Assembly: GCA_937934705.1 (NCBI GenBank)
Contig: CALGYY010000098.1
Location: 39,485 to 103,484, forward strand
DNA length: 64,000 nt
Reading direction: 5' to 3'
DNA from: an uncultured Bacteroidota bacterium
Lineage (GTDB): Bacteria > Bacteroidota > Bacteroidia > Bacteroidales > CAIWKO01
In this document: piece by piece, positions 1 to 64,000 of the stretch
How the letters are laid out: each line of letters opens with the position of its first letter
How positions within the stretch are numbered: position 1 is the first letter of the stretch
Made by a program: the position numbers and the translations under genes
The notes under the pieces: generated by a model
What the model was told of the DNA's origin: nothing
Database searches by the model: none
What the model saw: only the letters and a program-made list of their open reading frames with translations

Positions 1-543
1 CATGCTGTCTGTACTGCCGCCTTCAAGCCATTGCTGTTCCGTCCCGCGCGGGAGAATGACCGGCATGCGGTGGTGAATGGGAGCGACAAGCTCATTGGCT
101 ATGGTGGTGATCACCGAGAAACTGCGGATCTCTTCCCCTTTCCCGTCGAACCACACATCCCAGATCCCCGCCATAGCAAATGGCGATTCATCCTTCATCA
201 TAATACGGTAAGGTGTCTTCTGAAAATCCCTCTGCCATTCATAGAAACTGTCGGCCGGCACCAGGCAGCGCTGTTTTCTGAATGCCTGCCTGAAACTGGG
301 TTTCTCTGCAATGGTCTCCGCTTTGGCGTTAATGGTCTTGCTGCTGATGGTGGTATCCCTGGCCCAGGAAGGGATCAGCCCCCAGCGGTAAAAATCAAGC
401 GTGGAGGGATCAGCATTACTGATTACGGCCAGTTTCTGTGAAGGAGCACAGTTGTAACGCGGACGTATAAGATCCACCGCATCCACATTGAAGCGGATGA
501 CCAGATCACCTTTCTTAACTGCCAGGGAGAACCTTCCGCACAC
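1..543 (-). CDS. SOS-response-associated peptidase (SRAP / YedK-HMCES family), N-terminal 181 codons; 3' end lies beyond window start
   Basis: Absent from ORF track (no stop in window). Minus-strand frame from GTG (543-541) reads (M)CGRFSLAV..PRYNCAPSQ..WGLIPSWA..RCLVPADSFYEWQ..IHHRMPVILP and stays open to base 1. Initiator-Cys2 and these motifs are SRAP hallmarks. Confidence 0.85.
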   Translation of the reverse strand, partial: MCGRFSLAVKKGDLVIRFNVDAVDLIRPRYNCAPSQKLAVISNADPSTLDFYRWGLIPSWARDTTISSKTINAKAETIAEKPSFRQAFRKQRCLVPADSFYEWQRDFQKTPYRIMMKDESPFAMAGIWDVWFDGKGEEIRSFSVITTIANELVAPIHHRMPVILPRGTEQQWLEGGSTDSM

Positions 544-546
544 CGC

Positions 547-2832
547 TTAACGGATCAGGTTGATGTGGCCTTTGTGTTTGTGGATATTCCCTTTAACGTC
601 GTAAACACTCAGGATATAACTGTATAAGCCTTCCGGACAAACTTTGTCCTGACCCTGTATACGTCCGTCCCAACCCGAATTGATGTCGGGAGAGAAATAT
701 ACCTGGGTACCCCAGCGGTCATAGATCCTGATCTCAAACGTGGACTCATTCAGGCCCCAGCCAAACACCTGGAAAATATCGTTACGACCGTCGTTATTCG
801 GCGTAAAGGAATTGGGAGCATAAAAGGTGATCAGGGGTTCAATCACCACTGGTTTCACAACGGTATCAACGCAACCAAACTCGCTCATGATGGCCAGAGT
901 GACCCAGTAAGTTCCGACACCGTCATACTCATGGGTGGGATTGGGAAGGTTGGACGTATTCCCCAGAATATAATCTTCGCCGAAATCCCAGCTCCAGGTA
1001 CTGGCATTCACGCTCTGATCACCAAACCAGATGAACTGATCAAGCTCATCTGTGACCATGGGATTGTAGATGAAGTCAGCAATCGGATCCGGATGTATAG
1101 TAATCATTTGCGGAATGGTCATACTGCCGGCACAACCATCATCAGAAACCACACTCAGGGTAACATCATAACTTCCGGGCTCATCAAACAGATGCTTGGG
1201 GTTCTGCAGATGGTTAGAACTGTTCGCCGTGGTGTTGTCACCGAAATTCCAGAACCATTCATGGACGGGTGGTGTAGTGTTGTCGGTGAAGCTCACCCAG
1301 AGCTTTTCACAACCTTCCGTTACATCGGCACTGAAATCCACCACCGGACTCATACTAACTGTAACTGTCACCTCTCCTGTTCCGATACATCCGTTATTAT
1401 CGCCGGTAACCGTGTAAGTGGTGGTGTTCAGCGGGTAGGCCAGTACGTGGTTTCCGGAGGCGGTATTCAATCCGTAAACCGGACTCCAGGTGCAGTTGGC
1501 CGCACCATTCACTACCAGGGAGCTGGTGTCGCCCCTGCAGATCACAGGATCGGTTTGCGTGATCTGGATGTTGGGTCCCGGCGAGGCCGTAACCGTCACC
1601 GATGTAGAACCGGTACATCCGTTAACATCCGAACCAAAAACCACATAGGTTGTCGTTGTCACAGGACTGGCAGTCGTAAAAGAACAATCGGTACATGAAA
1701 GTCCTGAGGATGGTGCCCAGGCGTAATCATCGGCACCGCTGGCCGTCAGATCCACTGAGCCCCCGATGCAGATCATTGGTGCGGAAGGAGTCACCGAAAG
1801 GACAAGATCGGGATTGATATTGACCTGCACCGATGCAGTACCGGTACAGCCATTGGCATCCGTACCTGTAACCGTGTAGGTGGTCGGAGTGGTCGGATTA
1901 ACCGGGTTGGGATTGGTGCCGGAGCCATTGCTCCAGCTGTAATTTGTTCCGCCGGTTGTGCTGTTTCCGGTCAGGTTGATGGCCGTACCGCTGCAGGTCG
2001 AGGGATTCGCCGGGCTGATGCTGATGGTCGGATTCGGGTTCACCACTACCGTACAGGTAACGGCCGGACTGACCTGTGTTCCTACGGTAATGATCATGGA
2101 ATAAGTTCCCGACATGGCCAGCGTTGAGGCAGGGATGGTGGGATTCATTACTGAAGAAGTCCATCCGCCTGGCCCGGTCCAGCTGTATGAAGCTCCTGGT
2201 GTGGGGTTGGTAACCGTAAGCTGGATGGTCTGACCTTCACAAACCGTGTCCCCCACAATAGGAGGAGCCAGAATACCGCAATTGGTTGCGCCTGCTCCAC
2301 CCGTCTGCGAAAAAATGATGTTCTGACTGCTGTTAGAATAATTCGTGATCATGAGGATGTAATACTGCCCGGCCACGGCATTGGGGATGTAACACCATTC
2401 TTCATAGCTGGCGCTGTAACTGCAATCTATCATGTTGCCGCTGGGATAATCCGGGGAGGCCCCGGGGGCATGGTGAGTGGGGGTATTGGAACCAGCCGTT
2501 AACTGTGCAACACAGGGAGCCGTGGGGGAGGTAAAGGGACCCCAGCAGGCAAAATCGATATCATAATTTGAAGAACCGTGCATGTAAATTTCGATGGGTC
2601 CTGAAGTTAAAACCTGCATATAATACCAGGCCGGGTTGGGCTGTGAGTACAAACACCCATAATTGGCACCCACTTCAGCCGTACCGGCATTCACCCCAGC
2701 CGGAAAATTGTAGGTAGTCCCTGTACAGAACGGATCAGCATTGCTGCACAGGTTGTTAACCTGTGAGAAACCAGTGACAGACAGAAGGACCAATACTGCT
2801 ATGAGAAAAGTGAACTTTAAAGAGGTTTTCAT
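547..2832 (-). CDS. Secreted multi-Ig/PKD-domain adhesin-like protein with gliding-motility-type (CHU_C / T9SS type B) C-terminal domain
   Basis: 761-aa ORF. N-terminal signal peptide (MKTSLKFTFLIAVLVLLSVTGFSQ), repeated T/S/G-rich Ig-like modules with conserved Cys pairs, two PKD-like modules (WNFGDN.., WSWDFGED..), C-terminal FTPNNDGRNDIFQVFG..WDG motif. Confidence 0.85.
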   Translation of the reverse strand: MKTSLKFTFLIAVLVLLSVTGFSQVNNLCSNADPFCTGTTYNFPAGVNAGTAEVGANYGCLYSQPNPAWYYMQVLTSGPIEIYMHGSSNYDIDFACWGPFTSPTAPCVAQLTAGSNTPTHHAPGASPDYPSGNMIDCSYSASYEEWCYIPNAVAGQYYILMITNYSNSSQNIIFSQTGGAGATNCGILAPPIVGDTVCEGQTIQLTVTNPTPGASYSWTGPGGWTSSVMNPTIPASTLAMSGTYSMIITVGTQVSPAVTCTVVVNPNPTISISPANPSTCSGTAINLTGNSTTGGTNYSWSNGSGTNPNPVNPTTPTTYTVTGTDANGCTGTASVQVNINPDLVLSVTPSAPMICIGGSVDLTASGADDYAWAPSSGLSCTDCSFTTASPVTTTTYVVFGSDVNGCTGSTSVTVTASPGPNIQITQTDPVICRGDTSSLVVNGAANCTWSPVYGLNTASGNHVLAYPLNTTTYTVTGDNNGCIGTGEVTVTVSMSPVVDFSADVTEGCEKLWVSFTDNTTPPVHEWFWNFGDNTTANSSNHLQNPKHLFDEPGSYDVTLSVVSDDGCAGSMTIPQMITIHPDPIADFIYNPMVTDELDQFIWFGDQSVNASTWSWDFGEDYILGNTSNLPNPTHEYDGVGTYWVTLAIMSEFGCVDTVVKPVVIEPLITFYAPNSFTPNNDGRNDIFQVFGWGLNESTFEIRIYDRWGTQVYFSPDINSGWDGRIQGQDKVCPEGLYSYILSVYDVKGNIHKHKGHINLIR

Positions 2833-2849
2833 GATCAGATTTTGTTGAA

Positions 2850-2857
2850 CAAAAATA
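2850..2857 (-). promoter_or_regulatory. Candidate Bacteroidota -7 promoter box (TATTTTTG = TAnnTTTG)
   Basis: Minus-strand TATTTTTG lies 18-25 nt upstream of the ATG at 2832. Confidence 0.4.
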
Positions 2858-3050
2858 CGTTAAATCCTGAAATGACCAACACCAGGGAGTCAAACGGAAA
2901 AACCCCGTATTGGTTACACTCCGGAAACCGGGCAAATGACGGCATCCGGGCTCTTTTGGTTGCCCATGAAGGCCGAAAACACATTAAAATTCGCAAAACT
3001 GAGTTAGAATCAGCGCCTGAGACGCATACAACAGCATACGCTCAGCGTTA

Positions 3051-5984
3051 TCAGCGGACAAGATTGATATGTCCTGTATATTCGTGGTATTTACCCTTGA
3101 TGTCGTAGAAAGAGATGAAGTAAGGATAAATCCCTGCCGGAAGCTTCTTTTCTGTGCCATCCATCATACCATTCCACCCCTGGTGAATATCCTTCGAGAA
3201 GTAGATCTCCGCACCCCAGCGCTCAAAAATCCGCATCAGAAAACGATTTTCGTCGATGCCTTCGCCAAATACCTGGAAAATATCATTCTTGCCGTCATTA
3301 TTCGGCGTGAAGGCATTGGGAATGTATATGGCTATATTTGGATGTATGTAAATAGTCTTAATCATTGTATCCACACACCCGTCGGGACTCTCCACCGCAA
3401 GCATCACAGTATAATATCCCGTATCTGAATAGGTGTGTGAAGGTGACGGCAGATTAGAGTAGTTATCCAGCATCCAGGGTTCACCGAAATCCCAGCTCCA
3501 GCTGTCGGTGTTGATGGAGTAATCAAAGAAGTTGATGGTGGGATCATAGATCCAGGCCTCCTGCGGGTTGGGGACGAAATCGGCCACCGGGGATTTCAGT
3601 ACGTGGATCATTTGCGGGATGCTCAGATGGGCATGGCATCCGTCAACCGATGTAACCGTCAGGCTGATGTCATAATATCCGGATTCTGTAAACAGGTGCT
3701 GTGGATTGGGGATATTCGTAAACGCGTTGGGAGTACTGCCATCGCCAAAGTCCCACGACCACGACACACTGGGCGGATTCGTCAGATCTGTAAAGCTGAC
3801 CAGCAGGTCTTCACAGCCTTCGAAAACATCAGCGGTAAAGTCAATCTGCGGGGATGATTTCACCTCCACTTCAATCGTGGCAACCCCTGTACATCCGTAG
3901 TTATCGCCAAGAACAGTATAGGACATGGTGGTGAAAGGTGCGGCGGTGACCGTACTTCCGGTGGTTGAGGATAACCCGGCCGATGGCGACCAGGTGTAGG
4001 ATGTCCCCCCGAAGACCGTAATATCAACCGACTCTCCCCTGCAGATCACCGGATCCGGAGGATTGAACGTCATCACCGGTCCTGTCGAAACCATGACGGT
4101 AACCAGGGTGGTTCCCTGACAATTGCTGGCATCTGCACCATGCACGGTATAGGTCGTGGTAACAGGCGGAGAGGCCGTAACCGTAGCCCCGGATGTGGAT
4201 GATAAATAATCAGGCGGTGACCATGTGTAGGTCAGGGCCCCACTGGCAGTCATGTCAACCGATTCCCCGAAACACATGCCGGGATTGGGAGGACTTACGC
4301 TGATCACCAGACTGCCGTTCAGATCCACGACCGCACTGGCCTGTCCGGTACAGCCATTGGCCGTTCCTGTGACATAATAAGTAGTAGTGGTAGTCGGTGT
4401 AGCCGTAACAGTATCACCGGTAGTCGACGAAAGGCTGCTTCCCGGGGACCAGACATAGGTATCTGCTCCCGAAGCGATCAGATCTACAGAATTCCCCAGA
4501 CAAATGGATGCTCCGGGTGGAGAAATGGTAATGTTCAGCGAAGGACTCATATTGATGGTCACGCTGGCTGTTCCCGAGCAGCTTCCGCTACTCCCTGTTA
4601 CATAATAAGTTGTGGTAGTGGTCGGATTGGCCGTTACGGTCTGACCGCTCGTACTCACCAGTCCGGCGCCCGACCAGGTGTAAGTGGCCGCCCCGGAAGC
4701 GGTCAGATCCACGGGCATCCCCGGACAGACCGTTGTGGCTGAAGGCGTAATGCTCACCACAGGATTGGGAGTAACGGTAATGGTGACCGGCAGCGACATA
4801 CTGCAATTGGTGGGATCAACCCCCGTGACCGTATAGGTGGTGGTCACGTTCGGCGTGGCGACGACTGTTGTCCCCGTGGTAGTGTTAAGTCCTGTGGCAG
4901 GGGTCCAGGTGAAATTCACATTTCCCGGGCCGGAAGCCGTGATGGTGACCTGATCACCGGGACAAATGGTTGCAGATGTAGGATTCACACTAATGCTGAA
5001 AGTGGCATTGTAATTTACAGTTACCTGGTCGGTCGCGGTAACGTTGCTACCGGTACAGGTATTATAAACAGCCTGGGCCGTGTAGGTAGTGGTCGCATTT
5101 GGGCAAACCTGTATGGATGCCCCCGTCCCGATCTGTGTGGCACCATCCCACCAGGTGATATCAACGCCTCCGGCTCCGTTGGGATAAAACCGCCAGGCCT
5201 CGTTCTGGGCTGTCCACTGACCGGTGTTCCTGCCTGGCGGGGCCAGGCCCTGAGTACCCCCGGAGTTCTGTATTCCAACAAGGCCGTTCCCCCCGTTCCA
5301 CCCGCTGCAAAGGGCCTTATTCTGAATATATACTTCAATTACATTGGTAGATTCGTAAATAACGATCTGGCTGGTGGCATACATGGCGCTGTTGCAGGAT
5401 CCAGGGGAAACACTGTTGGGATCACCATAATAGGGGATCTGATAATATGAAATCACAAACATCCTGCAGGGATAGGTTCCCGAGATCCTGTAATTGATCA
5501 CCCCCTGATAGGTTGGATCAGTGTCCTGATAGACCCCGAAAATGGCGTTCATGGGGAGACTGCTGCTGGGACATGATGCAGAAAAGCTCCACTGGTTAAA
5601 GCCCCCGGCCTGGGAAACATCAAATGAAATCACACCATTGGAGCCTACCACAATAGAATTATAATTTCCACCGTAGAAGCAAAAAGTGAAAGGCAGTGCG
5701 ATGGAACTGCTCCAGACGTCGTCGGTGTTCACAATGATAGATGTCCCGCCCGTGAAGGGGAAGGGTGGGGTGTAAGGGATACTTTGAACAGCATAGGAGG
5801 TGGTCGCCCCGGTAGGTACCACGGTTGCCGTAAGTGTGGTGCAGTTATTTCCGCAACCAACGGTTACGTCAGGACCGGCATTTACGGTAGGACAGCCCGG
5901 TTGGGCCATAGCAGGTATACTGATCAGGGAAATGAATGCAGCGGATAGTAAAAATAATCCTCCGGCAATACGGTTTTTAATCAT
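3051..5984 (-). CDS. Secreted multi-Ig/PKD-domain adhesin-like protein with CHU_C / T9SS type B C-terminal domain (paralogue of 547-2832)
   Basis: ORF 3051-6005; the ATG at 5984 gives MIKNRIAGGLFLLSAAFISLISIPAMAQ signal peptide. C-terminal ~300 aa collinear with the neighbour (PKD x2, FTPNNDGKNDIFQVFGEG..WNG..GHINLVR). Confidence 0.85.
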   Translation of the reverse strand: MIKNRIAGGLFLLSAAFISLISIPAMAQPGCPTVNAGPDVTVGCGNNCTTLTATVVPTGATTSYAVQSIPYTPPFPFTGGTSIIVNTDDVWSSSIALPFTFCFYGGNYNSIVVGSNGVISFDVSQAGGFNQWSFSASCPSSSLPMNAIFGVYQDTDPTYQGVINYRISGTYPCRMFVISYYQIPYYGDPNSVSPGSCNSAMYATSQIVIYESTNVIEVYIQNKALCSGWNGGNGLVGIQNSGGTQGLAPPGRNTGQWTAQNEAWRFYPNGAGGVDITWWDGATQIGTGASIQVCPNATTTYTAQAVYNTCTGSNVTATDQVTVNYNATFSISVNPTSATICPGDQVTITASGPGNVNFTWTPATGLNTTTGTTVVATPNVTTTYTVTGVDPTNCSMSLPVTITVTPNPVVSITPSATTVCPGMPVDLTASGAATYTWSGAGLVSTSGQTVTANPTTTTTYYVTGSSGSCSGTASVTINMSPSLNITISPPGASICLGNSVDLIASGADTYVWSPGSSLSSTTGDTVTATPTTTTTYYVTGTANGCTGQASAVVDLNGSLVISVSPPNPGMCFGESVDMTASGALTYTWSPPDYLSSTSGATVTASPPVTTTYTVHGADASNCQGTTLVTVMVSTGPVMTFNPPDPVICRGESVDITVFGGTSYTWSPSAGLSSTTGSTVTAAPFTTMSYTVLGDNYGCTGVATIEVEVKSSPQIDFTADVFEGCEDLLVSFTDLTNPPSVSWSWDFGDGSTPNAFTNIPNPQHLFTESGYYDISLTVTSVDGCHAHLSIPQMIHVLKSPVADFVPNPQEAWIYDPTINFFDYSINTDSWSWDFGEPWMLDNYSNLPSPSHTYSDTGYYTVMLAVESPDGCVDTMIKTIYIHPNIAIYIPNAFTPNNDGKNDIFQVFGEGIDENRFLMRIFERWGAEIYFSKDIHQGWNGMMDGTEKKLPAGIYPYFISFYDIKGKYHEYTGHINLVR

Positions 5985-6047
5985 TGGTCCAGGTATTAAA
6001 AGCAACCGTTTTCGCGGGGGGTAAACGAAAACTTAAACATTTGGTTA

Positions 6048-6055
6048 CAAATATA
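6048..6055 (-). promoter_or_regulatory. Candidate -7 promoter box (TATATTTG)
   Basis: Minus-strand TATATTTG in the 224-bp gap upstream of the 3051-5984 gene. Confidence 0.35.
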
Positions 6056-6229
6056 GTGAAGCAGTTGTTAATAAAAAAGCATTCTCAGACTTTTATCATG
6101 ACGTAAAATTCTTTTGTTGGGTTGTCCCGACTGTAAAATAAAGAAAAACAAGCAAATAGCCTTTAGAGGAAAGGGACTTGCTGCCGGTTTCTGTACAAAG
6201 TCCGGACGGATTCAATACAAAGAAACCAA

Positions 6230-7450
6230 TTACTTATTCAGCAACTCAATTTCTTCTTCAGCCTGTTTGCGGTAAGGACTGTCCTCGTCGATGATGGCGT
6301 TGAGGGTCTTGCGGGCTTCCTGGGTTTTGCCCTGCCGGATCTGGATGACTGAAATCTGCCAGCGTGCTGCGTGATAATAGGAGCTTTTTTTGTTTTTGAC
6401 CACCTTACCAAACATTTGAAGCGCCTGGTCGTAATCGCCGGTGTAGAAATATGACATTCCGCTGTAGTAAAGCGCCTGGGCCTGGTCGGGTTCGTTGACG
6501 AGCGCGCGGTCAAACTTTTCAGCAGCTCCGCTGTAATCCCCTTCGCGGTAGGATTCCATTCCGGAGTTCAGCTCATCCCTGGCATCTCCCGTGGCCGAAG
6601 CAGGTGCCTGCTGAACCTCTGATTTTTTCTGGGTTTTTCCGGTCGCGCCATTGGTCCTCGTTCCCGCAACCGTCTGTTCAACCTTGTCGGTTTCTTTGTT
6701 TTTCGTCTGCTCCGGCAGTTTGTTTTCATCTTCTGAGGCCACTACCTGCTTTTCCTCTACCGGAAGTTCCACCAGTCCAAGATCAGCGTCCACAGAAAAG
6801 TACACCTCGTTTACTATGGACTTATAAGTTTCATCATCGGCAATCATATCCAAAGTGCCGGGCATGATCACGGTACCGCCTTTAGCTCCTTCTTTGACCG
6901 GATCCGGAATATCTTTGTTGTTCCGGTTATGATCCGTCATATCCTTGCGGGGCGACATGCTGTCGGAAATGATTTGTCCGGCAGCATCCGGAACAGCCTC
7001 TTCGGCAGTCTCTCCGGTATTTTCACTTTTGTCGGTTTCCTGATAGGCAGTCATTGAAACCTGGTCCTGCTGTGAGTTCATGACCAGGTAGCGGATCGCA
7101 AAAAATGAAGTACAGACGAGAATGAAGCTTGCAGCAATACTTATGTAAAGGATCTGTCTGTTTTTGGTTTTCTTTACAGGGGCAATAAGGGGAATAACGC
7201 GGGTTTCTTCTTCCTTCTCCTGAAAGAGTTGCTTCCTGATGTTATCCAGCCGCGAAAGTGCCGACAGATTTCCGGGCTCCTCAGCAAAACCTTCTGTTGC
7301 ATCAGAACATAAAGGGCAATCAGTCAGGTGGATCTCAATTTTTCGCAAAACTTCAGGACTGCAATGGCCCTTTACGTAAGCTTGCAGGGCTTCCTGAGTC
7401 AGGCAGCCTGAAGGTGTGAAAACCTTATGTTGATCAGACAGGCGTTCCAT
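6230..7450 (-). CDS. Anti-sigma factor (zf-HC2 N-terminus, one TM helix, C-terminal TPR)
   Basis: HLTDCPLCSDATEG (H-x3-C-x2-C) near N-terminus, TM segment ILYISIAASFILVCTSFFAI, TPR-like C-terminus. Start overlaps the upstream ECF sigma gene by 17 nt. Confidence 0.75.
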   Translation of the reverse strand: MERLSDQHKVFTPSGCLTQEALQAYVKGHCSPEVLRKIEIHLTDCPLCSDATEGFAEEPGNLSALSRLDNIRKQLFQEKEEETRVIPLIAPVKKTKNRQILYISIAASFILVCTSFFAIRYLVMNSQQDQVSMTAYQETDKSENTGETAEEAVPDAAGQIISDSMSPRKDMTDHNRNNKDIPDPVKEGAKGGTVIMPGTLDMIADDETYKSIVNEVYFSVDADLGLVELPVEEKQVVASEDENKLPEQTKNKETDKVEQTVAGTRTNGATGKTQKKSEVQQAPASATGDARDELNSGMESYREGDYSGAAEKFDRALVNEPDQAQALYYSGMSYFYTGDYDQALQMFGKVVKNKKSSYYHAARWQISVIQIRQGKTQEARKTLNAIIDEDSPYRKQAEEEIELLNK

Positions 7451-8048
7451 TGCTTTTGCTTAAAATGATACGGAGGTTTCTTTTACCGTTTTGTATGTAA
7501 CTCTTCACTTGTTTATAGGTGAATCGGGTGATGTCCTGTACTTCCTGGTAAGACTTTTCTTTAAGATAGAAGAGTTCGACGCAAATTCTTTGTTCATCAT
7601 TCAGTTGTTCAATCGCTTGCATGAGTTCCCGGGTTTGATCCCCTTTTTCAAGGCGGCCCGTCAGAGTGAGGTCATCCCCGAATTCCACAAATTCTTTCGG
7701 ACTTTTCCAAACCAGGATATCATCCTCATAAGCGTATTCCTTGTTTTTCTTCAGAAGAAGGAGGCAATGATGCTTGGTAACACTGTACAACCAGCTTTTA
7801 AAATACCCGATCTCGTACATTTTCAGGAAATCGAAAAGACGCTCGAAAACATGCATCAGGGCATCCTGTGCCTCACTTTCCTTTTTCAGGTACTTCATGC
7901 AAACCCCCATCATCAGGTGGGCATAGCGCGTGTATAACTCCCCGATGATCTCTTTGTCCCCGCCGGCCTTATACAACGAAACCAGTTCGTCATCCGGCAG
8001 TTCCGGGTAGGAGGCCCGTTGAGGTATGTTCAGTGGGTTTTCTGACAT
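7434..8048 (-). CDS. ECF-type sigma-70 family RNA polymerase sigma factor
   Basis: ORF 7434-8069, likely ATG at 8048. Region-2-like DALMHVFERLF..FKSWLYSVTKH and region-4-like EQRICVELFYLKEKSYQEVQDIT. Coupled to the anti-sigma gene. Confidence 0.8.
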   Translation of the reverse strand: MSENPLNIPQRASYPELPDDELVSLYKAGGDKEIIGELYTRYAHLMMGVCMKYLKKESEAQDALMHVFERLFDFLKMYEIGYFKSWLYSVTKHHCLLLLKKNKEYAYEDDILVWKSPKEFVEFGDDLTLTGRLEKGDQTRELMQAIEQLNDEQRICVELFYLKEKSYQEVQDITRFTYKQVKSYIQNGKRNLRIILSKSNGTPV

Positions 8049-8111
8049 GAAGAATGATCTCCGTTGCAAAGATATGAATTCTCCGGCCTTTTCATCATGA
8101 CTCTATAAGGC

Positions 8112-9125
8112 TCATCCTTTTAAGGTCATTACCGGATCTACATGTGAAGAACCGAGACCGGCCTGCAGGGATGCGGCCCTGCAACCCCCAAGGCAGCGAT
8201 CGTACAAGGTGCAGCCGTCACAGAACTCAGGTCTTTCGCTGAGCCAGGTCAGGGCGTGTTCCGAGCGGAAAATATCACTCAGTTTTTCTCTGAAAATATT
8301 GCCGGTACTGACGGGCGAATGGTTACAAAGACGAAGGTTTCCTTCAATATCCATGGTCACCGGCATCCTTTCCACTTGAGTGGAACAGGAGCCAAAACTG
8401 ATATTCGGGTATTCTGCCGGATTCAACAGACAAAAAGGTGTGCATACATTGGAGCTGAGCTTCAGTCCAAGCGGTACCGCAAGCTGATCGGCCTCACGGA
8501 ACGCCTGACGCAACTGCTCATGAGAGGGCAGAATTTCATGCGCTTCCCTGAATCCCTGCCCCCCGATATTATAGCGGTTCAGCATGATCTGCCGGCAACC
8601 CAGGGAATGAATGAAGTGAAGTGTACTTCCCAGATCTCCCGCATTCATCTTTGTGATTACGACAACCGGCACCACGTATGCACCCCCTTTCATCAGGCTG
8701 CGGATGCTGCGCACCGAGCGATCCCACGAACCGCTGACGCAGGTGATCCCGTCATGGACTTCAGGCAGATGTGAATGAACCGGTAATTCAAAAAGTTTGA
8801 CCCCGAGCTTCATCAAGGTCTGGTAACGGCTCTCATCACCCCCGCTGCCATTGGTGATGATGGTCACACTTTTTCTTTTCAGGCGGACAAAAAGCGCGAT
8901 CTCTTCGAAACGTTCAGCCAGCAACGGCTCTCCACCGGTGAAAGTGACATGTTTGACATCAGCCAGGCGAAAAAGTTTTTTGAGCACCCGTATGGCCCGC
9001 TGATAGGTGTATTCCGGAGACTTAACGGATGTGCCGGGAATTTTCCAGACATTGTAACAGTAGCGGCATTGAAGATTGCATGCCGCAGTGATTTCAAAGA
9101 TAATATATGGAAGATGGTATTTCAA
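8112..9125 (-). CDS. Radical SAM / SPASM-domain protein (peptide-maturase-like)
   Basis: CNLQCRYC (CxxxCxxC) at residues 16-23, GGEPLL, C-terminal Cys cluster with exact SPASM spacing CDGCTLYDRCLGGC (C-x2-C-x5-C-x3-C). Confidence 0.85.
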   Translation of the reverse strand: MKYHLPYIIFEITAACNLQCRYCYNVWKIPGTSVKSPEYTYQRAIRVLKKLFRLADVKHVTFTGGEPLLAERFEEIALFVRLKRKSVTIITNGSGGDESRYQTLMKLGVKLFELPVHSHLPEVHDGITCVSGSWDRSVRSIRSLMKGGAYVVPVVVITKMNAGDLGSTLHFIHSLGCRQIMLNRYNIGGQGFREAHEILPSHEQLRQAFREADQLAVPLGLKLSSNVCTPFCLLNPAEYPNISFGSCSTQVERMPVTMDIEGNLRLCNHSPVSTGNIFREKLSDIFRSEHALTWLSERPEFCDGCTLYDRCLGGCRAASLQAGLGSSHVDPVMTLKG

Positions 9126-9168
9126 TAAATCACGGCTTAATGAGGCGGTTTACGAACAAGCCTGAACA

Positions 9169-9549
9169 TCATTCATCAATGGGGGGTAAATAGCAGCGGA
9201 TCATGTCTGGATCCGGCCCAAAGGTTGAAACTGAATCCTGTAATCCTCCCGCCTGAGCGTTTTTATTCTTTTTTTGATGTTTGGAGGTATCTATGCTGAT
9301 TTTCCTGATATGGGAAGAATCAACACCACCCCCGCTCTCCTTCAGACTGTCGGCCGGGGCCATTTCGTAACAACTCGCTTGGGGAGGACTACAGGCGGCA
9401 AAGAAAGTCAGCGAGAGAATGAGGCCGCCACTGCGCAGTTTCAGACGCGTCAGCCAGGGTGAAGGCTTCAGCCAGACCAGGAAGCTTACGATCAGAAAGA
9501 TCAATGTAATCAATGCGATCAGCAGGGGAATCAGAATTTCCTTTTTCAT
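9169..9549 (-). CDS. Small membrane protein, unknown function (two hydrophobic segments, Cys-Tyr dipeptides)
   Basis: 126-aa ORF immediately upstream of the rSAM gene (43-nt gap). N-terminal TM helix, second hydrophobic stretch ending FFAAC, tail ..IRCYLPPIDE. Confidence 0.55.
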   Translation of the reverse strand: MKKEILIPLLIALITLIFLIVSFLVWLKPSPWLTRLKLRSGGLILSLTFFAACSPPQASCYEMAPADSLKESGGGVDSSHIRKISIDTSKHQKKNKNAQAGGLQDSVSTFGPDPDMIRCYLPPIDE

Positions 9550-9595
9550 TATACTGGATGTTACCGGTCGAAGGAGGATGATAAAATTACGATCA

Positions 9596-10252
9596 TTAAT
9601 ACCGGATCAGGTTACCGGAACTGAAGTGCCCCTTGATCATGTTCTCAAAGGTCAGCCGGGTACTTACTGTTCTGTCGCCCTCTGTTTTGGATTTGATGTT
9701 CTTTACGCTTTTCACCGCAGAGGGCAATTCAATAATGTTATTGTAGTAGATCACCGAGTAAAACATATCATTGAACCCGCTTGACTTCACATTCTTCATG
9801 GCCTTCTGAACAAAGGGTCCCAGGTCTTTCTTCCTGACCTTGTGCCGGGTGATCTTGTAAAGATCAGGGAATATCCCCTGCTTTTCTGCTCCCATCAAAA
9901 GATAAACCGCCTTGTTCAGGTTCGCGGAACGATCGAAACAGAAACGAATGATAAAAACACCATTCTTGTCATCAGAAGATGAAATAACATCACGGATGCC
10001 CTTCTGATCCTTCAGTATGTCCGGAGCCTCACGTACGGTTTTTCTGATCTTTTCAATCAGACTCACGTCGAAACCGGTATTCTGACTGTTGAGTGCCGAA
10101 GCCAGACTGCCCATGTCGAGCTTCAGCTCGATCTTTCCGGATCCGTCAGGATTCACCGTAACTTTCTCCGTGAGTTCAATGCAGGAAGAGAAGAACAGCA
10201 TAGCTGTCGACAGCACGATGATCCCCCTTCCGATCCTGGTGATTTTCCTCAT
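9596..10252 (-). CDS. Lipoprotein, unknown function
   Basis: 218-aa ORF; signal plus lipobox-like ..AMLFFSSC. Confidence 0.6.
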   Translation of the reverse strand: MRKITRIGRGIIVLSTAMLFFSSCIELTEKVTVNPDGSGKIELKLDMGSLASALNSQNTGFDVSLIEKIRKTVREAPDILKDQKGIRDVISSSDDKNGVFIIRFCFDRSANLNKAVYLLMGAEKQGIFPDLYKITRHKVRKKDLGPFVQKAMKNVKSSGFNDMFYSVIYYNNIIELPSAVKSVKNIKSKTEGDRTVSTRLTFENMIKGHFSSGNLIRY

Positions 10253-10270
10253 GTGTTAGTTTCAGTCCTG

Positions 10271-10278
10271 CAAATATA
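10271..10278 (-). promoter_or_regulatory. Candidate -7 promoter box (TATATTTG)
   Basis: Minus-strand TATATTTG lies 19-26 nt upstream of the ATG at 10252, just downstream of a terminator. Confidence 0.45.
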
Positions 10279-10366
10279 ATGGAAAGCAGCAGAATCAGGA
10301 CCCTTTCCACTTGTCCCCATGTAATCATGATTTATAACAGCGAATCCCCACCCGCTTCACTGAATC

Positions 10367-10397
10367 AAAAAAAAAGGGCCGCCATGGAGGCAGCCCC
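10367..10397 (-). terminator. Rho-independent terminator after the TonB-like gene
   Basis: Minus strand: GGGGCTGCC-TCCAT-GGCGGCCC stem-loop followed by a run of 9 T. Confidence 0.7.
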
Positions 10398-10433
10398 GTC
10401 ACTCTAACCAAAAAGCAACATGAAAACCAGCGT

Positions 10434-10772
10434 CTATAATATTTTGAAAACGAATTTCATCTGGTACATCTGGCCGCTTACAATTTCTGAGGACTGAAGC
10501 CTGAAGTTCCCCAGCCGCTCCCGGACGTAAGTTCCCAGTACTTCTTCACTGTAATTGATGTCGCTGATGTTGATCCTGCCATCCTCTTCTACGGAGAAAC
10601 TGATCAGCACGAATCCCTCAATCCCGGCCTTTACGGCGTATTCAGGGTAATTGATCTCTGCCCAGATCTGTTCGGTGAGTCCCGGCTCACGGTCAGGATA
10701 TGCAGGTGAGGCGAATGCACTTAAACTGATGAAGCTTAAAATGAGACCCGCTAAAACTATTTTTGATTTCAT
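10434..10772 (-). CDS. TonB C-terminal-domain-like secreted protein
   Basis: ORF 10434-10823; the ATG at 10772 gives MKSKIVLAGLILSFISLSAFA signal. YPEYAVKAGIEGFVLISFSVEEDGRI resembles the TonB_C fold signature. Confidence 0.6.
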   Translation of the reverse strand: MKSKIVLAGLILSFISLSAFASPAYPDREPGLTEQIWAEINYPEYAVKAGIEGFVLISFSVEEDGRINISDINYSEEVLGTYVRERLGNFRLQSSEIVSGQMYQMKFVFKIL

Positions 10773-11024
10773 AATGCAAATTTTTATTGGTTGATGTTCT
10801 CTTGTTGCCATTTCCCGTGCCAAACCTTATAATAAGATGAAAAACAACACGTTAAGTGGCAATTGCTTTGAAATTGTATTTGTATTTTCTGTCCGTTAAA
10901 AACACACTTTGTCCGCTATCGGACACCTCCGGATGGTGTTTATGTCATTTGACGGACCTCAAGCCCGAAATGTTACCGGGGGATGAAAAAATGTTACGGG
11001 AAATTTGTTTTCCTGTGATCGGAA

Positions 11025-11705
11025 TCAGCGTGAATACTCGCTTCCGGCAATGATGAGCACGATTTCCCCTTTTACGGTTTTGGTGCTGAAGTACGACAGG
11101 AGCGACTCCAGGCTGCCCCTTTGTATCTCCTCATGTATTTTGGAGATCTCCCTGACCACGGCCGCATTCCTCCCGGCACCCAAATGAGGAATGAGTTCGG
11201 TGAGGGTTTTGATCAGCCGGAAAGGGGATTCATAGAGGATCATGGTGCATTTCACTCCGGCGAGCTCTCTGATCCTGCTCTGCCGTCCTTTTTTATGGGG
11301 AAGGAAACCGGCAAAAAGGAATTGATCACTGGGTAAACCCGAAACGGCCAGAGCAGGGACAAAGGCCGTGGCTCCGGGTAAACAGGATACTTCAATTCCA
11401 GCTTCAGCACAGGCACGCACCAGCAGGAAACCGGGATCACTGATGCCCGGGGTTCCGGCGTCGGTGATCATGGCCACATGGTTTCCCTCCAGGATTTTTT
11501 CCACGATGCTGTTCACCCGCTGGTGCTCATTGTGGGCATGGAAAGAAAGAAGCGGTTTACGGATGTCGTAGTGTTTCAGCAGCACCCCGCTGGTGCGGGT
11601 GTCTTCGGCAATGATCAGGTCTGACTCCTTCAGAATACGGATGGCCCTGAGAGTCATATCCTCAAGATTTCCAACGGGAGTAGGGACCAGGGTCAGGGAA
11701 GACAT
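11025..11705 (-). CDS. rsmI: 16S rRNA (cytidine1402-2'-O)-methyltransferase
   Basis: LTLVPTPVGNLEDMTLRAIRILKESDLIIAEDTR..ITDAGTPGISDPG, typical RsmI length (226 aa). Confidence 0.9.
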   Translation of the reverse strand: MSSLTLVPTPVGNLEDMTLRAIRILKESDLIIAEDTRTSGVLLKHYDIRKPLLSFHAHNEHQRVNSIVEKILEGNHVAMITDAGTPGISDPGFLLVRACAEAGIEVSCLPGATAFVPALAVSGLPSDQFLFAGFLPHKKGRQSRIRELAGVKCTMILYESPFRLIKTLTELIPHLGAGRNAAVVREISKIHEEIQRGSLESLLSYFSTKTVKGEIVLIIAGSEYSR

Positions 11706-11792
11706 AGGGCGATTTTAGGGTAAAAGTAAAATTATTTTCCGGTCATCATCCTGATCACCCTTCAAAACATCCTTTCATCTTTTCTCCCTGAT

Positions 11793-12998
11793 TTAGGGAA
11801 CATAGAGCACGTAGCTGATTCCGAAGGCTTCGGTGTCGAGGTTGCGCAGGTCAATGGTGCGGGCTTCCGAATATGGTGACTGGAAAAGTGTCATGGTGAA
11901 GTTGGCATTTCCGGTCGACAGATTGCAAAGGGTATCTGTGGGCACACCGTCGATGCTCACCTCCAGGTGGGCCGAATGATCGGTGCTGATCTGATACACC
12001 AGGGCGCACTCTCTCCAGGTGCAGAGGATTTGAAGATGCGCATTCTTGCTCGCGGGCACCAGTCCCAAACGGCCGGCCTCCCGCTCCACGAAGTCCCAGC
12101 CTTCGTTGCTGGTACATACCGCACTTTGGGTGAGCTTTAGCACACCGGCGTTTTCGTAACGGTCAGTAAAATAATTCGGGGGCAATCCCGGCCATGTTTC
12201 AGAAGGATGGTAATAGCTGTAAGCGGTGCTTAGATAACGGTAAAGAAGCAGTGCTTTCAATAAGTGTCCCTGATCGTTGGGGTGGATATCATCCACATAA
12301 AGGTCTTCCCATTGTATCAGTCCGCTCTGAATAAAGGGCCTTATGGCAGCACCCATCGAGATGACCGGAAGTCCGTAGTAGCGGCCGAGCTGTTCATGTA
12401 CGGCCTGAATCACGGGATTTCCGTGACGGTATTCTGATAACAGGAGGATGACGGGCGTGCCCGTTTTCAGACATTTGCGCAGCAGTCCTTCCAGTGTTAA
12501 ACGCACCTGAAGCGCGTCTTCTTCCCTGTCGTTCACGGCAAATTCCACTACGATCAGGTCAGGCGCTTCCTTCAGCAGGTCGTCATCCACCCGGCAGCAG
12601 CCGAAATAGGTTCCGGTGGCGCCATAGCCCCTCACAACGGATGTAAACTGCAATCCGTCAAACGACTTGTTCATCAGCAAAGTCAACACTTCCGGATAGG
12701 ATTTGTCAGGCGTGCTGGCCATGGCTGAACCTGTGATGGATCCTCCGATGAAGCCCAGGCGGATGAGGCCCCCGTTCCTGAATTTCGAAAACAGATGCTG
12801 CATTCTTCTCTGATCCCCTTCGTATACCAGGGATGTATGCTGCATTCCGCTGCCCGGCAGCATAAGGCCGTCAACAAGCAGGCTGGTGTCCCAATCGTTT
12901 CGCAGGTATTCAGGCGGCGGGGAAAAAGGCTCGTCGGTGCGGCAGGCGGCGGTCCACAACAGAACCAGAAGTATACCTGCCCGTGTTAAATGCTTCAT
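11793..12998 (-). CDS. SGNH/GDSL-type hydrolase family protein, secreted
   Basis: ORF 11793-13034, likely ATG at 12998 (signal MKHLTRAGILLVLLWTAAC). GFIGGSITGS block I, DLIVVEFAVND, DDIHPNDQGH block V. Confidence 0.75.
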   Translation of the reverse strand: MKHLTRAGILLVLLWTAACRTDEPFSPPPEYLRNDWDTSLLVDGLMLPGSGMQHTSLVYEGDQRRMQHLFSKFRNGGLIRLGFIGGSITGSAMASTPDKSYPEVLTLLMNKSFDGLQFTSVVRGYGATGTYFGCCRVDDDLLKEAPDLIVVEFAVNDREEDALQVRLTLEGLLRKCLKTGTPVILLLSEYRHGNPVIQAVHEQLGRYYGLPVISMGAAIRPFIQSGLIQWEDLYVDDIHPNDQGHLLKALLLYRYLSTAYSYYHPSETWPGLPPNYFTDRYENAGVLKLTQSAVCTSNEGWDFVEREAGRLGLVPASKNAHLQILCTWRECALVYQISTDHSAHLEVSIDGVPTDTLCNLSTGNANFTMTLFQSPYSEARTIDLRNLDTEAFGISYVLYVP

Positions 12999-13085
12999 GA
13001 TATTTTTGTTTTTGTTTTCCGGACAAAAATACATGAATTCAAGACATATTAAAATGCGTTAATGTTGCATGTCTTCTGATCCGCT

Positions 13086-13805
13086 TCATGAGCGGCCGAG
13101 GAGATCCCTGATGACCACGGAGGCACAGTGACAGCCGAAGACAACGGGCATGTAGGAAATGGTACCGATCACCGATTTCTTATTCTGTTCGCCTTCCTGG
13201 TGCCGGATGGCGCTTTTGATCACAACTTCGGGGGAGAACACTGCTTTGACGCCGCTGACCACACCCAGCTTGCGCAATCGCTTGCGGATGTCGTAAGCGA
13301 AAGTGCACTGGTAGGTCTCCGAAAGATCCACCGCCCTGACCTGTGAAGGATCAAGCTTGGCGCCCGATCCCATGGAGCTGACCACCGGCAGTTGCCGTTG
13401 CACGCAATGCGCAATCAGCCAGATCTTGGGCGACAGGGTATCGATGGCGTCGACCACATAATCGTATTTCGCGGCATCGAGCAGGTTTTCAGTCTTTTCG
13501 TCTTTGATATACTCACTGAAGCGTATCAGACGGAGTGCGGGATTGATATCCATCAGTCTTTCGCCCACCACATCGGTTTTCAATCGTCCGAGGGTGGAAC
13601 AGAGGGCCGGCAGTTGCCGGTTACGGTTGCTGTCGGCCACGGTATCGGCATCGAGGAGGGTGAGGGTTCCGATGCCCGCCCGGCAGAGCATTTCCGCTGC
13701 AGCTGCGCCCACACCACCGAGGCCGGCCACCAGTATATGTGATTCCTCCAGACGGGATACACCATCAGGTCCAATGATCATTTCGGTACGTGAGCGCCAG
13801 GGCAT
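13086..13805 (-). CDS. tcdA: tRNA threonylcarbamoyladenosine dehydratase (ThiF/E1-like)
   Basis: VAGLGGVGAAAAEMLCRAGIGTLTLLDADTVADSNRNRQ Rossmann motif. The ORF track extends to 14018, but the first 71 codons are a translated 9-bp repeat; the ATG at 13805 gives a 239-aa protein. Confidence 0.8.
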   Translation of the reverse strand: MPWRSRTEMIIGPDGVSRLEESHILVAGLGGVGAAAAEMLCRAGIGTLTLLDADTVADSNRNRQLPALCSTLGRLKTDVVGERLMDINPALRLIRFSEYIKDEKTENLLDAAKYDYVVDAIDTLSPKIWLIAHCVQRQLPVVSSMGSGAKLDPSQVRAVDLSETYQCTFAYDIRKRLRKLGVVSGVKAVFSPEVVIKSAIRHQEGEQNKKSVIGTISYMPVVFGCHCASVVIRDLLGRS

Positions 13806-13823
13806 GGGGCAAAGGTAGGAAAA

Positions 13824-13976
13824 GGTGAACAAGGTGAACAAGGTGACGGAGGTGATGGAGGTGATGGAGGTGAACAAGGTGACGGAGGTGACGAAGGTGA
13901 CGAAGGTGAACAAGGTGAACAAGGTGAACAAGGTGAACGAGGTGACGGAGGTGAACGAGGTGACGGAGGTGATGGA
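13824..13976. repeat. Tandem array, 17 x 9 bp (GGTGAHSRA)
   Basis: Units counted directly: GGTGAACAA, GGTGACGGA, GGTGATGGA, GGTGACGAA and GGTGAACGA variants, uninterrupted. Confidence 0.95.
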
Positions 13977-14019
13977 GTGAAATGAATCAAGTACTTTTGT
14001 CAAAAACAAATAAATCACT

Positions 14020-14385
14020 ATGAAAAGTCACAAAGATCTTAATGCCTGGAAGGCTTCAATGTCGCTGGTTTCGGAGATTTATCGAATCACAGGGACATTC
14101 CCAAAACAAGAGTTATTTGGATTATCAAGCCAAATGCGTCGGGCTGCTGTTTCCATCCCTGCGAATATTGCGGAGGGTGCTGCCAGAAGAAGCACGCGTG
14201 AGTTCATTCAATTCCTTTATGTTGCACAGGGGAGTCTTTCTGAATTGGAGACTCAGTGTTTAATATCGGAAGACCTTGGCTATCTTTCGAAAGAAACAGA
14301 GAAGAAGATCGAATCTCAAATAATTCTGATTCGATTCCAGATTCTTGGACTCATTAAGGCGCTGAAAAACAAGTCTTTATACTGA
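14020..14385 (+). CDS. Four-helix-bundle protein (23S rRNA intervening-sequence protein / Avd-like family)
   Basis: 121 aa: KDLNAWKASMSLVSEIYRIT..FPKQELFGLSSQMRRAAVSIPANIAEGAAR..EFIQFLYVAQGSLSELETQ, characteristic of TIGR02436/PF05635. Confidence 0.85.
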   Translation: MKSHKDLNAWKASMSLVSEIYRITGTFPKQELFGLSSQMRRAAVSIPANIAEGAARRSTREFIQFLYVAQGSLSELETQCLISEDLGYLSKETEKKIESQIILIRFQILGLIKALKNKSLY

Positions 14386-14463
14386 AGACATAAACTATCT
14401 GCACGACACAGTTCAGTGAACACTTCCCCCGTTCACCCTGATAACCTTTGCCCCTCTCTTCCC

Positions 14464-14572
14464 TTGTTCACCCTCCGTCACCTCCGTCACCTCCGTCACC
14501 TTGTTCACCTCCGTCACCTCCGTCACCTTGTTCACCTCCGTCACCCTGTTCACCTCGTTCACCCTGTTCACC
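14464..14572. repeat. Tandem array, 12 units, reverse complement of the 13824-13976 repeat
   Basis: TTGTTCACC, TCCGTCACC, CTGTTCACC and TCGTTCACC units (one unit is 10 bp); inverted relative to the left array. Confidence 0.95.
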
Positions 14573-14640
14573 TTCCTTCCCGAAATTTTTCCCCTCCTCT
14601 TGCATTATTCCATTTTTTTTCTACTTTTGCCCCCTCATTC

Positions 14641-14713
14641 TGTCCCGTGGTGTAATTGGCAACACGTCTGACTCTGGATCAGAAGAGTCCAGGTTCGACC
14701 CCTGGCGGGACAA
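14641..14713 (+). tRNA. tRNA-Gln (anticodon CTG)
   Basis: Cloverleaf read by hand: acceptor TGTCCCG/CGGGACA, D arm GTGT..ACAC, anticodon arm TCTGA-CTCTGGA-TCAGA, T arm CCAGG-TTCGACC-CCTGG. Confidence 0.9.
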
Positions 14714-14761
14714 CAAGCAGTCAACAGTTAGCAGTCAGCAGTTAACAGTTGGCGAAAAGGA

Positions 14762-14798
14762 AAGGGCTTCAGGAGTTTTATGCTGGGCCCTTTTTTTT
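14762..14798 (+). terminator. Rho-independent terminator after tRNA-Gln (possibly bidirectional)
   Basis: AAGGGCTTCAG..CTGGGCCCTT stem followed by T8, preceded by an A-rich tract. Confidence 0.6.
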
Positions 14799-14876
14799 GC
14801 CGGAGAATGGCCAAACAAATTAAGGGTTTCGGGCATTGTTCAGCGTCTTCAGAGGTTACACGTGTAATCATCGACA

Positions 14877-16847
14877 CTAAATTACATGTATCCCAATCCT
14901 CTTCAAATACTCAAAAGTAGCATCATAATACTCTGGCCTCCTTGTCAAATCTTCAGGGTTTCCTTCCGGAATAACGATAATCATACCTTGTCTTGCCCTG
15001 GTCAGTAATACCCGGTATGCATTGATGAGATACTTGATCCTTTCAGCTTGTTTGATGTTGTTCCAATTAGTCCCCACGAAAGAATAAGGTCTCCATCCAC
15101 TTTCTGAATATCGCAAATCCCCATCCCAAATAAGACAGGTCCAATCGAGCTCCAGCCCCTGAATCTGAAATTCTGTAGCGACATCCTCCAGGAAGTAGGA
15201 AGACCGAATGTCTTCTTTGTCATTTAAGAACCAATGAACCGGATCTGTCGGTGTTTTGACATCAATGGCGAAAGGTTTAAGTCGGTAGGCCTGGGAAGAG
15301 ACCACCATTCCATATCGTTCGCTTCCCCTTGCTTTCTGTCGAAGCCAATGCTTAGCTTTTGCTAGGTCCCTCGTTAAAACAATCGGATATCGCTCACGAA
15401 TGCGAAACAAGGTTTCTCTCGCATTTTCTATGTCCATTTCCAAAAGATACTTAACGAAGAGGGATAAGTTTTCGGCTCTATATGAACGCATGGAAACAGA
15501 TAAATGCAGATCCGAATTTCGTTTTACAACAACCTTTTTTTCTAAGCGTCGGATGGTTTCTTCTGCTGCATATTCTTTATCAGAAAGATTAGGAGAAATA
15601 CAAACCTCCCAGTTATTAAAGGTGTTTTCAATTGCATTTAACCACTCTGATATTCCTGCTTCCCCGGTATTGATTTCCTGCCCGCCACCAACAAGGCAAA
15701 TAATGACAGCCCAATCGGGATGTCTGTCAAGACAGGATATTAAAAATTCCGGTTCCGAATAATGAAAGTCTGGAATGTTCTTTTTGCGCTTCATAAAATT
15801 CACCGTTTGCTCTTTATTCCATGCACGCTGAGCTTCATCAAATATGGCTACATGGTCATACGGCGCACTTTTGTCTCGCAGATACTCGTCCCTATAATGG
15901 TGAATGATTTGGATAAATGCTTTGATACTTTGTTTGGCCTTTGATTTTGCAGATTTCTTGCCCAGCTCAATATCTCGTGCTACCTTATCTCGAGCCAAGG
16001 CTTCATGCAATACAGCTACCAGAGGCCCATTGCCGGATAAATAAACACTAGCATTTCCTTTTTCCTTATCCAGGTGAGACGTAGCAACTTTTAAGCCTAC
16101 CAGCGTTTTTCCCGCACCGGGTACACCAGTGATAAAACAAATGACTTTCTTTTGCTGTGATTTCGCATACTCGATAATATTCGAAATTGCTGAAGTTGTT
16201 GCGGTGAGATTCTCCGCATCATTTCGGGTTATTTCATCAACACTATGCGAATGATACAAGGATACTGCAGCCTCGATGATTGTGGGTGTCGGCATATACG
16301 AACCATTCACGTAGGCCGTTCCGTCCAGGCTTTCCTTATGAATAACTTCATTAAGAACCGTTGCAATAGCAGCACCTAATGTTTGTGCATTCACTAATAT
16401 GGGACGCAGAAGGTTGTCGTTGTGCGAAGTAAATTCAATATCTGTTTTACAATAGCTTGCTTCAGTTGCCACTAAAATTGGGGCAAGCAGGGCGCGATGA
16501 CTTGGTTTGTGGAAATTTTTAAGATCTAGTGCATAATCCCAAACCTGATCAATGTTATAATTGAGATAATGATGCTCGCCGATTTTGAATTCAATAACAA
16601 AAACCACATTGTGAATGATAACCAATGCGTCAACACGCTTACCCATACGTGGGATGGAGAATTCAAAGAAAATTTCTCCTTTGAATGGTAATAATGCCGC
16701 TTTCAGAATGGGTATTTGCTCTTCCCATGCCCATTTTTGAAGGGCGACCGTGTCATAATTATTTCCAAAGTCGATCGATCCCAGGATCTCATTTTTGCTT
16801 GAGACAAGAAAGTTTTCAATCGAGGCTTTGTAATAATAATTCAGCAT
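14877..16847 (-). CDS. DUF2075-type (Schlafen-group-3-helicase-like) ATPase with N-terminal PD-(D/E)xK-like nuclease motif, copy B
   Basis: 656 aa: RVDALVII..VIEFKIGE (D..ExK), Walker A GVPGAGKT, Walker B AIFDEAQRA, C-terminal VLLTRARQGMIIV (SF1 motif-VI-like). Confidence 0.75.
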   Translation of the reverse strand: MLNYYYKASIENFLVSSKNEILGSIDFGNNYDTVALQKWAWEEQIPILKAALLPFKGEIFFEFSIPRMGKRVDALVIIHNVVFVIEFKIGEHHYLNYNIDQVWDYALDLKNFHKPSHRALLAPILVATEASYCKTDIEFTSHNDNLLRPILVNAQTLGAAIATVLNEVIHKESLDGTAYVNGSYMPTPTIIEAAVSLYHSHSVDEITRNDAENLTATTSAISNIIEYAKSQQKKVICFITGVPGAGKTLVGLKVATSHLDKEKGNASVYLSGNGPLVAVLHEALARDKVARDIELGKKSAKSKAKQSIKAFIQIIHHYRDEYLRDKSAPYDHVAIFDEAQRAWNKEQTVNFMKRKKNIPDFHYSEPEFLISCLDRHPDWAVIICLVGGGQEINTGEAGISEWLNAIENTFNNWEVCISPNLSDKEYAAEETIRRLEKKVVVKRNSDLHLSVSMRSYRAENLSLFVKYLLEMDIENARETLFRIRERYPIVLTRDLAKAKHWLRQKARGSERYGMVVSSQAYRLKPFAIDVKTPTDPVHWFLNDKEDIRSSYFLEDVATEFQIQGLELDWTCLIWDGDLRYSESGWRPYSFVGTNWNNIKQAERIKYLINAYRVLLTRARQGMIIVIPEGNPEDLTRRPEYYDATFEYLKRIGIHVI

Positions 16848-16861
16848 GAGATAGTCAAATA

Positions 16862-17194
16862 CTACTTTTCGTTGTATTTCTTATTGGAATTACGAAAGCC
16901 ATCAATAGGATATTTCCTTTCATTCTCAGCCACCTTTTCTTTGAGTGCCTTTGCAAGATCAATATGATAGTTTTCTGCCAGTAGAATCAAGGAGTAGAAT
17001 ACATCACCCAGTTCATTGGCAAGTTGCTTTTCATTTACTTGGGGATCCGTTTTCCAAAGAAATAATTCAAGAAGCTCGCCGGCTTCAACATTCAGACAAA
17101 TAGCCAGGTCTTTCCCTGTGTGAAATTGCTTCCAGTTCCGGTCATCTCTGAATTTCAAGACAATTTTAGTCAAATCCTCTAGGCTGTTATCCAT
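16862..17194 (-). CDS. MazG-like (all-alpha, DCTPP1/YpjD-type) nucleotide pyrophosphohydrolase, copy B
   Basis: ORF 16862-17311; the ATG at 17194 aligns with the paralogue start. MDNSLEDLTKIVLKFRDDRNWKQFH..NVEAGELLELFLWK..ELGDV. Overlaps the HNH gene stop by 8 nt. Confidence 0.8.
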   Translation of the reverse strand: MDNSLEDLTKIVLKFRDDRNWKQFHTGKDLAICLNVEAGELLELFLWKTDPQVNEKQLANELGDVFYSLILLAENYHIDLAKALKEKVAENERKYPIDGFRNSNKKYNEK

Positions 17195-18134
17195 TATAGA
17201 TGTTGTTATTGTGCCATTCGATATATTGCTCATTTGGCCGGTCAATAAAACGATTTGGGAGAATTTGCAAGGGTTTTCCTTGAAACTGGTAATACTCACG
17301 ACCGTTCTCAAATTCCTCCTTGATGCGAGGGCTGACTTCCACTCGCAGATCCTTTGTTAAAGTTATATACCCGGCATCGTAGAGCTTGTGCAAATCGGCC
17401 CGTAAAAGAATTCCATTCGAAATGTGATTAGGGCCGGAATCGGCAAATGGCTTAATATGCGCTGCTTCCAGCACAGGCAACGTCTTTTCACCGGTCACAG
17501 AGCATTTGCGAAAATACGCATCGGTCAACTGAACCCTGAATGCTCCTTGGCCCAGACGAACCTTGGTCAAGTACCTACGTGTGTATTCGGCTTCCGGTTC
17601 TTCAAGTATAAGCTGGCTTTTATTGTTTTCCGCCTGTTCAAAGAATCTATTCGCTTGTAAAACCATTTCAATTTTTGCCCAAAGCTTCCTGCCGGCTTCC
17701 GAGCTTTCATCGTAAGATTTCCCCTGGACGATACTCCTGCTCCAGTCTTCAGGCACAGGGATCCATTCTTCGCGTTTGAAAAATATAGGCGCAGTAAGAA
17801 TGACGCAGCCAATATTGGGATTGGCTGAAAACAAGTTGTCGCTTGATCGATATCCCACGATCTTCTTTTTGAAATGCGATAAAGAGGAGAGTCCGTTTCG
17901 CTCACCGAAAATATCCCAAGCCACATCCAACGGTAGAATCGAATGAGAAGAAAAGAACCCGATACCAGCGATTGCGTTAAAAGGGCTTTTAAGTTTGAAA
18001 AGAAAGGGTGCCCCCGGTTTAAGCACTTTAAAACTTGCATTTCCTCCCGGTTGCCAGAAATTGATGTCCTCATTATCTCTCTGAGAGAGGTAGTTGTACC
18101 AATCAATGTCCGTAACTCCAAGGTAGAACCTCAT
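17187..18134 (-). CDS. HNH endonuclease (HNH_2-type) with uncharacterised N-terminal domain
   Basis: 315 aa: C-terminal CSVTGEKTLPVLEAAHIKPF..GPNHISNGILLRADLHKLYDAGYITL is the PF13391-type HNH signature. The N-terminal ~120 aa are unassigned. Confidence 0.75.
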   Translation of the reverse strand: MRFYLGVTDIDWYNYLSQRDNEDINFWQPGGNASFKVLKPGAPFLFKLKSPFNAIAGIGFFSSHSILPLDVAWDIFGERNGLSSLSHFKKKIVGYRSSDNLFSANPNIGCVILTAPIFFKREEWIPVPEDWSRSIVQGKSYDESSEAGRKLWAKIEMVLQANRFFEQAENNKSQLILEEPEAEYTRRYLTKVRLGQGAFRVQLTDAYFRKCSVTGEKTLPVLEAAHIKPFADSGPNHISNGILLRADLHKLYDAGYITLTKDLRVEVSPRIKEEFENGREYYQFQGKPLQILPNRFIDRPNEQYIEWHNNNIYNG

Positions 18135-18150
18135 GCTTTGCTTTAAAACT

Positions 18151-18158
18151 CAAAATTA
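18151..18158 (-). promoter_or_regulatory. Candidate -7 promoter box (TAATTTTG)
   Basis: Minus-strand TAATTTTG lies 17-24 nt upstream of the HNH ATG (18134). Confidence 0.4.
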
Positions 18159-18371
18159 GGATATTTAAATGTAAAAAAATATGATTTTGATAAATCAATT
18201 TCTGCGGATTGGTCATTAATGTCGATAAACGTGGTGATTAATGTGATATCTTGTCGTTCCGCGATACAAATTCTTTTTCGGCCAGCTTGGCGGAGATACG
18301 CGATTCCACGACACCATCAATGGACTGGTTTTACTCGCTGAGTTGCTGTTTTGGATGCACAATAGAGAGAG

Positions 18372-20252
18372 TTATCTGTTTTTAGATTCACCTCCTTTTT
18401 GTATGGCGAGTTCTAAAAACTCCTTCAATTCTTTATCCGTGCACCACACATAACACCCCTTCAGCCCCCTTGTCATCAGCGTGCGGTAGGTGTTGCGGAT
18501 GAGGGCGCTGATGATTCGTTTGGCATGGGCTTCGTCTGTTTTCAGCAGGGACTTGTATCCATTCAGGGATTTGTCCATTCGGGAGCGTTTTGAGGGATCC
18601 ACCAGCACCTGACCGTTGCGGGCAACGAGATCAGGACCGATGATCACCCCGATATAATCTACCTCCAGTCCCTGGCAAGTGTGGATGCAGCCGATCTCGT
18701 TCACGGAATTCGGCATCATGATCCACCTGGAACCATCGGAAGTAAGGTTCCATTTCATTGCAAATTGGTGTTCGTGAATGACAATGTCCATGGCCTTTGA
18801 GTCCCTCTTGCTTTTCCAGTCCCAGCAATAACCGGCCACCAGTCTCGCACTGTTTCGTTCGGCATTCTTTTCAAAGATCAGGTCGCGTAATGCGTTGGGA
18901 GAATCAAGCACGCGGAAGTCAAATGAATCACTGTCGAATTCGGTATTGGCGGTTTCCCGGATTTGCAGCACCTGATCGAGCCAGGCCAGATAGCCGTCGG
19001 AACCGTTGCAGCGGAACTGTGAGGTAAGTTCGGTCTGGTAAATATCAGCCCCCTGCAGTTTTGCCCAGCGAATGATCTCTTCCTTAGTGCCGATATCCTT
19101 CAATGTAACCTTCTGATCTTCGTCGATAAAGAAAACCGTGTTCCGGGCCGAATGGATCAACTCCTTGATCTGGTTCTCCCCCAGGTTCTGGTACATGCCC
19201 GATTTCGCATTCAGCCGGTGGGCTTCGTCAACAATGAGGGTGTCGAACTGGTCCTTTTTGGCATCGGTGAAGGCTCCTGAACCCTTGAACAGGTGCGCGA
19301 ACTGGGTTTTAGAGAGTGTTCCGGTAAGTTTGTTCTGGTAAACTTCGCGGGGGGCAGCATTCTTGGTGACGTATTGTACAAGCATTCCTGCCCTGGTCAT
19401 CTTCACCAGCAGGTTCACAGCCACCACCGATTTCCCGGTACCAGGGCCACCTTCCACGATAAGTACCGATTTCCGGGGACCGGCATATTTCTTACTCAGT
19501 GCCATGGCAGTTTCAAACACGATCTTCTGGTCGTCAATCATGACGAATTCTTCCTTGCCCTTCAGCAAGGCCGCCAGACTATCGGCCAGGATCTTCGACG
19601 GACGGATCTTTCCCTTGTCAATGCGGTACATCAACTGGCGGGTGTCACCGTACTTCACATATTTGCGGATGAACTCACGCAGCATACGGATATCGGTCTT
19701 CAGGAAGAGCGGGGCTTTGTTGATGTGTTCCTGATAAAAGGGGTGATCGATGATACCATCACTTGCATAATTATGCAGGTAGGCGCAGGGTCGTAATTTG
19801 ATATTCTCCTCGTAAATGGTTTGATTGAACCCCTCCAACAGGGCGGCATACGACCAGGCCTGGTAGGAGGGATGACTGGTCTCTACCATGCCTTTTTCGA
19901 AGCAGGTTCTGACCACGGCATCCTTGTCAGTAAGCTCTACCTTCGACCATTGCTTGAGTTCGATGATGATGACCTGTTCTGCCTGCTCTGCATTCATGCC
20001 GGTGATTACAAAGTCCATGCGCTTGGAGGTCTGCGGGATCTGGACCTCAATGCTGACACCGGCATCGCCCGGTATCCCGGGGTCGCCCATGACGGTGTTC
20101 ATAAAAACCATGGAACTTTGCCAGGAGCGTACTTCGTTTTTTGCAACGTTCCGATTTAGTTTTTTACGGAATTCTTTCAGGATGATGTTTTCGATGTCTC
20201 CGGTAAGGACATCTTCGCAGAACTGATCCCGGGTCTTTTGGTAAACGATCAT
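18372..20252 (-). CDS. DUF2075-type (Schlafen-group-3-helicase-like) ATPase with N-terminal PD-(D/E)xK-like nuclease motif, copy A
   Basis: 626 aa: RMDFVITG..IIIELKQW (D..ExK), Walker A GGPGTGKS, Walker B LIVDEAHRL, C-terminal YRTLMTRGLKGCYVW. Confidence 0.8.
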   Translation of the reverse strand: MIVYQKTRDQFCEDVLTGDIENIILKEFRKKLNRNVAKNEVRSWQSSMVFMNTVMGDPGIPGDAGVSIEVQIPQTSKRMDFVITGMNAEQAEQVIIIELKQWSKVELTDKDAVVRTCFEKGMVETSHPSYQAWSYAALLEGFNQTIYEENIKLRPCAYLHNYASDGIIDHPFYQEHINKAPLFLKTDIRMLREFIRKYVKYGDTRQLMYRIDKGKIRPSKILADSLAALLKGKEEFVMIDDQKIVFETAMALSKKYAGPRKSVLIVEGGPGTGKSVVAVNLLVKMTRAGMLVQYVTKNAAPREVYQNKLTGTLSKTQFAHLFKGSGAFTDAKKDQFDTLIVDEAHRLNAKSGMYQNLGENQIKELIHSARNTVFFIDEDQKVTLKDIGTKEEIIRWAKLQGADIYQTELTSQFRCNGSDGYLAWLDQVLQIRETANTEFDSDSFDFRVLDSPNALRDLIFEKNAERNSARLVAGYCWDWKSKRDSKAMDIVIHEHQFAMKWNLTSDGSRWIMMPNSVNEIGCIHTCQGLEVDYIGVIIGPDLVARNGQVLVDPSKRSRMDKSLNGYKSLLKTDEAHAKRIISALIRNTYRTLMTRGLKGCYVWCTDKELKEFLELAIQKGGESKNR

Positions 20253-20578
20253 AACTCGTTATACTTTTTTGCTGTACCCTTTGATTTATCCACTGGATAC
20301 TTTTCTCCGTTTCTGCGGATCTTATCCAGCACAATGCTTTTCACATCGAGCTGATATTTGTCGGCCAGCAGGAGGGCGAAGGCAAGAACATCGGCCAGTT
20401 CTTCTTTGATCTTCTCCGCGTCAGCTTCTTCGGCCTTTTTCCACAGGAAAAGCTCAAGAAGTTCTCCGGCTTCAACATTGATGGCCAGCGCGAGGTCTTT
20501 GGGATTATGAAACTGCTCCCAGTCGCGTTCATTGCGGAATTTCAGCAGAGCATCGGTAAGTTCTTTGAATTCGTTCAT
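20249..20578 (-). CDS. MazG-like (all-alpha, DCTPP1/YpjD-type) nucleotide pyrophosphohydrolase, copy A
   Basis: 109 aa: LLKFRNERDWEQFHNPKDLALAINVEAGELLELFLWKK..KEELADVLAF. The stop overlaps the ATG of the downstream DUF2075 gene (ATGA). Confidence 0.85.
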   Translation of the reverse strand: MNEFKELTDALLKFRNERDWEQFHNPKDLALAINVEAGELLELFLWKKAEEADAEKIKEELADVLAFALLLADKYQLDVKSIVLDKIRRNGEKYPVDKSKGTAKKYNEL

Positions 20579-20782
20579 GGCAAGTCATTAACAATTATTT
20601 GATATCCATCCTTTTATTCAGCACATGGTACAGCAGGCAGAAAAGAGATAGCAAATGTATGCTTCACCTTCGAGGAATCAAAGACAAAGTGTGTTAAAGT
20701 GTCGACCAAAATCAGTTTTTAATAAACCAGTTGAATGCTTAACTTTATTAGCAATCCATTTTTCCCATCCTTAGTATCCTTT

Positions 20783-21112
20783 TTAGGCTATGTCAGTATT
20801 TGTAACCCTCCCCACCGCCTCCATCACCGCCTTCGTCATCTCCTCCCGGCTCTTCGGATCCAGCGTTTTGAACACCTTGTTGATCTCCTTCTGAATAGGA
20901 TCCTGCTTGTTCCCCGGGTCGAATTTGCGGTACATCAGGAACATCCCAACAATGGTGATGATGCTGGGCAGAAAGGGGGTGAGTTTTTGACGCAACAAAC
21001 TTGACAAAACTGGCCTTAAACATCTTAATAACAGCATCCCGATACACTGTGCCATCGGGACTCGTTCGAGCAGTAAATTTAGTTCACCTCGCTCTTGAAA
21101 TTTGAGTTTCAC
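20783..21112 (-). CDS. Hypothetical small protein (one hydrophobic segment); coding status uncertain
   Basis: 109-aa ORF with a plausible C-terminal half (..KFDPGNKQDPIQKEINKVFKTLDPKSREEMTKAVMEAVG..). No recognisable family; competing overlapping ORFs. Confidence 0.3.
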   Translation of the reverse strand: MKLKFQERGELNLLLERVPMAQCIGMLLLRCLRPVLSSLLRQKLTPFLPSIITIVGMFLMYRKFDPGNKQDPIQKEINKVFKTLDPKSREEMTKAVMEAVGRVTNTDIA

Positions 21113-21218
21113 GAATAAACAAAGGCCATGATCGGAATCATTGGCTCATATGAACCTTGAGGTCTGGCTGGCACACATGAAATTGACGGGTAATACATCA
21201 AATTCAAAAGATATTTGC

Positions 21219-21242
21219 CAGGTAACTACCGGTAGTTACCTG
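21219..21242. repeat. Perfect 24-bp palindrome CAGGTAACTACCGGTAGTTACCTG
   Basis: Checked base by base around the centre at 21230/21231. Followed by ACGTTTTT on the plus strand. Confidence 0.95.
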
Positions 21243-21720
21243 ACGTTTTTAGTCTCTATATTAACCCAAGATAGTGATGAAAGTGCTTGATATTGTTGAA
21301 TATAGGAGCAGGCGATTGTTGGCAGACTTCGCCTTCACCTGTAATGAAATTAACCCCCCGGAGGAAAAGACAATTACGCTTACAATCACTTATCTGAATG
21401 GGGATGAAAATGTCCAGTTTTTATGTTAAAAAACCGGACAAATAATGCTCTAAAAAGCAGATCCAGAGCGACCATGATCCCGCTCCATCGCTCTGTCTTT
21501 GCATCAGGGTGAGGAAAGTCATCGGGTTTGTGAAAATAGGGGCGGGGAACATGCCCTCAATCTGGTTGCAATCAACTCTTTTTCTTACGAAATGGAATAT
21601 TTAATTATATTTTAATAACTTTGTAATTAAGATACATGTTTTTAATGAAACCGCCGGCGGCACTGGTGCTTGCCTGTTGTCGACGAATGTGCGCATTTAT
21701 TGACCCTAAATTCACTTCTC

Positions 21721-22695
21721 ATGAAAAGGAAAATGATGATCATGATGGCGTCTGTAATCGCTGTCGGGATAAGCTTAACACTGACCCAGAGTTGCAAGAA
21801 AGACAAGGTGCCTGTGCTGACTACTGTCGCAGTGACCGGCATTACCGCCACATCCGCCATCAGCGGAGGTACGATCACTGACGACAGAGGAGCTGAGGTT
21901 ATTGCGTCTGGTGTATGCTGGAGTACTTCTGCCGATCCGACGGTGGACAATTCAAAGACCCAGGACGGACCCGCTGTTTCCGGCTTTGTCAGTACCCTGG
22001 AAGGCCTTTCATCCAACACAACCTATTATATAAGGGCATATGCCACCAACAAAGAAGGCACAGGGTATGGTAATCAGTTGAGCTTTACAACCTCGGGCGG
22101 GGCCACGGTGACTGACTATGATGGAAATATTTACCATACAGTTACCATAGGCACACAAACCTGGCTGGTCGAGAATCTCCTGGTGATTCATTACCGCAAC
22201 GGAGATCCTATTCCCGGGGTGACAAACGCCTCTTCCTGGGAAGACTTAAGTACCGGAGCTTATTGTGATTATGATAATACATCGGGTAATCGTGAACATT
22301 ACGGTGTATATTATAACTGGCACGCGGTGAACGATAGTCGCAACATTGCACCTGTTGGCTGGCACGTGCCGACCCTGACTGAAATGAACACCCTGGTCAC
22401 CTATCTGGGCGGAACTTCAGTAGCCGGTGGGAAACTGAAAGAGATAGGATTGTCACACTGGAATTCACCCAATACCGGAGCCACGAATGAAACCGGTTTC
22501 ACTGCTGTTGGCGGGGGATATCGGGATTATAACGGAACATTCAGCAGCATAAAAACATACGGAGAATTGTGGACATCAACATCTATGGATGCAGGCAATG
22601 CATACGGCATGGTCTTATATTATAATACGGCCTCCTTTTCTGTCGGACAACAAAACAAGAAAGACGGATTCAATGTGAGGTGCATCAGGGATTAG
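21721..22695 (+). CDS. FISUMP (Fibrobacter succinogenes major paralogous) domain lipoprotein
   Basis: ORF 21670-22695; the ATG at 21721 gives MKRKMMIMMASVIAVGISLTLTQSC lipobox. DYDGNIYHTVTIGTQTWLVENL, YYNWHAV, GWHVPT..E, FNVRCIRD. Confidence 0.85.
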   Translation: MKRKMMIMMASVIAVGISLTLTQSCKKDKVPVLTTVAVTGITATSAISGGTITDDRGAEVIASGVCWSTSADPTVDNSKTQDGPAVSGFVSTLEGLSSNTTYYIRAYATNKEGTGYGNQLSFTTSGGATVTDYDGNIYHTVTIGTQTWLVENLLVIHYRNGDPIPGVTNASSWEDLSTGAYCDYDNTSGNREHYGVYYNWHAVNDSRNIAPVGWHVPTLTEMNTLVTYLGGTSVAGGKLKEIGLSHWNSPNTGATNETGFTAVGGGYRDYNGTFSSIKTYGELWTSTSMDAGNAYGMVLYYNTASFSVGQQNKKDGFNVRCIRD

Positions 22696-22955
22696 CTTAC
22701 CGGTGTTTACTGAGCAATTGATAACAATGGTTTCCGGTTGATGACAGTGCATACATGCATTATATCTTGGCTTGCTAAAGCTCACTATCACTTCAAGAAC
22801 CGATCACAACGGCCACTTTCTTTCTCTTCTGCCTGAACAGCTCTGTTCTCCGTTTTTATGTGATTTCTTTCAGGTGAAAATCAGGACTGACCTAAATGGG
22901 CTTACCGTTTATAGATTAACCGCAAATATGTCAAAATGCTTCTGCAATACCGTAT

Positions 22956-23066
22956 TTAATACAATCCTGTTTCGATGGCGAAGCGCACCAGGTCTGCTGT
23001 GTTGTTCAGATGCAGTTTTTCCGGAATAGCACCGCCGTCTTGTGCAGGATCAAAAAAAAATCGCAT
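22956..23066 (-). pseudogene. Possible 3' remnant of a LuxR-type HTH regulator
   Basis: The minus-strand 36-codon ORF ends ..EKLHLNNTADLVRFAIETGLY*, resembling the last helices of LuxR/NarL-type HTH domains. The upstream part is not LuxR-like. Confidence 0.3.
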
Positions 23067-23107
23067 ATTTGTAAGTCTTTGTTACTGTCTAACCAAAACT
23101 TTTTACA

Positions 23108-24808
23108 ATGAGACGATTTTTACTGATCCTGCTGATGGGTCTGTGGGCCTTTGTCCAGACCGCCTTCACTGCCCCGGTCGACGTGCAGACCGCCCGCACT
23201 GTTGCTACCCATTTCTACTTTGAGCGCTTCAATATCCAGGGCCATACAACAATGGAAGAGATCACCTGGGATGAGGTGATCCCGGTCAGCCGCGACGGCG
23301 TACTTCTGTATTATATATTCAACCACAGCCAGGGAAAAGGTTGGGTAGCGGTTTCAGCCGATGACCGGACCATCCCGGTGATGAGTTATACCTTTAAAGG
23401 CACTTACGGACAAGGGGAAAAACCCCCGGCCTTTGTGGAGTGGATGAAGGCCTACGAAGATCAGATCCTGAATGTGATCGAAAACGATTTTCCCCGCAGT
23501 GAGGAAGCCACAGCCCTCTGGGAAGGATACATCCATTTTGATATTCACGGAACGAAAAGTACCCTTGCCATGTCACCCCTGCTCGGAACCATTTACTGGG
23601 GACAGGGTTGTTATTTCAATGCCCAGTGTCCGACCCATTACCTGGGCGATTGCGGCCGTGTTCCAACAGGTTGTGTGGCCACTGCCATGGCTATGATCAT
23701 GAAGAAACACGCCTATCCCACCCATGGGTTCAGCTCTCATTCCTATACGCATTCTACTTATGGCGTGCAGTCTGCCAATTTCGGTACGGCTACTTACGGA
23801 TGGGCCAGTATGCCCAATTCAGTGAGCAGTTCCAACACCGAGGTGGCGGAAATTATGAGGCATTGTGGTGTGGCTGTAGATATGGATTACAATGTTGCAG
23901 GTTCAGGAGCCTATTTATCGGATGCCACCGCTGCCTTCAAAACCTATTTTATCTACGCGGCGACTTATGCCTATAAGGCGTCCTATTCCGATGCGGACTG
24001 GAAACTCATGCTGAAGGAAGACCTTGACCTGGGCCGGCCGATTCTTTACGCCGGTCAGGCCACCGGAGGCGGACATGCTTTTGTGTGCGACGGTTACCAG
24101 GGCACCAGCAACGACCACTTCCATTTCAACTGGGGTTGGGAAGGCGCTTACAACAGTTACAACTATCTTGACTATCTGGTACCGGGTAATAATACCGGAA
24201 ACGGCAATTACACCAGTTACCAGGAAGCCGTGGTGCACATCTATCCCGATCCGGCAACATTACCGGTGGCGAACTTCTCGGCCAGTTATATTTCACTTCC
24301 TGCCAACAACTTCACCACCCTGGTGGATCAGTCGCAGAACGATCCTCTGATCTGGTCGTGGACGATCACTCCATCCACGGGCACAAGCTTTGTCGGCGGC
24401 ACCACCAGCGCATCCAAGAGTCCCAAGGTGGCTTTTACCATTCCGGGCCAGTACACGGTATCGATGACCTGTACCAATTCTGCCGGCAGTGATACGGAAA
24501 CCAAGAACAATTACATTACCGTGACCAGCGGGGCAGGGATGGATGATCCTGAAGCGGCGTCTGTTGTACTTTATCCCAATCCCGTGAGCGATCTTCTGGT
24601 GATCACCAAACCCACCGGTGCATTCCCTCAGGATTCCCGTATTGCGCTTTACAGCAGCATTGGCTCGCTTGTAGCCGCTGAACTTCCGTGGGAACAAAAC
24701 GGCGACCAGCTCAGGATATCACTGGGCGGATTTCCCGAGGGGGTGTATATGATGAGTTTCAGAAGTAGTAGCCTGAATTTTACCCGCAGACTGGTGCTTA
24801 TGCACTAG
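23108..24808 (+). CDS. C10 (streptopain-like) cysteine peptidase with propeptide, PKD-like domain and T9SS C-terminal sorting domain
   Basis: GCVATAMAMIMKKHAYP (catalytic Cys), GGHAFVCDGY (His), FHFNWGWEG. C-terminus VLYPNPVSDLLVI..GVYMMSF. Confidence 0.85.
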   Translation: MRRFLLILLMGLWAFVQTAFTAPVDVQTARTVATHFYFERFNIQGHTTMEEITWDEVIPVSRDGVLLYYIFNHSQGKGWVAVSADDRTIPVMSYTFKGTYGQGEKPPAFVEWMKAYEDQILNVIENDFPRSEEATALWEGYIHFDIHGTKSTLAMSPLLGTIYWGQGCYFNAQCPTHYLGDCGRVPTGCVATAMAMIMKKHAYPTHGFSSHSYTHSTYGVQSANFGTATYGWASMPNSVSSSNTEVAEIMRHCGVAVDMDYNVAGSGAYLSDATAAFKTYFIYAATYAYKASYSDADWKLMLKEDLDLGRPILYAGQATGGGHAFVCDGYQGTSNDHFHFNWGWEGAYNSYNYLDYLVPGNNTGNGNYTSYQEAVVHIYPDPATLPVANFSASYISLPANNFTTLVDQSQNDPLIWSWTITPSTGTSFVGGTTSASKSPKVAFTIPGQYTVSMTCTNSAGSDTETKNNYITVTSGAGMDDPEAASVVLYPNPVSDLLVITKPTGAFPQDSRIALYSSIGSLVAAELPWEQNGDQLRISLGGFPEGVYMMSFRSSSLNFTRRLVLMH

Positions 24809-25712
24809 GATCGCGGGGAGGAGTTTTCTTTTCTTTTGAAGAGAAGATCTTTTTGATGGCCAATACAAACAAGATGGCCGTGAAAAAGCTGAACATGGCG
24901 TACACCACGGCCGGCTTTTCCATTTCCGCATTTTGGAGAATGGTCCCTGAGATCAGCAGGGCCAGTGCGGTATTGTGCAGTCCCACCTCAATGGAAATGG
25001 TATACTGATCGTGGAAAGGGATGCGCATGATGCGGCCACTGAAAAAGCCGGCGCTCATGGCCAGAACGTTCAGAATAATGAGGGGAGGGAAGAGGTAAAG
25101 GGTTTCGTTCAGGCTGATGCCGGTCCCTCCGCTGCTTTCGCCCAGGAAGACCTTAATGGTAAAAACTGTGGCCAGCATGGCGGGAAGAATGAACTTCAGC
25201 GGTTTTTCCAGGCTGATGGCCAGCCCTGCTTTGTAACGACGGATGAAAATTCCCAGGAAAGCCGGGAGGATGGTCACGATGAAGATCTGGAAAACGGTTT
25301 CCCAGAAGGGCAGGCTGATCTCTTTCTGCACACCCAGAAAGGTGAGCAGGGCCAGGTTCACCATCAGGGGTACGGAAACCAGGGTAATCAGGCTGTTGAT
25401 GGTGGTCATGGATATGGCCAGGGCGACATTTCCTTTCAGCAGATGGGAGATCAGGTTGGAAGATGCGCCGCTTGCGCAGACGGATACGATGACGATGCCC
25501 ACCTTCATGGGTGCGCTCAATCCGCTGAGTGCGGCGATCAGGAAAGCAATGACCGGTACGATGAGCAACTGCGCGCCCAGGGCCGTAAAAAGTGAACGGG
25601 GGTGGATGAAGATGTTCCTGAAATCCTTCATGGTGAGCGACAGACCGATACCCAGCATGATGATAGCCAGTACCGCGTTGATCAGGATGTCGATATACGA
25701 ATAGTCCCCCAT
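24798..25712 (-). CDS. Bile acid:sodium symporter (BASS/SBF) family transporter
   Basis: 304-aa polytopic protein: LGIGLSLTMKDF.., SVCASGASSNLISHLLKGNVALAISMT. Confidence 0.8.
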   Translation of the reverse strand: MGDYSYIDILINAVLAIIMLGIGLSLTMKDFRNIFIHPRSLFTALGAQLLIVPVIAFLIAALSGLSAPMKVGIVIVSVCASGASSNLISHLLKGNVALAISMTTINSLITLVSVPLMVNLALLTFLGVQKEISLPFWETVFQIFIVTILPAFLGIFIRRYKAGLAISLEKPLKFILPAMLATVFTIKVFLGESSGGTGISLNETLYLFPPLIILNVLAMSAGFFSGRIMRIPFHDQYTISIEVGLHNTALALLISGTILQNAEMEKPAVVYAMFSFFTAILFVLAIKKIFSSKEKKTPPRDPSA

Positions 25713-25806
25713 GAGGCTGAAAAGAGCTGCGAAATTAGCATAATTCGGGGCAACAAAAAAAAGAGGCTGACATTCGCGCCAGCCTCTTTTTCAATGACCT
25801 GATCTT

Positions 25807-27006
25807 CTAGAGATTCAGAATAAAATATTCCAGCATTTTTTTCATATCAGGACTGATGGTGCCCTGAGCATGGTTGTGGAAGGTGGTGAAGTAAATCGTT
25901 CCCCCGTTTCCCTGGCAGGAACCGATATAATCGCCATGGGCCAGGTGGGCGGGCAGTGCATTCACCGAAATGGTGATGGTGTGTGCATTGGCCGGGTTTC
26001 CGGGCGGGATGTGGCAAATGGTCACCCAATCCTGCTCCATGATCTCTTCCATACTGCGGCTGGGGGCATCAAAATGCATGCGGACAGCGAGGGGTCCGTA
26101 ATAACCGGTATCCTCTATCATCACTTCCCACATGGGAATGTTGAGTTCCAGGATTTGTTCCCATCCACCCAGATCGTATTCAACATCGATTGAACTCAGG
26201 CCCATATATGCCTGAACATCTGCGGGGACAATCTGTGCATCATAAAGCGTGGTGACCGGGCCGATCTTGTCGGTACAAAGATCCGTACCACTGATAAAAC
26301 CGCCCAGTTCATCCGTACAGGTGGTCTTGGGGTGAGGATTGGCGATGTGCTGCTGGCCTTTATTGTATCCGTCACCGGTCAGGTATTCAACAGCAAAGTC
26401 TGAAGCGTAGATGCTTCCGCCGTTCTGAACGTAAGTCAGCAGGTTGGCATATTTGGCGGCATCCATGGATCCGTATTTACCGCAGTTGAGGAAGATGCCT
26501 GCATAATTATTCAGGGTGTTCATGTTGCTGAGATCTGCAACGGTGATCTCATCACAGGAATACCCCAGATCATTGATAATAATGCTCTGAATGTTGTCGA
26601 AAGCCCCGGCGATATAGGCCAGGTCGGCAGCCTGCTGCAGTTTCAGGTTCCCGTTCGGGAAAGTGTAGGTGCTGTTTTTCGGGACATCCACGGTATACAT
26701 GGAGCGGAAGATCTTTCCGCGACCCGATTCAACGTACATGGTGTGGGTACCGGAGGGAGCCCTGAGGCTGAAATCACCGTTGATATTGGTGAAGGTCATG
26801 TAAATTTCCCCGTTGACGTCAACAAAAACTGTGGCCATGGGGATGGGAGTGGTACCGTTCTGGGCAAACACTTTACCCTTCAGGGTGCCGGTGGTCAGCT
26901 CGGAAGCCGGAGGGGTGTCTGTACCATTGTCTTTCTTGCAGGAAACCATACCGAATATGGCGGCTGCAAGGGTCAGGGAAAGAAAATAATAGGCGACTTT
27001 TCGCAT
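25807..27006 (-). CDS. Lipoprotein with carboxypeptidase-regulatory-like domain and Cys/His-rich C-terminal motif
   Basis: ORF 25807-27096; the ATG at 27006 gives MRKVAYYFLSLTLAAAIFGMVSC. GTLKGKVFAQNGTTPIPMATVFV. C-terminal ICHIPPGNPANAHTITISVNALPAHLAHGDYIGSC. Confidence 0.65.
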   Translation of the reverse strand: MRKVAYYFLSLTLAAAIFGMVSCKKDNGTDTPPASELTTGTLKGKVFAQNGTTPIPMATVFVDVNGEIYMTFTNINGDFSLRAPSGTHTMYVESGRGKIFRSMYTVDVPKNSTYTFPNGNLKLQQAADLAYIAGAFDNIQSIIINDLGYSCDEITVADLSNMNTLNNYAGIFLNCGKYGSMDAAKYANLLTYVQNGGSIYASDFAVEYLTGDGYNKGQQHIANPHPKTTCTDELGGFISGTDLCTDKIGPVTTLYDAQIVPADVQAYMGLSSIDVEYDLGGWEQILELNIPMWEVMIEDTGYYGPLAVRMHFDAPSRSMEEIMEQDWVTICHIPPGNPANAHTITISVNALPAHLAHGDYIGSCQGNGGTIYFTTFHNHAQGTISPDMKKMLEYFILNL

Positions 27007-27190
27007 GTGATTGATATTTAGGTTTTTAAAGAAAAAATGAAGACATGTGTTTTTGAATAGCGCGGTAAATATAGGGGATAAAACAGGAAAATGCAAAAAA
27101 AACAGGCAAAAAAACGTTTACTGATGCATAAAGTCGCATTCAGGCATCAGGAGGTTGCCTGTGCCTGCTCTTTTTCCACGGGATGGGAAC

Positions 27191-28852
27191 TCAGGGCTGG
27201 GGAATTGCCAGTATTTTGCGGTAGGCCTCAGTGTCGGAAAGCACTTCCACGGCTTTCTTTACGGCAGGGTCGTCAGTAATCAGCCCGTCGATCCTTCCTT
27301 TCTGATAGTAATACCTGGGCAGGATGTAGGATTTGATCAGTCTGCAGATCTCCACTTTCGATTTGATCAGGTCTTCCTGCTTATCGTGCATGATCTTCGC
27401 TTTAAGCGCTTCATACTCGGGCTTGATGGCTTCGAAGTACTTTTCTTTTTCAGCATTCTTTTTCAGCTCTTCGAGAGAGGCTTCGCTTTGGGTGACATAG
27501 TCGATGTCGCGCGTTTTGATAAATCCAAGAAATTCTCCGAAAATGGCGTCGCTGACTGAAAAATCGCGGGGTGCGGGGATCGAGGGATTTTTCTGGGTAA
27601 AGTAGGTGGCAAAGTCGAAGAAGATATATTTCTCCAGCATGGAACGGCTGATATTGCTGTATTCTTCCGGAAGAACCACAATATCCGGGTCGATCCCCCC
27701 GCGGTCATATACCGTTCTGCCATTCCGTGTTTTGAAAGCAGTCAGCAGGGAGTCGGCGGAGACCGTGGCATGACCCTCGGCATCCTTGTTGGCGTAATCC
27801 AGCTCCTGAATACAGCGCCCGCTGGGAATATAGTATTTGGCTACAGTAACCTTAAGTTCGGCATTGTAGGTCAGCGGGACAATATTTTGCACCAGTCCCT
27901 TCCCGAATGTCTTTTGTCCGATGACTACCCCGCGGTCCAGATCCTGTATGGCCCCGGCCACAATTTCAGAAGCTGAAGCACTGCCTTCATCAACCAGTAT
28001 GGCCAGGCGGATGTCCTTATCAAACGCGCCATTCAGCGTTTTGTGCTGATGATTCTTATCCCTGAGTTTGCCACGGGTAGTCACCACCACTTCTCCTTTA
28101 TCGATGAAAAGATTGACAATGTTGACGGCTTCATTCAGCAAGCCGCCTCCGTTGCCGCGCAGGTCGAGGATAAGGCCTTTGAGGTTACCCTGGTCGCGCA
28201 GCGACTGAAATGCGTCTTTGACATCCCGGGCTGAATTTTGAAGGAATTCACTTAAATTAATATAACCAATATCATTATTGATCATTCCTGAATACGGAAC
28301 ATTGTCCAGCTTGATCTCTTTACGCGTGATGGTTTTTTCAATGGGTGCGCGGGTGGAATCCCTTTCAATCAGGACCACCACATCGGTTCCTGCTTGTCCG
28401 CGCAATGCCGTGCTAACCTCCTCAACCGTCTTGTCTTTGGCCGTTTTCCCGTTAATCTCGAGGATCTTGTCGCCCGCTTTGAGTCCGGCTTCGTCCGCAG
28501 GCCGGCCTTCATAGGGCTCTGAAATATAAACCCAGTGGCCGCGCTTCATGATGCCGGAACCAATGCCCCCGTATTCCCCGGTGGTCATCATGCGGTAATC
28601 CTCAATCTGTGATTCGGGAATGTATACCGTATACGGGTCGAGTTCTTCCAGCATCCCTTCAATGGCCGTCTGCATCAGCTTGCCTGAATTGAGTTCATCC
28701 ACATAATTCAGATGAAGCTGTTTGTAAAGAGTGATGAAGATGTCAATATTCTTTGAGATCTCAAAATCACTTTGTCCCGATTGTCCTGCTGCCGCAAAGG
28801 AGAGGCCGGCGGACAGAAAGGTGAGCAGGAAGAATTTTCTGATAGATTTCAT
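27191..28852 (-). CDS. S41 family C-terminal processing peptidase (Tsp/Ctp-like)
   Basis: PDZ region, LILDLRGNGGGLLNEAV, VDEGSASASEIVAGAIQDLDRGVVIGQKTFGKGLVQ. The ATG at 28852 avoids overlap with yidD. Confidence 0.9.
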   Translation of the reverse strand: MKSIRKFFLLTFLSAGLSFAAAGQSGQSDFEISKNIDIFITLYKQLHLNYVDELNSGKLMQTAIEGMLEELDPYTVYIPESQIEDYRMMTTGEYGGIGSGIMKRGHWVYISEPYEGRPADEAGLKAGDKILEINGKTAKDKTVEEVSTALRGQAGTDVVVLIERDSTRAPIEKTITRKEIKLDNVPYSGMINNDIGYINLSEFLQNSARDVKDAFQSLRDQGNLKGLILDLRGNGGGLLNEAVNIVNLFIDKGEVVVTTRGKLRDKNHQHKTLNGAFDKDIRLAILVDEGSASASEIVAGAIQDLDRGVVIGQKTFGKGLVQNIVPLTYNAELKVTVAKYYIPSGRCIQELDYANKDAEGHATVSADSLLTAFKTRNGRTVYDRGGIDPDIVVLPEEYSNISRSMLEKYIFFDFATYFTQKNPSIPAPRDFSVSDAIFGEFLGFIKTRDIDYVTQSEASLEELKKNAEKEKYFEAIKPEYEALKAKIMHDKQEDLIKSKVEICRLIKSYILPRYYYQKGRIDGLITDDPAVKKAVEVLSDTEAYRKILAIPQP

Positions 28853-28865
28853 GTTTGATCGCATA

Positions 28866-29087
28866 TTAGGGAACAGGGTCATAGCCACTCCCGCCCCAGG
28901 GATTACAGGATAAAAAGCGTCTTAAGGTGAGCCATCCGCCTTTGAGGGGACCATGTTTACGCAGGGCTTCTATACCATAAGCGGAGCATGTAGGCGTATA
29001 CCTGCAGGAGGGTCCGAGCAGGGGTGACAGCACCACCTGGTAAACACGGATCATGAAGACCATAATGTTAACCAGTAAGCTTTTCAT
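28866..29087 (-). CDS. yidD: Membrane protein insertion efficiency factor YidD
   Basis: [34 protein letters not shown]...R...C.P....GYDPVP. Confidence 0.9.
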
Positions 29088-29457
29088 ATTCGGCTTCTAA
29101 ACGTCGTAAAAGTAATATTATTTTGGCTTCAGTTCCGGCGGCCGTCGGTTTTTCATCAGCGGTGAAAATCAGGGCCAGGGAGCATTTCATTCCGCATGAT
29201 TCCAGGAATGCCACCAGCGGGTTTTTGTTTTTCCTGATGGCTTCCCGCATAAGCCTGCGGATATAATTTCTTTGTGCAGCATGGCGGAATTTCTTTTTAC
29301 TCACGCTCACCATGGTCTGCAGGCCGTTGCCGGAGGCAGACCCGAGCGGAAGCCAAAAAGCCACAAACCCGCCTTCACGCATTTTGTGGCCTTCGCTGAA
29401 AAGCAGGTCTATCAGCTTTTTATCACGAAGCCGGTCCGCCTTTTTAAATGTATACAT
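29068..29457 (-). CDS. rnpA: Ribonuclease P protein component
   Basis: 129 aa, basic, [17 protein letters not shown]..; the classic rnpA-yidD arrangement. Confidence 0.8.
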
Positions 29458-29481
29458 GAAACTGACAGGGAGTATCCCGTC

Positions 29482-30255
29482 TTATTTTTTGTTATTCCTG
29501 GCCAGAAACTGGTCAATGGCCATGGTCATGGAAGGAGCCGTTTCAGTGGGTGCCTGAACGGCAATGTCAAGTCCCTTTTCTTTTGCTGTGGCCAGGGTGG
29601 TCTGCCCGAAAACAGCAATCAGCTGATCGCCCTGTTCGTATTTTACACAGTTGTCGAAAAGGGCTTCCACACCGAAGGGACTGAAAAAAACCAGCATGTG
29701 ATAATCCCCGAGATTCAGATCTGACACATCAGAAGATACCGTCCTGTAGATCACCGCCTTGGTGAATGTCACCTTAGCGGTCGACATCATCTGCATCATC
29801 TCATGTTTCACATTCTCAACGCAGGGGAAAAGATATTTTTCAGTACTGTGCTTTTTGACCAGGGTCATCAGATCTGCAGCATTTTCATTGCCGTGGAAAA
29901 TCTTGCGTTTCCGGAACTGTACATACTTTTGAAGGTAGTATGCTGTACTTTCACTGATACAGAAATATTTTGTTGTATCAGGCATTTTGATACGCATCTC
30001 GCCACACAGCCTGAAGAAATTATCCACTGCATTCTTACAGGTGAAGATAATGGCCGTGTAATCCGGGATGTTGATTTTCTGTTTCCGGAATTCCGAGGCA
30101 GTCAGTCCCTCAATGCGGATCATCTTACGAAAGGTCAGATCCAGGCTGTATTTTTTGGCCAGACTGAAATAGGGCGATTTTTCGTAATCGGCCGGTTGTG
30201 GCTGCGATATGAGAATCTTCTTGACTTTCAAGGATCTTGGATTTTTATCGACCAA
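29482..30255 (-). CDS. hemD: Uroporphyrinogen-III synthase family protein (Bacteroidota HemD-like)
   Basis: KKILISQPQP..SPYF..IRIEGLTASEFRKQKI..YTAIIFTCKNAVDNFFRL..YFCISESTAYYLQKYVQFRKRKI..PSMTMA matches the conserved Bacteroidota HEM4-domain protein next to DUF4271. Confidence 0.75.
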   Translation of the reverse strand: MVDKNPRSLKVKKILISQPQPADYEKSPYFSLAKKYSLDLTFRKMIRIEGLTASEFRKQKINIPDYTAIIFTCKNAVDNFFRLCGEMRIKMPDTTKYFCISESTAYYLQKYVQFRKRKIFHGNENAADLMTLVKKHSTEKYLFPCVENVKHEMMQMMSTAKVTFTKAVIYRTVSSDVSDLNLGDYHMLVFFSPFGVEALFDNCVKYEQGDQLIAVFGQTTLATAKEKGLDIAVQAPTETAPSMTMAIDQFLARNNKK

Positions 30256-30287
30256 TATGCTTTTTAATCTTATTCGCTGCCTGCTTG

Positions 30288-31211
30288 CTAGGGGCTCAAT
30301 CCCGGCAAGGTTTCATTGGCAATTTTGCCCAGTACGATCAATGGTAAAATTTCGACGGTGCAAAGATACAAAAATAAATAGAGCCACGAAAATTTTATCA
30401 CCCCCAGACCGATGATCAGGCTCCTGATCAGGATATAGAAAAGCACCAGTAAGAACAAAGCGGCAGCGGCCCACAATGCATAATGAGCAATGTATGGGGG
30501 ACTGTAAACCATGAGAATACACAAGGGGATCAGGCCTATTGACCAGGCTGCCTGGATCACGAACACATTGGTCAGGTAGGTACGGCTTTGTTCGGGGGTC
30601 ACAAACACCCAGCCGATGATCCTGACCATGATGATGCGCAATGCATAAACGCCGGCCACAACGGCAAACAGGATGAGATACAGGAGCATTTCCCCCGTGA
30701 ACGAAAGTCCGGGCGGTGCATACAAGCTGATCCACCGGTAGAAAAACAGGGCGAAAATCAGGAAACTCAAAAAAGTCAGAGGAGGGGTGACCCTCTCGGT
30801 GAGGATGTTCCCTTCTTTCATCAGGAGGCTGAGTCCACGGGGACTGACAAAGGCCCTGAAAAGCTGGTTCAGCCGGCGGGGAAATGAGATCTTGACGAAG
30901 GACAGAAGGAGCATACACAATATCAGTATCCCCGGGATCCAGCCAGGATGACCCGGCTTGAGAGGAGCCTCATCCTGGCCCGCCTGTTTCAGGCTGTGGG
31001 GATGAAATACAGACACAACCATCTGGCTGTCAGCGATCTTTTTCTGTACAACGTATGCCGAATCGGGGATACTGCTTCCACGCTGAGACAATACCAGGGT
31101 GGACGAAGGCAAAGCATACAGTTCATCCTGCACCTCCACGAAAGTTTTAAAAAAGGATGAACTTTCCTGAAGTCCGGTGAGCGGATTAACAGATATGCTG
31201 TCGTTTACCAC
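30288..31211 (-). CDS. DUF4271-like polytopic membrane protein
   Basis: 307 aa, multiple TM helices in the C-terminal two thirds; conserved position downstream of the hemD-like gene in Bacteroidota. Confidence 0.6.
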   Translation of the reverse strand: MVNDSISVNPLTGLQESSSFFKTFVEVQDELYALPSSTLVLSQRGSSIPDSAYVVQKKIADSQMVVSVFHPHSLKQAGQDEAPLKPGHPGWIPGILILCMLLLSFVKISFPRRLNQLFRAFVSPRGLSLLMKEGNILTERVTPPLTFLSFLIFALFFYRWISLYAPPGLSFTGEMLLYLILFAVVAGVYALRIIMVRIIGWVFVTPEQSRTYLTNVFVIQAAWSIGLIPLCILMVYSPPYIAHYALWAAAALFLLVLFYILIRSLIIGLGVIKFSWLYLFLYLCTVEILPLIVLGKIANETLPGLSP

Positions 31212-31253
31212 GGCCTGACTTTTTGCAAAATTACGAAAAAGCCCAAAGGCACA

Positions 31254-32372
31254 TTAAACGGTTTTACGATAGCGCCATATCGATAGCGACATCATGATTA
31301 AAGCCAGCGCCATCAGAGAGAAGAATGGGATCTGAATATCGGTGAAACCCGAGCCTTTGAGCAGTATCATCCTGATCACGGTCATGAAGTAACTGATGGG
31401 ATTGATGTAGTTGAAGTATTGAGCCCAAACAGGCATGCTGTCTACAGGAGTGAAAAGTCCGCTCATCATGATGAAAATGATATTGAAGAAGAACATCACA
31501 AACATAGCCTGTTGCTGGGTCCTGGCTGTATTGGAGATCAACAGGCCGGCTCCTTGCACAGCCAGCAGGTAAATCCCGGCAACACCGAACAGGAGCCAGA
31601 GACTGCCCTGCATCGGAATGTCAAACAACAGTTTGCCCACCACCAGTCCGAATCCCAGCTCAAACAGGGCAATGATCCAGAACGGCAGCAGTTTTCCGAT
31701 GATGAACTGATGCTTTTTAATCGGGGTTACATTGATCTGTTCAAGGGTCCCCATTTCTTTTTCCCTGACGATATTCAGTGCTGACAGCATCATCCCGATC
31801 ATGGTCACCAGGATAACAAGTATTCCGGGCACCATGAACACCTGGTAATTCAGTTCAGGATTGAACCAGAAGGCCGGGATGGCTTGTATGAGCGGAGCTC
31901 TTGCTCCATGAATGCTGCCTCCCGCAGCCTGCTGATACGTGCGGTACCATCCGGTGATGATTTGCTGCGTATACGCACTTCCGATGCTTGCCTTGGACCC
32001 GTTGATCGCGTTCACCAATAATTGCACACCCGCTTTGCGTTCTTTCTCAAGATCCTTCTCAAAACCCTTCGGGATGACAATGACGATATCGGCACTGCCG
32101 TCTTTCAGACAGGATTCTGCCTCCGCAGGATCGAAAGTATTTCCCATCACATTAAAAAAAGGTGAACCCCTGAATGCGGCCTGTATCCCCCTGGAGGCCG
32201 GCGACAGATCCTGGTCAGAAAAACAGAGGTTGATATTTTTCATTTCCAGCGTGGCAGCATAGGCCAGGATGAGCATCTGCACCACAGGCATCAGGAATAT
32301 CATGGGCAGAAAGGTCCGGTTGCGGCGGATCTGCAGGAATTCCTTGCGTATCAGATGGGCGATGATCCTCAT
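31254..32372 (-). CDS. ABC-2 type transporter permease (YbhR/YbhS-like)
   Basis: 372 aa; N-terminal TM, large periplasmic loop, then 5 TM; ABC-2 pattern. Confidence 0.8.
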   Translation of the reverse strand: MRIIAHLIRKEFLQIRRNRTFLPMIFLMPVVQMLILAYAATLEMKNINLCFSDQDLSPASRGIQAAFRGSPFFNVMGNTFDPAEAESCLKDGSADIVIVIPKGFEKDLEKERKAGVQLLVNAINGSKASIGSAYTQQIITGWYRTYQQAAGGSIHGARAPLIQAIPAFWFNPELNYQVFMVPGILVILVTMIGMMLSALNIVREKEMGTLEQINVTPIKKHQFIIGKLLPFWIIALFELGFGLVVGKLLFDIPMQGSLWLLFGVAGIYLLAVQGAGLLISNTARTQQQAMFVMFFFNIIFIMMSGLFTPVDSMPVWAQYFNYINPISYFMTVIRMILLKGSGFTDIQIPFFSLMALALIMMSLSIWRYRKTV

Positions 32373-33517
32373 GGCTCTTTCCTCTTAAACGGGCCCTTCC
32401 GCCCTGTTTTCACATCAATTCTTACTTTGAATTTCCGCGCACTCAGCCCAAGAAAGAACAGGGTCATCCCCGCCAGGATAAGGGTTTCCTTCCATACGTA
32501 TTCCAGACCGGTACCTTTAAGCATTACATTTTTAACAATGATAATAAAGTATTTCGGGGGCATGATCACACTCAACCATTGCAGAAACTGTGGCATGTTT
32601 TCGATCGGGTAGATGAATCCCGACAAAAGGATGGTCGGCAGGAGTAAGGCCAGCATCGAGATCATCATAGCCGTTTGCTGGCTGCTGGTGGCGGTGGAGA
32701 TCAGTATCCCCAGCGACAGTGCTGTCATGATAAAGAGCATACACTCAGCGATCAACAGCAGCAGGCTTCCTGCCACCGGTAAGCCGAACACAAAATAGCC
32801 CAGTGCAATTATGCTGACTGCATTGATGAGCGACAAAACCACATAGGGAGTGACTTTTCCCAGGATGATCTGCACCGGCTTCAGAGGCGATACCAGCAAG
32901 ACCTCCATGGTACCCTGCTCTTTTTCCCTGACGATGGAAATGGATGTCAGCAGTGCCGAAATCAGCATCAGGATCATCGCCATGGTACCCGGAACAAACA
33001 TATAGACCCCTTCCAGGTTTTCGTTGTACATCATGCGCGGACTAATGGTCAGTTGAGAGGAAGGGGAGGCAGGAGCTGCGCTTTTTCTGCTGTAATCCTG
33101 TATGATTCCTGCCGCATAACTGTAAATGATACTGGCAGTATTGGCCTCTGAGGCATCCGTGATGACATGAACAGAGGCCTTGCCTTCACGCTCCATGTTG
33201 CTTGCAAAATCCCGGTCGAAAACCAGGACCATTTTCACCTTCCCTTCACGCAGGCAGCCGGCGATCTCCTCGTCAGAGCTGAGAACGGTTTCCAATCTGA
33301 AATATGATGAGGCCGTTATGCGGTCCACAATGTCACGGGTGTTCTGGTCATGCGAATGATCCAGCACGGCAAAGCGAACCTCCCGGATCTCGTTGGTGAT
33401 CACATATCCAAAGAGCATCATCTGGGCCACCGGCATTCCGAAAAGGATCAACAGCGTTCGCTTGTCCCTGAAAATGTGCAGAAACTCTTTAATGATAAAG
33501 CCACCGAACCTTTTCAT
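32369..33517 (-). CDS. ABC-2 type transporter permease (YbhS/YbhR-like)
   Basis: 382-aa paralogue of the neighbour; 4-nt overlap. Confidence 0.8.
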   Translation of the reverse strand: MKRFGGFIIKEFLHIFRDKRTLLILFGMPVAQMMLFGYVITNEIREVRFAVLDHSHDQNTRDIVDRITASSYFRLETVLSSDEEIAGCLREGKVKMVLVFDRDFASNMEREGKASVHVITDASEANTASIIYSYAAGIIQDYSRKSAAPASPSSQLTISPRMMYNENLEGVYMFVPGTMAMILMLISALLTSISIVREKEQGTMEVLLVSPLKPVQIILGKVTPYVVLSLINAVSIIALGYFVFGLPVAGSLLLLIAECMLFIMTALSLGILISTATSSQQTAMMISMLALLLPTILLSGFIYPIENMPQFLQWLSVIMPPKYFIIIVKNVMLKGTGLEYVWKETLILAGMTLFFLGLSARKFKVRIDVKTGRKGPFKRKEP

Positions 33518-33520
33518 GCG

Positions 33521-34267
33521 CTATTCTGTTACAGCCTGCCTGCCGCGGGCCAGGATAATGAATACTTCGTTGATACTGCTGACCCCGTAAGAGGCTTTCA
33601 GATCAGCAGGTGTGCCAATAGCGGCTATTTGGCCGTCGACCATGATGCTGATCCGGTCGCAATACTCCGCCTCATCCATGTAATGTGTGGTGACAAAAAT
33701 GGTGATTCCCCGGTGTGCGGCCTCGTAGATCATATTCCAGAACTGCCGCCGCGTCAGCGGATCCACCCCCCCCGTGGGTTCATCCAGAAAAACGATAGGC
33801 GGATCATGAACAATGGCCACACTAAAGGCCAGCTTCTGCCTCCATCCCAAAGGAAGCGATTTTATAAGGCTATTCTGCATGTGTTCCATCTCCAGGCGTG
33901 ACAGGAGCTGTGCGCTTTTTTCCCTGATCTTCTGCCGGCTTAAGCCATAAATACCTCCGTACAGCCTGATATTTTCCAGTACGGTCAGATCCTCATACAG
34001 GGAAAAACGCTGACTCATGTAACCGATATTGCGCTTGATGTGATCGGTTTGGGTATACACATCAAAACCCGCCACCTTCACATCCCCGGAGGTCGGCTTT
34101 GAGAGACCGCAGAGGATCCTCATGGCCGTGGTTTTACCCGCACCGTTGGCACCCAAAAAGCCGAAGATCTCACCCCTGCCGACTTCAAAACAAAGATCGT
34201 CGTTGGCCGTAAAATGGCCGAAACGCTTGTACAGATGGGATACACTGATGACCGCTTCCTCTTTCAT
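33521..34267 (-). CDS. ABC transporter ATP-binding protein
   Basis: Walker A GANGAGKTT, signature LPLGWRQKL, Walker B IVFLDEPT. The ATG at 34267 overlaps the upstream stop. Confidence 0.9.
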   Translation of the reverse strand: MKEEAVISVSHLYKRFGHFTANDDLCFEVGRGEIFGFLGANGAGKTTAMRILCGLSKPTSGDVKVAGFDVYTQTDHIKRNIGYMSQRFSLYEDLTVLENIRLYGGIYGLSRQKIREKSAQLLSRLEMEHMQNSLIKSLPLGWRQKLAFSVAIVHDPPIVFLDEPTGGVDPLTRRQFWNMIYEAAHRGITIFVTTHYMDEAEYCDRISIMVDGQIAAIGTPADLKASYGVSSINEVFIILARGRQAVTE

Positions 34268-35193
34268 ATTGCATGGCTTGGTGCACCCATCAGATGCATG
34301 AAACAATCTTCAATGCCGGCCTGCAGCACCCTGACTTCAGGATCAGGATGTCCTTTCTCCTTCAGAAAGCTGAGCAATGCCTGAGGTTCCCCGTGACCGG
34401 GTTGTGCGATTACATGAATGAACTCTCCGAAGGGTTGCACGCTTTCGGCATACGGCCATTGCCGGAGGTCGTTCAGCAACAGCCAGGGCGCATTACTTCG
34501 GACCCCCAGAAGAGGAAGGCTGAATGATGCGGTGACTTCATGCGGGGCTGCCGTCACAAGTATCCGCCCCTCCTGTATCAGGGCAATGTTGTCGCATTGT
34601 GCGGCTTCATCCATGTAGGGTGTTGATACCAGTATGCTCATCCCGCCCTGTTTCAGTTTAAGCAGCATTTCCCAGAACTCTTTGCGCGAAACCGCGTCCA
34701 CACCGGTGGTCGGCTCGTCGAGAATCAGAAGATCCGGTTTGTGGATCAGGGCACAGCAAAGCGCCAGCTTCTGCTTCATGCCTCCAGACAAGGCTCCGGC
34801 CCTGCGTTTGCTGAAGGGCTCGATCTGTATATAAATATCACGGATCAGATGATAGTTCTCTGCAGGCGTGGTCCCGAAGATTGTTGCATAAAACTCAAGG
34901 TTCTCCCTTACCGTGAGGTCAGGGTACAGAGAAAACCGACCGGGCATATATCCGATCCGTTTGCGGAGCTTGCGGTAGTTCTTCACAACATCCGTCCCCA
35001 GAACCTCTGCCTGGCCACTGCCGGGAAGCATCAGCGTCGAAAGTATCCGGAACAAGGTGGTCTTTCCGGCCCCGTCAGGACCGATCATCCCGAAGATCTC
35101 GCCCCTGCTGACCTCAAAACTCACCTCGTGTAATGCCCTGACCTTGTCGAAGGTCTTGCTGAGTGATTGTACGATAACGGCCCGGTCTTCCAT
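34264..35193 (-). CDS. ABC transporter ATP-binding protein
   Basis: Walker A GPDGAGKTT, LSGGMKQKL, LLILDEPT. Confidence 0.9.
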   Translation of the reverse strand: MEDRAVIVQSLSKTFDKVRALHEVSFEVSRGEIFGMIGPDGAGKTTLFRILSTLMLPGSGQAEVLGTDVVKNYRKLRKRIGYMPGRFSLYPDLTVRENLEFYATIFGTTPAENYHLIRDIYIQIEPFSKRRAGALSGGMKQKLALCCALIHKPDLLILDEPTTGVDAVSRKEFWEMLLKLKQGGMSILVSTPYMDEAAQCDNIALIQEGRILVTAAPHEVTASFSLPLLGVRSNAPWLLLNDLRQWPYAESVQPFGEFIHVIAQPGHGEPQALLSFLKEKGHPDPEVRVLQAGIEDCFMHLMGAPSHAI

Positions 35194-35202
35194 GGATATG
35201 AA

Positions 35203-36087
35203 CTACTGTTTCCTGAAACGGATCTCACCCGGCATGCCGATCTTGAGACGCCCGTCGTTCTTAACTTTGACCTTGATCGCGTATACCAGGTTCACACGTT
35301 CTTCACGGGTTTGAATGACCTTGGGCGTGAATTCTGCTTCTGATGACACCCAGGTCACCTCTCCTTCCAGGGTTTCAAGAACCCCGTCCGTTCCGTCAAC
35401 CAGAACATCCACCCTGTCGTTCAGCTTCACCTGTGTCAGTTGTGATCCGCTGATGTATGCCCTGAGGTAGAGTGACGAAAGATCGGCAAGCTTGTATAGT
35501 GACCGTCCCGCAGCGGTCACTTCGCCCGCTTCAGCGTACTTCACCAGTACAATTCCTTTGATGGGGTTCACGATCCGGCACCGGCTCAGATTTTCCCCCA
35601 TCAGGGCCAGCTGGGCATTGATACTTCCCAGCTCCCCGCCGACCGAACCGTTCTGTGTCTGAACCGACAGGATCTGTTTCTGGAGGACATCTATCGACCC
35701 GTTGATATCATCCACCTGCTTGCGCGTTGCAGCACCGTCGCGATAAAGGGCCTCTATCCTGTTTTTTTCCGTTTCAAGATTCTTCAGTTGCTGCTGCTGC
35801 ACAGCGATCTGGGAAGCCACATTCGGGTAACGCGAGGCAATTGCACTCCTCTGGGCGCTCAGCTGTTCAATCTTCAGGGTCCAGTCAATGGTGTCGATCA
35901 GCCCTGCCTGAATTCCGGAATCCAGCGACTGTCCTTCCTCAATGTCCAGCTGAAGAATTTTTCCGGGGACTTCAGCAGATACCGTTATTTCCCTGGCCTC
36001 AAAGGTTCCGAATGCATCCGGAGCATCTGCTCCGCCGGAGCAACCGGCCAGAATAAGAAGAAATAATATCAGAATGTAATATTTCAT
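35203..36087 (-). CDS. HlyD-family membrane fusion protein (YbhG-like)
   Basis: Lipobox LILAGCSG, coiled-coil middle, beta-barrel C-terminus; operon context. Confidence 0.8.
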   Translation of the reverse strand: MKYYILILFLLILAGCSGGADAPDAFGTFEAREITVSAEVPGKILQLDIEEGQSLDSGIQAGLIDTIDWTLKIEQLSAQRSAIASRYPNVASQIAVQQQQLKNLETEKNRIEALYRDGAATRKQVDDINGSIDVLQKQILSVQTQNGSVGGELGSINAQLALMGENLSRCRIVNPIKGIVLVKYAEAGEVTAAGRSLYKLADLSSLYLRAYISGSQLTQVKLNDRVDVLVDGTDGVLETLEGEVTWVSSEAEFTPKVIQTREERVNLVYAIKVKVKNDGRLKIGMPGEIRFRKQ

Positions 36088-36094
36088 AATATAA

Positions 36095-37381
36095 TTATTG
36101 GATTAATCCTGAGTTGAAAAGATAGTTTTCGATGGCCAGTTTTTGCTGCAAACGGTGCATTTCGAGGCTGATCTTTGCCTGTACCCCGGCATTCAGCTCT
36201 GTCGTGTATTCCGTTGCAGTGATGATCCCCTGTTCGTATTGTACAGAAAATGTTTCAGCAATCTTCCCGCGAAGAGCCACGATCTCCTGGTCGCGTGCAA
36301 TCATCTCATCCAGTTTACGGATGTCCTGGTAATCCTTGCTGAGCTGTATTCTTGTGTTCTGCTCGAAACTCTCTTTCTGCGTCTGAAGGAGGTCTTTCTG
36401 CAGATTAATGATCTTTTTTTCATTGGCACTGCTGTTCCAGTTCCAGATGCTCCACGATACCCTGATTCCACCCATATACCAGTCGCTGAAATCAGGATCC
36501 AGCATATTCAGACCCGGCCGGCCATAACCGGCCTGCGCAAACAGTGATACCCTCGGAAGGAGGCGAGAGCTTGATAAACGCTTGCCCGCTTCCAGCTTTT
36601 CCGACTGCAGATCATACCACTCCATTTCGGGGCGGCGTAATTCCAGTGACTCCGGAAGTCGGGAATCAGGGACCTCCAGCCTGACAGAATCACTGAATGT
36701 TTGTCCCGTCATGAGTGACAGCATATCCAGAGAGGCTTTCAGTCCGGCCCTGGCTTCAGTGATCTGCTGTTCTGTCTTCAGAATTTCAGTTTTCAGGATG
36801 TTCACCTGGACTTCCAGTCCGGCATTGTTGCGCAATGCCGCTTCCGCTTTTCTGAGCCGGGAATTCAGTTCACTCCTGACATTGTCGTAAAGTTCCAGGC
36901 TGACCTGCATCAGGAGGATATTGAAGTATACCTGGTTGACCTTCTCATTTAAGCGGTTGAGTTCTACTTTAAGCGATTGCTGGTCCGCGCGCAGACCTGC
37001 AGCTTCTGCCTTCTTCATGGCTGAAGTCTGGCCCCCGTCGTAAAGAGTCTGATTCACATCCAGGCTCAGCTTCCAGAAATCCTTATTCAACTCAGGGATC
37101 GTGATCCCGGGGATCGTGATCGGGAGAGAGGTGACCTCTGACTGGTAGCTGGCCTGCCCGTTCAGGGCAAGCTGGGGATACCAGCTCTTTCCGAGGTTGA
37201 GCGTGCGAAGCTTGCTGGCGTCATTCAGAATGTCGGCCTGCTGTGACAGAGGATAATGACTACGGGTCCACTCACGGCATTGCTGAAGCGTCACCTGCTG
37301 AAGCATGGAGGAGGGATCAGCATTTTGCGGGCTAAGTCGGAGGACCAGCATACACAAGCAAAGACAAAAGAGGCTTCTCAT
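36095..37381 (-). CDS. TolC-family outer membrane efflux protein
   Basis: 428 aa, two-repeat coiled-coil/beta architecture; operon context. Confidence 0.8.
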   Translation of the reverse strand: MRSLFCLCLCMLVLRLSPQNADPSSMLQQVTLQQCREWTRSHYPLSQQADILNDASKLRTLNLGKSWYPQLALNGQASYQSEVTSLPITIPGITIPELNKDFWKLSLDVNQTLYDGGQTSAMKKAEAAGLRADQQSLKVELNRLNEKVNQVYFNILLMQVSLELYDNVRSELNSRLRKAEAALRNNAGLEVQVNILKTEILKTEQQITEARAGLKASLDMLSLMTGQTFSDSVRLEVPDSRLPESLELRRPEMEWYDLQSEKLEAGKRLSSSRLLPRVSLFAQAGYGRPGLNMLDPDFSDWYMGGIRVSWSIWNWNSSANEKKIINLQKDLLQTQKESFEQNTRIQLSKDYQDIRKLDEMIARDQEIVALRGKIAETFSVQYEQGIITATEYTTELNAGVQAKISLEMHRLQQKLAIENYLFNSGLIQ

Positions 37382-37995
37382 GATTGTGCGGGTTTAAGGG
37401 CATTCATAATAAATAAGGTGACCTCTGTTTTTCTTTCCTGAAGAAAAGTGGCATAGGCAGCTTCATCACCCCGGAAAAGAATGTGCTGTATTATGGGACG
37501 GCCTGCGAAAGGGAAAACACATAAACTGATCATGTTAACGATCAGTTGCCGGGGGTCGATGGGCCGGATATTCCCCGCCCTGACCTCTTCCGCGATCTGT
37601 CCCAGAAAGAGTTCCGGTTGTATCCCGCTTCCCTCTATAAGCTGTATCAGCCTGTCAGGCTGACGGTGCAGCTCATTCATGATGAAGATCGGGATGTGCG
37701 GGTGGTTCAGCAACATGTCTGAATAACTGCTGACGAAGGTCCAGATCTTTTCTGCCAGAGGCATCTCATGGTTCAGCATCCCGCTTACCTGAGGAATAAA
37801 ATGCCGGAAAGCTTCCTCAAAAATGGCATCGAACAATTTGTCCTTGCTCCTGAAATAATAATGTAAAAGGGCCTTGTTGATCCTGGCCTCATCGGCAATT
37901 TCCTGCATACGGGCCCCGCTCAGACCTTTGGTCAGAAAGACCTTTTTAGCCGCTTCCAGTATGATTTGCTCGGTCGTTTTTTCGGACTCATCCAT
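37378..37995 (-). CDS. TetR/AcrR family transcriptional regulator
   Basis: N-terminal HTH ILEAAKKVFLTKGLSGARMQEIADEARINKALLHYYFRSKDKLF. Confidence 0.9.
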   Translation of the reverse strand: MDESEKTTEQIILEAAKKVFLTKGLSGARMQEIADEARINKALLHYYFRSKDKLFDAIFEEAFRHFIPQVSGMLNHEMPLAEKIWTFVSSYSDMLLNHPHIPIFIMNELHRQPDRLIQLIEGSGIQPELFLGQIAEEVRAGNIRPIDPRQLIVNMISLCVFPFAGRPIIQHILFRGDEAAYATFLQERKTEVTLFIMNALKPAQS

Positions 37996-38169
37996 AGTTA
38001 ATCGTATAGTTTAACCTTGAGATGTAAACAAATGGTTTAACCAAGTGGCAAAATTACTGAAATTCTATTACAAAACAAGAAAAGTGTAAAAAAAAATTTC
38101 TGTGCGCATGGACAGCAGCATTTTCACTCTTCAAGGGGATAATGATTACTTTTGCATAAACAGGAATTC

Positions 38170-39990
38170 ATGTCGGTAAATAAGTCTCTTTCAGGGCGCA
38201 GGATGGTGATCGGAGCGGTTTTTCTGGCGATCGGTCTGATCTTCCTTGCCCGGCTGTTTTATCTGCAGGTGATTGAGACCAAGTACAAGTCTTCGGCTGA
38301 CAATAACGTTTTGCGCTATATCACCGCATATCCTGCCCGTGGATTGGTGTATGACCGCAATGCGAAGCTCGTGGTTTTCAACGAGGCTACCTATGACCTG
38401 ATGCTGATTCCCCGGCAGATGGAGGAGGGAATGGATACGAATGAGCTCTGTCGTCTGATCGGCATGGAAAGGGCACTGATGGATAAAAAAATTGAAGCTG
38501 CAGGTCGTTATTCCCCATACCTTCCATCAATTATTGATGAAAAGATCAGTCCGGCCACTTATGGCATGTTGCAGGAAAGATTGGTTCACTTTCCGGGTTT
38601 TTACATCCAGGCCCGGACCGTGAGGAATTATCCCCAGCCGATCGCGGCGCATATTCTCGGATATATCGGGGAGGTGACTCCGGAACACCTGGAGGAGGAT
38701 GATTATTACCGTCCCGGAGATTATATCGGTATCAGCGGCATTGAAAAGTCGTACGAAAAGGAACTCAGAGGGGTCAAGGGTATCAGGATTATTATGGTGG
38801 ATGTTCACGGGAGGGACAAGGGGAGTTATATGGAAGGCAAATTTGACGTGCAGGCCAGGGCGGGGATGGATTTATACACCTCGCTCGACGCCGACCTTCA
38901 GGCATACGGGGAGCTGCTCATGCAGGGGAAGCGCGGAAGTGTGGTGGCCATTGAACCCTCCTCCGGGGAAATCCTGGCGATGGTGTCCAGTCCTTCTTTT
39001 GATCCGGGTTTGCTGGCGGGGAGAGACCGGGCCAAAAACTATTTTGAGCTTCTCAAGGATAAGAACCTGCCGCTTTTCAACCGCGCCCTGACAGGGCGTT
39101 ACCCGCCAGGCTCCACCTTTAAGATGGCCGTCGGACTGGTGGCAGAACAGGAGGGCGTGCTTACCCCTGAAACTCGCTATCCCTGTTACGGGGGGTTCCC
39201 GCTGGGCAACGGGAAACAGGTCGGTTGCCACTCACACGGCAGTCCGCTCGAACTCCGGGGCGCTATTCAGCACAGCTGTAATGCTTATTTCTGCAAGGTG
39301 TTCAAAACCTGTATCGACAATAAGGCCTTTGCCAATCCCCGGGAGGCGCTGACCGCCTGGCGCAACCATATGTTGAGTTTCGGGTTCGGGCGCAAAACAG
39401 GAGTGGATCTTCCCAACGAATCATCCGGTAACATTCCGACCCCTGATTATTATGATAAGATGTGGGGTCAGGGCCGATGGAGAGCCCTGTCGATCATTTC
39501 CCTCGCCATCGGACAGGGCGAGATCCAGCTCACCCCGCTCCAGCTGGCCAACCTGGCCTGCATCATCGCCAACAAGGGAACCTATGTTATTCCCCATATT
39601 GTAAAAGCCATCGGAAGTCCGGGAGCTTCCAATCCCCGCTTCATGAAAAGGATCAGAACCTCTGTGGACCCGCAACATTTCCAGGCCGTGATCGAGGGGA
39701 TGTATTATGTGGTGGAATCCGGAACAGCACGGAATGTGAAAATCGACAGTATTAAAGTGTGCGGCAAAACCGGGACCGCGCAGAACGCCGGAAAGAACCA
39801 CTCCCTTTTCGTGGCCTTTGCCCCAAAAGAGAATCCGCGTATTGCCATAGCGGCCGTCGTGGAAAATTCCGGTGCCGGAGCCACCTGGGCCGCCCCGGTC
39901 TCATCCCTGATGATCGAACGGTATCTGAAAGGAAAAGTTAACCGTAAGGATATGGAGGCAGAAATCATGAATTCAAAACTCCACGATTAA
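38170..39990 (+). CDS. mrdA: Penicillin-binding protein 2 (peptidoglycan D,D-transpeptidase)
   Basis: SxxK PGSTFKM, SxN HSCNAYF, KTGT CGKTGTAQ; followed by rodA. Confidence 0.9.
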   Translation: MSVNKSLSGRRMVIGAVFLAIGLIFLARLFYLQVIETKYKSSADNNVLRYITAYPARGLVYDRNAKLVVFNEATYDLMLIPRQMEEGMDTNELCRLIGMERALMDKKIEAAGRYSPYLPSIIDEKISPATYGMLQERLVHFPGFYIQARTVRNYPQPIAAHILGYIGEVTPEHLEEDDYYRPGDYIGISGIEKSYEKELRGVKGIRIIMVDVHGRDKGSYMEGKFDVQARAGMDLYTSLDADLQAYGELLMQGKRGSVVAIEPSSGEILAMVSSPSFDPGLLAGRDRAKNYFELLKDKNLPLFNRALTGRYPPGSTFKMAVGLVAEQEGVLTPETRYPCYGGFPLGNGKQVGCHSHGSPLELRGAIQHSCNAYFCKVFKTCIDNKAFANPREALTAWRNHMLSFGFGRKTGVDLPNESSGNIPTPDYYDKMWGQGRWRALSIISLAIGQGEIQLTPLQLANLACIIANKGTYVIPHIVKAIGSPGASNPRFMKRIRTSVDPQHFQAVIEGMYYVVESGTARNVKIDSIKVCGKTGTAQNAGKNHSLFVAFAPKENPRIAIAAVVENSGAGATWAAPVSSLMIERYLKGKVNRKDMEAEIMNSKLHD

Positions 39991-39991
39991 T

Positions 39992-41260
39992 ATGGTCAGA
40001 AGGGAAAACAGAGGGGTACTGGCCAATACCGACTGGTGGATGATTCTGATCTTCGTCCTGCTGGCCGGGATAGGGTGGATAAACGTTTATGCCTCAGGGT
40101 ACAACGAAGAATTCCCTCATATTTACGATTTGAGCCGCGTGTACGGAAAACAGATGATCTGGATCGCTTCGGCCTTTCTGCTCGCTTTTTTCATTATGAT
40201 CATTGATGCCAAATTCTTCAGCACTTTCGCCTGGGTGATCTATGGGGTTTCGATCCTTCTCCTGATCTCCGTTCTCCTCTTCGGCTCAGAAGTGCACGGC
40301 TCAAAATCATGGTTTATCATTACTGAACACATCCGCTTCCAACCTTCCGAAATTGCGAAGTTTGCCACAGCACTGGCCCTGGCAAAATACCTCGGTGATT
40401 CCTCCGTGAGAATATCGGATATGAAAACCCGGCTGATGGTGCTGCTGCTGCTCGGCCTGCCGATGTTGCTGATCCTGCTGCAAAACGACACGGGCTCCTT
40501 CCTGGTTTTCTTTGCATTTATCTTTGTGCTCTACCGCGAAGGATTGTCAGGCTTCGTCCTTATCAGCGCTTTTGTCCTCATTGTTATCTTTTTCCTGACC
40601 CTGCTGATCGACAAACTCATCATCATCGCCGTGCTGTCCGGATTGTCACTGCTCTTCCTCTTCTTTATCAAGCGGAACCGCAAAAACATCCTCATCCTCT
40701 TCGGAATCCTGATCGGACTCAGCGCAATGGTTTTCAGCCTCGGGTATACTTACGAAAAGATCCTCAGCGACCATCAGCGGCAACGAATCGATGTCCTGAT
40801 TGGCAAGGAAACAGACCTGAAAGGCGCCGGCTATAATGTCAATCAGTCACTCATTGCCATTGGCTCAGGCGGACTCAGCGGAAAAGGCTTTCTTAACGGA
40901 ACCCAAACCCGCTTCAAATTTGTCCCGGAACAAAATACCGATTTCATCTTCTGCACCGTCGGCGAAGAATGGGGATTTGTCGGCGGAACAATTGTTATAA
41001 TGTTGTATATAATATTATTACTGAGAATAATATTTATTGCGGAACGACAAAGATCCGGCTTCAGCAGGATATACGGCTACGGGCTTGCTTCTGTCCTTTT
41101 CTTTCATGTTCTGATCAACATCGGAATGACCATCGGACTTGCGCCGGTCGTGGGGATTCCGCTGCCTTTTGTGAGCTATGGCGGATCGTCCATGCTGGCC
41201 TTTACAATACTCCTTTTCGTCTTTATCAAACAGGATGCAGTGAGAATGCAGGTGCTCTAA
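39992..41260 (+). CDS. rodA: Rod shape-determining protein RodA (SEDS family)
   Basis: 422 aa polytopic: SEIAKFATALALAKYL, NTDFIFCTVGEEWGFVG, GLAPVVGIPLPFVSYGGSSM. Confidence 0.9.
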   Translation: MVRRENRGVLANTDWWMILIFVLLAGIGWINVYASGYNEEFPHIYDLSRVYGKQMIWIASAFLLAFFIMIIDAKFFSTFAWVIYGVSILLLISVLLFGSEVHGSKSWFIITEHIRFQPSEIAKFATALALAKYLGDSSVRISDMKTRLMVLLLLGLPMLLILLQNDTGSFLVFFAFIFVLYREGLSGFVLISAFVLIVIFFLTLLIDKLIIIAVLSGLSLLFLFFIKRNRKNILILFGILIGLSAMVFSLGYTYEKILSDHQRQRIDVLIGKETDLKGAGYNVNQSLIAIGSGGLSGKGFLNGTQTRFKFVPEQNTDFIFCTVGEEWGFVGGTIVIMLYIILLLRIIFIAERQRSGFSRIYGYGLASVLFFHVLINIGMTIGLAPVVGIPLPFVSYGGSSMLAFTILLFVFIKQDAVRMQVL

Positions 41261-42534
41261 CGTGGTGTGAGCCAACTCACCGGGTTGTGAAGGACCTTGC
41301 CCTCCCAAACCTCAAAATGAAGGTCTGTTTTCCCGTCTTCAGGTTCCGTAGCAATAATGCCCAGCACCTGCTTTGTGGTCACAGAACTGCCTTTGCTGAC
41401 ATTCACCGTTTGCAGATTGGAATATACCGTGAAGAAATCCCCGTGACGGAGGATCACCACCTTGTTGAGCTCAGAAATGCTGACTACGCTGACCACTGTG
41501 CCATTGAAAACAGCTCTGGCCTGTGATCCTTTGGAGGTGGCAATGTTAATCCCGTTATTCTTAACCTTAATTCCGGCCAGAACGGGATGATCGTGTTCAC
41601 CGAATGATTCTGAAATCACACCGCTGCTCACCGGCCAGGGAAGTTTGCCCCGGTTGCTCGTAAAATTGTCAGAGATCAGCTTCTCCTCCGGCGTGAGGAC
41701 GTTCTTCATGTTTGTATTGCTGACAGGAGTTTTGTTGGTCTTGTCAGAAGATTTACGAATCTCTGAAGCTATGATCTCTTCAATTTTAGCCTGCAGTTTT
41801 TTGGCTTCGGCTTTTTTCGCCTCCAGGGTTTTCCGGATAGAGGCCTCCTTCTTTTTCAGGTCCTGGTACATCTTGTCCTTCTCCTTCTTCTCCCTGTCGA
41901 GACGCTCCTTCTCCTTTTCATTTTCCGATAACAATCCTACCTTTTCCTCTTTTTGACGGGAAAGGTCCTGCATGGTCTGCCTGACTTCATCCGCAACCAT
42001 TGAAATCTGCTCCGCCTGCGTCATACGGTACTCGGTGAATTGCTGAAAATACTTCAGCCTCCGGAATGCCTGATTGAAGTTCTCCGCCGAAAAAACAAAC
42101 AACATCCGATCGTAAGAATTGCGCGTTTTCCAGGCGTGGTAGATCAAGCGGGCATATTCGTCTTTCATTTGCTGAAGCGTTTGCTCCTGCCTCACCAGAA
42201 CTTCCCCGTTGTCGCGGATGATACGATCAAGACTATCGATCCCCAGATTGATCTCATCCAAGAGGGCTTCACGTTTTTCAATCTGGTTCCTGAGAAGATT
42301 CAGCTGGTTGACGGAGGCTTTCCGATTCTTGCTGGTTTCCTCCAGCAGCTTTTTGTTCAGGGCAATTTCCTCTTCCAGCTTTTTCTTTTTTGATTCCAGC
42401 TTTTCCCTGTTTTCCTTTTTTGTCTGAGCCAAAGGTACCAGGCAAACAACCATCAGCCCGAAAACCAGGACCATGCTTAAACCCAGAAAAAAAGTCCGGG
42501 AAACACGCCTGATCAAAGGTTTTGGAGTATTCAT
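41257..42534 (-). CDS. M23 family peptidoglycan DD-metalloendopeptidase with long coiled coil (EnvC-like)
   Basis: N-terminal TM, ~250-aa coiled coil, C-terminal M23 region (KGKLPWPV..HDHPVLAGIKVKNNGINI..DLHFEVW). Confidence 0.85.
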   Translation of the reverse strand: MNTPKPLIRRVSRTFFLGLSMVLVFGLMVVCLVPLAQTKKENREKLESKKKKLEEEIALNKKLLEETSKNRKASVNQLNLLRNQIEKREALLDEINLGIDSLDRIIRDNGEVLVRQEQTLQQMKDEYARLIYHAWKTRNSYDRMLFVFSAENFNQAFRRLKYFQQFTEYRMTQAEQISMVADEVRQTMQDLSRQKEEKVGLLSENEKEKERLDREKKEKDKMYQDLKKKEASIRKTLEAKKAEAKKLQAKIEEIIASEIRKSSDKTNKTPVSNTNMKNVLTPEEKLISDNFTSNRGKLPWPVSSGVISESFGEHDHPVLAGIKVKNNGINIATSKGSQARAVFNGTVVSVVSISELNKVVILRHGDFFTVYSNLQTVNVSKGSSVTTKQVLGIIATEPEDGKTDLHFEVWEGKVLHNPVSWLTPR

Positions 42535-42536
42535 TT

Positions 42537-43361
42537 TTATTTTTCCACCCGGGTATAATCTGCCGGAATTTTAAAAGGTGCGATTTCAACCTTGTTCAGC
42601 GTGATCCTGCTGAACTCCACATCTACTTTGAAACGCTTTTTCTCATCCTGTATTTCATATCTGATGTCATAAGCGAAACGCTGGTCCTCAATAACATCAA
42701 ATCCGGAGAAATAGGCTTCAAACTTCCGGTTCTCCTGCTTGACCTCTTTCATGGCAATTTTGACAATCTTGAATGAATCGGGATCCAGCCAGATATCCTG
42801 AACCAGGACACGCTGCGCCTCATTATCTGTCCTGACATATTTCTTGAGTTTGCGCCGGCCGATTGTGCTCAGTTTGTAATTCTTGTTATCGACCGATGCC
42901 TTGAAAACATTATTGTCATAATATGAAAAATCATTTCCCGTGAGCAGGGCCTGAAGGATGTCGAAATCAAAGTCTATTCTGAAAAGGTTACACACATAAT
43001 CGAACTTTCCGGTGAAATAAGTATTATTGATCCGGTTGATCATTTTAGCACTGTCAGGCGTGATCTGAAAACGTGCTACCTCCAGCCCGAATTTGGAAAC
43101 TGTCAGCCATATCAGGCTGTCGCGAACCAGATACATCGCACCGGAGAATGAAGTATTGTTGTTGTCAACATCCGCTTCCGCACTGAATTTGGCAGAAACC
43201 GAATGGTACCTCAACTCGTTTTTCTTCATTTGCTCAAAAAGATACTCCGGCCCCTGCTCTTTCAGCGGCTGAATGATCACTTTGTGTGTCTTACACGCTC
43301 CGGCTCCCAGGATGGTCAGCAACAACAGCAGAATAACTGTATTTCCGGCCCTCTTACTCAT
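42537..43361 (-). CDS. DUF4292-like lipoprotein (LolB-like fold family)
   Basis: Lipobox LTILGAGAC. Conserved position between the TPR protein and the M23 peptidase in Bacteroidota. Confidence 0.6.
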   Translation of the reverse strand: MSKRAGNTVILLLLLTILGAGACKTHKVIIQPLKEQGPEYLFEQMKKNELRYHSVSAKFSAEADVDNNNTSFSGAMYLVRDSLIWLTVSKFGLEVARFQITPDSAKMINRINNTYFTGKFDYVCNLFRIDFDFDILQALLTGNDFSYYDNNVFKASVDNKNYKLSTIGRRKLKKYVRTDNEAQRVLVQDIWLDPDSFKIVKIAMKEVKQENRKFEAYFSGFDVIEDQRFAYDIRYEIQDEKKRFKVDVEFSRITLNKVEIAPFKIPADYTRVEK

Positions 43362-45138
43362 ACCAATTCTTATCGTTGATTTTCTGATTTAACAAGGGTG
43401 ACCCGCCTCCTTTCTCCAGGGCCTGCATCCAATACTGCAGGGCCTCATCGGTGCGGTTCATCCTGAAGAGGATGTCACCATATAGTTCTAATGTACTTCC
43501 GTTGGACGAGCCCCCATGTGCCACAGATTTTTCAATCCAGCCCAATGCTTCCGTGTATTTTTCAAGTGCAAAATAAACACGGGCGGCACTGCTTTCATAA
43601 ACCGGCTGATCCGGAACCAGGGAGTTCAGCTTTTTAACCAGTTCTTCAGCCCGGCTCAGATTCCGCTTTTGAAGAGCCAGTCCTGAAGCATACTTATTCA
43701 TTACATACAGATTTCCGGATTCCACCCTGAGCGCCTTTTCATACGCCTCGAATGAGCCATCAAAATCACCCAGACTGTATAAAGCATCACCAAGGTTGAT
43801 CTGCATTTTCAGGATCAGTTCTTTTTCAAAAGCAAATGCTAATCCCGCCCTGAGCGATTGTACAGCCTCTGTAAACCGGCCTTTTTGTATATTGGCAAAT
43901 CCGTTGTACAGGTACATCTCTGCGTGCTCGGGAAACAACTGCATCGCCAGGCGGCTCTCCCGCTCCATGCTTTCGTAATCCTGAAGCTCCGTGTTGATGA
44001 TCATCAGCTGTTCCCAAACCACATATTTGTTGCTGTCGAGACCGATCACATTCCGGAACGCAGCGGCAGCATCTGCGAATTTCCGGTCACGGTAATAAAA
44101 ATCTCCGGCCATTGACCAGGCTTTGGCTTCCTGGGGATTGGCCTTCAGCATCAGTGTGCACAGGATATACGCATCAGCCCGCACGATCTCATCATTTTCT
44201 GAACGATCGAAATACCTTAACAGAATCCGGATCTTGTTGTCAATATCCAGATCAGGACTGGCGAATGCAAGCTGAAGTTCCTCAAACGCCTTGCTTTCAT
44301 TACCTTTTGAGCGGTAGTACTCCGAAAGGGACAAATGGATGTAAGGATCCTGTGGGTTGGTTTTGATCATTTGCTCATACAGATCCAGTCCGCGCAGATC
44401 ATTGCCTGACTGAAGGTAAAGTTCCGCCAGCATTCCCTTGTACTTCATCTCTCCGGGAAAAGCCTTAACCAATGATTCCAGTTCGTCGATGGCTTTGTTC
44501 ACCTTACCCGACTGAAGGTATAGCCTTTCCTTCTGCAGTGAAGTTTCTTCATTGATGCCGAACTTTTTTTCAATGTCGTCATAAACCTTAATGGCATCGC
44601 CGTTTTTTCCTGCAAGGATGAAAACATTGGCCAGGTCCATCAGGTAATCGGGTGTGCCCGGATTCTTTTCAGCCAGAAGCTTTAAAACCCTTGAGGCTTC
44701 CTGGTAATCGCGCATCTTGATGTAGATCCCGGCCAGGAGTAACTGGTACCATTCGTTGTCTTCTTCATATTTAACCGCTGAAGAAGCCATCACCAGAGCT
44801 TCTGGCAGTTGGTTCCGCTGTTCAAACACCCGGGCCATTTCATACATCGCCGGGGCATAGGTGGGGTCACGCTTAACACACTGGGCAAACAACCCCATGG
44901 CCTTATCATCATTGCCCAGGGCTTTTTCCCTGTTGGCGTCAATAAACAATGCGGTTAACTGGATCTGCTCAGCCTGACTGAGTTTCTTTCCGGGCTTGTC
45001 CTGCGAACCTGTTCCTGTCCCCGGTGTCTTACAGGCCAAAACCAGCAGCAGGGGGATCAGAAAAAAAAGACTTACTCCTGCGGAAGTGCGGGGAGGGTAA
45101 GCGGGCGTTCTATGCATGCTTGCAAAATGAAAGTTCAT
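43354..45138 (-). CDS. Tetratricopeptide-repeat protein
   Basis: 594 aa of repeated A..Y/F...G....A TPR units; start may be the second Met (45117). Confidence 0.8.
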   Translation of the reverse strand: MNFHFASMHRTPAYPPRTSAGVSLFFLIPLLLVLACKTPGTGTGSQDKPGKKLSQAEQIQLTALFIDANREKALGNDDKAMGLFAQCVKRDPTYAPAMYEMARVFEQRNQLPEALVMASSAVKYEEDNEWYQLLLAGIYIKMRDYQEASRVLKLLAEKNPGTPDYLMDLANVFILAGKNGDAIKVYDDIEKKFGINEETSLQKERLYLQSGKVNKAIDELESLVKAFPGEMKYKGMLAELYLQSGNDLRGLDLYEQMIKTNPQDPYIHLSLSEYYRSKGNESKAFEELQLAFASPDLDIDNKIRILLRYFDRSENDEIVRADAYILCTLMLKANPQEAKAWSMAGDFYYRDRKFADAAAAFRNVIGLDSNKYVVWEQLMIINTELQDYESMERESRLAMQLFPEHAEMYLYNGFANIQKGRFTEAVQSLRAGLAFAFEKELILKMQINLGDALYSLGDFDGSFEAYEKALRVESGNLYVMNKYASGLALQKRNLSRAEELVKKLNSLVPDQPVYESSAARVYFALEKYTEALGWIEKSVAHGGSSNGSTLELYGDILFRMNRTDEALQYWMQALEKGGGSPLLNQKINDKNWYE

Positions 45139-46139
45139 TAACTCAGGCTGGTGTAATCCCCGATACTGTCTTCATTGGGGCGTCCGGAATATTCAACGTA
45201 ATTGCCGATCATCGAATTGCACAGATTCACATTCACAATGCGGGAATGGGTCTGAATGATCGAGTTGGAAATCACCGCATTTTCAATCCGCGAGTTCTCC
45301 CCGACAGAAACATATGGCCCGACGACCGAATGGTCGATGATTACATCAGGGCCCAGATAGCAGGGGGGAATGATCACCGAATTGACAAGTTTTGCCGAGG
45401 GATGCACCAGACCTTTGGCATCTGAATACTCAAGTATTTTTCTGTTGGTGAATACCGTGGCATTCTTGTTCCCGCAATCCAGCCATTCGGCGACTTCATC
45501 CGTATAGAAGCGCAATCCTTTCTTCATCATGTTCTCAAGAACATCGGTCAGCTGGAATTCCCCGTTTTTCCTGATATCCTGATCAATCAGAAACCTCAGC
45601 TCTTCCCGCAGGAGGTTTCCTTCCCTGAAATAATAAATACCGATGATCGCCTGGTCGGAAACAAAGATCGCCGGTTTTTCAACAAATGCCGTAATCACAC
45701 CCTCCTCGTTGGTTTTCACCACTCCGAAAGCCTGTGGCTGATCTACCCTGTGTACCCAGATGACCCCTTCATGTTTAGTGTTCAGGTGGAAATCAGCCCT
45801 GAAAAGGGTGTCAGCAAAAGCAACCACCACCGGACCGTCGAGTGACTCCTGTGCACAATACACCGCATGGGCCGTTCCCATGGCTTCATGCTGATAATAG
45901 ATCCTGCCCTTTGCGCCCAGGGCCTCTGCAATGTCAAGTAACTGCTTCTCGACTTCCTTCCCGAAGTCCCCCACAATAAAGGCAATTTCTTCCGGGGTTC
46001 CTCCGCCAATGGCAGCAATATCCTCTGCCAGACGCTGTACAATAGGCTTACCGGCTATGCGGATCAGGGGTTTGGGAACAGTCAGGGTGTGCGGGCGCAT
46101 CCGCTTTCCCATTCCGGCCATGGGGATGATGATCTTCAT
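45138..46139 (-). CDS. Sugar-phosphate nucleotidyltransferase with C-terminal left-handed beta-helix
   Basis: MKIIIPMAGMGKRMRPHTLTVPKPLI signature; hexapeptide-like repeats in the C-terminus. Confidence 0.8.
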   Translation of the reverse strand: MKIIIPMAGMGKRMRPHTLTVPKPLIRIAGKPIVQRLAEDIAAIGGGTPEEIAFIVGDFGKEVEKQLLDIAEALGAKGRIYYQHEAMGTAHAVYCAQESLDGPVVVAFADTLFRADFHLNTKHEGVIWVHRVDQPQAFGVVKTNEEGVITAFVEKPAIFVSDQAIIGIYYFREGNLLREELRFLIDQDIRKNGEFQLTDVLENMMKKGLRFYTDEVAEWLDCGNKNATVFTNRKILEYSDAKGLVHPSAKLVNSVIIPPCYLGPDVIIDHSVVGPYVSVGENSRIENAVISNSIIQTHSRIVNVNLCNSMIGNYVEYSGRPNEDSIGDYTSLS

Positions 46140-46371
46140 GAACTGTATGTTGTTATAAAGCTGGTAAAAAGAAGGTCAAAAGTACAAATATTTTGGAATT
46201 CCCGGCCGAAGAGATCAGTCTCCCCCGTATTTCTACAGGCTTCCCCCTGCCGCTGTCGCAGTCCTGAAAACTATCATTTTTACGGTTGTTCGGCGCATCC
46301 ATATTATTCTATCTTTGTAAAACCGGAGCGGATCTCCGTACATTCAAAACAACACCTAAAAATAATATATC

Positions 46372-48114
46372 ATGAAAACCTTCATAATGATAATGCTGAC
46401 TTCGTTGACAGCCTTGTCCCTTTCAGGACAGATCAGCCTTACGGGCAGCGATATGCCCGCTGAAGGAAGGATTAACTATGTAATGGTCGACACCTCCAGT
46501 TCTCCGGATATCGGCATCCCTTCTCCGACAGCTCAGAACTGGAACTTCTCAACCCTGTATTCACATTATCCACAGGTGGCCTCTTACTCACCCGTAACCC
46601 CCTGGCAAGCCTACGGCCCCTTTTTTCCGGGAAGTAATGTCTTTACTTACGGCCCTTCCTGGCTCTATGCCGGCTTTTTCGGCGGGGCACCCGTGGAGGT
46701 GAACTCTCAGGGTTATATGTACTGGAGAACGGACTCCAGCGGCTTCTATATCGTAGGTTTTCGCGTAGACTATGGGATTGGTGAAAAGAATATCCTTGAA
46801 AGTCCACAGGAAATGCTGATGGCCACCCCCGCAAGCCTCGATTCCTCTTTCTCAAACACCTCCAGCTGGACCGCCAGTTTCAACAACGAGCCTTTCGATG
46901 CCGATACACATTATATCAGCACTGTTTCCAAAACCCTTGAGTGTGACGCCTTCGGCAGTATGACCACGCCCTTCGGGGTTTTCAATGTCCTCCGGGTCCA
47001 TGAAAACATGATCAAAGTTGACAGTATCAAAGGAACGCTGGGAAGTATTACATTTTACGCTCTTGAAAGCTCACGCGATACATTCAATAATTACTACTGG
47101 TGGGCCAATGATGTCGGCTATCCTGTCGCAATCGTCAAAGCAGATGCCGATGGTCAGATCCTGAGGGTGGAGTACCTCTCGGATACCGTAGCCGGACATA
47201 CTATTACCGGATCAGTTTTTAAGAAAAACGGGACTACACCGGTGGAAGACGGTCATGCCGAGCTCATTGCCAGCACGCTCCTTGACGAACTCTACGGTGT
47301 GCCTGAAACAGTACCCCTGACCAGTGGCGGGCATTTTCAGTTCTCCAACATTGTCGACGGAGGAGACTTCCTGGTCCATATCCGGCCCGATACCGTCAGC
47401 TATCCGTATGACCTCCCGACCTATTACGGGGATTCCGTATACTGGCAGGACGCCATTATCCTGACCGTTGTCCAGGATTCAAACATCATCATCAAATGCG
47501 CCAGCGACAGTCTGAATTATCAGCTCAGCGGAATGGGCAGCCTGGGAGGAACCATCTGGGAAAACCTGGGCGGAGCCAAAGATATGCTTACCTCTGGCGG
47601 GGTTAAAGTGACACTCGAGCAAAACCCCAGCGGAGCCATCATGAGGCATACCTTTACCGATGAACAGGGACGATATAAATTCACCAACCTTCCGGCTCTG
47701 GATTATAAAATAATTGTGGATATCCCGGCCTGTCCGATGGATAGTACATATTTTATCTATTATTCCGGTGGTGACAGCAGCACCCAGAATCTGGATTTCT
47801 ATTACGATTCCTCATTTATTTACATCTATAATACTACCGGTATCGACGAGCCTGTTGCCTTTCCCGAAACAGCGGTGGTGGTTTATCCCAACCCATTTGA
47901 TGAAACAGCCTATCTGTATTTCACTTCGGCAGAAAGCGGAGGCGCTTGTGAAGTCATACTCTATGATTTTGCCGGGAGGGTGATTGACCGGATCACGGGA
48001 GAAATACCCTATCCGATTAAAATTGTCAAACCTGAAGGCTATCACGGTTTATTGATCTATGAACTTTGGGTGGACGGAAGCTGGGCTACAGCCGGAAAGC
48101 TGATCGCGAGATAA
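46372..48114 (+). CDS. Secreted protein of unknown function with T9SS C-terminal sorting domain
   Basis: Signal peptide; internal CarboxypepD_reg-like stretch (ITGSVFKKNGTTPVEDGHAELI); C-terminus VVVYPNPFDETAYLYF..KLIAR. Confidence 0.75.
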   Translation: MKTFIMIMLTSLTALSLSGQISLTGSDMPAEGRINYVMVDTSSSPDIGIPSPTAQNWNFSTLYSHYPQVASYSPVTPWQAYGPFFPGSNVFTYGPSWLYAGFFGGAPVEVNSQGYMYWRTDSSGFYIVGFRVDYGIGEKNILESPQEMLMATPASLDSSFSNTSSWTASFNNEPFDADTHYISTVSKTLECDAFGSMTTPFGVFNVLRVHENMIKVDSIKGTLGSITFYALESSRDTFNNYYWWANDVGYPVAIVKADADGQILRVEYLSDTVAGHTITGSVFKKNGTTPVEDGHAELIASTLLDELYGVPETVPLTSGGHFQFSNIVDGGDFLVHIRPDTVSYPYDLPTYYGDSVYWQDAIILTVVQDSNIIIKCASDSLNYQLSGMGSLGGTIWENLGGAKDMLTSGGVKVTLEQNPSGAIMRHTFTDEQGRYKFTNLPALDYKIIVDIPACPMDSTYFIYYSGGDSSTQNLDFYYDSSFIYIYNTTGIDEPVAFPETAVVVYPNPFDETAYLYFTSAESGGACEVILYDFAGRVIDRITGEIPYPIKIVKPEGYHGLLIYELWVDGSWATAGKLIAR

Positions 48115-48152
48115 CACACATTAATATATAAGGTCAATTTTAAATTAAGAAA

Positions 48153-49424
48153 ATGAAAACAGCTATCAGAGTTTTATTTATGTCTTCAGTTTTGATGTTC
48201 ATTTCAACAAACCTCATCGCACAGAACACAAAAGCCTGCAGCGGATGCTCCCTGACCATCAGCACGGCGTGGACCAGCCCCATTGCGGCTTCGGCCGGAG
48301 TGACCATCTGCGTGGCACCCGGAGGCTCCATCAGCGGTGATATCCTGATCGACGGCGGAACTGTATGCAATGAAGGAAGCATCACTTCACACAACATATT
48401 GATGAACTCTGGTTCATTGATCAACCAGAATACATTGGACGTGGTGAACCTGGCCATTTACTCCGGAAATTTTCTGAATGAGGATACCGCTTTTATCGAT
48501 AGCCTCAGCCAGACCGGCGCGGAGTCAACCCTCACCAATGCCGGTTTCATGGATCTGCTGGCCCACAGTGTTTATCATTTTTCATCAGTAAACAACAACG
48601 GTGAGTATTTTTCACCCAATACCTCCCTCGCCATCGGGGCAAAACTCTTCAATTACGGGAATTTTGTAAGCACACATTTGTCGCTTTGGGATTCAGATAC
48701 CACGCTTTTCGAAGTGAACCTGTTTAATGATGGAACAGGCAGAGTTGAATGCGACTCCATGTCGGTGTTTGAAGGAAGAATGGAGAACTATGGAGAACTC
48801 ATGATCAATTACGATTTCAGTTCTGCCGGGTTTTCTTATCTCTACAATTATGAATATATGGATATCGGCCGTGATTTCTGGCTCGACACCAATGCATACC
48901 TGAGAACATGGTGCATGATACACGTCGGGGGCGACTGGTATAACGGAGGCACCATCTGGGGTCCTCCCAGTGGTTGCGGAGGCTTCTCCGTAGAAGGACT
49001 GAGTGGCAACGCCGGCGTTTACGGCGGAGGCGGCAATCTCGATATGTGTGATGCCTCAACACCTGGAAGCTTCGATCTGAATACCGGAACCCTTGATCCG
49101 GGGGTGACCTTCTGCAACTGCACGAATCAGTGCGCCTATCACAGTTCTGTACCTGAAAATGCAGGCGATCATCCCTTCAGCGCTCTCCTCTCACCGAACC
49201 CGCTGAGCGGCAAGGCACAGCTTGACCTGGTCGCCGACGGTCCCGGAAGCGCAGACTTGCGTATACTTGACCTCCAGGGAAGGACGCTGATGCATGAAAA
49301 CTGGGAGGTGCACAACGGGTTAAATTCAAGGGAAATGGATATGACCACTTTATTACCGGGATTGTATCTTATTAATATACAAACAGATAATAATTCAATA
49401 CGCCTGAAATTCATTAAAGAATAA
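48153..49424 (+). CDS. Secreted protein of unknown function with T9SS C-terminal sorting domain
   Basis: Signal peptide; C-terminus LLSPNPLSGKAQLDL..GLYLINIQTDNNSIRLKFIKE. Confidence 0.75.
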   Translation: MKTAIRVLFMSSVLMFISTNLIAQNTKACSGCSLTISTAWTSPIAASAGVTICVAPGGSISGDILIDGGTVCNEGSITSHNILMNSGSLINQNTLDVVNLAIYSGNFLNEDTAFIDSLSQTGAESTLTNAGFMDLLAHSVYHFSSVNNNGEYFSPNTSLAIGAKLFNYGNFVSTHLSLWDSDTTLFEVNLFNDGTGRVECDSMSVFEGRMENYGELMINYDFSSAGFSYLYNYEYMDIGRDFWLDTNAYLRTWCMIHVGGDWYNGGTIWGPPSGCGGFSVEGLSGNAGVYGGGGNLDMCDASTPGSFDLNTGTLDPGVTFCNCTNQCAYHSSVPENAGDHPFSALLSPNPLSGKAQLDLVADGPGSADLRILDLQGRTLMHENWEVHNGLNSREMDMTTLLPGLYLINIQTDNNSIRLKFIKE

Positions 49425-49502
49425 AATATTTCAAAAGCCCGGCCCGTTCATTCAATACGGCCGCCCGAATTCACGAATTACAAACCGCAAAACCATACCG
49501 TT

Positions 49503-50348
49503 ATGAACAAGAGACTGTTTTTCCGTAGTGCCCTTTTGGCCTTTCTGGCCCTCGGGCTTGTGCTTTCTTCCTGCAAAAAGGACGATGATGACGATGATGA
49601 CAACAATGGCGTCAAATACCAGAGCGTCCAGGATAATTCAACTGCAGACGGCGTTTTCAACCGCGCCTACAACCAGGTTAACAAAGCTTCTTACCAATCC
49701 ACCAGCAAAGGAGCCAAAGATACCATTACCGGCTGTCCGACCCTTTACATCACCGGCGGACTGACCTATCCCAAAACGGTGGTACTCGACTTCGGTACTT
49801 CCTGTGTTTGCGACGACGGGGTGACCCGCAAGGGAAAGATCACCTCGGTGATTACAGCGCCCTATCTCGATTCCGGAACAGTGGTAACTTCAACCTTCGA
49901 CAATTATCACGAGATCATCAACAACATCGACTACCAGGCTACAGGTACTCAGGTCATCACCAATCTGGGAACCAACAATCTGGGCCACCCGGTATACAGC
50001 GTTGATGTGCAGGGAGCCAGCGTGATCAGTCAGTACGGTACCATTTCCTACACTTCACAGCGCCAGAATGAGTGGGTGGCCGGTTACAACACATGGATGA
50101 ATCCCTGGGATGACGTGTATTGGGTAACCGGTTCGGCCAACGGTAACGACATCAACGGTGATCCCTTCAGTGTCAATATTACCCAGGCCCTGGAAGTACA
50201 GATCGGCTGCTGGTATATCAAAAAAGGCCGTCTCGATGTTGTCAACCCCGGCTACACCACAATTACTGTGGACTATGGGGATGGCGCCTGTGATGCCATT
50301 ATTTATGTCATCATCAATGGTGTGACCTACACCATTGTGTTAACATAG
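49503..50348 (+). CDS. Lipoprotein, unknown function (poly-Asp linker)
   Basis: Lipobox LVLSSC followed by KKDDDDDDDNNG; 281 aa. Confidence 0.65.
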   Translation: MNKRLFFRSALLAFLALGLVLSSCKKDDDDDDDNNGVKYQSVQDNSTADGVFNRAYNQVNKASYQSTSKGAKDTITGCPTLYITGGLTYPKTVVLDFGTSCVCDDGVTRKGKITSVITAPYLDSGTVVTSTFDNYHEIINNIDYQATGTQVITNLGTNNLGHPVYSVDVQGASVISQYGTISYTSQRQNEWVAGYNTWMNPWDDVYWVTGSANGNDINGDPFSVNITQALEVQIGCWYIKKGRLDVVNPGYTTITVDYGDGACDAIIYVIINGVTYTIVLT

Positions 50349-50367
50349 ATCCATCCCTGATTAATGT

Positions 50368-50402
50368 GACCCGCGGCAGGCTGACCGCGGGTCTTTTTTT
50401 TT
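50368..50402 (+). terminator. Rho-independent terminator
   Basis: Perfect 9-bp stem GACCCGCGG..CCGCGGGTC followed by a T run. Confidence 0.8.
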
Positions 50403-50430
50403 GTATCTTTACTCCCTAAAACTTACCGAC

Positions 50431-50856
50431 ATGAGAAAAACGAGCATTCTTACCGCACTTTGCCTGGTTCTGGCTCTTATACTCCCGCGTACGCTTGATG
50501 CCCAGGTGATCGTGGACGCCAAAAAGGCCTGGACCAAAACCAAAATTGCTGTCGCTATTGACGATAAAGTGAAGATACAGGCAGCCGGAACCATTACCCT
50601 CGATCCGAATGTGACTTGTGGTGCCGACGGACTGAAGATCGTATCCGGGCCGGAGCACGTCCTGATGAAAAATGTCAACCGCGGGGCCCTCATCGCTAAG
50701 ATCGGCAAGAAAGGCATCCCTTTTCATCTGGGAGCCAACGGGCAGTTCATTGCGGCCACGGCCGGACTGCTTTACTTTGGAGTGAATGATGATGCCGTAA
50801 AGAACAACAGCGGCACCTTCAACCTCAACATCACCATCAACGGGGTGGCGAAATAA
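50431..50856 (+). CDS. Small secreted protein, unknown function
   Basis: ORF 50401-50856; the ATG at 50431 gives MRKTSILTALCLVLALILPRTLDA signal. Confidence 0.6.
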   Translation: MRKTSILTALCLVLALILPRTLDAQVIVDAKKAWTKTKIAVAIDDKVKIQAAGTITLDPNVTCGADGLKIVSGPEHVLMKNVNRGALIAKIGKKGIPFHLGANGQFIAATAGLLYFGVNDDAVKNNSGTFNLNITINGVAK

Positions 50857-50931
50857 TTTTTCTGTATTGCCGTTAGCTTGATTATTTTTGCGGCAGCAGC
50901 CGTATGATCAGGCTGTCCTTAAATTTTTGTC

Positions 50932-52404
50932 GTGAACCCTCTCCGCAAACTTGCCGGACAAACGGCTATATATGGTCTCAGCAGCATTGTCGGACGGGTA
51001 CTCAGCTACCTGCTGGTGCCTATCTATACCCGGGTCTTCGTCCCGGAAGAATACGGCATTGCCAATGAATTATACGCTTATATTTCCCTTCTGCTCGTGG
51101 TACTGACCTACGGAATGGAAACAGCTTTCTTCCGTTTCTCCGAAATGGAGCAGGACAAGCCCAGAGTATACAGTACTGCCCTGATCTCTTTGTTCGCCAC
51201 CTCCTTGTTGTTCATTATTCTTGCCCTTTTTGTATATCATCCCCTGGCTGATGTATTGCGCTATCCAAACAACCCGGAGTACGTGATCTGGTTTGCTCTC
51301 ATCGTGGCCATGGATGCCCTCACAGCCATTCCTTTTGCACGGCTGAGGGCCACCAACAGGCCAAAACGCTTCGCCGGAATCAAGCTGATTAACATCGGGA
51401 TCAATGTCGGTCTCAACCTCTTTTTTATTGTACTCTGTCCTTACCTCCTCCGTGAAGGTATCATGACTGATGCCGTGAATGCCGTTTATGACCCGCATAT
51501 TGGAGTCGGTTATATTTTTATCTCAAACCTGATCTCCTCAGCATTTACCATGCTTCTGCTGCTTCCCGAATATGTCAGGATCCGTTTCCGCTTTGACTTC
51601 TTCCTGTGGAAACGCATGATTCGTTATGCCTTGCCTCTCCTGGTGGTGGGCATGGCAGGGATCGTCAACGAAACCATGGACCGCATCTTCCTGAAATACC
51701 TTCTTCCTGAGAGTATCGCCATGACCGCGTTGGGCATCTACGGGGCCTGTTTTAAGATATCCATCATTATGACCATCTTCATACAGGCATTCCGCTTTGC
51801 TGCCGAGCCCTTTTTCTTTGCCCAGGCCAAAGAACAGGATGCCCGTAAAATTTATGCAGACGTGATGAAATATTTTGTCATTATCTGCACCATGATCTTT
51901 ATGGTGGTGATGATGTATATCGACGTGGTGAAGTATTTTGTAGGCGACAAATACTACGATGGTCTGCCTGTGGTTCCCATACTCCTGATGGCCTCCATGT
52001 TTCTGGGGATCTATTTCAACCTGTCCATCTGGTACAAACTCACCGGGCAGACTTCTTACGGGGCTTACATCTCCGTGATCGGTGCCGTGATCACCGTTCT
52101 GATCAATGTGTTCTTTGTTCCCGTTTATGGCTTCATGGGTTCTGCATGGTCACACTTCATCACTTACCTGGTGATGATGATCATTTCATTTTTCCTGGGA
52201 CAAAAACATTTCAGGGTTCCTTATAAGATCAGCACCATCCTGGGGTATATGGCCCTGGCCGGGGGTCTGTTTTTTCTTTCGGAATGGACACGCCCGGAAG
52301 CCCTGACCCCACGTTTATTGCTAAACACCCTGTATTTTTTAGTTTTCGCGGGGACTATTGCCTGGTTTGAACGCAGGCTGCTGAAACGGATACTTACAAA
52401 ATAA
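50932..52404 (+). CDS. Polysaccharide biosynthesis / oligosaccharide flippase (MOP/Wzx-like) family protein
   Basis: 490 aa, ~12-14 TM, GTG start; conserved position next to dut in Bacteroidota. Confidence 0.75.
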
Positions 52405-52409
52405 TACGC

Positions 52410-52844
52410 ATGACCATAAGGATCGTCAACGAATCGCACCATCCCCTGCCTGCCTATGAAACCCTGGGCTCAGCAGGAGTGGACCTCAGGGCATACCTGA
52501 AAGAAGCCGTAATGCTGAAACCGATGCAAAGAGCCCTTATTCCCACCGGACTTTTTATCAGCCTGCCACCGGGCTACGAAGCCCAGGTGAGGCCGCGCTC
52601 AGGACTGGCTTTTAAGAAGGGTGTTACCGTGCTCAACACCCCTGGCACCATTGATGCCGATTACCGCGGTGAGATCAAGGTGATCCTCATCAACCTCTCG
52701 GAAGAAGATTTCCTGGTTCAGGATGGTGAAAGAATAGCCCAGATGGTCATCGCAGCCCACGAAAGGGCCGAATGGGTACAGGTTGATGTACTGGACGAAA
52801 CAGTCCGCGGAGCCGGAGGCTTCGGACATACCGGAACCAGTTGA
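52410..52844 (+). CDS. dut: dUTP diphosphatase
   Basis: [55 protein letters not shown]. Confidence 0.95.
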
Positions 52845-52851
52845 GGATTCC

Positions 52852-53175
52852 TCAACTGTGAAGATACCTGACTTTATCAAACACATGTTCCTGGTCCGTG
52901 GCCTTTAACAGGCTGATGGATGAATCATCCGCCATTTCCGGGATCAGGATATGGGTCAGGGTCGGAAGCTGACGCGAACCCGGCCCGGTGGCGAATAAGG
53001 CCACGCTTTCCTGGGGGTTGAAGGGATCGAGATTGATGACGCCCCGGCTCCGGATCACGCCATCAGAATACACTTCCACTTTGTAGGACTTCAGTCTGGA
53101 GCTGGTTTTAATCTGCACCACCTCCCGGGTGTCCGGATCTGTCCAGCTACCCAATAATTTCTGTGCTCTTCTCAT
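52852..53175 (-). CDS. Hypothetical protein
   Basis: 107-aa ORF convergent with dut; no recognisable motif. Confidence 0.45.
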   Translation of the reverse strand: MRRAQKLLGSWTDPDTREVVQIKTSSRLKSYKVEVYSDGVIRSRGVINLDPFNPQESVALFATGPGSRQLPTLTHILIPEMADDSSISLLKATDQEHVFDKVRYLHS

Positions 53176-53295
53176 GGGGGAATATTGAAGATCGCACGCA
53201 AAAATATAATAAGTTTATTAGTTTATCAAAAGATTCATAATTTATAACAAGTTTAGATAGCGGAAGATGAATGTTTTGGGTAGAACTACTTGTAA

Positions 53296-53400
53296 TCTGG
53301 TTGTTCCTGCCATTCATCAAATAGTCTCGGTGTTTCCCCCAATCAAAGAAAGTTGGGGATTTGTTGCCATGATAACAGAAACCTGTTTGTCACTTTCCCA
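53296..53400 (-). pseudogene. Decayed fragment of an AAA/DUF4143 ATPase gene (paralogue of 54643-55896)
   Basis: ~105 bp align by eye at roughly 85-90% identity with 55658-55760. Minus-strand reading gives ..DKQVSVIMATNPQLSLIG then a 1-nt indel before GETPRLFDEWQEQP. Confidence 0.75.
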
Positions 53401-53511
53401 GTGGCACATATCCGCGATATTCCGAAACAATAATTATGTTAATGCTTAATAGTATGATTAAATTTTCGTATTTTTGTTATATTAATTCTAAAAAACAAAA
53501 TACTGTTCAAT

Positions 53512-54453
53512 ATGAAAACACCTGTTTTTTATCTGCTGACCGTATTGTTTATAACTATTATGAATACCTCATGTAATGACCCAGATGATCATTCATTACC
53601 ACCAACGGTAGCGGCCCTGCCAGCCACCAGTATTCAATCCTCTTCTGCCGTAATTCACGGCACAGTGAACGCTAACGGACAGACAACAGCCGTATATTTT
53701 GAATGGGGTAACACAACGGCTTATGGAAATGAAGTTAAAGCTCTGCCGGATTTCGTTGATGGAACTGACATGATACCTGTCAGCGCCACGATTTCCCCGA
53801 TACCGGAAGGATTTGTCTACCATTACCGGATTAAAGCAGTGAATGAAGCAGGGGTTTCATACAGTGAGGATATGAGCTTTGCATCTCCCGGAATTGTCGT
53901 GAATCATAATGATGTTGCCAGCAATACGGTTAAACAGTATAATTCAGCTACTTATCCCGATCCTGGTGCAACGGCTATTGACACCGATGGTTCTCTGTTG
54001 ATTGTTAGTGTAAGCGGATCTGTTAACATGAGCAGCGCAGGTGATTATGTACTGGTCTATTCAGCAACTGACAGCTATGGTACCTTACATTCTGCAGAGC
54101 GCACAGTAACTGTTTCAGGAGGGCTGTTTCTCGAAGGATATTATACGGTCGAAGATTTTGTGGAGGGGACTTCTTACGGCAATTATTCAGAAACAATAAC
54201 AGTGTCATCCATTTCCAATAACAGGATAAATTTCTCAAAATTCGGATTTTATACCAACGCAACGGTGTATGGTACTATTTCCGGAACAACAATCACAATC
54301 CCTTCCCAATCAATTCTTTGTGGGCTGCCCAATAAAATGCATACCTTTACAGGAACAGGAACCTTCTCAAACAGCAGCTCATTTACTGTAAATTTCACGG
54401 ATGTCAGCACAGATGGCACATTTCAATGCCAGGGTGTTTACGTACGTTTGTAA
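53512..54453 (+). CDS. Lipoprotein with Ig-like (DUF5011/HYR-like) domain, unknown function
   Basis: MKTPVFYLLTVLFITIMNTSC lipobox; PDPGATAIDTDGSLLIVSVSGSVNMSSAGDYVLVYSATDSYG resembles DUF5011. Confidence 0.65.
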   Translation: MKTPVFYLLTVLFITIMNTSCNDPDDHSLPPTVAALPATSIQSSSAVIHGTVNANGQTTAVYFEWGNTTAYGNEVKALPDFVDGTDMIPVSATISPIPEGFVYHYRIKAVNEAGVSYSEDMSFASPGIVVNHNDVASNTVKQYNSATYPDPGATAIDTDGSLLIVSVSGSVNMSSAGDYVLVYSATDSYGTLHSAERTVTVSGGLFLEGYYTVEDFVEGTSYGNYSETITVSSISNNRINFSKFGFYTNATVYGTISGTTITIPSQSILCGLPNKMHTFTGTGTFSNSSSFTVNFTDVSTDGTFQCQGVYVRL

Positions 54454-54498
54454 AATCGATAAATTATCAAAACAATCAGGGACTTCAGGAAAAGGAAG

Positions 54499-54591
54499 GT
54501 GTGAGTTCTGAGAATAAAAGAGAGTGAAAGTTCGGCTTGACCCTCCCGGGTCTCACTCTCACGCTCACTCTCTTTTTTAAGTGGGACGTAC
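54499..54591. repeat. Diverged copy of the tRNA-Val(CAC) 3' end (10-11 nt) plus its downstream terminator
   Basis: Aligns with 56247-56338 (..GAGAG.GA.AGTTCGGCT..ACCCTC..GG.CTCACTCTCAC.CTCACTCTCTTTTTTAAGTGGGACGTAC); similarity ends exactly inside the tRNA. Confidence 0.85.
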
Positions 54592-54642
54592 TGGATTTTC
54601 TCAGATGATCGCTTTCGGGGGCGATTTCATGAATCAAAAAAA

Positions 54643-55896
54643 TTATTTCCCTAAAGAAGCCAGCGAAATCACATTTATTCCGTCGGGCCGGCGATAACTC
54701 ATTCCTGTCCCGGTAATAATGTTTAGTGATTTCGGCAACTCCATTTTGGCTGTATCGATATTCTTTACAAACTTTTTAAGATTTTCAGCTGCTTCGTCGA
54801 TAAATCCAACCCCCAGTTTTATTTCAAAGGCCGCATAATCCCCATTGCGTCGCTGAATAATAGCGTCAACCTCCAAACCATAAGAATCATTATAGTGAAA
54901 CAGATTTGCATCATTTGCTCTGGCATATACGTTTAACTCATGCGTTGCCAATGACTCAAATAAAAACCCTGCATACTTTATATCTTTGATCAGCGACTCT
55001 TTATCTAATCCCAATACTGCTGCTGCCAGAGAGGTGTCACATAAATGTCGTTTGGGCGATTTCCGTAAGGATGCCGCTGAGCGAATATGCGGATTAAAAG
55101 CGGCTTGTTCATACAAAATCATTAAACGGGATAGCGCATCAAGATATTCTGTGATTGTATTTCGCGACAATTCATTTCTATCCGAAGTTTTCACATCATG
55201 CTCCAGTGTTTTATTGTCCACCAGTGTTGCCGTATTCCTGGCAACAGAACGTAATAAACTGCGCACTTTGATAGGATCACGTTTCACACCCGAGACTCTG
55301 CTCATATCCGCTTCACACAGCAAATCAACATAGCCCCTGTTCATCATGAGTGCGTTTTTTAAACTTTCATTCATTAAAGCGGGCCACCCGCCTGTCAACA
55401 TTTTTTCAATTATGAATTCAAGCGAAATTCCTTGTTCGTAGAAGTCCGGAAGGTTTCCTTCCAGTAAATCTGAAACCTTTACCATACCGGTCGAATAACC
55501 TAATTCCTGCCAGGTCATGGTGTCCATTTGCACAACAGTAAAACGTCCGGCTCCGCTATGCAGTTTAAGGTCGTCAGGCGGATTTGCCGAACCCGTCAGA
55601 ATAAACTGCCCTTTTTCTTTTCGGTCGTCCACTTCGTGTCTGATATAAGTCCAAATTTCCGGTTGTTCCTGCCATTCATCAATTAATCTCGGTGTTTCCC
55701 CTATCAACAAAAGTTGGGGATTTGTTGCCATGATAGCAGGAACCTGTTTGTCCCTATCCATTTCTAAAACACTTTTGGCAAATTGGTTTGCTGTTGCTGT
55801 TTTTCCGCACGCCTTCGGTCCTTTTATAAGTACTGCACCCGATGCTGCTAATTTCTCCAACAAATCTTTTTCAATTATTCTCTTTATGTAACTCAT
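54643..55896 (-). CDS. AAA-type ATPase with DUF4143-like C-terminal domain (COG1373-type)
   Basis: 417 aa: P-loop GPKACGKTATA, Walker-B-like LLLIGETPRLIDEWQ; C-terminal part typical of the AAA_14/DUF4143 family. Confidence 0.75.
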   Translation of the reverse strand: MSYIKRIIEKDLLEKLAASGAVLIKGPKACGKTATANQFAKSVLEMDRDKQVPAIMATNPQLLLIGETPRLIDEWQEQPEIWTYIRHEVDDRKEKGQFILTGSANPPDDLKLHSGAGRFTVVQMDTMTWQELGYSTGMVKVSDLLEGNLPDFYEQGISLEFIIEKMLTGGWPALMNESLKNALMMNRGYVDLLCEADMSRVSGVKRDPIKVRSLLRSVARNTATLVDNKTLEHDVKTSDRNELSRNTITEYLDALSRLMILYEQAAFNPHIRSAASLRKSPKRHLCDTSLAAAVLGLDKESLIKDIKYAGFLFESLATHELNVYARANDANLFHYNDSYGLEVDAIIQRRNGDYAAFEIKLGVGFIDEAAENLKKFVKNIDTAKMELPKSLNIITGTGMSYRRPDGINVISLASLGK

Positions 55897-55940
55897 ATTT
55901 AGGCGCTTAAATTCATTGCAAAGATATGAAAAAATCTTGC

Positions 55941-55984
55941 ATTGTGCAAATTTCAGACATTATATTGTGCAAATTTCAGACATT
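55941..55984. repeat. Tandem direct repeat 2 x 21 bp (ATTGTGCAAATTTCAGACATT) with 2-bp spacer
   Basis: Identical copies at 55941-55961 and 55964-55984, 45-88 nt upstream of the ATPase ATG (55896). Confidence 0.9.
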
Positions 55985-56260
55985 TTACTGTGCATTATTT
56001 AGAAATCCAGTACATTGTTGCCGATTGGGCAAACGAAGCGCAGTCTGAAAGCTTGACCCAGGCGTAAGTATTACGGTCAATAGATCATTTGACAACCGGA
56101 CCCCAGAAAAATCCGCCTGCCTGAAAAGCCAAGTCCGCCTTCTGATCCACCTGTTTTTTGAAAGGATTTGACCGGAGATGGACGGCCTGAAATTGAAAAG
56201 CCCGTTCAAACATTCGTTTGTGAAAGTTTCTGAACGGGCAGGGACAGTGTGAGTCTTGAG

Positions 56261-56325
56261 AAAAAAGAGAGCGAGAGTTCGGCTCAACCCTCTCAGGCCT
56301 CACTCTCACTCTCACTCTCTTTTTT
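56261..56325 (-). terminator. Terminator of the tRNA operon (A-run/T-run flanked, potentially bidirectional)
   Basis: GAGAGCGAGAG (56267-77) pairs with CTCTCACTCTC (56309-19) with one mismatch; flanked by A6 and T6. Confidence 0.55.
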
Positions 56326-56328
56326 AAG

Positions 56329-56403
56329 TGGGACGTACAAGACTCGAACTTGTGACCTCATGCGTGTGAAGCATGCGCTCTGAACCGACTGAGCTAACGT
56401 CCC
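56329..56403 (-). tRNA. tRNA-Val (anticodon CAC)
   Basis: GGGACGT-TA-GCTC..GAGC-G-CATGC-TTCACAC-GCATG-AGGTC-ACAAG-TTCGAGT-CTTGT-ACGTCCC-A; perfect cloverleaf. Confidence 0.9.
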
Positions 56404-56441
56404 CGAAAAGCAACCATGAATTGCTAATAACAAACCAGTTG

Positions 56442-56518
56442 AGGGATGTACAAGTTTCGAACTTGTGACCTTCCCGACTTGAAGTCGGGACGCTCTGAAC
56501 CGACTGAGCTAACGTCCC
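56442..56518 (-). tRNA. tRNA-Val-derived tRNA-like gene with UCA anticodon loop (candidate opal-suppressor-type or non-canonical tRNA)
   Basis: The 5' 28 nt are identical to tRNA-Val(CAC). The anticodon arm is replaced by TCCCGA-CTTCAAG-TCGGGA (6-bp stem, loop C-U-UCA-A-G; alternatively a 7-bp stem with a 5-nt loop). T arm intact; one C5:A68 acceptor mismatch; discriminator U. Confidence 0.5.
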
Positions 56519-56520
56519 GG

Positions 56521-56605
56521 TACAGTCAGCAGTGAACAGCAAGCAGTCAGCAGTGTTTGACTGAAAACTCACTGCTGACTGATTGCTGCTTGCTCTTGAC
56601 TGCAA
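56521..56605. repeat. Imperfect inverted repeat built from 7-bp-periodic CAG-containing units, in the spacer between tRNAs
   Basis: CAGTCAG CAGTGAA CAGCAAG CAGTCAG CAGTG .. loop .. CACTGCTGACTGATTGCTGCTTGCTCTTGACTG. Confidence 0.8.
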
Positions 56606-56607
56606 GG

Positions 56608-56682
56608 TGGGAGTTAACGGATTCGAACCATTGACCCTCTGCTTGTAAGGCAGATGCTCTGAACCAGCTGAGCTAAACTCCC
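56608..56682 (-). tRNA. tRNA-Val (anticodon TAC)
   Basis: GGGAGTT-TA-GCTC..GAGC-A-TCTGC-CTTACAA-GCAGA-GGGTC-AATGG-TTCGAAT-CCGTT-AACTCCC-A. Confidence 0.9.
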
Positions 56683-56836
56683 TTTATATCTCAAATAGCC
56701 CCCTGTTGACCCTCCCGACTGCAAGTCGGGATGCTTTGAACCAGCTGAGCTAAACTCCCTTTATATCTCAATTAGCCCCCTGTTGACCCTCCCGACTGCA
56801 AGTCGGGATGCTTTGAACCAGCTGGGCTGAATTCCC
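56683..56836 (-). repeat. Two tandem 77-bp truncated tRNA-like units (tRNA-Val(TAC) 5' half plus a foreign hairpin, no T arm or 3' acceptor strand)
   Basis: Units at 56683-56759 and 56760-56836: GGGAGTTTAGCTCAGCTGGTTCAAAGCA-TCCCGACTTGCAGTCGGGA-GGGTC-AACAGGGGGCTA(T/A)TTGAGATATAAA. The upstream unit has extra D-arm/acceptor substitutions. Confidence 0.85.
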
Positions 56837-56854
56837 GTTTTTGAAACGGGACTG

Positions 56855-56862
56855 CAAATATA
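56855..56862 (-). promoter_or_regulatory. Candidate -7 promoter box (TATATTTG) of the tRNA operon
   Basis: Minus-strand TATATTTG lies 19 nt upstream of the first tRNA-like unit. Confidence 0.45.
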
Positions 56863-56963
56863 CATCATTTAGTGTTTCGGACAAATTTTGAAAAAAAAAT
56901 GAGATTCAAAATACGTATTAAACAGAAAACCACTTACTTTGTATTTCAACAACCACTTGAACC

Positions 56964-59183
56964 ATGAAAAAATCCTTACTGTTAGCCATTTTGGCTTTAT
57001 TCATTTTTTCTTTGAAAACCTATGCCCAGGGTTGTGACGACTTTGACCGAGCCAACTCAAGTACCATTAACGGATGGACAGAGCAATCGGGCGATTGGGC
57101 CATCAATAGTAACCAATTGCTATCCTCAGCTTCAGCCGGAGCAACCTATTGCACCTTCGACGGAAGCACCCTCACAGATGGCTGTGTGAACGGACGTATC
57201 ACATACAGCGGCAGCGCGGATGTAAAGTACGGAGGTCTGGTGGCACGTTATACAGGACCCAACAATACACTGCTGGCGAAAGTTCAGGACAATACAGGTA
57301 GCGGTTTTTTCGACTCCTACTGGATCTATTCCGAAGGATCCATTATCAGTTCCGGTACCGGACTAAACTTTGGAACAGATGTTAATATGCAACTTACTTT
57401 CTCAGGATTATCAATTACTTTAAGCATCGATACCGATCGCAACGGGACATGGGACTTTGTCTACAATGCAAGTTCTGTTGTCGTTACATCCGGGCTTTGC
57501 GGAACCGGAGGATATCGCGATTGCTACTTCGATGATTATTGCTGCGGGACAAGCTGTATGTCCATCAGTCCATGTGATTTCTTTGAAACAACGCCCGGAA
57601 CAAATGTACCTTACTGGACAGAATCCGCGGGCGACTGGACCATCAGTGCCGGCAGCCTTGAATCGCCTGCCGTACCGGCTTACAATTACATTATGTATAA
57701 CGGCAGTGAGCAGGCCGACGGTTGTTTAACTGCCCGTGTAACATATCTCGGCACGCCAGCCACGCGGTACGGTGGCCTTGTCGCAAGATACTCTTCACAC
57801 ACATCGAAGATCATGGCTAAAATCCAGGATAATTCAAGCTGTGGTTACTTTGATTCATATTTCATATATAATAACGATGGTTTTTCCCATTATGGAACGA
57901 GCTTAAACTTCGGAACCGATGCCGATATCCAGATGGAATATGTCGGCACCACCGTGATATTCAGAGTGGATACCGACAGAAACGGAATCTGGGACTTTTC
58001 TGATACTGCGGTTGTGACGACTACGGGCTCTGGTTCAAGCGGACTGACGGGATATATGGATTGCCGCTTCGACGATTTCTGTTACGGTGATCAGTGCCTG
58101 AATGAGGATTCATGCGAGGCCTTCAACTTTCCCTCTTCCACTAACGTTCCGGGATGGACAGAGCGGGTGGGCGACTGGGCCATCAGCAATGACCAGCTGG
58201 TCGTGCCGCCTTCAGCCCAGTGGAACTATATAACACGCGATAGCGACCCGATGACCGATGCCTGTATTACCGCCCGCATGATTTATACAGGATCACCTTC
58301 AGTCAGGTTTGCTGGTTTGATCGGGCGATTTAACGGCCCCATGGATTATGTGATGGTTAAAATCCAGGACAACGGACCTTCCGGACATTGGAATACGATA
58401 TATCTGAATAATAATTCAACCAATATCATCAGCTTCTCCGGGAATTACGGGAATGATGCAGACCTGCAGATGATGTTCATCGGTGACAGTCTTGTCGCAA
58501 AGGTCGACACCAATCGTGACGGGAACTGGGATTATATCTACGGAACCAATGTCATTACCATGGGTGCCGGTTTTTGCGGAGCCAGCGGTTACTACTCTGC
58601 GCTGATCGACGACTGGTGCCTGGATACCACCTGCTGTTTCCTGCCGGCCGCGGCGGACAGCATCATGGGGTTTGATCTGGTTTGCCAGGGGCAGAGCGGC
58701 GTGACCTACAGCATTCCGGCCATCTACAACGCCACTTCCTATACATGGACCTACAGCGGAACAGGCGCAACGCTGACGCCTTCCGGAAATAACCTGTCGG
58801 TAAACTTCTCAGCAGGAGCTACCCCTGGTTTCCTTTCGGTCAATGGTGTAAATAGCTGTGGTGACGGACTTCCCTTTGTCCTGCCGGTGCTTGTGGATCC
58901 CTGCACAGGAATCCGTGAAAGTGCGAATTCATGGAATATGCAGGTCATCCCAAACCCGGGTGACGGGATGTTTTTCTTGATGACAGAAGCTCCGGAAGCA
59001 GAGGATGCGGAACTGACCGTGACCAGCCTTACCGGGAACATCCTGTACCAAGAAACCCTGATGCTGCAGAGTGGCGCCAACAAAACACCGGTCGACCTCA
59101 GCAGCCTGCCCAACGGAATGTATTTACTATGCCTGAAGAGCAGCAGTGGCAATATGGTCCGTTCACTGCTTATTGCACGTTAG
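56964..59183 (+). CDS. Secreted protein with three ~175-aa internal repeats, a PKD-like module and a T9SS C-terminal sorting domain
   Basis: Signal peptide. Repeats each contain GWTE..GDW.I, YGGLVARY, K(V/I)QDN, DTDRNG.WD, FDD.C. C-terminus VIPNPGDGMFFL..GMYLLCLK..LLIAR. Confidence 0.8.
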   Translation: MKKSLLLAILALFIFSLKTYAQGCDDFDRANSSTINGWTEQSGDWAINSNQLLSSASAGATYCTFDGSTLTDGCVNGRITYSGSADVKYGGLVARYTGPNNTLLAKVQDNTGSGFFDSYWIYSEGSIISSGTGLNFGTDVNMQLTFSGLSITLSIDTDRNGTWDFVYNASSVVVTSGLCGTGGYRDCYFDDYCCGTSCMSISPCDFFETTPGTNVPYWTESAGDWTISAGSLESPAVPAYNYIMYNGSEQADGCLTARVTYLGTPATRYGGLVARYSSHTSKIMAKIQDNSSCGYFDSYFIYNNDGFSHYGTSLNFGTDADIQMEYVGTTVIFRVDTDRNGIWDFSDTAVVTTTGSGSSGLTGYMDCRFDDFCYGDQCLNEDSCEAFNFPSSTNVPGWTERVGDWAISNDQLVVPPSAQWNYITRDSDPMTDACITARMIYTGSPSVRFAGLIGRFNGPMDYVMVKIQDNGPSGHWNTIYLNNNSTNIISFSGNYGNDADLQMMFIGDSLVAKVDTNRDGNWDYIYGTNVITMGAGFCGASGYYSALIDDWCLDTTCCFLPAAADSIMGFDLVCQGQSGVTYSIPAIYNATSYTWTYSGTGATLTPSGNNLSVNFSAGATPGFLSVNGVNSCGDGLPFVLPVLVDPCTGIRESANSWNMQVIPNPGDGMFFLMTEAPEAEDAELTVTSLTGNILYQETLMLQSGANKTPVDLSSLPNGMYLLCLKSSSGNMVRSLLIAR

Positions 59184-59205
59184 GGATCAGAATGCGTGTG
59201 TGCTG

Positions 59206-59904
59206 TTAAAGGCCTTTGACCTTTGGCTGACCGGCAATAAAATCTTTCAGATAGAAAGGTTCGAAATACGCCACGTCCTCAAAACGACTCTCCTGAAAGG
59301 CTTTTTCTGCCTCAACGGCCATATGAACAGAGGAGGGCAGCGTGAGCCCGCTGAGCAGACTGGCGTCTTCACCGAAGAACGGCAGGCTTTTTTCCGCACC
59401 GTCACCGGCGAGCAAAAGATGATGGCTTTTGCGGTATTGCTGTAAACTCTGATCCGTAATAATCTCAGCACGAGGAGGCTCCAGCTCTTTCAGATCAGTA
59501 CCATACACGGCGGTATACACTTCCATTCTCCGTGCATCGATCATAGGAACAAAAAGCGCGGGCATAAAGGATTCCGGAAGTGGTCCGGCTGACATACCAC
59601 AGGCAATGGTCAATAAAGTACTGACCGAGATCAGTGGTTTCTCCAGGGCGAAGCATAATCCCTTGGCCGTCGAAACACCGATCCTTAAGCCTGTATAGGA
59701 GCCCGGACCTTTTGATACGGCAACCGCATCCAGATCATGCAGGCTGAGCCCCGCTTCATCAAACAGTTCACGGATGTAAGTTGTCAGTAATGCAGAATGG
59801 GAATTCTGTGCCGTCGTCTCCCGCAGTGACAACACTTTCCCGTTATGGATCAACGCAGCGGAACAGACCCTGGTAGCGGTTTCAAGACACAAGATCATGG
59901 CCAT
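59206..59904 (-). CDS. tsaB: tRNA threonylcarbamoyladenosine biosynthesis protein TsaB
   Basis: ILCLETATRVCSAAL..LDAVAVSKGPGSYTGLRIGVSTAKGLCFAL. Confidence 0.85.
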   Translation of the reverse strand: MAMILCLETATRVCSAALIHNGKVLSLRETTAQNSHSALLTTYIRELFDEAGLSLHDLDAVAVSKGPGSYTGLRIGVSTAKGLCFALEKPLISVSTLLTIACGMSAGPLPESFMPALFVPMIDARRMEVYTAVYGTDLKELEPPRAEIITDQSLQQYRKSHHLLLAGDGAEKSLPFFGEDASLLSGLTLPSSVHMAVEAEKAFQESRFEDVAYFEPFYLKDFIAGQPKVKGL

Positions 59905-59908
59905 GAAC

Positions 59909-61288
59909 CTATTCGGTCTTTTCGTTGAACAGCTCTTTTTTGTCCACCTTGCTCACCTTCATCCCGTCCTTCAGTTTACGGGTGATGGCCGTATAGGGAG
60001 CCGAAACGACTTCATCACCTTCTTTTAAACCTTCAAGGATTTGTATATAGGTGTTGTCCTGTATGCCCGATTTCACCTTACGCATTTCAACTTTTCCGTC
60101 ATGATAAACAAACACATATTCAACCAGATCTGCCGAAGCCTTTTCATCCTTTAATACCACCACTTCCATGTCTCCTTCCTGCCTGACCTGCCCCTCCGCT
60201 TCTTTCTTTTTCTCCTTCTTTTTCAGGGTGTCTTCCCGGGTGGTGACCGATTGTATGGGGACAGACAGCACCTCATATTGTGTTTCCGTTTGAATATCTA
60301 CCGTAGCCGACATACCCGGCCGGAAAGGGGAAAGATTGGGTTTGTCTTCCGGGATCAGGTCTTCATATGAATCACGAAGGATCCTGATTTTTACGTCGAA
60401 GTTGGTCACCTGGTCGGTAGTCAGACCGCTGACACTCGCTGAATTGGCAATTTCCGTAACTATCCCCTTGAACTTGCGGTTCAGGTAAGCATCCACCTCC
60501 ACCAGTGCGGTATCTCCCAGGTTCACCCGTACAATATCGTTTTCATTCACACTTACACTCACTTCCATCTCGCTCAGGTTAGCAATACGCATGATCTCAG
60601 TTCCGGCAAACTGCGAAGTTCCCACAACCCTTTCACCTTTCTCAATACTCAGACTTGAGATGGTCCCGTCGACCGGAGCAAAAATGCTGGTCTTCTTCAG
60701 GTTGTCACTGGCTTCTTTGACAGATGCCTGATAACTCGAAACAGTGTATTGCGCAGCCCTGAATGATTCCTCCGCTGCTGATACCTCTTCCCTGGCCACA
60801 TCATATGCGGCTTTGGCAGCATCATACTCCGATTGAGAAATCACATTTTCCTTATACAAGGTCTCATTCCTTCTGAAGGTGGCTTCAGCATTAATGAATT
60901 GGGCGCGGACCTGCGCCAGACGGGCCTTGGCATTCGACTGGCTGGCCTTCTGGGCATTGAGCGTGGCTACCATACGGTCCAGATTGGAAACATATATATC
61001 AGGGTTGATCTTTGCCAGCAAATCACCCTTTTTCACTTTATCACCTTCTTTGACGTACAGTTCAACCACCTCACCCGAGACATCCGGTGATATCTTGACT
61101 TCCACCTCAGGCTGTATCTTCCCGCTGGCAGAGACCGTTTCAATAATGGTCCGCTTCTCCGTTTTCTCAACGGCGATCTTTTCTGTTTTACTTTCACCGA
61201 TCCATCCCATTTTTTTGGCCACAGCCAGCAGGATGATCAGGGCAAGTCCTGCAATGATAGATATACGGATGATTTTCTTACGTTTCAT
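59909..61288 (-). CDS. Efflux transporter periplasmic adaptor (HlyD/MacA-like membrane fusion protein)
   Basis: N-terminal TM, lipoyl-like GKIQPEVEVKISPDVSGEVVELYVKEGDKVKKGDLLAKI, coiled coil, beta-barrel. Confidence 0.8.
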   Translation of the reverse strand: MKRKKIIRISIIAGLALIILLAVAKKMGWIGESKTEKIAVEKTEKRTIIETVSASGKIQPEVEVKISPDVSGEVVELYVKEGDKVKKGDLLAKINPDIYVSNLDRMVATLNAQKASQSNAKARLAQVRAQFINAEATFRRNETLYKENVISQSEYDAAKAAYDVAREEVSAAEESFRAAQYTVSSYQASVKEASDNLKKTSIFAPVDGTISSLSIEKGERVVGTSQFAGTEIMRIANLSEMEVSVSVNENDIVRVNLGDTALVEVDAYLNRKFKGIVTEIANSASVSGLTTDQVTNFDVKIRILRDSYEDLIPEDKPNLSPFRPGMSATVDIQTETQYEVLSVPIQSVTTREDTLKKKEKKKEAEGQVRQEGDMEVVVLKDEKASADLVEYVFVYHDGKVEMRKVKSGIQDNTYIQILEGLKEGDEVVSAPYTAITRKLKDGMKVSKVDKKELFNEKTE

Positions 61289-61307
61289 TTATACTGATTT
61301 TGAATAC

Positions 61308-62771
61308 TTAATTCAGATTTAATGGTTTTCCCTGGTAAAAATCGAGGACCTTCACCCGGAAAACAAATTCATAACGGGACTGCAACAGATCCGATTTGGC
61401 CTTGGCCAGCTTGGTGCTGGCATCATTGTAATCGATGGCATTCAGCAAACCTACGTCATACTTCTGCTTGGTATAAACGAAGGCCTCCTGGTATGCATCC
61501 ACACTTTTCAGAGCCGCATTGTAACGTTCAAGAGCCGCCAATGCATCTGCATGCGCCTGTTGTATGGTTTTGTTCAGGTTGCTGGCCGTGGTCTGATAAT
61601 TCAGCTCGGCCATTTTGTATTGAATTTTTGCAGAGCTGATCCCTGTCTGGACCTGCCAGCGGTTAAAGATGGGAACATTCAGATAGAGCCCGAACGACTT
61701 GTTCTGGTTGTCGCTGATCTGGTCACCAAATGATTTCACGCTATATGTGTAATTGAATGAAGGCCCGTAAACCTCCTCCAGTGAGGGATAAGTGTACCCG
61801 ATCAGAACCGGATCCCCGGGTGTGACCGATGCCTCTTTGCTGGCACCTGAATAACCTGTACCCCAGCTTCCGCTGAGAGACAGGGTCGGACTCAGTGCAC
61901 CGTAAGCCATATTGACTCCCTTTTTCGCACTTGTGATCCTCAGATTGGCCGCTTTTATGGCGGGCTGGGTTTCCAGTGATTTGTTGTAAACTTCCTGAGG
62001 ACTGACCAAAAGTGCTGAAGCCTCAGGCATAACGAGTGCTGGTTTTACAATTTCAAATCCTTCTGCAGAAGGCAAATCCAGCATCTGGACCAGTGTGAGG
62101 TACGATAGTTTCAACTGGTTACGGGCATTAACCACGCTCATTTCTTCCCCGGCCTGCTGGGCCTCCAGCGTCAGCAAACTGCCTTTGGTGACCGTTTCAG
62201 CCGCCAGCAGTTTTTTCATCCTCTCCACCTGCTGTTGCGTCAGTTCAAGCTGGGATTCGGCAACCGCCAGAACTTCTATGTTGTAAAGGATCTGAAGATA
62301 TGCCGTGGCCAGTGTCAGCGCAATGTCGTTCTTCATCTGCTCGAGATCATACCTGCTGGCCAGAAAGTCTGTCCTTTTCTGCATCAGGTTGTTCAGCATC
62401 TGTAAACCACTGAAAAGGACAACATTGGAACTCACCGCGAAATTGTTGGACTGCACACGGTTGGAGGCAAATTCATTGGTATATAGATCAAGCGTTTGCC
62501 CATAATTGTATACATGTGTTGCCGTACCATTGATGTTCGGAAAAAGATTGGCGATACTCTGATCATACTGCAGTTTCGATAACTGGGTGGATAACTGCTG
62601 CTGCTTGACCTGCAGGTTGTTGTCCCAGGCATATTGAATGCAATCCTCAAGACTCCATACCCGTGGAGCATCCGTCTGGGCCATCAGAAAACAGGGCGCC
62701 GCTGCGAGCATAATCAGGCACCACAGGCGCTTCAGGGATGGCAGGTAAATGCCTGTCTGTTTACTGTTCAT
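61308..62771 (-). CDS. TolC-family outer membrane protein
   Basis: ORF 61308-62795, likely ATG at 62771; two-repeat TolC architecture, ends ..KVLDFYQGKPLNLN. Confidence 0.8.
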   Translation of the reverse strand: MNSKQTGIYLPSLKRLWCLIMLAAAPCFLMAQTDAPRVWSLEDCIQYAWDNNLQVKQQQLSTQLSKLQYDQSIANLFPNINGTATHVYNYGQTLDLYTNEFASNRVQSNNFAVSSNVVLFSGLQMLNNLMQKRTDFLASRYDLEQMKNDIALTLATAYLQILYNIEVLAVAESQLELTQQQVERMKKLLAAETVTKGSLLTLEAQQAGEEMSVVNARNQLKLSYLTLVQMLDLPSAEGFEIVKPALVMPEASALLVSPQEVYNKSLETQPAIKAANLRITSAKKGVNMAYGALSPTLSLSGSWGTGYSGASKEASVTPGDPVLIGYTYPSLEEVYGPSFNYTYSVKSFGDQISDNQNKSFGLYLNVPIFNRWQVQTGISSAKIQYKMAELNYQTTASNLNKTIQQAHADALAALERYNAALKSVDAYQEAFVYTKQKYDVGLLNAIDYNDASTKLAKAKSDLLQSRYEFVFRVKVLDFYQGKPLNLN

Positions 62772-62925
62772 ATTGAGATTATCTTTTTTGATCAAATCAA
62801 CGCCAACGCCCGTTTTTTGTTGTTCTGTCAGTGAATCACAGGCTAATGCGCACCAAAATTACGTTTTCCTCGCGTATGAAAGTCCTTTTAAGAAAAACTT
62901 ATCACTTTCCTTCGTGTGATTTTGC

Positions 62926-62933
62926 TATTTTTG
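62926..62933 (+). promoter_or_regulatory. Candidate -7 promoter box (TATTTTTG)
   Basis: Plus-strand TATTTTTG lies 41 nt upstream of the ATG at 62974. Confidence 0.35.
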
Positions 62934-62973
62934 TATGATATCGAAGCTTGTTAAACAAACATCATTACCCCTT

Positions 62974-64000
62974 ATGACCTTTTTCCGCTTCTCCTTTCCG
63001 CTTCTGATTTTTATTTCAGTCTTGTTTGCAGCACAGGATGCGTCTGCTCAAAATCCATTGAACAAGGCTGAGATCAGCGACAGCATAGATGTGCTCCATT
63101 ATGATATAAACCTCAGAATGGTGAACCTTTCCACCCATTCTGTCAGCGGCTATACCGAGCTCCGCGTGGTTTCCAAAGTCAGCAATCTTGCACTTTTCCG
63201 GCTCTGGCTTCAGCAACTGGAGGTGGACTCTGTTCTGATCAACGGAAGCCCGGCCGCATCATTCAGTTACAACGACACCCTCATCAGTATCGCACCAACG
63301 ACCGCCTTTTCTTCCGGAGATACGTTCATCACAAGGGTATACTATCACGGATATCCTGTTACAGATCCTTCAGGCTGGGGGGGCTTCTACTTTTCTGCCG
63401 ACAGCAATTTCGCCTATAATCTGGGGGTTGGTTTCGAAAGCGTTCCTCACAACTATGGTCGTGTATGGTTTCCCTGCATCGATGACTTCGTCGACAGGGC
63501 AACTTATGATATCCATATCACCACAAAAGATGATCGTATGGCCGTATGCGGCGGACTTTTGATCTCAGGAACTGACCATGGCGACGGCACCAAAACATGG
63601 CACTGGAGAATGCTCACGAGCATTCCGACCTATCTGGCCTCTGTCGCAGTGGGGAAGTACGTACCTGTGACGGGTACTTTCAACGGCATGGCCGGAAACA
63701 TCCCCACCGCCATATATGTCAGGGCCGGCGACACCACCAATGCAAAGAATACATTCATTCATCTGAACGACATGCTGACCGCATTTGAACAGCGCTTCGG
63801 GCCTTACCGCTTCGAAAGGGTGGGCTACGTGGGCGTCCCCTTTAACAGCGGGGCCATGGAACATGCCACCAATATTGCTTACCCACTCGCGGTGATCAAT
63901 GGCTCAACAGCCTATGATGACCTGATGTCGCACGAATTGTCGCACATGTGGTTTGGTGATGCCGTAACCTGTGCCACTGCGGAGGATATGTGGATCAACG
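62974..64000 (+). CDS. M1 family metallo-aminopeptidase, N-terminal 342 codons; continues past window end
   Basis: Absent from ORF track (no stop in window). Signal peptide MTFFRFSFPLLIFISVLFAAQDASA, GAMEH exopeptidase motif and HELSHMWFGD (HExxH). Frame checked open to base 64000. Confidence 0.85.
   Translation, partial: MTFFRFSFPLLIFISVLFAAQDASAQNPLNKAEISDSIDVLHYDINLRMVNLSTHSVSGYTELRVVSKVSNLALFRLWLQQLEVDSVLINGSPAASFSYNDTLISIAPTTAFSSGDTFITRVYYHGYPVTDPSGWGGFYFSADSNFAYNLGVGFESVPHNYGRVWFPCIDDFVDRATYDIHITTKDDRMAVCGGLLISGTDHGDGTKTWHWRMLTSIPTYLASVAVGKYVPVTGTFNGMAGNIPTAIYVRAGDTTNAKNTFIHLNDMLTAFEQRFGPYRFERVGYVGVPFNSGAMEHATNIAYPLAVINGSTAYDDLMSHELSHMWFGDAVTCATAEDMWIN

Follow-up and report, generated by a model that had tools for sequence, protein, structure and literature searches.

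A candidate defence cluster containing a conserved MazG-like pyrophosphatase and nuclease-helicase operon in an uncultured Bacteroidota bacterium

Introduction

The closest described relatives of the large proteins considered here are Nhi (S. epidermidis SERP2475; Bari et al. 2022) and Nhi-like (Millman et al. 2022), anti-phage systems in which a nuclease and a DUF2075 domain are combined in a single protein. The DUF2075 family (PF09848) also serves as an Abi marker. A single-gene entry in PADLOC v2, PDC-S41, is presumably a computational candidate only, and no mention of it was found in the literature searched. The mammalian dCTP pyrophosphatase 1 (DCTPP1/RS21-C6), a member of the all-alpha MazG superfamily, acts preferentially on 5-modified dCTP and guards genomes against mis-incorporation, and phage dNTPases of the MazG/MazZ/gp56 type, from the same superfamily, eliminate the canonical dNTPs in favour of modified ones. 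Two nucleotide-depletion defences, the dCTP deaminase and the dGTPase, reportedly target the dNTP pool of infected cells. An EVE-HNH architecture is found in the modification-dependent enzyme VcaM4I (6yex; PMC7897488).

Here, a 5.7-kb gene cluster is described from a 64,000-nucleotide stretch of DNA (the window) of an uncultured Bacteroidota bacterium. Based on architecture, homology and neighbourhood, we favour, with moderate confidence, its reading as a small defence cluster of three separable units.

Results and Discussion

Organization of the Cluster

The cluster comprises five ORFs on the minus strand (14877–20578), and an independent gene caller applied to the source contig returned the same calls. 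It is bordered by a tRNA-Gln(CUG) gene (anticodon ctg) at 14641–14714 on the plus strand, found by both ARAGORN and Rfam, so that the arrangement described in the initial annotation, five co-oriented genes beside tRNA-Gln, is confirmed. The gene spacings given there also hold: the stop of MazA overlaps the start of HelA by 4 nt (20249–20252), the HNH gene and MazB overlap by 8 nt (17187–17194), and MazB is followed after 14 nt by HelB. Between HelA and the HNH gene lies a spacer of 237 nt (18135–18371), at which the GC content falls from ∼51% to ∼42% and within which DNA similarity between the window and locus L152 stops (at ∼18161).

All Pfam matches for the five proteins exceed the gathering cut-offs and bear out the predicted domains, with PF12643 in both small proteins, PF09848 in both large ones and PF13391 (HNH_2) in the 315-residue protein; the NERD domain (PF08378), which had been put forward for checking, was not found in the cluster proteins. 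MazA and MazB have the expected common core, NVEAGELLELFLWK, and are 47% identical. The relationship of HelA to HelB, on the other hand, is barely seen by BLASTP and has a profile-profile E-value of 1.9e-4, which rules them out as recent duplicates.

The HelB-bearing segment probably uses the tRNA-Gln(CUG) gene as an insertion hotspot, and at locus L151 a HelB relative with 90% identity also abuts tRNA-Gln(ctg), with other genes beyond. A direct repeat of the tRNA-Gln 3' end (att repeat) was looked for at the island boundary and none was found, and tRNA adjacency, present in 8/46 loci, is not general.

The MazA-HelA Operon

MazA (20249–20578, minus strand, 109 aa) is the upstream gene of a two-gene operon and is assigned to the DCTPP1/RS21-C6-type all-alpha NTP pyrophosphatases, with matches to PF12643 (E = 1e-18) and to DCTPP1 in the PDB (6sqw, E = 2.3e-19; also 2a3q). 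The Mg-binding tetrad E63/E66/E95/D98, together with W47 and H51, is kept in 84/84 partnered MazG-like homologues, and this strict conservation of catalytic and pocket residues indicates that the enzyme activity is under selection. From these residues MazA is predicted to be a catalytically intact DCTPP1-type pyrophosphatase. Both MazA and MazB share with DCTPP1 the tetrad (ExxE...ExxD), the Trp/His pocket residues and a similar core size, but the bacterial proteins (109–110 aa) lack the eukaryotic tails and, unlike DCTPP1, are encoded in operons with nucleases.

HelA (18372–20252, minus strand, 626 aa) consists of an N-terminal RecB/Cas4-like PD-(D/E)xK nuclease and an SF1B DUF2075 helicase (PF09848, E = 1.5e-102). 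The nuclease residues E69, D80, E98-x-K100 and Q131xxxY135 are family invariants, and the helicase motifs include GGPGTGKS, DEAH and TRG. The AlphaFold2 model of HelA (pLDDT 83) finds its top Foldseek matches among SF1B helicases, namely RecD2, SLFN11, Dna2, Dda and Upf1. The nuclease-like and Walker motifs picked out earlier in both large proteins are invariant within the HelA family and within the HelB family.

HelA and HelB share with Nhi and Nhi-like a PD-(D/E)xK-type nuclease at the N terminus, a C-terminal DUF2075 (PF09848) SF1B helicase, a size of ∼600 aa and a location in defence islands, and by analogy would be expected to attack phage DNA or replication intermediates. The nuclease of HelA and HelB differs in carrying RecB/Cas4-style motifs, including QxxxY, and the PADLOC Nhi model matches only weakly and over the helicase core alone (HelA, 5e-11; HelB, 2.5e-3), as does the AbiO model in the case of HelA (∼1e-11). 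A further difference is that Nhi and Nhi-like act singly, whereas HelA has a conserved pyrophosphatase partner.

A MazG-like gene lies directly upstream of HelA in 68/79 evaluable genomes (86%) from ∼10 phyla and within 6 kb in 77/79 (97%), the nine additional cases including downstream and convergent copies in Polynucleobacter, such that the linkage survives changes in gene order. The intergenic distance is −4 to +7 nt in 46 of the 68 adjacent pairs, and the two proteins diverge in step (Mantel r = 0.51 on pairwise identities, a value reached in 0/999 permutations). MazA-HelA is, consequently, a conserved, translationally coupled operon across many bacterial phyla, and the coupled pyrophosphohydrolase and nuclease-helicase pair initially proposed for this module stands. 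No MazG-helicase fusion was present among the top 150 representatives.

HelA is 55–63% identical across Bacteroidota, CPR, Proteobacteria, Desulfobacterota, Elusimicrobiota and other phyla, a patchy distribution that looks like the outcome of horizontal transfer. The surroundings of the pairs are hypervariable, with 406 neighbouring ORFs sorting into 324 clusters and flanks otherwise unrelated, and they are enriched in genes of defence and mobile elements in the sense that several such families recur. Recurrent neighbour families are RhuM, Fic, SocA/Panacea, DUF3427-PLD, Mrr, HNH and RT, along with the PADLOC candidates PDC-S05 and PDC-S23; the suggestion that the region resembles a defence island is supported. 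HelA-type pairs are essentially missing from IMG/VR, which is neutral with regard to defence but removes prophage-hotspot support for HelA.

These distributions bear on whether the two genes form a functional unit at all. MazG-like genes of the MazA type also occur without a nuclease partner (e.g. on 74 Bacillus plasmids), and this, with the low frequency of tRNA adjacency, would fit ordinary house-cleaning enzymes and helicase-nucleases of repair or recombination that are carried side by side on mobile DNA with neither coupling nor a defence role. We regard this as quite improbable, given that adjacency and linkage persist at the above frequencies across ∼10 phyla amid unrelated flanks and altered gene orders, that the patchy distribution resembles that of transferred DNA, that defence and mobile-element genes abound nearby, and that Nhi and Nhi-like, with the same architecture, have been shown to provide defence.

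The translational coupling of a small upstream gene to a large, potentially toxic nuclease, the correlated divergence of the two proteins and a three-gene variant at a few loci, in which a TPR-sensor protein gene precedes the pair (TPR-MazG-HelA), are also compatible with a toxin-antitoxin-like control. The MazG-like protein would then bind HelA and hold it inactive, or sense a nucleotide signal, until infection, with catalysis secondary. The invariance of catalytic and pocket residues and the convergent, not co-translated, MazG-like gene of Polynucleobacter make this a very improbable arrangement, and the unrelated partners of this type of MazG-like protein (HNH and TPR) argue against a dedicated protein-protein inhibitor. 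As DCTPP1-type MazG-like genes adjoin TPR proteins and small hypothetical proteins too, their role may not be specific to nucleases.

In the favoured reading, of a defensive operon, HelA, as an Nhi/Dna2-like enzyme, would be loaded at the ends of phage DNA or at replication intermediates and degrade these, as Nhi does, while MazA would act on the nucleotide pool by hydrolysing dCTP to the monophosphate, presumably with the preference of DCTPP1 for 5-modified dCTP. Such an activity would starve phage replication and keep non-canonical cytosine nucleotides from being re-used or mis-incorporated. MazA would, by analogy, be the host-side mirror image of the phage MazG/MazZ/gp56-type dNTPases. The dCTP deaminase and dGTPase defences are single proteins and non-homologous to MazA and HelA, whereas the operon pairs a predicted pool enzyme with a DNA-degrading enzyme. 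For the host, constitutive dCTPase activity could carry a cost.

Neither MazA nor MazB matches any PADLOC model, the MazG-like and nuclease-helicase pair is missing as a system from PADLOC v2, and no description of the two-gene operon was found in the literature searched. The obligate pyrophosphatase partner of HelA thus appears to be undescribed, although nuclease and DUF2075 defence proteins as such are already known; the novelty initially suggested for a pyrophosphohydrolase and nuclease-helicase pair would be confined to that partner.

The HNH Protein and MazB

The HNH protein (17187–18134, minus strand, 315 aa) is composed of an ASCH-like domain (PUA superfamily) and an HNH_2 endonuclease domain (PF13391, E = 9.5e-13; PADLOC HNH model, E = 5.6e-22). 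Its family profile matches VcaM4I (6yex, E = 1.1e-11), and in the structural model the N-terminal domain matches ZmASCH (TM 0.62–0.69) and the full protein VcaM4I and TagI. By homology and modelled fold, it is an ASCH/PUA-HNH fusion, built like the modification-dependent (type IV) restriction enzymes. The two-domain order and the overall size are those of VcaM4I (309 aa) and TagI, with the HNH_2 domain equally placed behind an N-terminal PUA-superfamily fold, but the sensor domain is nearer to ASCH than to the EVE domain of VcaM4I, and the score against the NCBIfam phosphorothioate-dependent enzymes (70.8) is below the cut-off of 180. The gene had been viewed as embedded in a pyrophosphohydrolase/helicase pair, a view that is not supported; most of the PUA-HNH homologues sampled have no MazG-like gene and usually stand alone. 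Unlike VcaM4I and TagI, the protein is coupled to a MazG-like gene in the present lineage.

MazB (16862–17194, minus strand, 110 aa) is likewise a DCTPP1-type MazG-like pyrophosphatase by family (PF12643, E = 5.8e-15). The 8-nt overlap with the HNH gene recurs in L152 and in L166 and L167, where no DUF2075 gene follows, and MazB groups in the tree with HNH-linked MazG-like copies. For these reasons MazB is taken to be an optional accessory to the HNH gene rather than a partner of PDC-S41. The HNH gene has probably gained this second, overlapping MazG-like gene in the present lineage, and as a unit the endonuclease would cut modified DNA while MazB would destroy the modified precursor.

A nuclease that depends on modification would seem to be counteracted by the loss of modified dCTP, unless the pyrophosphatase serves self-protection. 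In that case the MazG-like protein would be house-cleaning and not offensive: modified (d)CTP, whether released or recycled when phage DNA is broken down or produced by phage enzymes, would be kept from entering the host chromosome, so that host DNA would never become a substrate of the co-encoded nuclease, be it the HNH protein or HelA. The DCTPP1-like pocket, the small size and lack of a regulatory domain, and the pairing both with a protein of modification-dependent architecture and, in a Vibrio prophage defence hotspot, with another HNH nuclease whose gene overlaps a MazG-like gene all point this way. The scarcity of MazG-like genes among the PUA-HNH homologues sampled points in the opposite direction, as do the obligate linkage to HelA rather than to a modification-dependent enzyme and the lack of any indication that HelA reads base modification. 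On balance, we judge self-protection unlikely.

HelB

HelB (14877–16847, minus strand, 656 aa) combines a nuclease with a DUF2075 helicase (PF09848, E = 1.1e-79), and E62, D73, E86-x-K88 and Q101xxxY105 are invariant in its family. It aligns with PDC-S41 (E = 5.8e-283) through residues 1–655 on model positions 1–652 of 657 and is by this match a full-length member of that candidate system; HelA is a non-member (partial match, 3.6e-11). Judged by profile comparison, HelB is only remotely related to HelA. The paired genes had initially not been recognised as a named system, which holds for the MazG-like/HelA pair but not for HelB.

A MazG-like neighbour was present in 0/31 HelB relatives from metagenome loci, as against the adjacency seen for HelA, and loci with 69% identity likewise have none. 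Together with the linkage of MazB to the HNH gene, this speaks against a single system present in two copies, which is not supported. HelB relatives stand alone in L153–155, consistent with PDC-S41 being a single-gene system, and HelB is predicted to act alone, as an Nhi-like nuclease-helicase with a probable defence role. In the present lineage PDC-S41 travels with the HNH-MazG pair, and at a locus with 90% HelB identity the MazG-like gene persists solely as a shortened remnant.

Organization of the Cluster

The cluster consists of five co-oriented ORFs on the minus strand, found at exactly the coordinates proposed in the initial annotation: a small MazG-like gene (MazA, 20578–20249, 109 aa), a large nuclease-helicase gene (HelA, 20252–18372, 626 aa), an HNH nuclease gene (18134–17187, 315 aa), a second MazG-like gene (MazB, 17194–16862, 110 aa), and a second nuclease-helicase gene (HelB, 16847–14877, 656 aa), with tRNA-Gln(CUG) at 14641–14714. 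The same five genes were called by an independent gene caller on the source contig (ENA ERZ724080 NODE_75, 204,929 bp), and the five-gene array was seen again in several samples. From the coordinates, MazA overlaps HelA by 4 nt and the HNH gene overlaps MazB by 8 nt, with a spacing of 14 nt between MazB and HelB. The cluster lies among ordinary Bacteroidota genes: a Por_Secre_tail protease and a Fib_succ_major gene flank one end, and ThiF, a GDSL lipase, and further genes flank the other.

These genes had been interpreted as a candidate defense system present twice, in which a MazG-like protein is paired with a DUF2075 nuclease-helicase. The domain assignments and the pairing of a MazG-like gene with HelA hold, but the duplication does not; the cluster is composed of three units, namely MazA with HelA, the HNH gene with MazB, and HelB. 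The GC content is ∼51% in HelA compared with ∼41–43% across HNH-MazB-HelB, and this difference of ∼9 points suggests separate acquisitions.

Architecture of HelA and HelB

Pfam searches bore out the PF09848 (DUF2075) assignment of both large proteins, with 344 bits for HelA (model positions 1–354 of 354) and 268.7 bits for HelB (1–353 of 354), the cut-off being 24. Residues invariant in 36 relatives of HelA are E69, D80, E98-x-K100, Q131xxxY135, GGPGTGK, DEAH, and a C-terminal TRG, and those invariant in 32 relatives of HelB are E62, D73, E86-x-K88, Q101xxxY105, GVPGAGKT, and DEAQ. The set E...D...ExK...QxxxY is invariant in both families and aligned between them, and by these residues the N-terminal regions carry a predicted RecB/Cas4-style PD-(D/E)xK nuclease ahead of an SF1B helicase. 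The order of strands and helices in the AlphaFold2 model of HelA (pLDDT 83, pTM 0.80) agrees with the nuclease core, and the model predicts an SF1B helicase fold with Walker A and B intact, the top structural matches being RecD2, human SLFN11, the nuclease-helicase Dna2, Dda, and Upf1. An HMM search for a nuclease domain in HelA and HelB gave no match, PDB sequence searches with both returned nothing useful, and none of the five proteins of the cluster reaches the cut-off of any curated NCBIfam model.

By BLASTP, the match between HelA and HelB is marginal and the two are barely alignable. Aligning the family profiles of the two proteins with hhalign gave a match over 516 columns at E = 1.9e-4, with the N-terminal nuclease motifs and the helicase motifs in register; judging from these profiles, the proteins are built on a common plan and are not duplicates. 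A recent tandem duplication of one system was rejected on this divergence, the GC gap, and the unlike partner patterns of the two families.

Proteins that combine a nuclease with DUF2075 are an already established kind of defense. Nhi breaks down phage replication intermediates, Nhi-like proteins were validated by Millman et al., and PF09848 serves as an Abi marker. HelA and HelB have the predicted N-terminal PD-(D/E)xK nuclease and DUF2075 architecture of Nhi and Nhi-like proteins, but whole-length homology to Nhi fails, the PADLOC model of Nhi covering only residues 255–416 of HelA (5.1e-11) and matching HelB marginally (2.5e-3). All matches of HelA to PADLOC models are weak and partial (AbiO, Nhi, and PDC-S41, ∼1e-11). 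Nhi and Nhi-like proteins stand alone, as does HelB, whereas HelA has an obligate MazG-like partner.

Pairing of HelA with a MazG-like Protein

Scanning GTDB at one genome per species yielded 186 confirmed relatives of HelA, of which the best 80 were kept; these best 80 are 55–63% identical, with no taxonomic gradient. The 80 are from Bacteroidota, many CPR/Patescibacteria lineages, Gamma- and Betaproteobacteria, Desulfobacterota/Geobacterales, Elusimicrobiota, Omnitrophota, Nitrospirota, and Acidobacteriota. The MazG-like gene upstream of HelA proved to be conserved: of 79 evaluable loci, 68 have it directly upstream on the same strand. Nine further loci (77/79 in total) have a MazG-like ORF elsewhere within 6 kb; in four of these nine, from Polynucleobacter or betaproteobacterial genomes, it sits just downstream of HelA in convergent orientation. 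Only two loci lack one within that distance. The intergenic distance is −4 to +7 nt in 46 of the 68 loci, including 14 ATGA overlaps, and the pairwise identities of the MazG-like proteins correlate with those of HelA (Mantel r = 0.51, equalled in 0 of 999 permutations). A third conserved component was considered and rejected, as 406 neighboring ORFs fell into 324 clusters, the largest present at only 9 of 80 loci; a TPR-sensor protein precedes the MazG-like gene in only a few HelA loci. The adjacency count was not reproduced in IMG/VR, where alignment-derived patterns were too generic and specific patterns found no close HelA relatives.

Both small proteins were confirmed as MazG-like by PF12643, with scores of 67.8 bits for MazA and 55.7 bits for MazB (cut-off 27). 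They share 47% identity and are, by sequence, clearly homologous to the mammalian dCTP pyrophosphatase 1 (DCTPP1/RS21-C6), with MazA matching DCTPP1 in the PDB at E = 2.3e-19. Residues E36, E39, E60, D63, W20, and H24 (MazA numbering) are kept in 84 of 84 copies and correspond to the metal-binding ExxE...ExxD tetrad (E63/E66/E95/D98) and pocket residues W47 and H51 of mouse DCTPP1; W46 (MazA numbering), like W20 a nucleobase-stacking Trp position, is present in 73 copies and replaced by Phe in the remaining 11. Because the tetrad and pocket residues are kept throughout, the MazG-like partner of HelA is predicted to be an active enzyme. Enzymes of the DCTPP1 type cleave dCTP, with a preference for 5-modified dCTP. 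Neither MazA nor MazB matches any PADLOC model. An exhaustive representative search with the MazG-like protein gave 2,223 clusters at E ≤ 1e-10, and within the top 150 representatives none was fused to a helicase or nuclease or joined to any large protein.

The MazG-like and HelA genes form a real and widespread operon, apparently an undescribed two-gene variant of the Nhi-like kind of defense. As a system the pair is absent from PADLOC v2, and it is a candidate addition to defense-finding tools. In a literature search that covered few subscription journals, no paper joined DUF2075 or Schlafen proteins with MazG, PDC-S41 was not mentioned, and MazG was not tied to modification-dependent restriction.

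A separate arrangement is seen on a Marivirga plasmid (NZ_CP129969.1, locus L184:3686–8023), where two HelA-like copies lie in tandem behind a MazG-like gene of 204 aa; each copy is split over several frames, unannotated in the record, and apparently a decaying pseudogene.

HelB and the PDC-S41 Family

HelB matches the PADLOC model PDLC05014 of PDC-S41, a candidate single-gene defense system, over residues 1–655 (model positions 1–652 of 657, E = 5.8e-283), and by this match is a full-length member of that family. HelA is not a member, with only its C-terminal part matching (3.6e-11). The MazG-like partner proposed for HelB is absent from 31 of 31 evaluable metagenome loci with HelB relatives (50–60% identity), and relatives that are 69% identical stand alone beside HigB, Peptidase_M78, and SocA/Panacea genes. 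The HNH-MazG-HelB trio was found again only in the closest clade of HelB, as in the 84% identical locus L152:1–11977 (ENA ERZ795026 NODE_105). A 90% identical HelB relative (L151) likewise adjoins tRNA-Gln, with only a truncated MazG remnant and without the HNH gene.

The island at L152 also contains a tyrosine integrase, a HEPN_RiboL-PSP protein, GmrSD_N, and a type I HsdR, with another MazG gene, of the PF03819 type, just before the integrase.

The HNH Protein and MazB

The HNH assignment of the 315-aa protein is upheld by PF13391 (HNH_2, 9.5e-13). Of its catalytic residues, H226 never varies and N240 and H249 hardly do, and the family profile matches VcaM4I (6yex) at 1.1e-11, an EVE-HNH modification-dependent restriction enzyme (PMC7897488). 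The N-terminal ∼160 residues were modeled with pLDDT ∼80–90, and in Foldseek searches this domain matched ZmASCH (E = 1.7e-5, TM 0.62–0.69), with the whole protein also matching VcaM4I and TagI. The model thus places a predicted ASCH-like sensor fold of the PUA superfamily at the N terminus. The model is of low quality over the HNH part (pLDDT <50 for residues 173–239), so the HNH assignment rests on the HMM and the conserved H226, N240, and H249. The protein has both domains of the PUA-HNH modification-dependent (type IV) enzymes and is a putative enzyme of this kind. It falls below the cut-off of NCBIfam NF045808, a phosphorothioated-DNA-binding restriction endonuclease (70.8 compared with 180 bits); only the C-terminal HNH part matches (residues 193–313 on model positions 159–283), with the N-terminal sulfur-binding domain outside the match.

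At L166 and L167 (68% identical), the HNH gene and a MazG-like gene share an overlap of 8 nt, as in the window, with no DUF2075 gene after them. A neighbor-joining tree groups MazB with the copies from L152 and L166, and MazA with HelA-linked copies from Bacteroidota. Most other HNH homologues sampled stand alone, and locus L195 has the same ICE context as L166 with the MazG gene missing. Since the HNH-MazG pair occurs without a helicase, MazB groups with HNH-linked copies, and the HNH gene is usually alone, MazB is best read from these comparisons as an optional accessory to the HNH gene. MazB as a partner of HelB was rejected on the HelB relatives that lack MazG, the L151 remnant, the HNH-MazG pair without DUF2075, and the position of MazB in the tree.

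L166 (3455–9512) and L195 (1067–6951), from two Bacteroidota, both lie in a conjugative element with an Eco57I/MmeI-type methyltransferase upstream of the HNH homologue and TraG downstream, providing a natural presence/absence pair for the overlapping MazG-like gene.

Other Partners and Defense Context

On plasmids and in phage records, genes of the same MazG-like type occur with further partners. One overlaps an HmuI-like HNH nuclease in a Vibrio P2-like prophage hotspot, near the integrase and beside HEPN and type II REase genes, and others follow small hypothetical genes on 74 Bacillus plasmids. TPR proteins of 660–684 aa with matches to the TPR-S "sensor" are encoded directly ahead of the MazG-like gene, with an overlap between the two, at L010:3686–5665, L188:1973–3988, and L185:1948–3999; the first two, L188 being a Microcystis phage-like record, have a three-gene TPR-MazG-HelA variant, and the third, a Hymenobacter plasmid, has the TPR-MazG pair without HelA. 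A regulatory, antitoxin-like role for the MazG-like protein is less likely, given the strict conservation of its catalytic residues and the unrelated partners with which the module occurs.

The immediate neighbors of HelA pairs, in raw counts, include Fic (7), RhuM (5), DUF3427-PLD-helicase restriction proteins (4), and SocA/Panacea (4), as well as HNH, Mrr, reverse transcriptases, resolvases, and the PADLOC candidates PDC-S05 and PDC-S23. In 3 of 80 genomes (L026, L019, and L042), the immediate neighbor of HelA is a HelB-type (PDC-S41) gene. At L026:1614–7307, from an Elusimicrobiota MAG (JBDRNC010000029.1), the order MazG-HelA-HelB-HNH reproduces the gene set of the window rearranged, with an HNH protein that is 39% identical along its whole length. 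The co-localization of HelA and HelB may be more than defense-island clustering.

The Vibrio prophage hotspot mentioned above (Vibrio phage 10N.286.55.A5_PE003, L187:1885–6636) lies between the integrase and the CI repressor and carries two HNH nucleases, one overlapping a MazG-like gene; the HEPN protein that follows, along with the type II REase, is of the RiboL-PSP kind.

Proposed Mechanism

Proteins that join a nuclease to DUF2075, a Schlafen-type helicase, make up a class of single-gene defense that is only now emerging and is poorly understood. The large, highly mobile HelA clade is almost always coupled to a DCTPP1-type pyrophosphatase with conserved catalytic residues, a coupling that provides a concrete handle on how such enzymes are supported and would extend the known nucleotide-depletion defenses by a combination of DNA degradation with nucleotide-pool logic. 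The most economical model has two arms. In the DNA-degrading arm, HelA would act as a Dna2/Nhi-like nuclease-helicase in the first unit, and a modification-reading HNH enzyme would take its role in the second. In the nucleotide-pool arm, the DCTPP1-type enzyme would act on dCTP, preferably 5-modified dCTP, and might starve phage replication, above all that of cytosine-replacing phages; alternatively, it could keep modified nucleotides out of the host DNA.

It is possible, if doubtful, that the MazG-like and HelA proteins form a distinct and widespread two-component anti-phage system, in which the small enzyme specifically destroys phage-made non-canonical cytosine nucleotides (e.g. 5-hydroxymethyl- or 5-methyl-dCTP) or caps the dCTP pool, the helicase-nuclease degrades the phage genome, and the pyrophosphatase is a portable "pool-sanitizing" accessory of unrelated nucleases (PUA-HNH type IV and HmuI-like HNH). 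If so, the system would be a host-side counter to phage DNA hypermodification, and a single immune operon would bring together bacterial relatives of two human proteins, DCTPP1 and the SLFN11-type helicase. The presence of the same pyrophosphatase on modification-dependent HNH nucleases hints at a general host answer to cytosine-replacing phages. The human relatives SLFN11/SLFN5 (helicase domain) and DCTPP1 take part in antiviral restriction and in sanitizing the dCTP pool, respectively; were the two functionally linked in bacteria, eukaryotic cross-talk could be worth looking for.

RNA Genes and Repeats around the Cluster

The idea of an island of the integrase type, bounded by an att repeat at tRNA-Gln, was rejected, the end of the tRNA having no direct repeat and the window no integrase; a tRNA or tmRNA lies within 6 kb of HelA in only 8 of 46 loci. 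A non-coding RNA search of the cluster found the tRNA alone, and a search between the two modules found no convincing terminator; a sigma-70 promoter scan is poorly suited to Bacteroidota. Two 9-nt tandem-repeat arrays in opposite orientation, at 13822–13981 and 14466–14573 (repeat unit AAGGTGAAC, ∼17 copies, and, in the reverse-complement sense, GTTCACC../CCTCCGTCA, ∼12 copies), bracket a 121-aa PF05635 gene (23S_rRNA_IVP, four-helix-bundle; 14020–14385) just upstream of tRNA-Gln, and the left array forms an artefactual low-complexity N terminus of the longest ThiF ORF. Elsewhere in the window, at 56328–56682 on the minus strand, tRNA-SeC(tca) lies between two tRNA-Val genes (cac and tac).

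What the first reader, a model, noticed from the sequence alone, without database searches (positions are those of the whole stretch)
56442..56518. tRNA-Val-derived gene carrying a UCA (opal-reading) anticodon loop on a 6-bp stem
Seen: the minus-strand sequence is GGGACGTTAGCTCAGTCGGTTCAGAGCG-TCCCGA-CTTCAAG-TCGGGA-AGGTC-ACAAG-TTCGAAA-CTTGT-ACATCCC-T.

The first 28 nt are identical to the neighbouring tRNA-Val(CAC), and the T arm is nearly identical. The anticodon arm is replaced and is 2 nt longer. Read as a 6-bp stem with a 7-nt loop, it gives U33, anticodon UCA (plus-strand TGA at 56480-56482) and A37. The alternative reading is a 7-bp stem with a 5-nt loop, which could not decode. There is one C5:A68 acceptor mismatch, and the discriminator is U rather than A.

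Established: UCA anticodons read UGA. They occur in tRNA-Sec, in code-4 tRNA-Trp and in suppressor tRNAs of recoded phages.

In this window TGA is plainly used as a stop (for example dut at 52842-52844 and the rSAM gene at 8112-8114), so genome-wide recoding is not supported.

Inference: this is either a low-level or conditional opal suppressor, a tRNA-like molecule with a non-decoding role, or a decaying duplicate.
Basis: partly seen in the sequence, partly recalled or inferred. Interest (0 to 1): 0.7.

Follow-up and report, generated by a model that had tools for sequence, protein, structure and literature searches.

The report
Hairpin-bearing tRNA-Val repeat, not suppressor
The supposed opal-reading tRNA is one of three copies of the neighbouring tRNA-Val genes whose anticodon arm has been replaced by a 19-base palindromic hairpin; the same hairpin, with a freely varying loop, sits beside tRNA genes and small GIY-YIG nuclease genes across the Bacteroidota, so the UCA triplet is incidental.

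Summary
The sequence is as described. It is a full-length copy of the adjacent tRNA-Val(CAC) whose anticodon arm is replaced by TCCCGAC-TTCAA-GTCGGGA. ARAGORN calls it tRNA-SeC(tca); the Rfam tRNA model gives 50.7 bits against 70.5 for the parent.

The typical layout is tandem 5'-half+hairpin units, then a real tRNA (mostly Val-UAC), then an ~86-aa Slx1-like GIY-YIG ORF, then hairpin plus tRNA 3' half.

The stem is conserved and shows compensatory changes. The loop is hypervariable:
- 28 different triplets.
- Lengths of 3-7 nt.
- Reverse-complement flips within single arrays.
- 29% are triplets that bacterial tRNAs do not use, which is the random expectation.

Related Val(UAC)→Val(CAC) operons carry such units sporadically and with unrelated loops. 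TGA is an ordinary stop in the window.

Verdict: this is an ORF-less, non-decoding member of an apparently undescribed hairpin/GIY-YIG tRNA-linked repeat family. Opal suppression is not supported. How the family propagates is inferred, not shown.

The parts
56855..56862 (-). Probable operon promoter: TATATTTG, a match to the Bacteroidota-type -7 box TAnnTTTG, upstream of the first hairpin unit
   Evidence: Sequence read. The sigma-70-like scan also places a site at 56884-56857. The same 'GTATATTTGCA' box precedes homologous operons in L147, L152, L156, L206 and L231. Assigning it as a promoter rests on my knowledge of the Bacteroidota consensus.
56760..56836 (-). Hairpin unit 1 (truncated). 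It consists of a 5' half resembling tRNA-Val(UAC), the hairpin TCCCGAC-TTGCA-GTCGGGA at 56790-56808, GGGTCAA, and an unrelated tail. There is no T arm and no acceptor 3' strand.
   Evidence: 77-nt tandem repeat D2; 24/28 identity to Val(UAC) on the 5' side, 10/31 on the 3' side. ARAGORN and Rfam do not call it.
56683..56759 (-). Hairpin unit 2 (truncated), a tandem copy of unit 1. The hairpin lies at 56713-56731 with loop TTGCA.
   Evidence: 97% identical to the neighbouring repeat; 27/28 on the 5' side, 10/31 on the 3' side versus Val(UAC).
56606..56682 (-). Genuine tRNA-Val(UAC), the usual anchor of this repeat family
   Evidence: ARAGORN. Rfam tRNA 71.5 bits. tRNA-Val(UAC) is the neighbouring tRNA for 53 of the 61 GIY-YIG ORFs that have a tRNA in range.
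56523..56603 (.). 81-nt imperfect long hairpin filling the spacer between tRNA-Val(UAC) and the UCA unit. In other genomes a terminator and a GIY-YIG ORF occupy this slot.
   Evidence: Inverted repeat I1, 33-nt arms, 82% complementary. It was found only in this species. Only weak miRNA-like Rfam hits were returned. Its role is not determined.
56442..56518 (-). The finding: hairpin unit 3. It is a full-length copy of tRNA-Val(CAC) whose anticodon arm is replaced by TCCCGAC-TTCAA-GTCGGGA (56472-56490). The loop triplet TCA lies at 56482..56480.
56328..56403 (-). Genuine tRNA-Val(CAC), the parent of the UCA unit
   Evidence: ARAGORN. Rfam tRNA 70.5 bits.
56261..56325 (-). Terminator-like hairpin followed by a T run, closing the operon
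   Evidence: Inverted repeat I5, 18-nt arms, 94% complementary. Terminator-like site at 56292-56273.

Best explanation
The unit at 56442-56518 is a non-decoding, ORF-less member of a family of tRNA-gene-derived repeat units found across the Bacteroidota. In these units the anticodon arm is replaced by a GC-rich palindromic hairpin ('HP') with core TCCCG...CGGGA, most often TCCCGAC-N5-GTCGGGA.

Shown:
1. The same HP occurs three times in this one tRNA operon.
2. It occurs in about 180 units at 118 loci elsewhere.
3. The canonical locus reads: [tRNA 5' half + HP] repeated, then a real tRNA, then [~86-aa Slx1-like GIY-YIG ORF + HP + tRNA 3' half] repeated. The ORF usually ends ...GSEHPD*, with its stop codon inside the HP loop.
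4. The stem is conserved and compensated, while the loop is free to vary.
5. Units are gained and lost between close relatives.

Inferred:
- The HP belongs to the GIY-YIG cassette.
- The UCA unit arose when a tandem duplicate of tRNA-Val(CAC) had its anticodon arm converted to the HP. Short-patch recombination or template switching from a neighbouring HP unit would do this, using the conserved ..AGAGC / GGTC.. flanks.
- The unit is young, being 54/58 identical to its parent. With time such units lose one half and become the truncated forms seen upstream.
- The HP is the cis-acting site on which the structure-specific (Slx1-type) nuclease acts. The resulting breaks would be repaired by recombination between tRNA-like segments, which amplifies and spreads the units. 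This parallels SegB-driven tandem amplification of tRNA+segB in phage T6.

The unit is co-transcribed with the two tRNA-Val genes. It is not expected to be charged or to read UGA.
For: Family membership:
- The pattern AGCNNCCCGACTNNNAGTCGGGNNGGTC has 21 fixed bases, so about 0.3 chance hits are expected in 596 Gb (my arithmetic).
Nearly all are Bacteroidota, including cultured isolates of Niastella, Parapedobacter, Longitalea, Litoribacter, Anditalea and Melioribacter.

Architecture:
- Map of all loci.
- HP units upstream of a real tRNA share its 5' part (94% identity) but not its 3' part (46%). Downstream units share the 3' part (86%) but not the 5' part (61%).
- 85 GIY-YIG ORFs were found in these loci. 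55 have an HP at the ORF end, and 53 lie after tRNA-Val(UAC).
- Pfam GIY-YIG, E = 1e-17. The nearest solved structures are the UPF0213 / bacterial Slx1-like proteins 1ywl and 1zg2 (PMC1564403).
- The link holds from the protein side too. Of the 80 closest homologue clusters, 47 end exactly in SEHPD. About 14 more read through the hairpin as SEHPDxxSGGS.

Loop not under decoding selection:
- 28 different triplets.
- 53/183 (29%) have A34 (other than ACG) or are nonsense anticodons. The random expectation is 28% (counts).
- Stop-generating triplets (T+GA/AA/AG) make up 39% against 19% expected, which reflects the ORF stop codon.
- Loop lengths of 3-7 nt in loci not selected for the HP.
- Reverse-complement loop pairs occur in 4 of 11 multi-loop loci, against a null mean of about 1 (P≈0.006). 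L078 has TGC and GCA in one array.
- UCA recurs only in L024, L028 and L083, next to UUA variants. L083 is also called tRNA-SeC.

Stem conserved and compensated:
- TCCCGCC/GGCGGGA, CCCCGAC/GTCGGGG and TCCCGAT/ATCGGGA.
- TCCCGC-CTAA-GCGGGA is identical in all units of L242.

Sporadic distribution among 29 Val(UAC)→Val(CAC) operons:
- 8 have upstream HP units.
- 3 have an HP unit between the two genes.
- 1 has a GIY cassette between the two genes.
- 17 have none.
- L206 and L231/L234 share the same leader and differ by one 71-nt unit.

The unit itself:
- C32:G38 pairing probability is 0.999. Only 2 of 123 real tRNAs in the loci have C32:G38.
- The cloverleaf with an open 7-nt loop is -20.7 kcal/mol. 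With the closed loop it is -24.1. A non-cloverleaf minimum-free-energy fold is -28.8. The parent's minimum-free-energy fold is the cloverleaf.
- ValRS identity elements A35, C36 and A73 are all absent (sequence; identity rules from my knowledge).
- TGA is a normal stop.

Analogue: SegB drives tandem tRNA+segB amplification through microhomology between the tRNA 5' end and the segB 3' end (PMC13096335).
Against: - There is no GIY-YIG ORF in the 64-kb window (tblastn). The link to the cassette is by family resemblance only. I could not check the rest of this genome.
- The UCA unit is atypical for the family. It is one of only 2 of 74 upstream units that keep both halves. It still scores well above the Rfam tRNA threshold and lies inside a tRNA operon, so it may well be processed into a stable tRNA-sized RNA.
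- Conservation of the stem across the phylum points to a function that I have not identified. It could act at the RNA level rather than the DNA level.
- The nuclease-on-hairpin step, the conversion step and the direction of copying are all inferences.
- The genome-wide sample was drawn with a pattern that fixes the stem and a 5-nt loop. Statements about variability therefore rest mainly on the smaller unselected sets.
- Expression, processing and charging were not testable.
Confidence: 0.8

Rival explanations
1. It is a functional, low-level or conditional opal suppressor tRNA. In this reading the arm opens to a 6-bp stem with a 7-nt loop (U33, UCA, A37), the RNA is charged by some synthetase, and it reads UGA.
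For: - ARAGORN calls it a tRNA with anticodon tca.
- Rfam tRNA 50.7 bits, above the gathering score of 29.
- The D arm and T arm are intact and 6 of 7 acceptor pairs are kept.
- It lies in a transcribed tRNA operon.
Against: - The same arm occurs in truncated units that cannot be tRNAs, in this very operon.
- The loop triplet is unconstrained across the family, including anticodons bacteria never use, at the random frequency.
- Loop length and orientation vary.
- C32:G38 closes the loop (P = 0.999), which costs 3.4 kcal/mol to open.
- A competing non-cloverleaf fold is 4.7 kcal/mol more stable than the closed-loop cloverleaf (-28.8 against -24.1 kcal/mol).
- The Val identity elements and the G73 needed by TrpRS are absent (sequence; identity rules from my knowledge).
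- The same slot in related operons holds units with loops CCA or TGCG, or nothing at all.
- TGA ends 7 of 38 long reading frames, including dut.
Confidence: 0.04
2. The hairpin-bearing tRNA-like units act as RNA. They might be leader or trailer elements of tRNA operons and of the GIY-YIG mRNA that direct processing or protect 3' ends. Alternatively they might be tRNA mimics that titrate a tRNA-binding factor such as RNase P/Z, a modification enzyme or an anticodon nuclease. In this reading the UCA unit is a full-length version of such a mimic.
For: - The stem is conserved with two-sided changes, and G·U-compatible variants such as TCCCGGC/GTCGGGA exist.
- The units always lie on the transcribed strand, inside tRNA or rRNA operons.
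- A homologous leader unit persists in several diverged lineages (L147, L152, L156, L231) with conserved flanks.
- In cassettes the hairpin plus T arm would form the mRNA 3' end.
Against: - No sequence or structure is conserved outside the hairpin in the truncated units.
- Occurrence is sporadic, with presence or absence differing between close relatives.
- Loop inversion and perfect arm symmetry are signatures of DNA palindrome dynamics.
- No Rfam family matches.
- Arm-to-arm correction in DNA can also produce compensated stems without any selection on RNA.
Confidence: 0.15
3. It is simply a decaying tandem duplicate of tRNA-Val(CAC). Its anticodon arm mutated by chance into a longer hairpin, with no relation to anything else.
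For: The 5' 28 nt are identical and the 3' part is 26/30 identical to the adjacent gene. One acceptor pair is broken and the discriminator has changed.
Against: - The 19-nt arm is identical apart from the loop to two other arms in the operon.
- It also matches arms at more than 118 loci in other genomes. That cannot be independent decay.
- All changes relative to the parent are concentrated in one clean replacement of the arm.
Confidence: 0.01

Closest known systems
Free-standing GIY-YIG homing endonuclease SegB in the tRNA gene cluster of T-even phages
   Same: Both are small GIY-YIG genes embedded among tRNA genes. In both, the 3' end of the nuclease gene shares sequence with a tRNA gene. 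In both, tandem arrays of [tRNA segment + nuclease gene] arise by homologous recombination (PMC13096335). Compare the 9 tandem 337-nt cassettes in L007.
   Different: - The protein here is a minimal ~86-aa Slx1-like/UPF0213 domain (PMC1564403). It is not of the homing-endonuclease lineage and has no DNA-binding module.
- The element is chromosomal and Bacteroidota-wide, with no hit in 2.9 million viral contigs.
- The repeats carry a conserved palindromic hairpin in place of the anticodon arm.
- Nuclease activity and target are untested.
Partial tRNA genes left by mobile elements that integrate into tRNA genes, and their mis-annotation as tRNAs (PMC9897764)
   Same: Both show a complete tRNA gene plus partial direct-repeat copies flanking inserted DNA. 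In both, the fragments are called as tRNAs with odd identities by tRNA finders. Here ARAGORN calls units SeC(tca), Gly(acc), Phe(aaa), Ile(tat) and Val(aac).
   Different: - The inserted unit here is only ~340 nt and has no integrase.
- Fragments lie on both sides of the tRNA: 5' halves upstream and 3' halves downstream.
- They are often in tandem arrays.
- Every fragment carries the same hairpin at the anticodon-arm position.
tRNA-linked repeats such as the rtT repeats downstream of E. coli tyrT (from my own knowledge, not checked here)
   Same: Both are tandem repeats within a tRNA operon, each containing a piece of the tRNA gene, and both are co-transcribed.
   Different: The E. coli repeats have no hairpin substitution and no nuclease ORF. 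They are restricted to one locus and taxon.
Opal-reading tRNAs: tRNA-Sec, code-4 tRNA-Trp(UCA), suppressor tRNAs
   Same: A UCA triplet flanked by U and A within a tRNA-shaped sequence. ARAGORN labels it SeC.
   Different: - It has a 7/5 acceptor/T fold with a 5-nt variable loop, not the 8/5 fold with a long extra arm of bacterial tRNA-Sec (tRNA-Sec features from my knowledge).
- The loop is closed by C32:G38.
- The anticodon is not conserved in related units.
- TGA is a stop here.
Hairpin repeat systems with a dedicated nuclease or transposase (REP/RAYT, IS200/IS605) (from my own knowledge)
   Same: Both have a short conserved palindrome that multiplies in the genome and is linked to a small nuclease-family gene. 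In both, the loop is free and the stem conserved.
   Different: The enzyme here is a GIY-YIG, not a Y1/HUH transposase. The hairpin was found here only embedded in tRNA-derived sequence, at the anticodon-arm position and rarely in the T arm or D loop. It was not seen dispersed in intergenic DNA, though the search pattern required tRNA-like flanks.

Membership tests
Functional UGA-decoding tRNA (suppressor, tRNA-Sec, tRNA-Trp UCA) | Open 7-nt anticodon loop, with positions 32 and 38 not Watson-Crick paired | tested here: not met
   C32:G38 is predicted to be paired with probability 0.999. The arm folds as a stem of 7-8 bp. Only 2 of 123 real tRNAs in the fetched loci have C32:G38. Opening the loop costs 3.4 kcal/mol. 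This is a prediction only.
Functional UGA-decoding tRNA (suppressor, tRNA-Sec, tRNA-Trp UCA) | Anticodon conserved in orthologous or related genes | tested here: not met
   28 different loop triplets occur among about 180 units. Units in the same slot of related Val(UAC)→Val(CAC) operons have loops CCA or TGCG, or the slot is empty. UCA sits next to UUA variants in L024 and L028.
Functional UGA-decoding tRNA (suppressor, tRNA-Sec, tRNA-Trp UCA) | tRNA-Sec architecture (8-bp acceptor, 6-bp D stem, long extra arm), or synthetase identity elements for some amino acid | tested here: not met
   The cmscan alignment shows a standard 7/5 cloverleaf with a 5-nt variable loop. A35, C36 and A73 of tRNA-Val are lost, and there is no G73 for TrpRS (sequence; identity rules from my knowledge).
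Functional UGA-decoding tRNA (suppressor, tRNA-Sec, tRNA-Trp UCA) | UGA used as a sense codon, or selA/selB/selD present | tested here: inconclusive
   TGA terminates 7 of 38 long reading frames in the window, so there is no recoding. I did not look for sel genes in the window, and the rest of the genome was not available.
Functional UGA-decoding tRNA (suppressor, tRNA-Sec, tRNA-Trp UCA) | Mature, CCA-tailed, aminoacylated transcript | not testable with these tools
   Needs tRNA-seq, a northern blot or an acid gel.
Hairpin (HP)-type tRNA-linked repeat units of Bacteroidota (family defined in this report) | Palindrome with core TCCCG...CGGGA in place of the anticodon arm, between ..AGC(N) and (N)GGTC.. 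| tested here: met
   The arm at 56472-56490 is TCCCGACTTCAAGTCGGGA, flanked by AGCG and AGGTC. It is identical to the family consensus.
Hairpin (HP)-type tRNA-linked repeat units of Bacteroidota (family defined in this report) | Flanks copied from the adjacent genuine tRNA gene, on the same strand and in the same operon | tested here: met
   28/28 and 26/30 identity to tRNA-Val(CAC), which lies 38 nt downstream. The family rule is 94% 5' identity for upstream units.
Hairpin (HP)-type tRNA-linked repeat units of Bacteroidota (family defined in this report) | Location at a tRNA-Val(UAC) locus together with other HP units | tested here: met
   Two more HP units and tRNA-Val(UAC) lie 88-320 nt upstream. 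Val(UAC) is the dominant anchor of the family.
Hairpin (HP)-type tRNA-linked repeat units of Bacteroidota (family defined in this report) | GIY-YIG (UPF0213/Slx1-like) ORF ending in or next to the hairpin | tested here: not met
   There is no GIY-YIG ORF anywhere in the window (tblastn). The window's units are ORF-less, as are about half of the sampled loci.
Free-standing GIY-YIG homing endonuclease cassette (SegB-like) | Homing-endonuclease-lineage GIY-YIG domain plus a DNA-binding module | tested here: not met
   The family's protein is ~86 aa. The Pfam GIY-YIG match covers residues 1-71. The nearest solved structures are the bacterial Slx1-like proteins 1ywl and 1zg2 (PMC1564403).
Free-standing GIY-YIG homing endonuclease cassette (SegB-like) | Site-specific cleavage of the cassette-less allele, and homing | not testable with these tools
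   Only presence/absence polymorphism (L206 versus L231/L234) and tandem amplification (L007) are visible.
Ordinary tRNA pseudogene (decaying duplicate) | Degeneration by scattered, lineage-specific mutations with no shared derived sequence | tested here: not met
   The difference from the parent is one clean replacement of the arm. The replacing sequence is shared with more than 118 loci in other genomes.

The most novel reading that the evidence does not exclude
The hairpin and the ~86-aa Slx1-like GIY-YIG gene together form a previously undescribed, very small (~340 nt) self-propagating cassette of Bacteroidota chromosomes.

In this reading a structure-specific nuclease acts on a palindrome encoded at the 3' end of its own gene, with its stop codon in the hairpin loop. 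The cassette uses the universally conserved D-arm and T-arm segments of tRNA genes as homology platforms. That lets it amplify in tandem and hop between unrelated tRNA genes. It would leave behind hairpin-capped tRNA halves and, rarely, full-length tRNA look-alikes such as this UCA unit.

A bolder variant is that the full-length look-alikes are processed into stable tRNA-shaped RNAs with a non-decoding role.
Probability: 0.4. Interest if true: 0.7.

Novelty: new variant of a known kind. Interest (0 to 1): 0.5.

Why it matters
For this locus, the result removes a false lead. Gene finders label the unit tRNA-SeC(tca). They label sister units Gly(acc), Phe(aaa), Ile(tat) and others. None of these should be read as recoding or suppressor tRNAs, and they will contaminate tRNA inventories of Bacteroidota genomes and metagenome-assembled genomes. 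They also break assemblies: one NCBI contig ends inside the array.

More broadly, the locus points to a phylum-wide, apparently undescribed association between three things:
- tRNA genes, above all tRNA-Val(UAC), and also tRNA genes in rRNA spacers;
- a conserved palindrome;
- a minimal Slx1-like GIY-YIG nuclease.

The function of prokaryotic Slx1-like/UPF0213 proteins is not known to me. If the nuclease acts on the hairpin, this would give that family a concrete substrate and role. It would also be a chromosomal counterpart of the SegB-driven tRNA-locus amplification recently shown in phages.

Tried and rejected
- Rfam, at gathering score on the window and on 16 related loci, and at E≤1 on the operon. 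Only tRNA matches were returned for full-length units. Nothing matched the truncated units or the hairpin. The spacer hairpin gave weak miRNA-like hits that I regard as chance.
- Phage origin. The hairpin pattern has no match in the viral contig collection.
- GIY-YIG gene in the window. tblastn with four family members found only the hairpin-encoded tail.
- NCBIfam gives no name for the GIY-YIG protein.
- 'The hairpin is an operator for a dimeric DNA-binding protein.' Rejected because the spacing between the arms varies from 3 to 7 nt.
- 'Classical homing with the tRNA gene as target and the hairpin copy as the immune allele.' Considered unlikely, because every occupied locus keeps an intact tRNA gene next to the cassette, so an intact target would remain. 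Not excluded.
- A relaxed hairpin regex picked up an unrelated 21-nt coding tandem repeat in L120. Discarded.
- My first count said that no related operon had a hairpin unit between the two Val genes. This was wrong because the regex missed the TCCCGCC variant stems. Corrected.
- Eight full-text literature searches found no description of this element. Papers in subscription journals are not covered.
- One look-up (P0076) returned no DNA.
Full report
**1. The observation**

- ARAGORN reports it as tRNA-SeC(tca) at 56441-56518.
- The Rfam tRNA model gives 50.7 bits. The flanking tRNA-Val(CAC) at 56403-56328 scores 70.5 and tRNA-Val(UAC) at 56682-56606 scores 71.5.
- Against tRNA-Val(CAC), the first 28 nt are identical and the stretch from GGTC to the 3' end is 26/30 identical.
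- The 17-nt anticodon arm is replaced by the 19-nt palindrome TCCCGAC-TTCAA-GTCGGGA at 56490-56472.
- C5:A68 is mismatched and the discriminator is U.

All of that is confirmed.

These copies sit in two 77-nt tandem units made of the 5' half of tRNA-Val(UAC), the hairpin, GGGTCAA and an unrelated tail. These units have no T arm or acceptor 3' strand, so they cannot be tRNAs. Shuffled sequence gives 0.06 matches to the palindrome. The window holds exactly five tRNA-Val-type 5' halves, three of them with the hairpin, and three T arms.

On the minus strand the operon reads:
1. promoter-like TATATTTG (56862-56855);
2. hairpin unit 1;
3. hairpin unit 2;
4. tRNA-Val(UAC);
5. an 81-nt long hairpin spacer;
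6. the UCA unit;
7. tRNA-Val(CAC);
8. terminator.

**2. The arm is a phylum-wide element**

I searched 185,579 species genomes for AGCNNCCCGACTNNNAGTCGGGNNGGTC. With 21 fixed bases, about 0.3 chance hits are expected in 596 Gb on two strands.

Nearly all hits are Bacteroidota: Bacteroidales, Rikenellaceae, Prolixibacteraceae, Chitinophagaceae, Sphingobacteriales, Cytophagales, Flavobacteriales and Saprospirales. Melioribacter also appears. Cultured isolates are included, so this is not an assembly artefact. Many loci hold several copies.

The pattern has no match in 2.9 million viral contigs. No Rfam family covers it.

**3. Anatomy of the family**

Mapping real tRNAs, hairpins (HP) and ORFs in all loci gives one recurring layout:
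- tandem [tRNA 5' half + HP + a few T-stem bases] units of 75-100 nt;
- then a genuine tRNA;
- then one or more [small ORF + HP + T arm + acceptor 3' strand] units.

L007 has nine tandem 337-nt cassettes after tRNA-Val(UAC).

The ORF:
- It is a GIY-YIG domain protein of about 86 aa (Pfam PF01541, E = 1e-17).
- Its nearest solved relatives are the UPF0213 proteins 1ywl and 1zg2.
- Dunin-Horkawicz et al. place those two proteins in the prokaryotic Slx1-like cluster, the minimal GIY-YIG form (PMC1564403).
- It typically ends ...GSEHPD*. The last six codons are the tRNA D-loop/D-stem sequence GGTTCAGAGCA plus the 5' arm of the hairpin, and the stop codon (T+GA or T+AA) lies in the loop.

Counts:
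- 85 GIY-YIG ORFs lie in the sampled loci. 55 have an HP at their end. 53 follow tRNA-Val(UAC).
- From the protein side, which is independent of my DNA pattern, 47 of the 80 closest homologue clusters end exactly in SEHPD. About 14 more read through the hairpin as SEHPDxxSGGS.

A polarity rule holds:
- HP units upstream of a real tRNA share its 5' part (mean 94% identity) but not its 3' part (46%).
- Downstream units share its 3' part (86%) but not its 5' part (61%).
- Only 2 of 74 upstream units keep both halves. The window's UCA unit is one of them.

Other tRNA genes are also used, sometimes several in one genome: Arg-UCU, Ala-UGC in rRNA spacers, Met, Lys, Thr and Asn. In each case the flanks are copied from the local tRNA.

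**4. The loop is not an anticodon**

- Among about 180 units the three central loop bases take 28 different values. The commonest are GAA 36, AAA 19, TTT 15, TCC 15, TTC 13, TGC 11 and GCA 10. TCA occurs 4 times.
- 53/183 (29%) have A34 (other than ACG) or are nonsense anticodons, which bacterial tRNAs do not use. The random expectation is 18/64 = 28%.
- Triplets that create a stop codon with the preceding T make up 39% against 19% expected. This also holds in ORF-less upstream units. It suggests that the hairpins derive from the cassette, where the loop carries the ORF's stop.
- Loop triplets come in reverse-complement pairs: GAA/TTC, AAA/TTT, TAA/TTA, TGC/GCA. Four of eleven loci with more than one loop type contain such a pair, against a null mean of about 1 (P≈0.006). 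L078 has TGC and GCA in one array with identical flanks. This is the behaviour of a DNA palindrome whose loop inverts, not of an anticodon.
- In loci that were not selected for the hairpin (anchored on the tRNA-Val(CAC) arm, and a protein look-up), loops are 3-7 nt long. Examples are TTA, ACA, CCA, CTAA, CTCA, AACAC, TAACAA, GGACAC and TCGCAGA.
- Four homologous leader units (L147, L152, L156, L231) have conserved flanks and entirely different loops.
- UCA itself recurs in three unrelated units, two of them beside UUA variants: L024, L028 and L083. L083 is also called tRNA-SeC.

By contrast the stem is conserved. Where it changes, it changes on both sides: TCCCGCC/GGCGGGA, CCCCGAC/GTCGGGG, TCCCGAT/ATCGGGA. 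TCCCGC-CTAA-GCGGGA is identical in all upstream and downstream units of L242.

**5. The UCA unit as a molecule**

- The isolated arm folds into a stem of 7-8 bp (-12.5 kcal/mol, against about -5.4 for the real Val arms), with C32:G38 paired at probability 0.999. Only 2 of 123 genuine tRNAs in the loci have C32:G38.
- For the whole unit, the cloverleaf with the closed loop is -24.1 kcal/mol and with an open 7-nt loop -20.7. An alternative fold, in which GGGACG (1-6) pairs with CGUCCC of the arm, is -28.8. The parent's minimum-free-energy structure is the cloverleaf.
- The Val identity elements A35, C36 and A73 are all gone, and G73, which TrpRS needs, is absent (sequence; identity rules from my knowledge).
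- TGA ends 7 of 38 long reading frames in the window.

**6. Related operons**

Among 29 metagenomic operons with tRNA-Val(UAC) followed by tRNA-Val(CAC):
- 8 carry upstream HP units.
- 3 (L162, L165, L215) carry an ORF-less HP unit between the two genes.
- 1 (L240) carries a GIY-YIG ORF plus an HP-like palindrome between the two genes.
- 17 have nothing.

L206 and L231/L234 share the same promoter and leader and differ by one 71-nt HP unit. The slot that holds the UCA unit is therefore a recurrent slot for this element. Occupancy is sporadic and the loop is never conserved.

**7. Explanation**

Shown: family membership, architecture, polarity, the link to the GIY-YIG ORF, a conserved stem with a free loop, and gain or loss between relatives.

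Inferred:
- The HP is a cis element of the GIY-YIG cassette.
- The UCA unit arose from a tandem duplicate of tRNA-Val(CAC) whose arm was converted to the HP from a neighbouring unit, using the short conserved ..AGAGC / GGTC.. flanks. It is young.
- Truncated units are older or recombined forms.
- The Slx1-type nuclease acts on the extruded or single-stranded hairpin. Repair by recombination between tRNA-like segments then yields tandem arrays and spread.

The closest experimentally studied analogue is SegB, a GIY-YIG endonuclease of phage T6. It drives tandem amplification of a tRNA+segB segment through microhomology between the tRNA 5' region and the segB 3' end (PMC13096335).

Partial tRNA genes created by integrating elements, and their mis-calling as tRNAs, are also known (PMC9897764).

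Rivals: an RNA-level role for the units (about 0.15), a genuine suppressor (about 0.04), and chance decay (about 0.01).

**8. Limits**

- No GIY-YIG ORF lies in the window, and the rest of the genome was not available.
- The large sample was drawn with a pattern that fixes the stem and a 5-nt loop.
- Nuclease activity, expression and processing are untested.
- Eight literature searches found no description of the element, but subscription journals are not covered.

**9. Verdict**

The opal-suppressor interpretation is not supported. The unit is an ORF-less, full-length member of a hairpin/GIY-YIG tRNA-linked repeat family. That family looks like a new variant of known kinds: tRNA-linked repeats, and nuclease-associated tRNA-locus amplification. 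Interest is moderate (0.5). It is low for the tRNA itself and higher for the family it reveals.

Noticed in passing
window 56523-56603: An 81-nt imperfect long hairpin (33-nt arms, 82% complementary) fills the spacer between tRNA-Val(UAC) and the UCA unit. This is the slot where terminators and GIY-YIG ORFs lie in other genomes. It was found only in this species and gave only weak miRNA-like Rfam hits.
   Followed up: partly
window 55941-55986: Two tandem 23-nt direct repeats (ATTGTGCAAATTTCAGACATTAT/TT) lie just upstream of the AAA-ATPase/DUF4143 gene.
   Followed up: no
window 56261-56325: The arms of the operon terminator are built from GAGAGT-like repeats (AAAAAAGAGAGTGAGAGTGAGAGT ... ACTCTCGCTCTCTTTTTT).
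   Followed up: no
L053, L063, L075, L088, L094, L118 (T arm); L022, L072, L027 (D loop); L083, L027, L240 (T loop): Related palindromes (TCCCGCC-GAA-GCGGGA, TCCCGAT-AGCT-ATCGGGA) also replace or interrupt the T arm or D loop of some hairpin units. The TCCCG...CGGGA hairpin is therefore not confined to the anticodon-arm position.
   Followed up: partly
L049 1433-1689 (Litoribacter ruber); also L005, L015, L052, L070, L078: Arrays of hairpin units lie inside 16S-23S rRNA spacers, next to tRNA-Ile and tRNA-Ala.
   Followed up: no
L007 339-3312: Nine near-identical tandem 337-nt cassettes (GIY-YIG ORF + hairpin + tRNA 3' half) follow one tRNA-Val(UAC) in a Bacteroidales metagenome-assembled genome.
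   Followed up: yes
L002 (GCA_036782535.1, contig DAIPYW010000081): The NCBI contig of the window's own species ends inside the hairpin-unit array, so the repeats break short-read assemblies.
   Followed up: no
L038, L082, L084, L107: A few hairpin/GIY-YIG loci sit in bins labelled Comamonadaceae, Saccharibacteria, Akkermansia and Neomarinimicrobiota. This could be mis-binning or horizontal transfer.
   Followed up: no
L242 900-1800: A variant hairpin, TCCCGC-CTAA-GCGGGA, is identical in the upstream 5'-half units and in both downstream GIY-YIG cassettes of one locus. The hairpin therefore evolves in concert within a locus.
   Followed up: yes
L120 5490-5700: An unrelated 21-nt tandem repeat (…GTATCGGGATCACCCGAYG…), probably coding, was picked up by a relaxed hairpin regex. 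It is not part of the family.
   Followed up: yes
window 673-691: A weak (3-mismatch) match to the hairpin pattern lies inside a long ORF. It is probably chance.
   Followed up: no

Follow-up and report, generated by a model that had tools for sequence, protein, structure and literature searches.

Two tandem 77-nt units in the analysed window, the whole stretch of 64,000 nucleotides, are probably orphan and non-functional stumps of tRNA-Val(UAC) whose anticodon arm was overwritten by a hairpin. We give a probability of roughly 55% to this reading, according to which the units belong to a widespread family of tRNA-gene rearrangements linked to a GIY-YIG nuclease gene in Bacteroidota and Ignavibacteria. 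Both units, A (56836-56760) and B (56759-56683), are on the minus strand, with a putative Bacteroidota-type promoter on one side and the intact tRNA-Val(UAC) gene on the other, and each is composed of a tRNA 5' half, the hairpin TCCCGAC-TTGCA-GTCGGGA (hereafter HP) and a 30-nt filler. In unit A (56760..56836) the diverged tRNA-Val 5' half GGGAATTCAGCCCAGCTGGTTCAAAGCA (56836-56809) is followed by HP, TCCCGACTTGCAGTCGGGA (56808-56790), and by the filler GGGTCAACAGGGGGCTAATTGAGATATAAA (56789-56760), which is GGGTC plus 25 nt. Unit B (56683..56759) starts with the tRNA-Val(UAC) 5' half GGGAGTTTAGCTCAGCTGGTTCAAAGCA (56759-56732) and continues with the same HP (56731-56713) and the filler GGGTCAACAGGGGGCTATTTGAGATATAAA (56712-56683).

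When compared with the intact gene (tRNA-Val(TAC), 56682-56606), the 5' half of unit B differed at 1 of 28 positions and that of unit A at 4 of 28, and outside the 5' half a single base over 49 nt distinguished the two units. A repeat search gave 97% identity at a 77-nt period over both units. The module that is repeated is best taken to run from the hairpin through the filler to the 5' half, so that the very first 5' half, that of unit A, is left outside the repeat; it is also more diverged than the inner one. A G22 to A change disrupts the C13-G22 pair in both units, and the D stem of unit A is broken at C12.A23 as well as at C13.A22. The earlier note, made from the letters of the window, had already described two tandem 77-bp half-tRNA units with a hairpin at the anticodon-arm position and with diverged tRNA-derived 5' parts, and sequence and repeat analysis bore this out.

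No tRNA was called in 56683-56836 by ARAGORN, nor by Rfam even at E <= 10, and no other Rfam family matched the units at permissive thresholds. Both units lack the 3' acceptor strand and the T arm of a functional tRNA (RF00005) and, as a consequence, would be unable to mature into tRNAs or to be charged. The pattern TCCCGACTTNNAGTCGGGA was found at three places in the window, all of them within this operon, when 0.06 occurrences were expected (100 shuffles). The third place is the UCA unit (56442..56518, minus strand; HP at 56490-56472), a full-length copy of tRNA-Val(CAC) in which TCCCGAC-TTCAA-GTCGGGA replaces the anticodon arm, confirming the earlier observation that the stem TCCCGAC/GTCGGGA is also present on this other Val scaffold. 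ARAGORN labelled it tRNA-SeC(UCA), a label due to the anticodon alone. Its cloverleaf is of the 7/5 class I type with a 5-nt variable loop, derived from Val(CAC) and without the features of a Sec tRNA, and it has a C5.A68 mismatch, U73 in place of A73 and an anticodon stem of 6-7 bp. The Rfam tRNA model gave it 50.7 bits, versus 70.5 and 71.5 bits for the intact tRNA-Val(CAC) and tRNA-Val(UAC) genes, respectively. The UCA unit is most likely a pseudo-tRNA.

The intergenic region was found again in one ENA assembly with one base different over 1068 bases, and two further contigs (NCBI and Logan) that end inside the repeats matched the window exactly over 334 and 170 bases. Since this assembly and both contigs agree with the window, the units are not an assembly artefact. 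No orthologous locus was available for comparison, the next-best TsaB being just 57% identical.

The operon is on the minus strand throughout, and the units are probably co-transcribed as the 5' leader of tRNA-Val. The putative promoter (56855..56885) was read from the sequence as TTTG at 56885-56882, a 19-nt spacer and TATATTTG at 56862-56855, in line with the promoter consensus of Bacteroides, and a generic sigma-70 scan likewise marked 56884-56857. A TAnnTTTG box is also located 12-20 nt 5' of the first unit or tRNA in the homologous loci L020, L028, L062, L064, L086 and L117. Folding of the 250-nt leader predicted a hairpin with an 8-bp stem, TCCCGTTT-CAA-AAACGGGA (56833..56851), extending over the first four bases of unit A and sharing with HP the five outer pairs of its stem (TCCCG/CGGGA). 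Downstream of the units come the functional tRNA-Val(UAC) gene (56606..56682; ARAGORN) and a long imperfect inverted repeat (56523..56602; 33-nt arms, 82% complementary), which separates this gene from the UCA unit and may act as spacer, terminator or processing hairpin. Matches of this repeat to miRNA models in the permissive Rfam search were below threshold and were dismissed as spurious. The intact tRNA-Val(CAC) gene (56328..56403; ARAGORN) is followed by a terminator-like inverted repeat that closes the operon (56261..56325; 18-nt arms, 94% complementary, with A/T runs at its flanks), and a terminator-like site was also marked at 56292-56273. The neighbouring genes encode a DUF4143 ATPase, a T9SS/PKD protein, TsaB, efflux components, a dUTPase and a polysaccharide-synthesis protein, and from 50932 to about 64000 the genes that were called or scanned included no integrase.

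HP folds with a stem of about 8 bp (seven stem pairs plus a T-A pair at the loop ends) and a 3-nt loop. Its stem occurs in six versions, of which five have changes relative to the commonest one in both members of a pair; of 100 distinct stems, 94 are paired without any mismatch. Among the stem variants are TCCCGAC, TCCCGAT, TTCCGAC, TCCCGCT and the TCCGCC type. Both the compensatory variants and this nearly perfect pairing indicate that the stem is under selection for pairing, as the earlier note had contemplated, and show that something reads the structure of HP. Across homologous units the loop has 2-9 nt of any sequence, so that HP is not an anticodon loop; this also argues against the earlier proposal of a decoy for anticodon nucleases. 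A possible memory of the anticodon in the loops was discarded: the TTACA loops of L024, L035 and L120 are native-like but most loops are unlike the native ones. A pairing of AGCCC with GGGCT in the filler was also dropped because it is absent from other lineages.

A scan of 596 Gb for the 17 fixed bases of the motif yielded 163 HP occurrences in 119 loci. About 100 of these 163 occurrences are at the anticodon-arm position, on many tRNA scaffolds, and 27 are 5'-half units like those of the window. Matches in a tRNA context came from genomes labelled as Bacteroidota, Ignavibacteria or Melioribacteraceae, with the sole exception of L105, from a bin labelled Comamonadaceae. Cultured carriers include Parapedobacter defluvii CGMCC 1.15342 (L024, with ORF and HP), Longitalea luteola SYSU D00799 (L066), Cyclobacterium roseum SYSU L10180 (L059), Paraflavitalea speifideaquila BL16E (L035) and Niastella vici DJ57 (L008). 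The remaining, non-tRNA matches were mostly from unrelated phyla and their number was of the order expected by chance (about 70, calculated). Among 2.9 million viral contigs there was one match, also chance-like. The arrangement of promoter, one to four copies of 5' half, HP and filler, and tRNA-Val(UAC) recurs in L027, L028, L034, L062, L064, L073, L086, L095, L106 and L125, and assemblies break at loci carrying HP or the associated ORF described below. In L062 and L106 the tract of identity stops at the anticodon arm. This end point and the breaks may hint indirectly at homing, in which a nuclease would cut the allele without the ORF and repair would copy the ORF in. The earlier note had suggested looking for the hairpin in related genomes, where these many units on tRNA scaffolds, in Bacteroidota and Ignavibacteria, were indeed found; its point that one hairpin sits on different tRNA backbones is thereby extended from the window to more than 100 other loci. 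The same module on different backbones, together with the selection on the stem, makes its suggestion of gene conversion or site-specific replacement of anticodon arms the right kind of idea. The linkage with a GIY-YIG nuclease was the key context, and it is invisible in the window sequence alone.

Small ORFs of 82-100 aa encoding GIY-YIG proteins of the UPF0213/SLX1 type are nested beside intact tRNA genes and are physically linked to HP. They were found in 30 of the 119 HP loci (Pfam PF01541, E from 1e-14 to 1e-18). The catalytic Y, Y, R and H residues are invariant and E is nearly so, and the proteins consist of the PF01541 domain only, without any DNA-binding module. HP is located 0-60 nt 3' of these ORFs and its loop often contains their stop codon (tail ...GSEHPD*), as in at least 8 of 25 distinct ORFs. 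Downstream, at a distance of no more than 200 nt, HP follows about 40% of the ORFs. As a reverse test, 80 metagenome loci were retrieved with the ORF alone as the query. A same-strand tRNA was located within 200 nt upstream in 47 of these loci and HP was upstream in 9 more, and a TCCCGA..TCGGGA hairpin was downstream in 33, variant hairpins being there in many of the others examined. Over 230 kb of these ORF-anchored loci, 75 hairpins of the HP type were within 300 nt of a tRNA or an ORF and 2 were elsewhere, both resembling T arms, which represents an approximately 80-fold higher density near tRNAs and ORFs.

Two layouts were recognised. In one of them an intact tRNA gene is followed by a terminator, the ORF and a unit of HP plus a 3' half; in the other, a unit of 5' half plus HP precedes the ORF and the intact tRNA gene. 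Full-length examples of the second layout, in which the ORF is still preceded by the HP-bearing 5' half and followed by the intact tRNA, are L055 and L187 (tRNA-Asp) and L152 (tRNA-Tyr). The intact tRNA adjoining the ORF retains its native anticodon arm. A symmetric model of nested insertion, with equal numbers of upstream stumps and downstream ORF units, was rejected by the counts, as the commonest state of the ORF loci is no unit upstream and one downstream.

No GIY-YIG ORF or recognisable remnant of it was detected in the 64-kb window by tblastn, by regular expressions or by hmmsearch of the six-frame translation (best E = 1.7), and the connection between the window and the nuclease is therefore made by analogy with other genomes. 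The window filler reads N-R-G-L-I-E-I-stop, which is compatible with the C-terminal consensus of the ORFs, N-R-x-R-I-E-x-L-I. Scored with a matrix derived from the tails of 64 ORFs, and against genomic nulls, this peptide ranked 25th of the 127,960 7-mers of the window, and a Fisher test over 12 independent fillers gave p = 0.004, most single fillers not being significant. An earlier test with a crude weight matrix and shuffles was not significant, and a search at DNA level of the filler among ORF tails gave no meaningful match. Altogether, there is moderate support for the filler being a relic of the ORF, as judged from these peptide comparisons.

In the family to which we assign the units, a small stand-alone GIY-YIG gene lies directly beside an intact tRNA gene, and on the other side of the ORF there is a partial second copy of the same tRNA whose anticodon arm has been overwritten by HP. 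The window would then correspond to the second layout minus the ORF, the remainder being the 5' half, HP and about 25 nt, and the module of HP, filler and 5' half would have been duplicated once. The greater divergence of the 5' half of unit A is expected if this unit is what remains of the original gene. In the UCA unit the same overwriting would have affected a copy of tRNA-Val(CAC). As to the mechanism, we infer an origin by nuclease-triggered gene conversion. The nuclease would break the DNA of a tRNA gene at or near the anticodon arm, and the repair would copy an HP-bearing template with co-conversion of the flanks. In this way HP would reach additional tRNA copies, among them paralogues having the flanks GGTTCAGAGC(A/G) and (A/G)GGTC in common. 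HP would persist either because it cannot be cut again or because the nuclease recognises it, and unequal recombination between the duplicated halves would afterwards give rise to arrays and possibly to the deletion of the ORF. Against this reading, a nuclease aimed at the anticodon arm must spare, or rarely cut, the adjoining intact tRNA gene, and the ORFs belong to the SLX1/UPF0213 clade, unlike classical homing endonucleases.

A serious but less likely rival is that the units are a functional RNA. RNase P would release them from the precursor of tRNA-Val as a 5' leader that bears the hairpin and acts through HP. The hairpin could then be the ligand, antidote or decoy of a GIY-YIG protein encoded at another place in the genome, with a layout resembling that of type III toxin-antitoxin systems, or it could stabilise or regulate the operon transcript. 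Such a role would agree with the compensatory changes that preserve the stem, with the units adjoining a strong tRNA-type promoter in at least 10 lineages, and with the order of promoter, repeats, tRNA, terminator hairpin and ORF in L034, L062, L064, L073, L086 and L106. In two Bacteroidales species, moreover, the 5' units are identical at 150 of 150 positions when their flanks are 88.9% identical; HP and the 5' half are conserved between L027 and L028 despite unalignable flanks and no ORF within 8 kb; and an ORF-less HP unit (L046) coexists with an ORF-bearing element (L091) in one MAG. The identical units in two species and the survival of HP in ORF-less loci with unalignable flanks suggest selection or recent exchange and not a decaying scar. 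However, single-sequence folding revealed no conserved structure beyond HP (fold z-scores of just -2.2 and -1.4), the remainder being no better than shuffles, the D stem is disrupted, both filler and loop vary freely from one lineage to the next, and upstream units are missing from most ORF loci. The mismatched stems have no bias for G.U over A.C (2 versus 3, too few to separate selection on RNA from selection on DNA), and to our knowledge all characterised GIY-YIG enzymes act on DNA. We consider it improbable that HP is a miniature palindromic element acting on its own, or the trace left by a different enzyme of host or mobile origin, which inserts into or replaces hairpin-forming parts of tRNA genes and with which the GIY-YIG genes merely share a niche. 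TCCCGA..TCGGGA hairpins also stand in place of D arms or T loops (L017, L058, L073, L078, L099, L105, L107 and L118), in L049 HP substitutes only the 5' part of the native anticodon arm and the 3' part remains, another lineage has different GC-rich hairpins at tRNA-Ser, and many HP units have no ORF within 8 kb, observations that favour such an element. Against it speak the near absence of HP outside tRNA and ORF contexts (2 of 77 hairpins in the 230 kb), the three window copies being confined to the operon and the non-tRNA matches being close to the chance number and mostly from unrelated phyla. The frequent location of HP just downstream of the ORFs, with stop codons in its loop, also speaks against it, and no other gene recurred near HP in the loci inspected.

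A more speculative reading is that HP and the UPF0213/SLX1-like nuclease form an unrecognised two-part system specific for tRNA genes of FCB-group bacteria, with the promoter-proximal arrays, among them the two window units, selected as trans-acting immunity and not left over as dead scars. The nuclease would recognise the hairpin or cruciform of the tRNA anticodon arm and HP would be its cognate ligand, either uncleavable or inhibitory, so that arrays of tRNA 5' half and HP, as DNA or as abundant leader RNA, would protect against copies of the nuclease elsewhere in the genome. We regard this as rather unlikely. Still less can be said for the HP units as tRNA mimics in decoding or defence, a very unlikely proposal in which the half units would be decoys of anticodon nucleases and the UCA unit a Sec tRNA or opal suppressor. 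The near-complete cloverleaf of the UCA unit would favour it, and a 7-nt loop with U33 and A37 can be drawn for the window units, but C32 and G38 can pair, giving a 7-bp stem with a 5-nt loop, and the hairpin loops of homologous units, with 2-9 nt of any sequence, speak against it. Furthermore, the UCA unit has no A73, an acceptor mismatch, no Sec-type 8/5 arrangement and no long variable arm, and the half units are without the acceptor stem and T arm that maturation or charging would require. Finally, the units could be ordinary decaying duplicates that share a hairpin by coincidence, which would be favoured by the frequent occurrence of tRNA-Val genes in tandem in related genomes (L141 and L168). 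This explanation has a negligible likelihood, as an identical 19-nt module on two different scaffolds, with 0.06 expected by chance, and its presence in more than 100 loci of other genomes effectively refute it, in agreement with the earlier judgement that the pattern is hard to explain by random decay. In addition, the loss is not uniform, with the 5' half nearly intact and the 3' third unrecognisable.

Among known systems, a close parallel is found in phages. SegB of T4/T6 is reportedly, after Brok-Volchanskaya (2008), a free-standing GIY-YIG homing endonuclease in a tRNA gene cluster, and here too a GIY-YIG nuclease gene is embedded among tRNA genes. [quoted passage not shown] In L020 a 337-nt unit of ORF plus partial tRNA is repeated nine times, and this array and the fusion of ORF ends to tRNA sequence parallel such an amplification. 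The ORF beside a tRNA gene and the tandem duplication of both are features of the related loci only (47 of 80 loci and the nine units of L020), as is the ORF itself, absent from the window and present in 30 of 119 loci elsewhere. The ORFs described here also differ from SegB in being chromosomal genes of Bacteroidota and Ignavibacteria known from sequence alone, in being limited to a catalytic domain of the UPF0213/SLX1 clade with no C-terminal DNA-binding module, and in having no match to PHROG; in addition, they matched no NCBIfam family. The hairpin that overwrites anticodon arms has no counterpart in SegB loci.

The closest solved structures to the ORFs are the UPF0213 proteins 1zg2 (E = 5e-12) and 1ywl, followed by SLX1 (7cq2), and the C-terminal region E..K.W/LK.R..(L/I)E.LI is common to the ORFs and to the UPF0213 (BH0048, EF2693 and E. 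coli YhbQ) and SLX1 proteins. The cutting of stem-loops and other branched DNA by SLX1 would fit an element marked by a hairpin or cruciform; however, the bacterial UPF0213 family is essentially uncharacterised, with no reported association with tRNA genes or hairpins. COG4123 is presumably the tRNA1-Val m6A37 methylase TrmN6. The only hints of such an association come from prokaryotic Slx1-like domains, which occur in fusions or operons with COG4123 and with a TrmH-like methyltransferase (PMC1564403). Duplications at the att sites of prophages and genomic islands likewise place a partial tRNA copy beside an intact tRNA gene, but those copies are native-sequence 3' parts flanking an integrase island, whereas here they are tandem 5' halves with a foreign hairpin. 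The promoter, tandem short RNA repeats, terminator and small nuclease ORF of L062, L064 and L106 resemble type III toxin-antitoxin systems (ToxIN-like), from which they differ in that the nuclease is a GIY-YIG protein and not ToxN/AbiEii, that a functional tRNA stands between the repeats and the terminator, and that most ORF loci have no upstream repeats and the window has no ORF. With REP/MITE elements HP shares being a short GC-rich palindromic hairpin with many copies across genomes, but it is not dispersed. Its being restricted to tRNA copies, where it occupies an arm position, and to the 3' ends of GIY-YIG ORFs speaks against the genome-wide repeat that the earlier note had named as the outcome contrary to its reading. 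A literature search, with most subscription journals outside its coverage, found no published description of GIY-YIG/UPF0213 genes nested at bacterial tRNA genes or of hairpin-substituted tRNA gene copies, and the HP-linked small GIY-YIG nuclease gene is apparently undescribed.

If the reading of the units as overwritten stumps is true, a small selfish nuclease gene would habitually target the tRNA genes of a major bacterial phylum and leave a recognisable signature, namely one conserved hairpin written over the anticodon arm and, in some cases, over the D or T arm. This would explain the spurious tRNA-SeC, tRNA-Stop and odd-anticodon calls in annotations of Bacteroidota, the breaking of contigs at these loci owing to the repeats, and the tandem pseudo-tRNA arrays that head tRNA operons. 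It would also extend from phages to bacterial chromosomes the SegB result, in which a GIY-YIG endonuclease alters tRNA gene dosage by segmental amplification, and would provide a handle on the function of the uncharacterised SLX1/UPF0213 family, conserved from E. coli to Bacillus. Should the two-part reading be true, it would give the first biological role for bacterial SLX1 homologues and would tie in with their fusions to tRNA methyltransferases.

The tRNA operon of the window extends from 56885 to 56261 on the minus strand and begins with a putative promoter of the Bacteroidota type (TTTG at 56885-56882, a 19-nt spacer and TATATTTG at 56862-56855). Two tandem 77-nt units follow, unit A (56836-56760) and unit B (56759-56683), and after them tRNA-Val(UAC) (56682-56606), a copy labelled tRNA-SeC(UCA) by ARAGORN and here called the UCA unit (56518-56442), and tRNA-Val(CAC) (56403-56328), all on the minus strand. 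Units A and B each consist of a 28-nt 5' half of tRNA-Val, a 19-nt hairpin (TCCCGAC-TTGCA-GTCGGGA) and a 30-nt filler formed by GGGTC and 25 further nt, the T arm and the 3' acceptor strand being absent. The 5' half differs from the tRNA-Val gene at one position in unit B and at four in unit A, and the hairpin plus filler of both units are one base apart. Neither ARAGORN nor the Rfam tRNA models matched these units. The hairpin pattern is present three times in the 64-kb window, always within this operon (shuffle expectation 0.06). In addition, an ENA assembly reproduced the locus over 1068 bases with a single difference, and exact matches came from two shorter contigs that end inside the repeats. 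All these results confirmed the two tandem half-tRNA units sharing the hairpin stem of the UCA unit, as described in the earlier note.

Directly 3' of the promoter there is a 19-nt leader hairpin (TCCCGTTT-CAA-AAACGGGA; 56833-56851, minus strand), the last four bases of which are the first four of unit A. This leader hairpin has its outer five pairs (TCCCG/CGGGA) in common with the hairpin of the units, and may be a fourth, diverged copy or else an ordinary pairing between leader and acceptor strand. A long imperfect inverted repeat of 80 nt (56602-56523), with 33-nt arms that are 82% complementary and internal 12-nt direct repeats (CAGTCAGCAGTG), separates tRNA-Val(UAC) from the UCA unit; a terminator, a processing site or the remnant of something deleted are its candidate roles, and the several miRNA models matching it, all below threshold, were discarded as spurious. 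The terminator-like inverted repeat at the operon end (56261-56325, 18-nt arms) is made of GAGAGT-type short repeats (CTCTCACTCTCACTCTCACTC) and could stop transcription in both directions because A and T runs flank both of its sides. A pair of direct repeats, each about 23 nt long (ATTGTGCAAATTTCAGACATT; 55937-55985), which may be an operator or promoter duplication, is located just upstream of a DUF4143/AAA_14 ATPase gene (54643-55896, minus strand). Finally, TCCCGATACACTGTGCCATCGGGA at 21037-21060 has the outer stem of the hairpin with a 12-nt loop, and it is probably a chance match in a non-tRNA context, within a 109-aa minus-strand ORF.

In the UCA unit, tRNA-Val(CAC) is copied over its full length, with the anticodon arm swapped for TCCCGAC-TTCAA-GTCGGGA. 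This unit is not a selenocysteine tRNA: it has a class I cloverleaf derived from Val(CAC), a 5-nt variable loop, a C5.A68 mismatch, U73 where both intact Val genes have A73, and an anticodon stem of 6-7 bp in which C32 and G38 are able to pair. Hairpin-bearing copies in other genomes were labelled by ARAGORN as tRNA-Stop(UUA), Lys, Cys, Glu or Val, depending on the loop. The UCA unit is most likely a pseudo-tRNA, with a small residual chance of suppressor activity.

A scan of one genome per species with the pattern TCCCGACTTNNAGTCGGGA gave at least 119 loci, and at least 163 hairpin occurrences in those listed. About 100 of these 163 were flanked by the 3' strand of the D stem (..AGAGCA) and the variable loop (GGGTC..) and therefore occupy exactly the anticodon-arm position. 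Among the matches listed, those in tRNA context came from bins labelled Bacteroidota (Chitinophagaceae, Bacteroidales, Rikenellaceae, Flavobacteriales, Cytophagales and Sphingobacteriales), Ignavibacteria or Melioribacteraceae, with the sole exception of a bin labelled Comamonadaceae (L105). By this flank rule, 59 listed occurrences were scored as non-tRNA, mostly from unrelated phyla or plain terminators; this number is of the order expected by chance (about 70 calculated for 17 fixed bases in 596 Gb), although several of the Bacteroidota matches so scored in fact adjoin class II tRNAs. The search for the hairpin and further half-tRNA units in related genomes, suggested in the earlier note, yielded 27 occurrences of the window type (5' half and hairpin without T arm) among the matches listed, together with 23 in which the hairpin is followed by a 3' half and preceded by an ORF and 16 full-length tRNA-like copies similar to the UCA unit. 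The commonest intact neighbour in the listed loci was tRNA-Val(UAC) (27 of the 115 tRNAs called). In some units (L017, L058, L073, L078, L099, L105, L107, L118) it is the D arm or the T loop that is replaced by a TCCCGA..TCGGGA hairpin. In 230 kb of metagenome loci, those retrieved by the ORF alone (see below), 75 hairpins of this type were at most 300 nt from a tRNA or ORF and only 2 elsewhere, both in T-arm-like contexts. This distribution ruled out the dispersed REP/MITE-like repeat that had been contemplated as the finding that would undo the initial reading. In viral contigs the hairpin was absent except for one chance-like match. A Saprospiraceae MAG (L043, 2440-2560) carries a run of unrelated-looking hairpins, TCTGAC-GAA-GTCAGA, one copy of our hairpin, TCGAG-TGAAA-CGAGA and TCGCC-GAAG-GCGAT, with ATCATT between them.

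Several variant stems were found at the position downstream of the ORF in these metagenome loci (TTCCGAC/GTCGGAA, CTCCGAC/GTCGGAG, TTCCGAT/ATCGGAA, TCCCGCT/AGCGGGA), as well as longer hairpins such as TCCCGACAC-GCAA-GTGTCGGGA. Considering all loci, 94 distinct stems, of six versions, were perfectly paired and only six stems had one mismatch, too few to show a G.U bias that would bear on RNA versus DNA. Since five of the six versions are also changed on both sides of a pair with respect to the commonest one, the sequences indicate that stem pairing is under selection. The loops have 2-9 nt of any sequence, and for this reason the hairpin is not an anticodon-loop mimic.

In the arrays read, an ORF of 82-100 aa sits between an intact tRNA gene and the hairpin-bearing partial copy, the typical order being promoter, intact tRNA, terminator hairpin, ORF, D-loop remnant, hairpin, T arm and acceptor strand. 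This layout may be repeated; the longest array, in L020, has nine units of 337 nt. What the ORFs encode is a GIY-YIG catalytic domain (PF01541, E 1e-14 to 1e-18) with invariant Tyr, Tyr, Arg and His and a nearly invariant Glu; no NCBIfam or PHROG family matched, and among solved structures they are closest to the UPF0213 proteins BH0048 and EF2693, and then to SLX1. They were present within the 8 kb fetched in 30 of the 119 listed loci. Of 25 distinct ORFs, at least 8 have a frame that crosses the D-arm remnant into the hairpin and stops in its loop, with the tail ..GSEHPD*. For the intact tRNA 5' of the ORF, Val, Met, Arg, Lys, Phe, Pro, Thr, Asn, Leu and Ser were all seen, and in every case the downstream partial copy belongs to that same tRNA. 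In the reverse direction, 80 metagenome loci were retrieved by the ORF alone, giving a sample unselected for the hairpin: 47 had a same-strand tRNA at most 200 nt upstream of the ORF, 9 more had the hairpin upstream, and 33 had a TCCCGA..TCGGGA hairpin at most 200 nt downstream, many of the remaining loci examined having variant hairpins at that position. Thus, tRNA gene, GIY-YIG ORF and hairpin form a three-way association limited to such contexts, with selection on the stem.

Contigs from independent assemblies often begin or end inside these repeats (L122, L123 and many of L124-L203), which suggests that Bacteroidota metagenome assemblies regularly break because of such loci. Two near-identical strains (L124 and L125), whose flanks are about 99-100% identical, have about a dozen differences clustered in the 258-nt ORF and the 3' arm of the hairpin (GTCAGGA vs GTTGGGA), suggesting that the element mutates faster locally or is under relaxed selection.

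The head of the window operon, i.e., promoter, one to four modules of 5' half, hairpin and filler, and tRNA-Val(UAC), has counterparts at ten other loci (L027, L028, L034, L062, L064, L073, L086, L095, L106, L125), most of them with the ORF downstream of the tRNA. A complete 5' layout, in which a 5' half, this or other hairpins and the start of the T stem precede the ORF and the intact tRNA, was seen with tRNA-Asp (L055, L187) and tRNA-Tyr (L152). In six metagenome loci (L151, L155, L186, L192, L193, L202), ORFs of a sister lineage lie directly upstream of intact tRNA-Ser, and tRNA-Ser 5' stumps with two other GC-rich hairpins (for example GCGCC-CAAG-GCGC plus CCCGCC-TCGG-GCGGG) stand before the ORF and often also after it; therefore, the principle of stump, stable hairpin and ORF is wider than the TCCCGA hairpin. 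By analogy, the window units look like the complete 5' layout with the ORF deleted. This fits the break of tRNA homology, which varies by lineage among points of the T stem or loop, the peptide encoded by the filler and the repeat register. The window filler (AAC AGG GGG CTA ATT GAG ATA TAA) reads N-R-G-L-I-E-I-stop, in agreement with the ORF C-terminal consensus N-R-x-R-I-E-x-L-I, and ranks 25th of 127,960 seven-residue windows in six-frame translation. The Fisher combination of 12 independent fillers gave p = 0.004; however, support for a C-terminal relic is only moderate because most single fillers were not significant and no match to ORF tails was found at DNA level. The register is hairpin, filler and 5' half, leaving the first, more diverged 5' half outside the repeat, as expected if that of unit A were the stump of the original gene. 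Neither a GIY-YIG ORF nor a remnant was found in the 64-kb window, so the link to the nuclease comes from homology of architecture and not from its direct presence.

As a possible mechanism, the nuclease would break the DNA of a tRNA gene in the anticodon arm or close to it, repair off a hairpin-bearing copy would overwrite this arm with co-conversion of the flanks, and recombination between duplicated halves would build arrays and could remove the ORF. The closest precedent is the phage GIY-YIG endonuclease SegB, which cuts within tRNA genes and, as the tRNA 5' region recombines with the 3' end of segB, drives tandem amplification of tRNA and segB (PMC13096335). Our elements would similarly work as free-standing GIY-YIG endonuclease genes in tRNA clusters, but they are not members of the SegB family, since the ORFs are domain-only, of the UPF0213/SLX1 clade, chromosomal and accompanied by the hairpin hallmark. 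Two Bacteroidales species (MAGs; L062 and L106) give a hint that the break falls at the anticodon arm: identity is 88.9% over the upstream 540 nt, but the two 5' units common to both match at 150/150 positions, and the identical stretch reaches as far as the anticodon arm of the intact tRNA-Val. The copy number of the units differs (four vs two). In the same alignment the downstream ORF is seemingly much more diverged.

That the window units are orphan, hairpin-overwritten stumps of tRNA genes left by this element family has, in our estimate, a probability of about 0.55. The estimate is no higher because the 150/150 identity speaks for maintenance of at least the hairpin by selection, or for its renewal by exchange, as does its survival with the 5' half in L027 and L028, where flanks can no longer be aligned and no ORF is found within 8 kb. 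Moreover, the intact tRNA beside each ORF has its native anticodon arm, so the supposed nuclease must spare it or cut it only rarely, and the ORFs are devoid of any DNA-binding domain. A serious alternative is that the units are a hairpin-bearing leader RNA, or a DNA site, read by a nuclease whose gene lies elsewhere in the genome; in one MAG there is a unit lacking the ORF (L046) as well as an element that carries it (L091), and the order promoter, repeats, terminator and ORF resembles that of type III toxin-antitoxin loci. A symmetric nested-insertion model was rejected by the unit counts.

No published description of these loci was found in the literature covered, which leaves out most subscription journals, where one may exist. 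The bacterial UPF0213 family is essentially uncharacterised. Prokaryotic Slx1-like domains occur in fusion or operon with COG4123 and a TrmH-like methyltransferase (PMC1564403). This arrangement is the sole published indication of a link to tRNA. We take COG4123 to be TrmN6, the m6A37 methylase of tRNA1-Val(UAC), and the dominance of tRNA-Val(UAC) at the hairpin loci is in this respect a striking coincidence.
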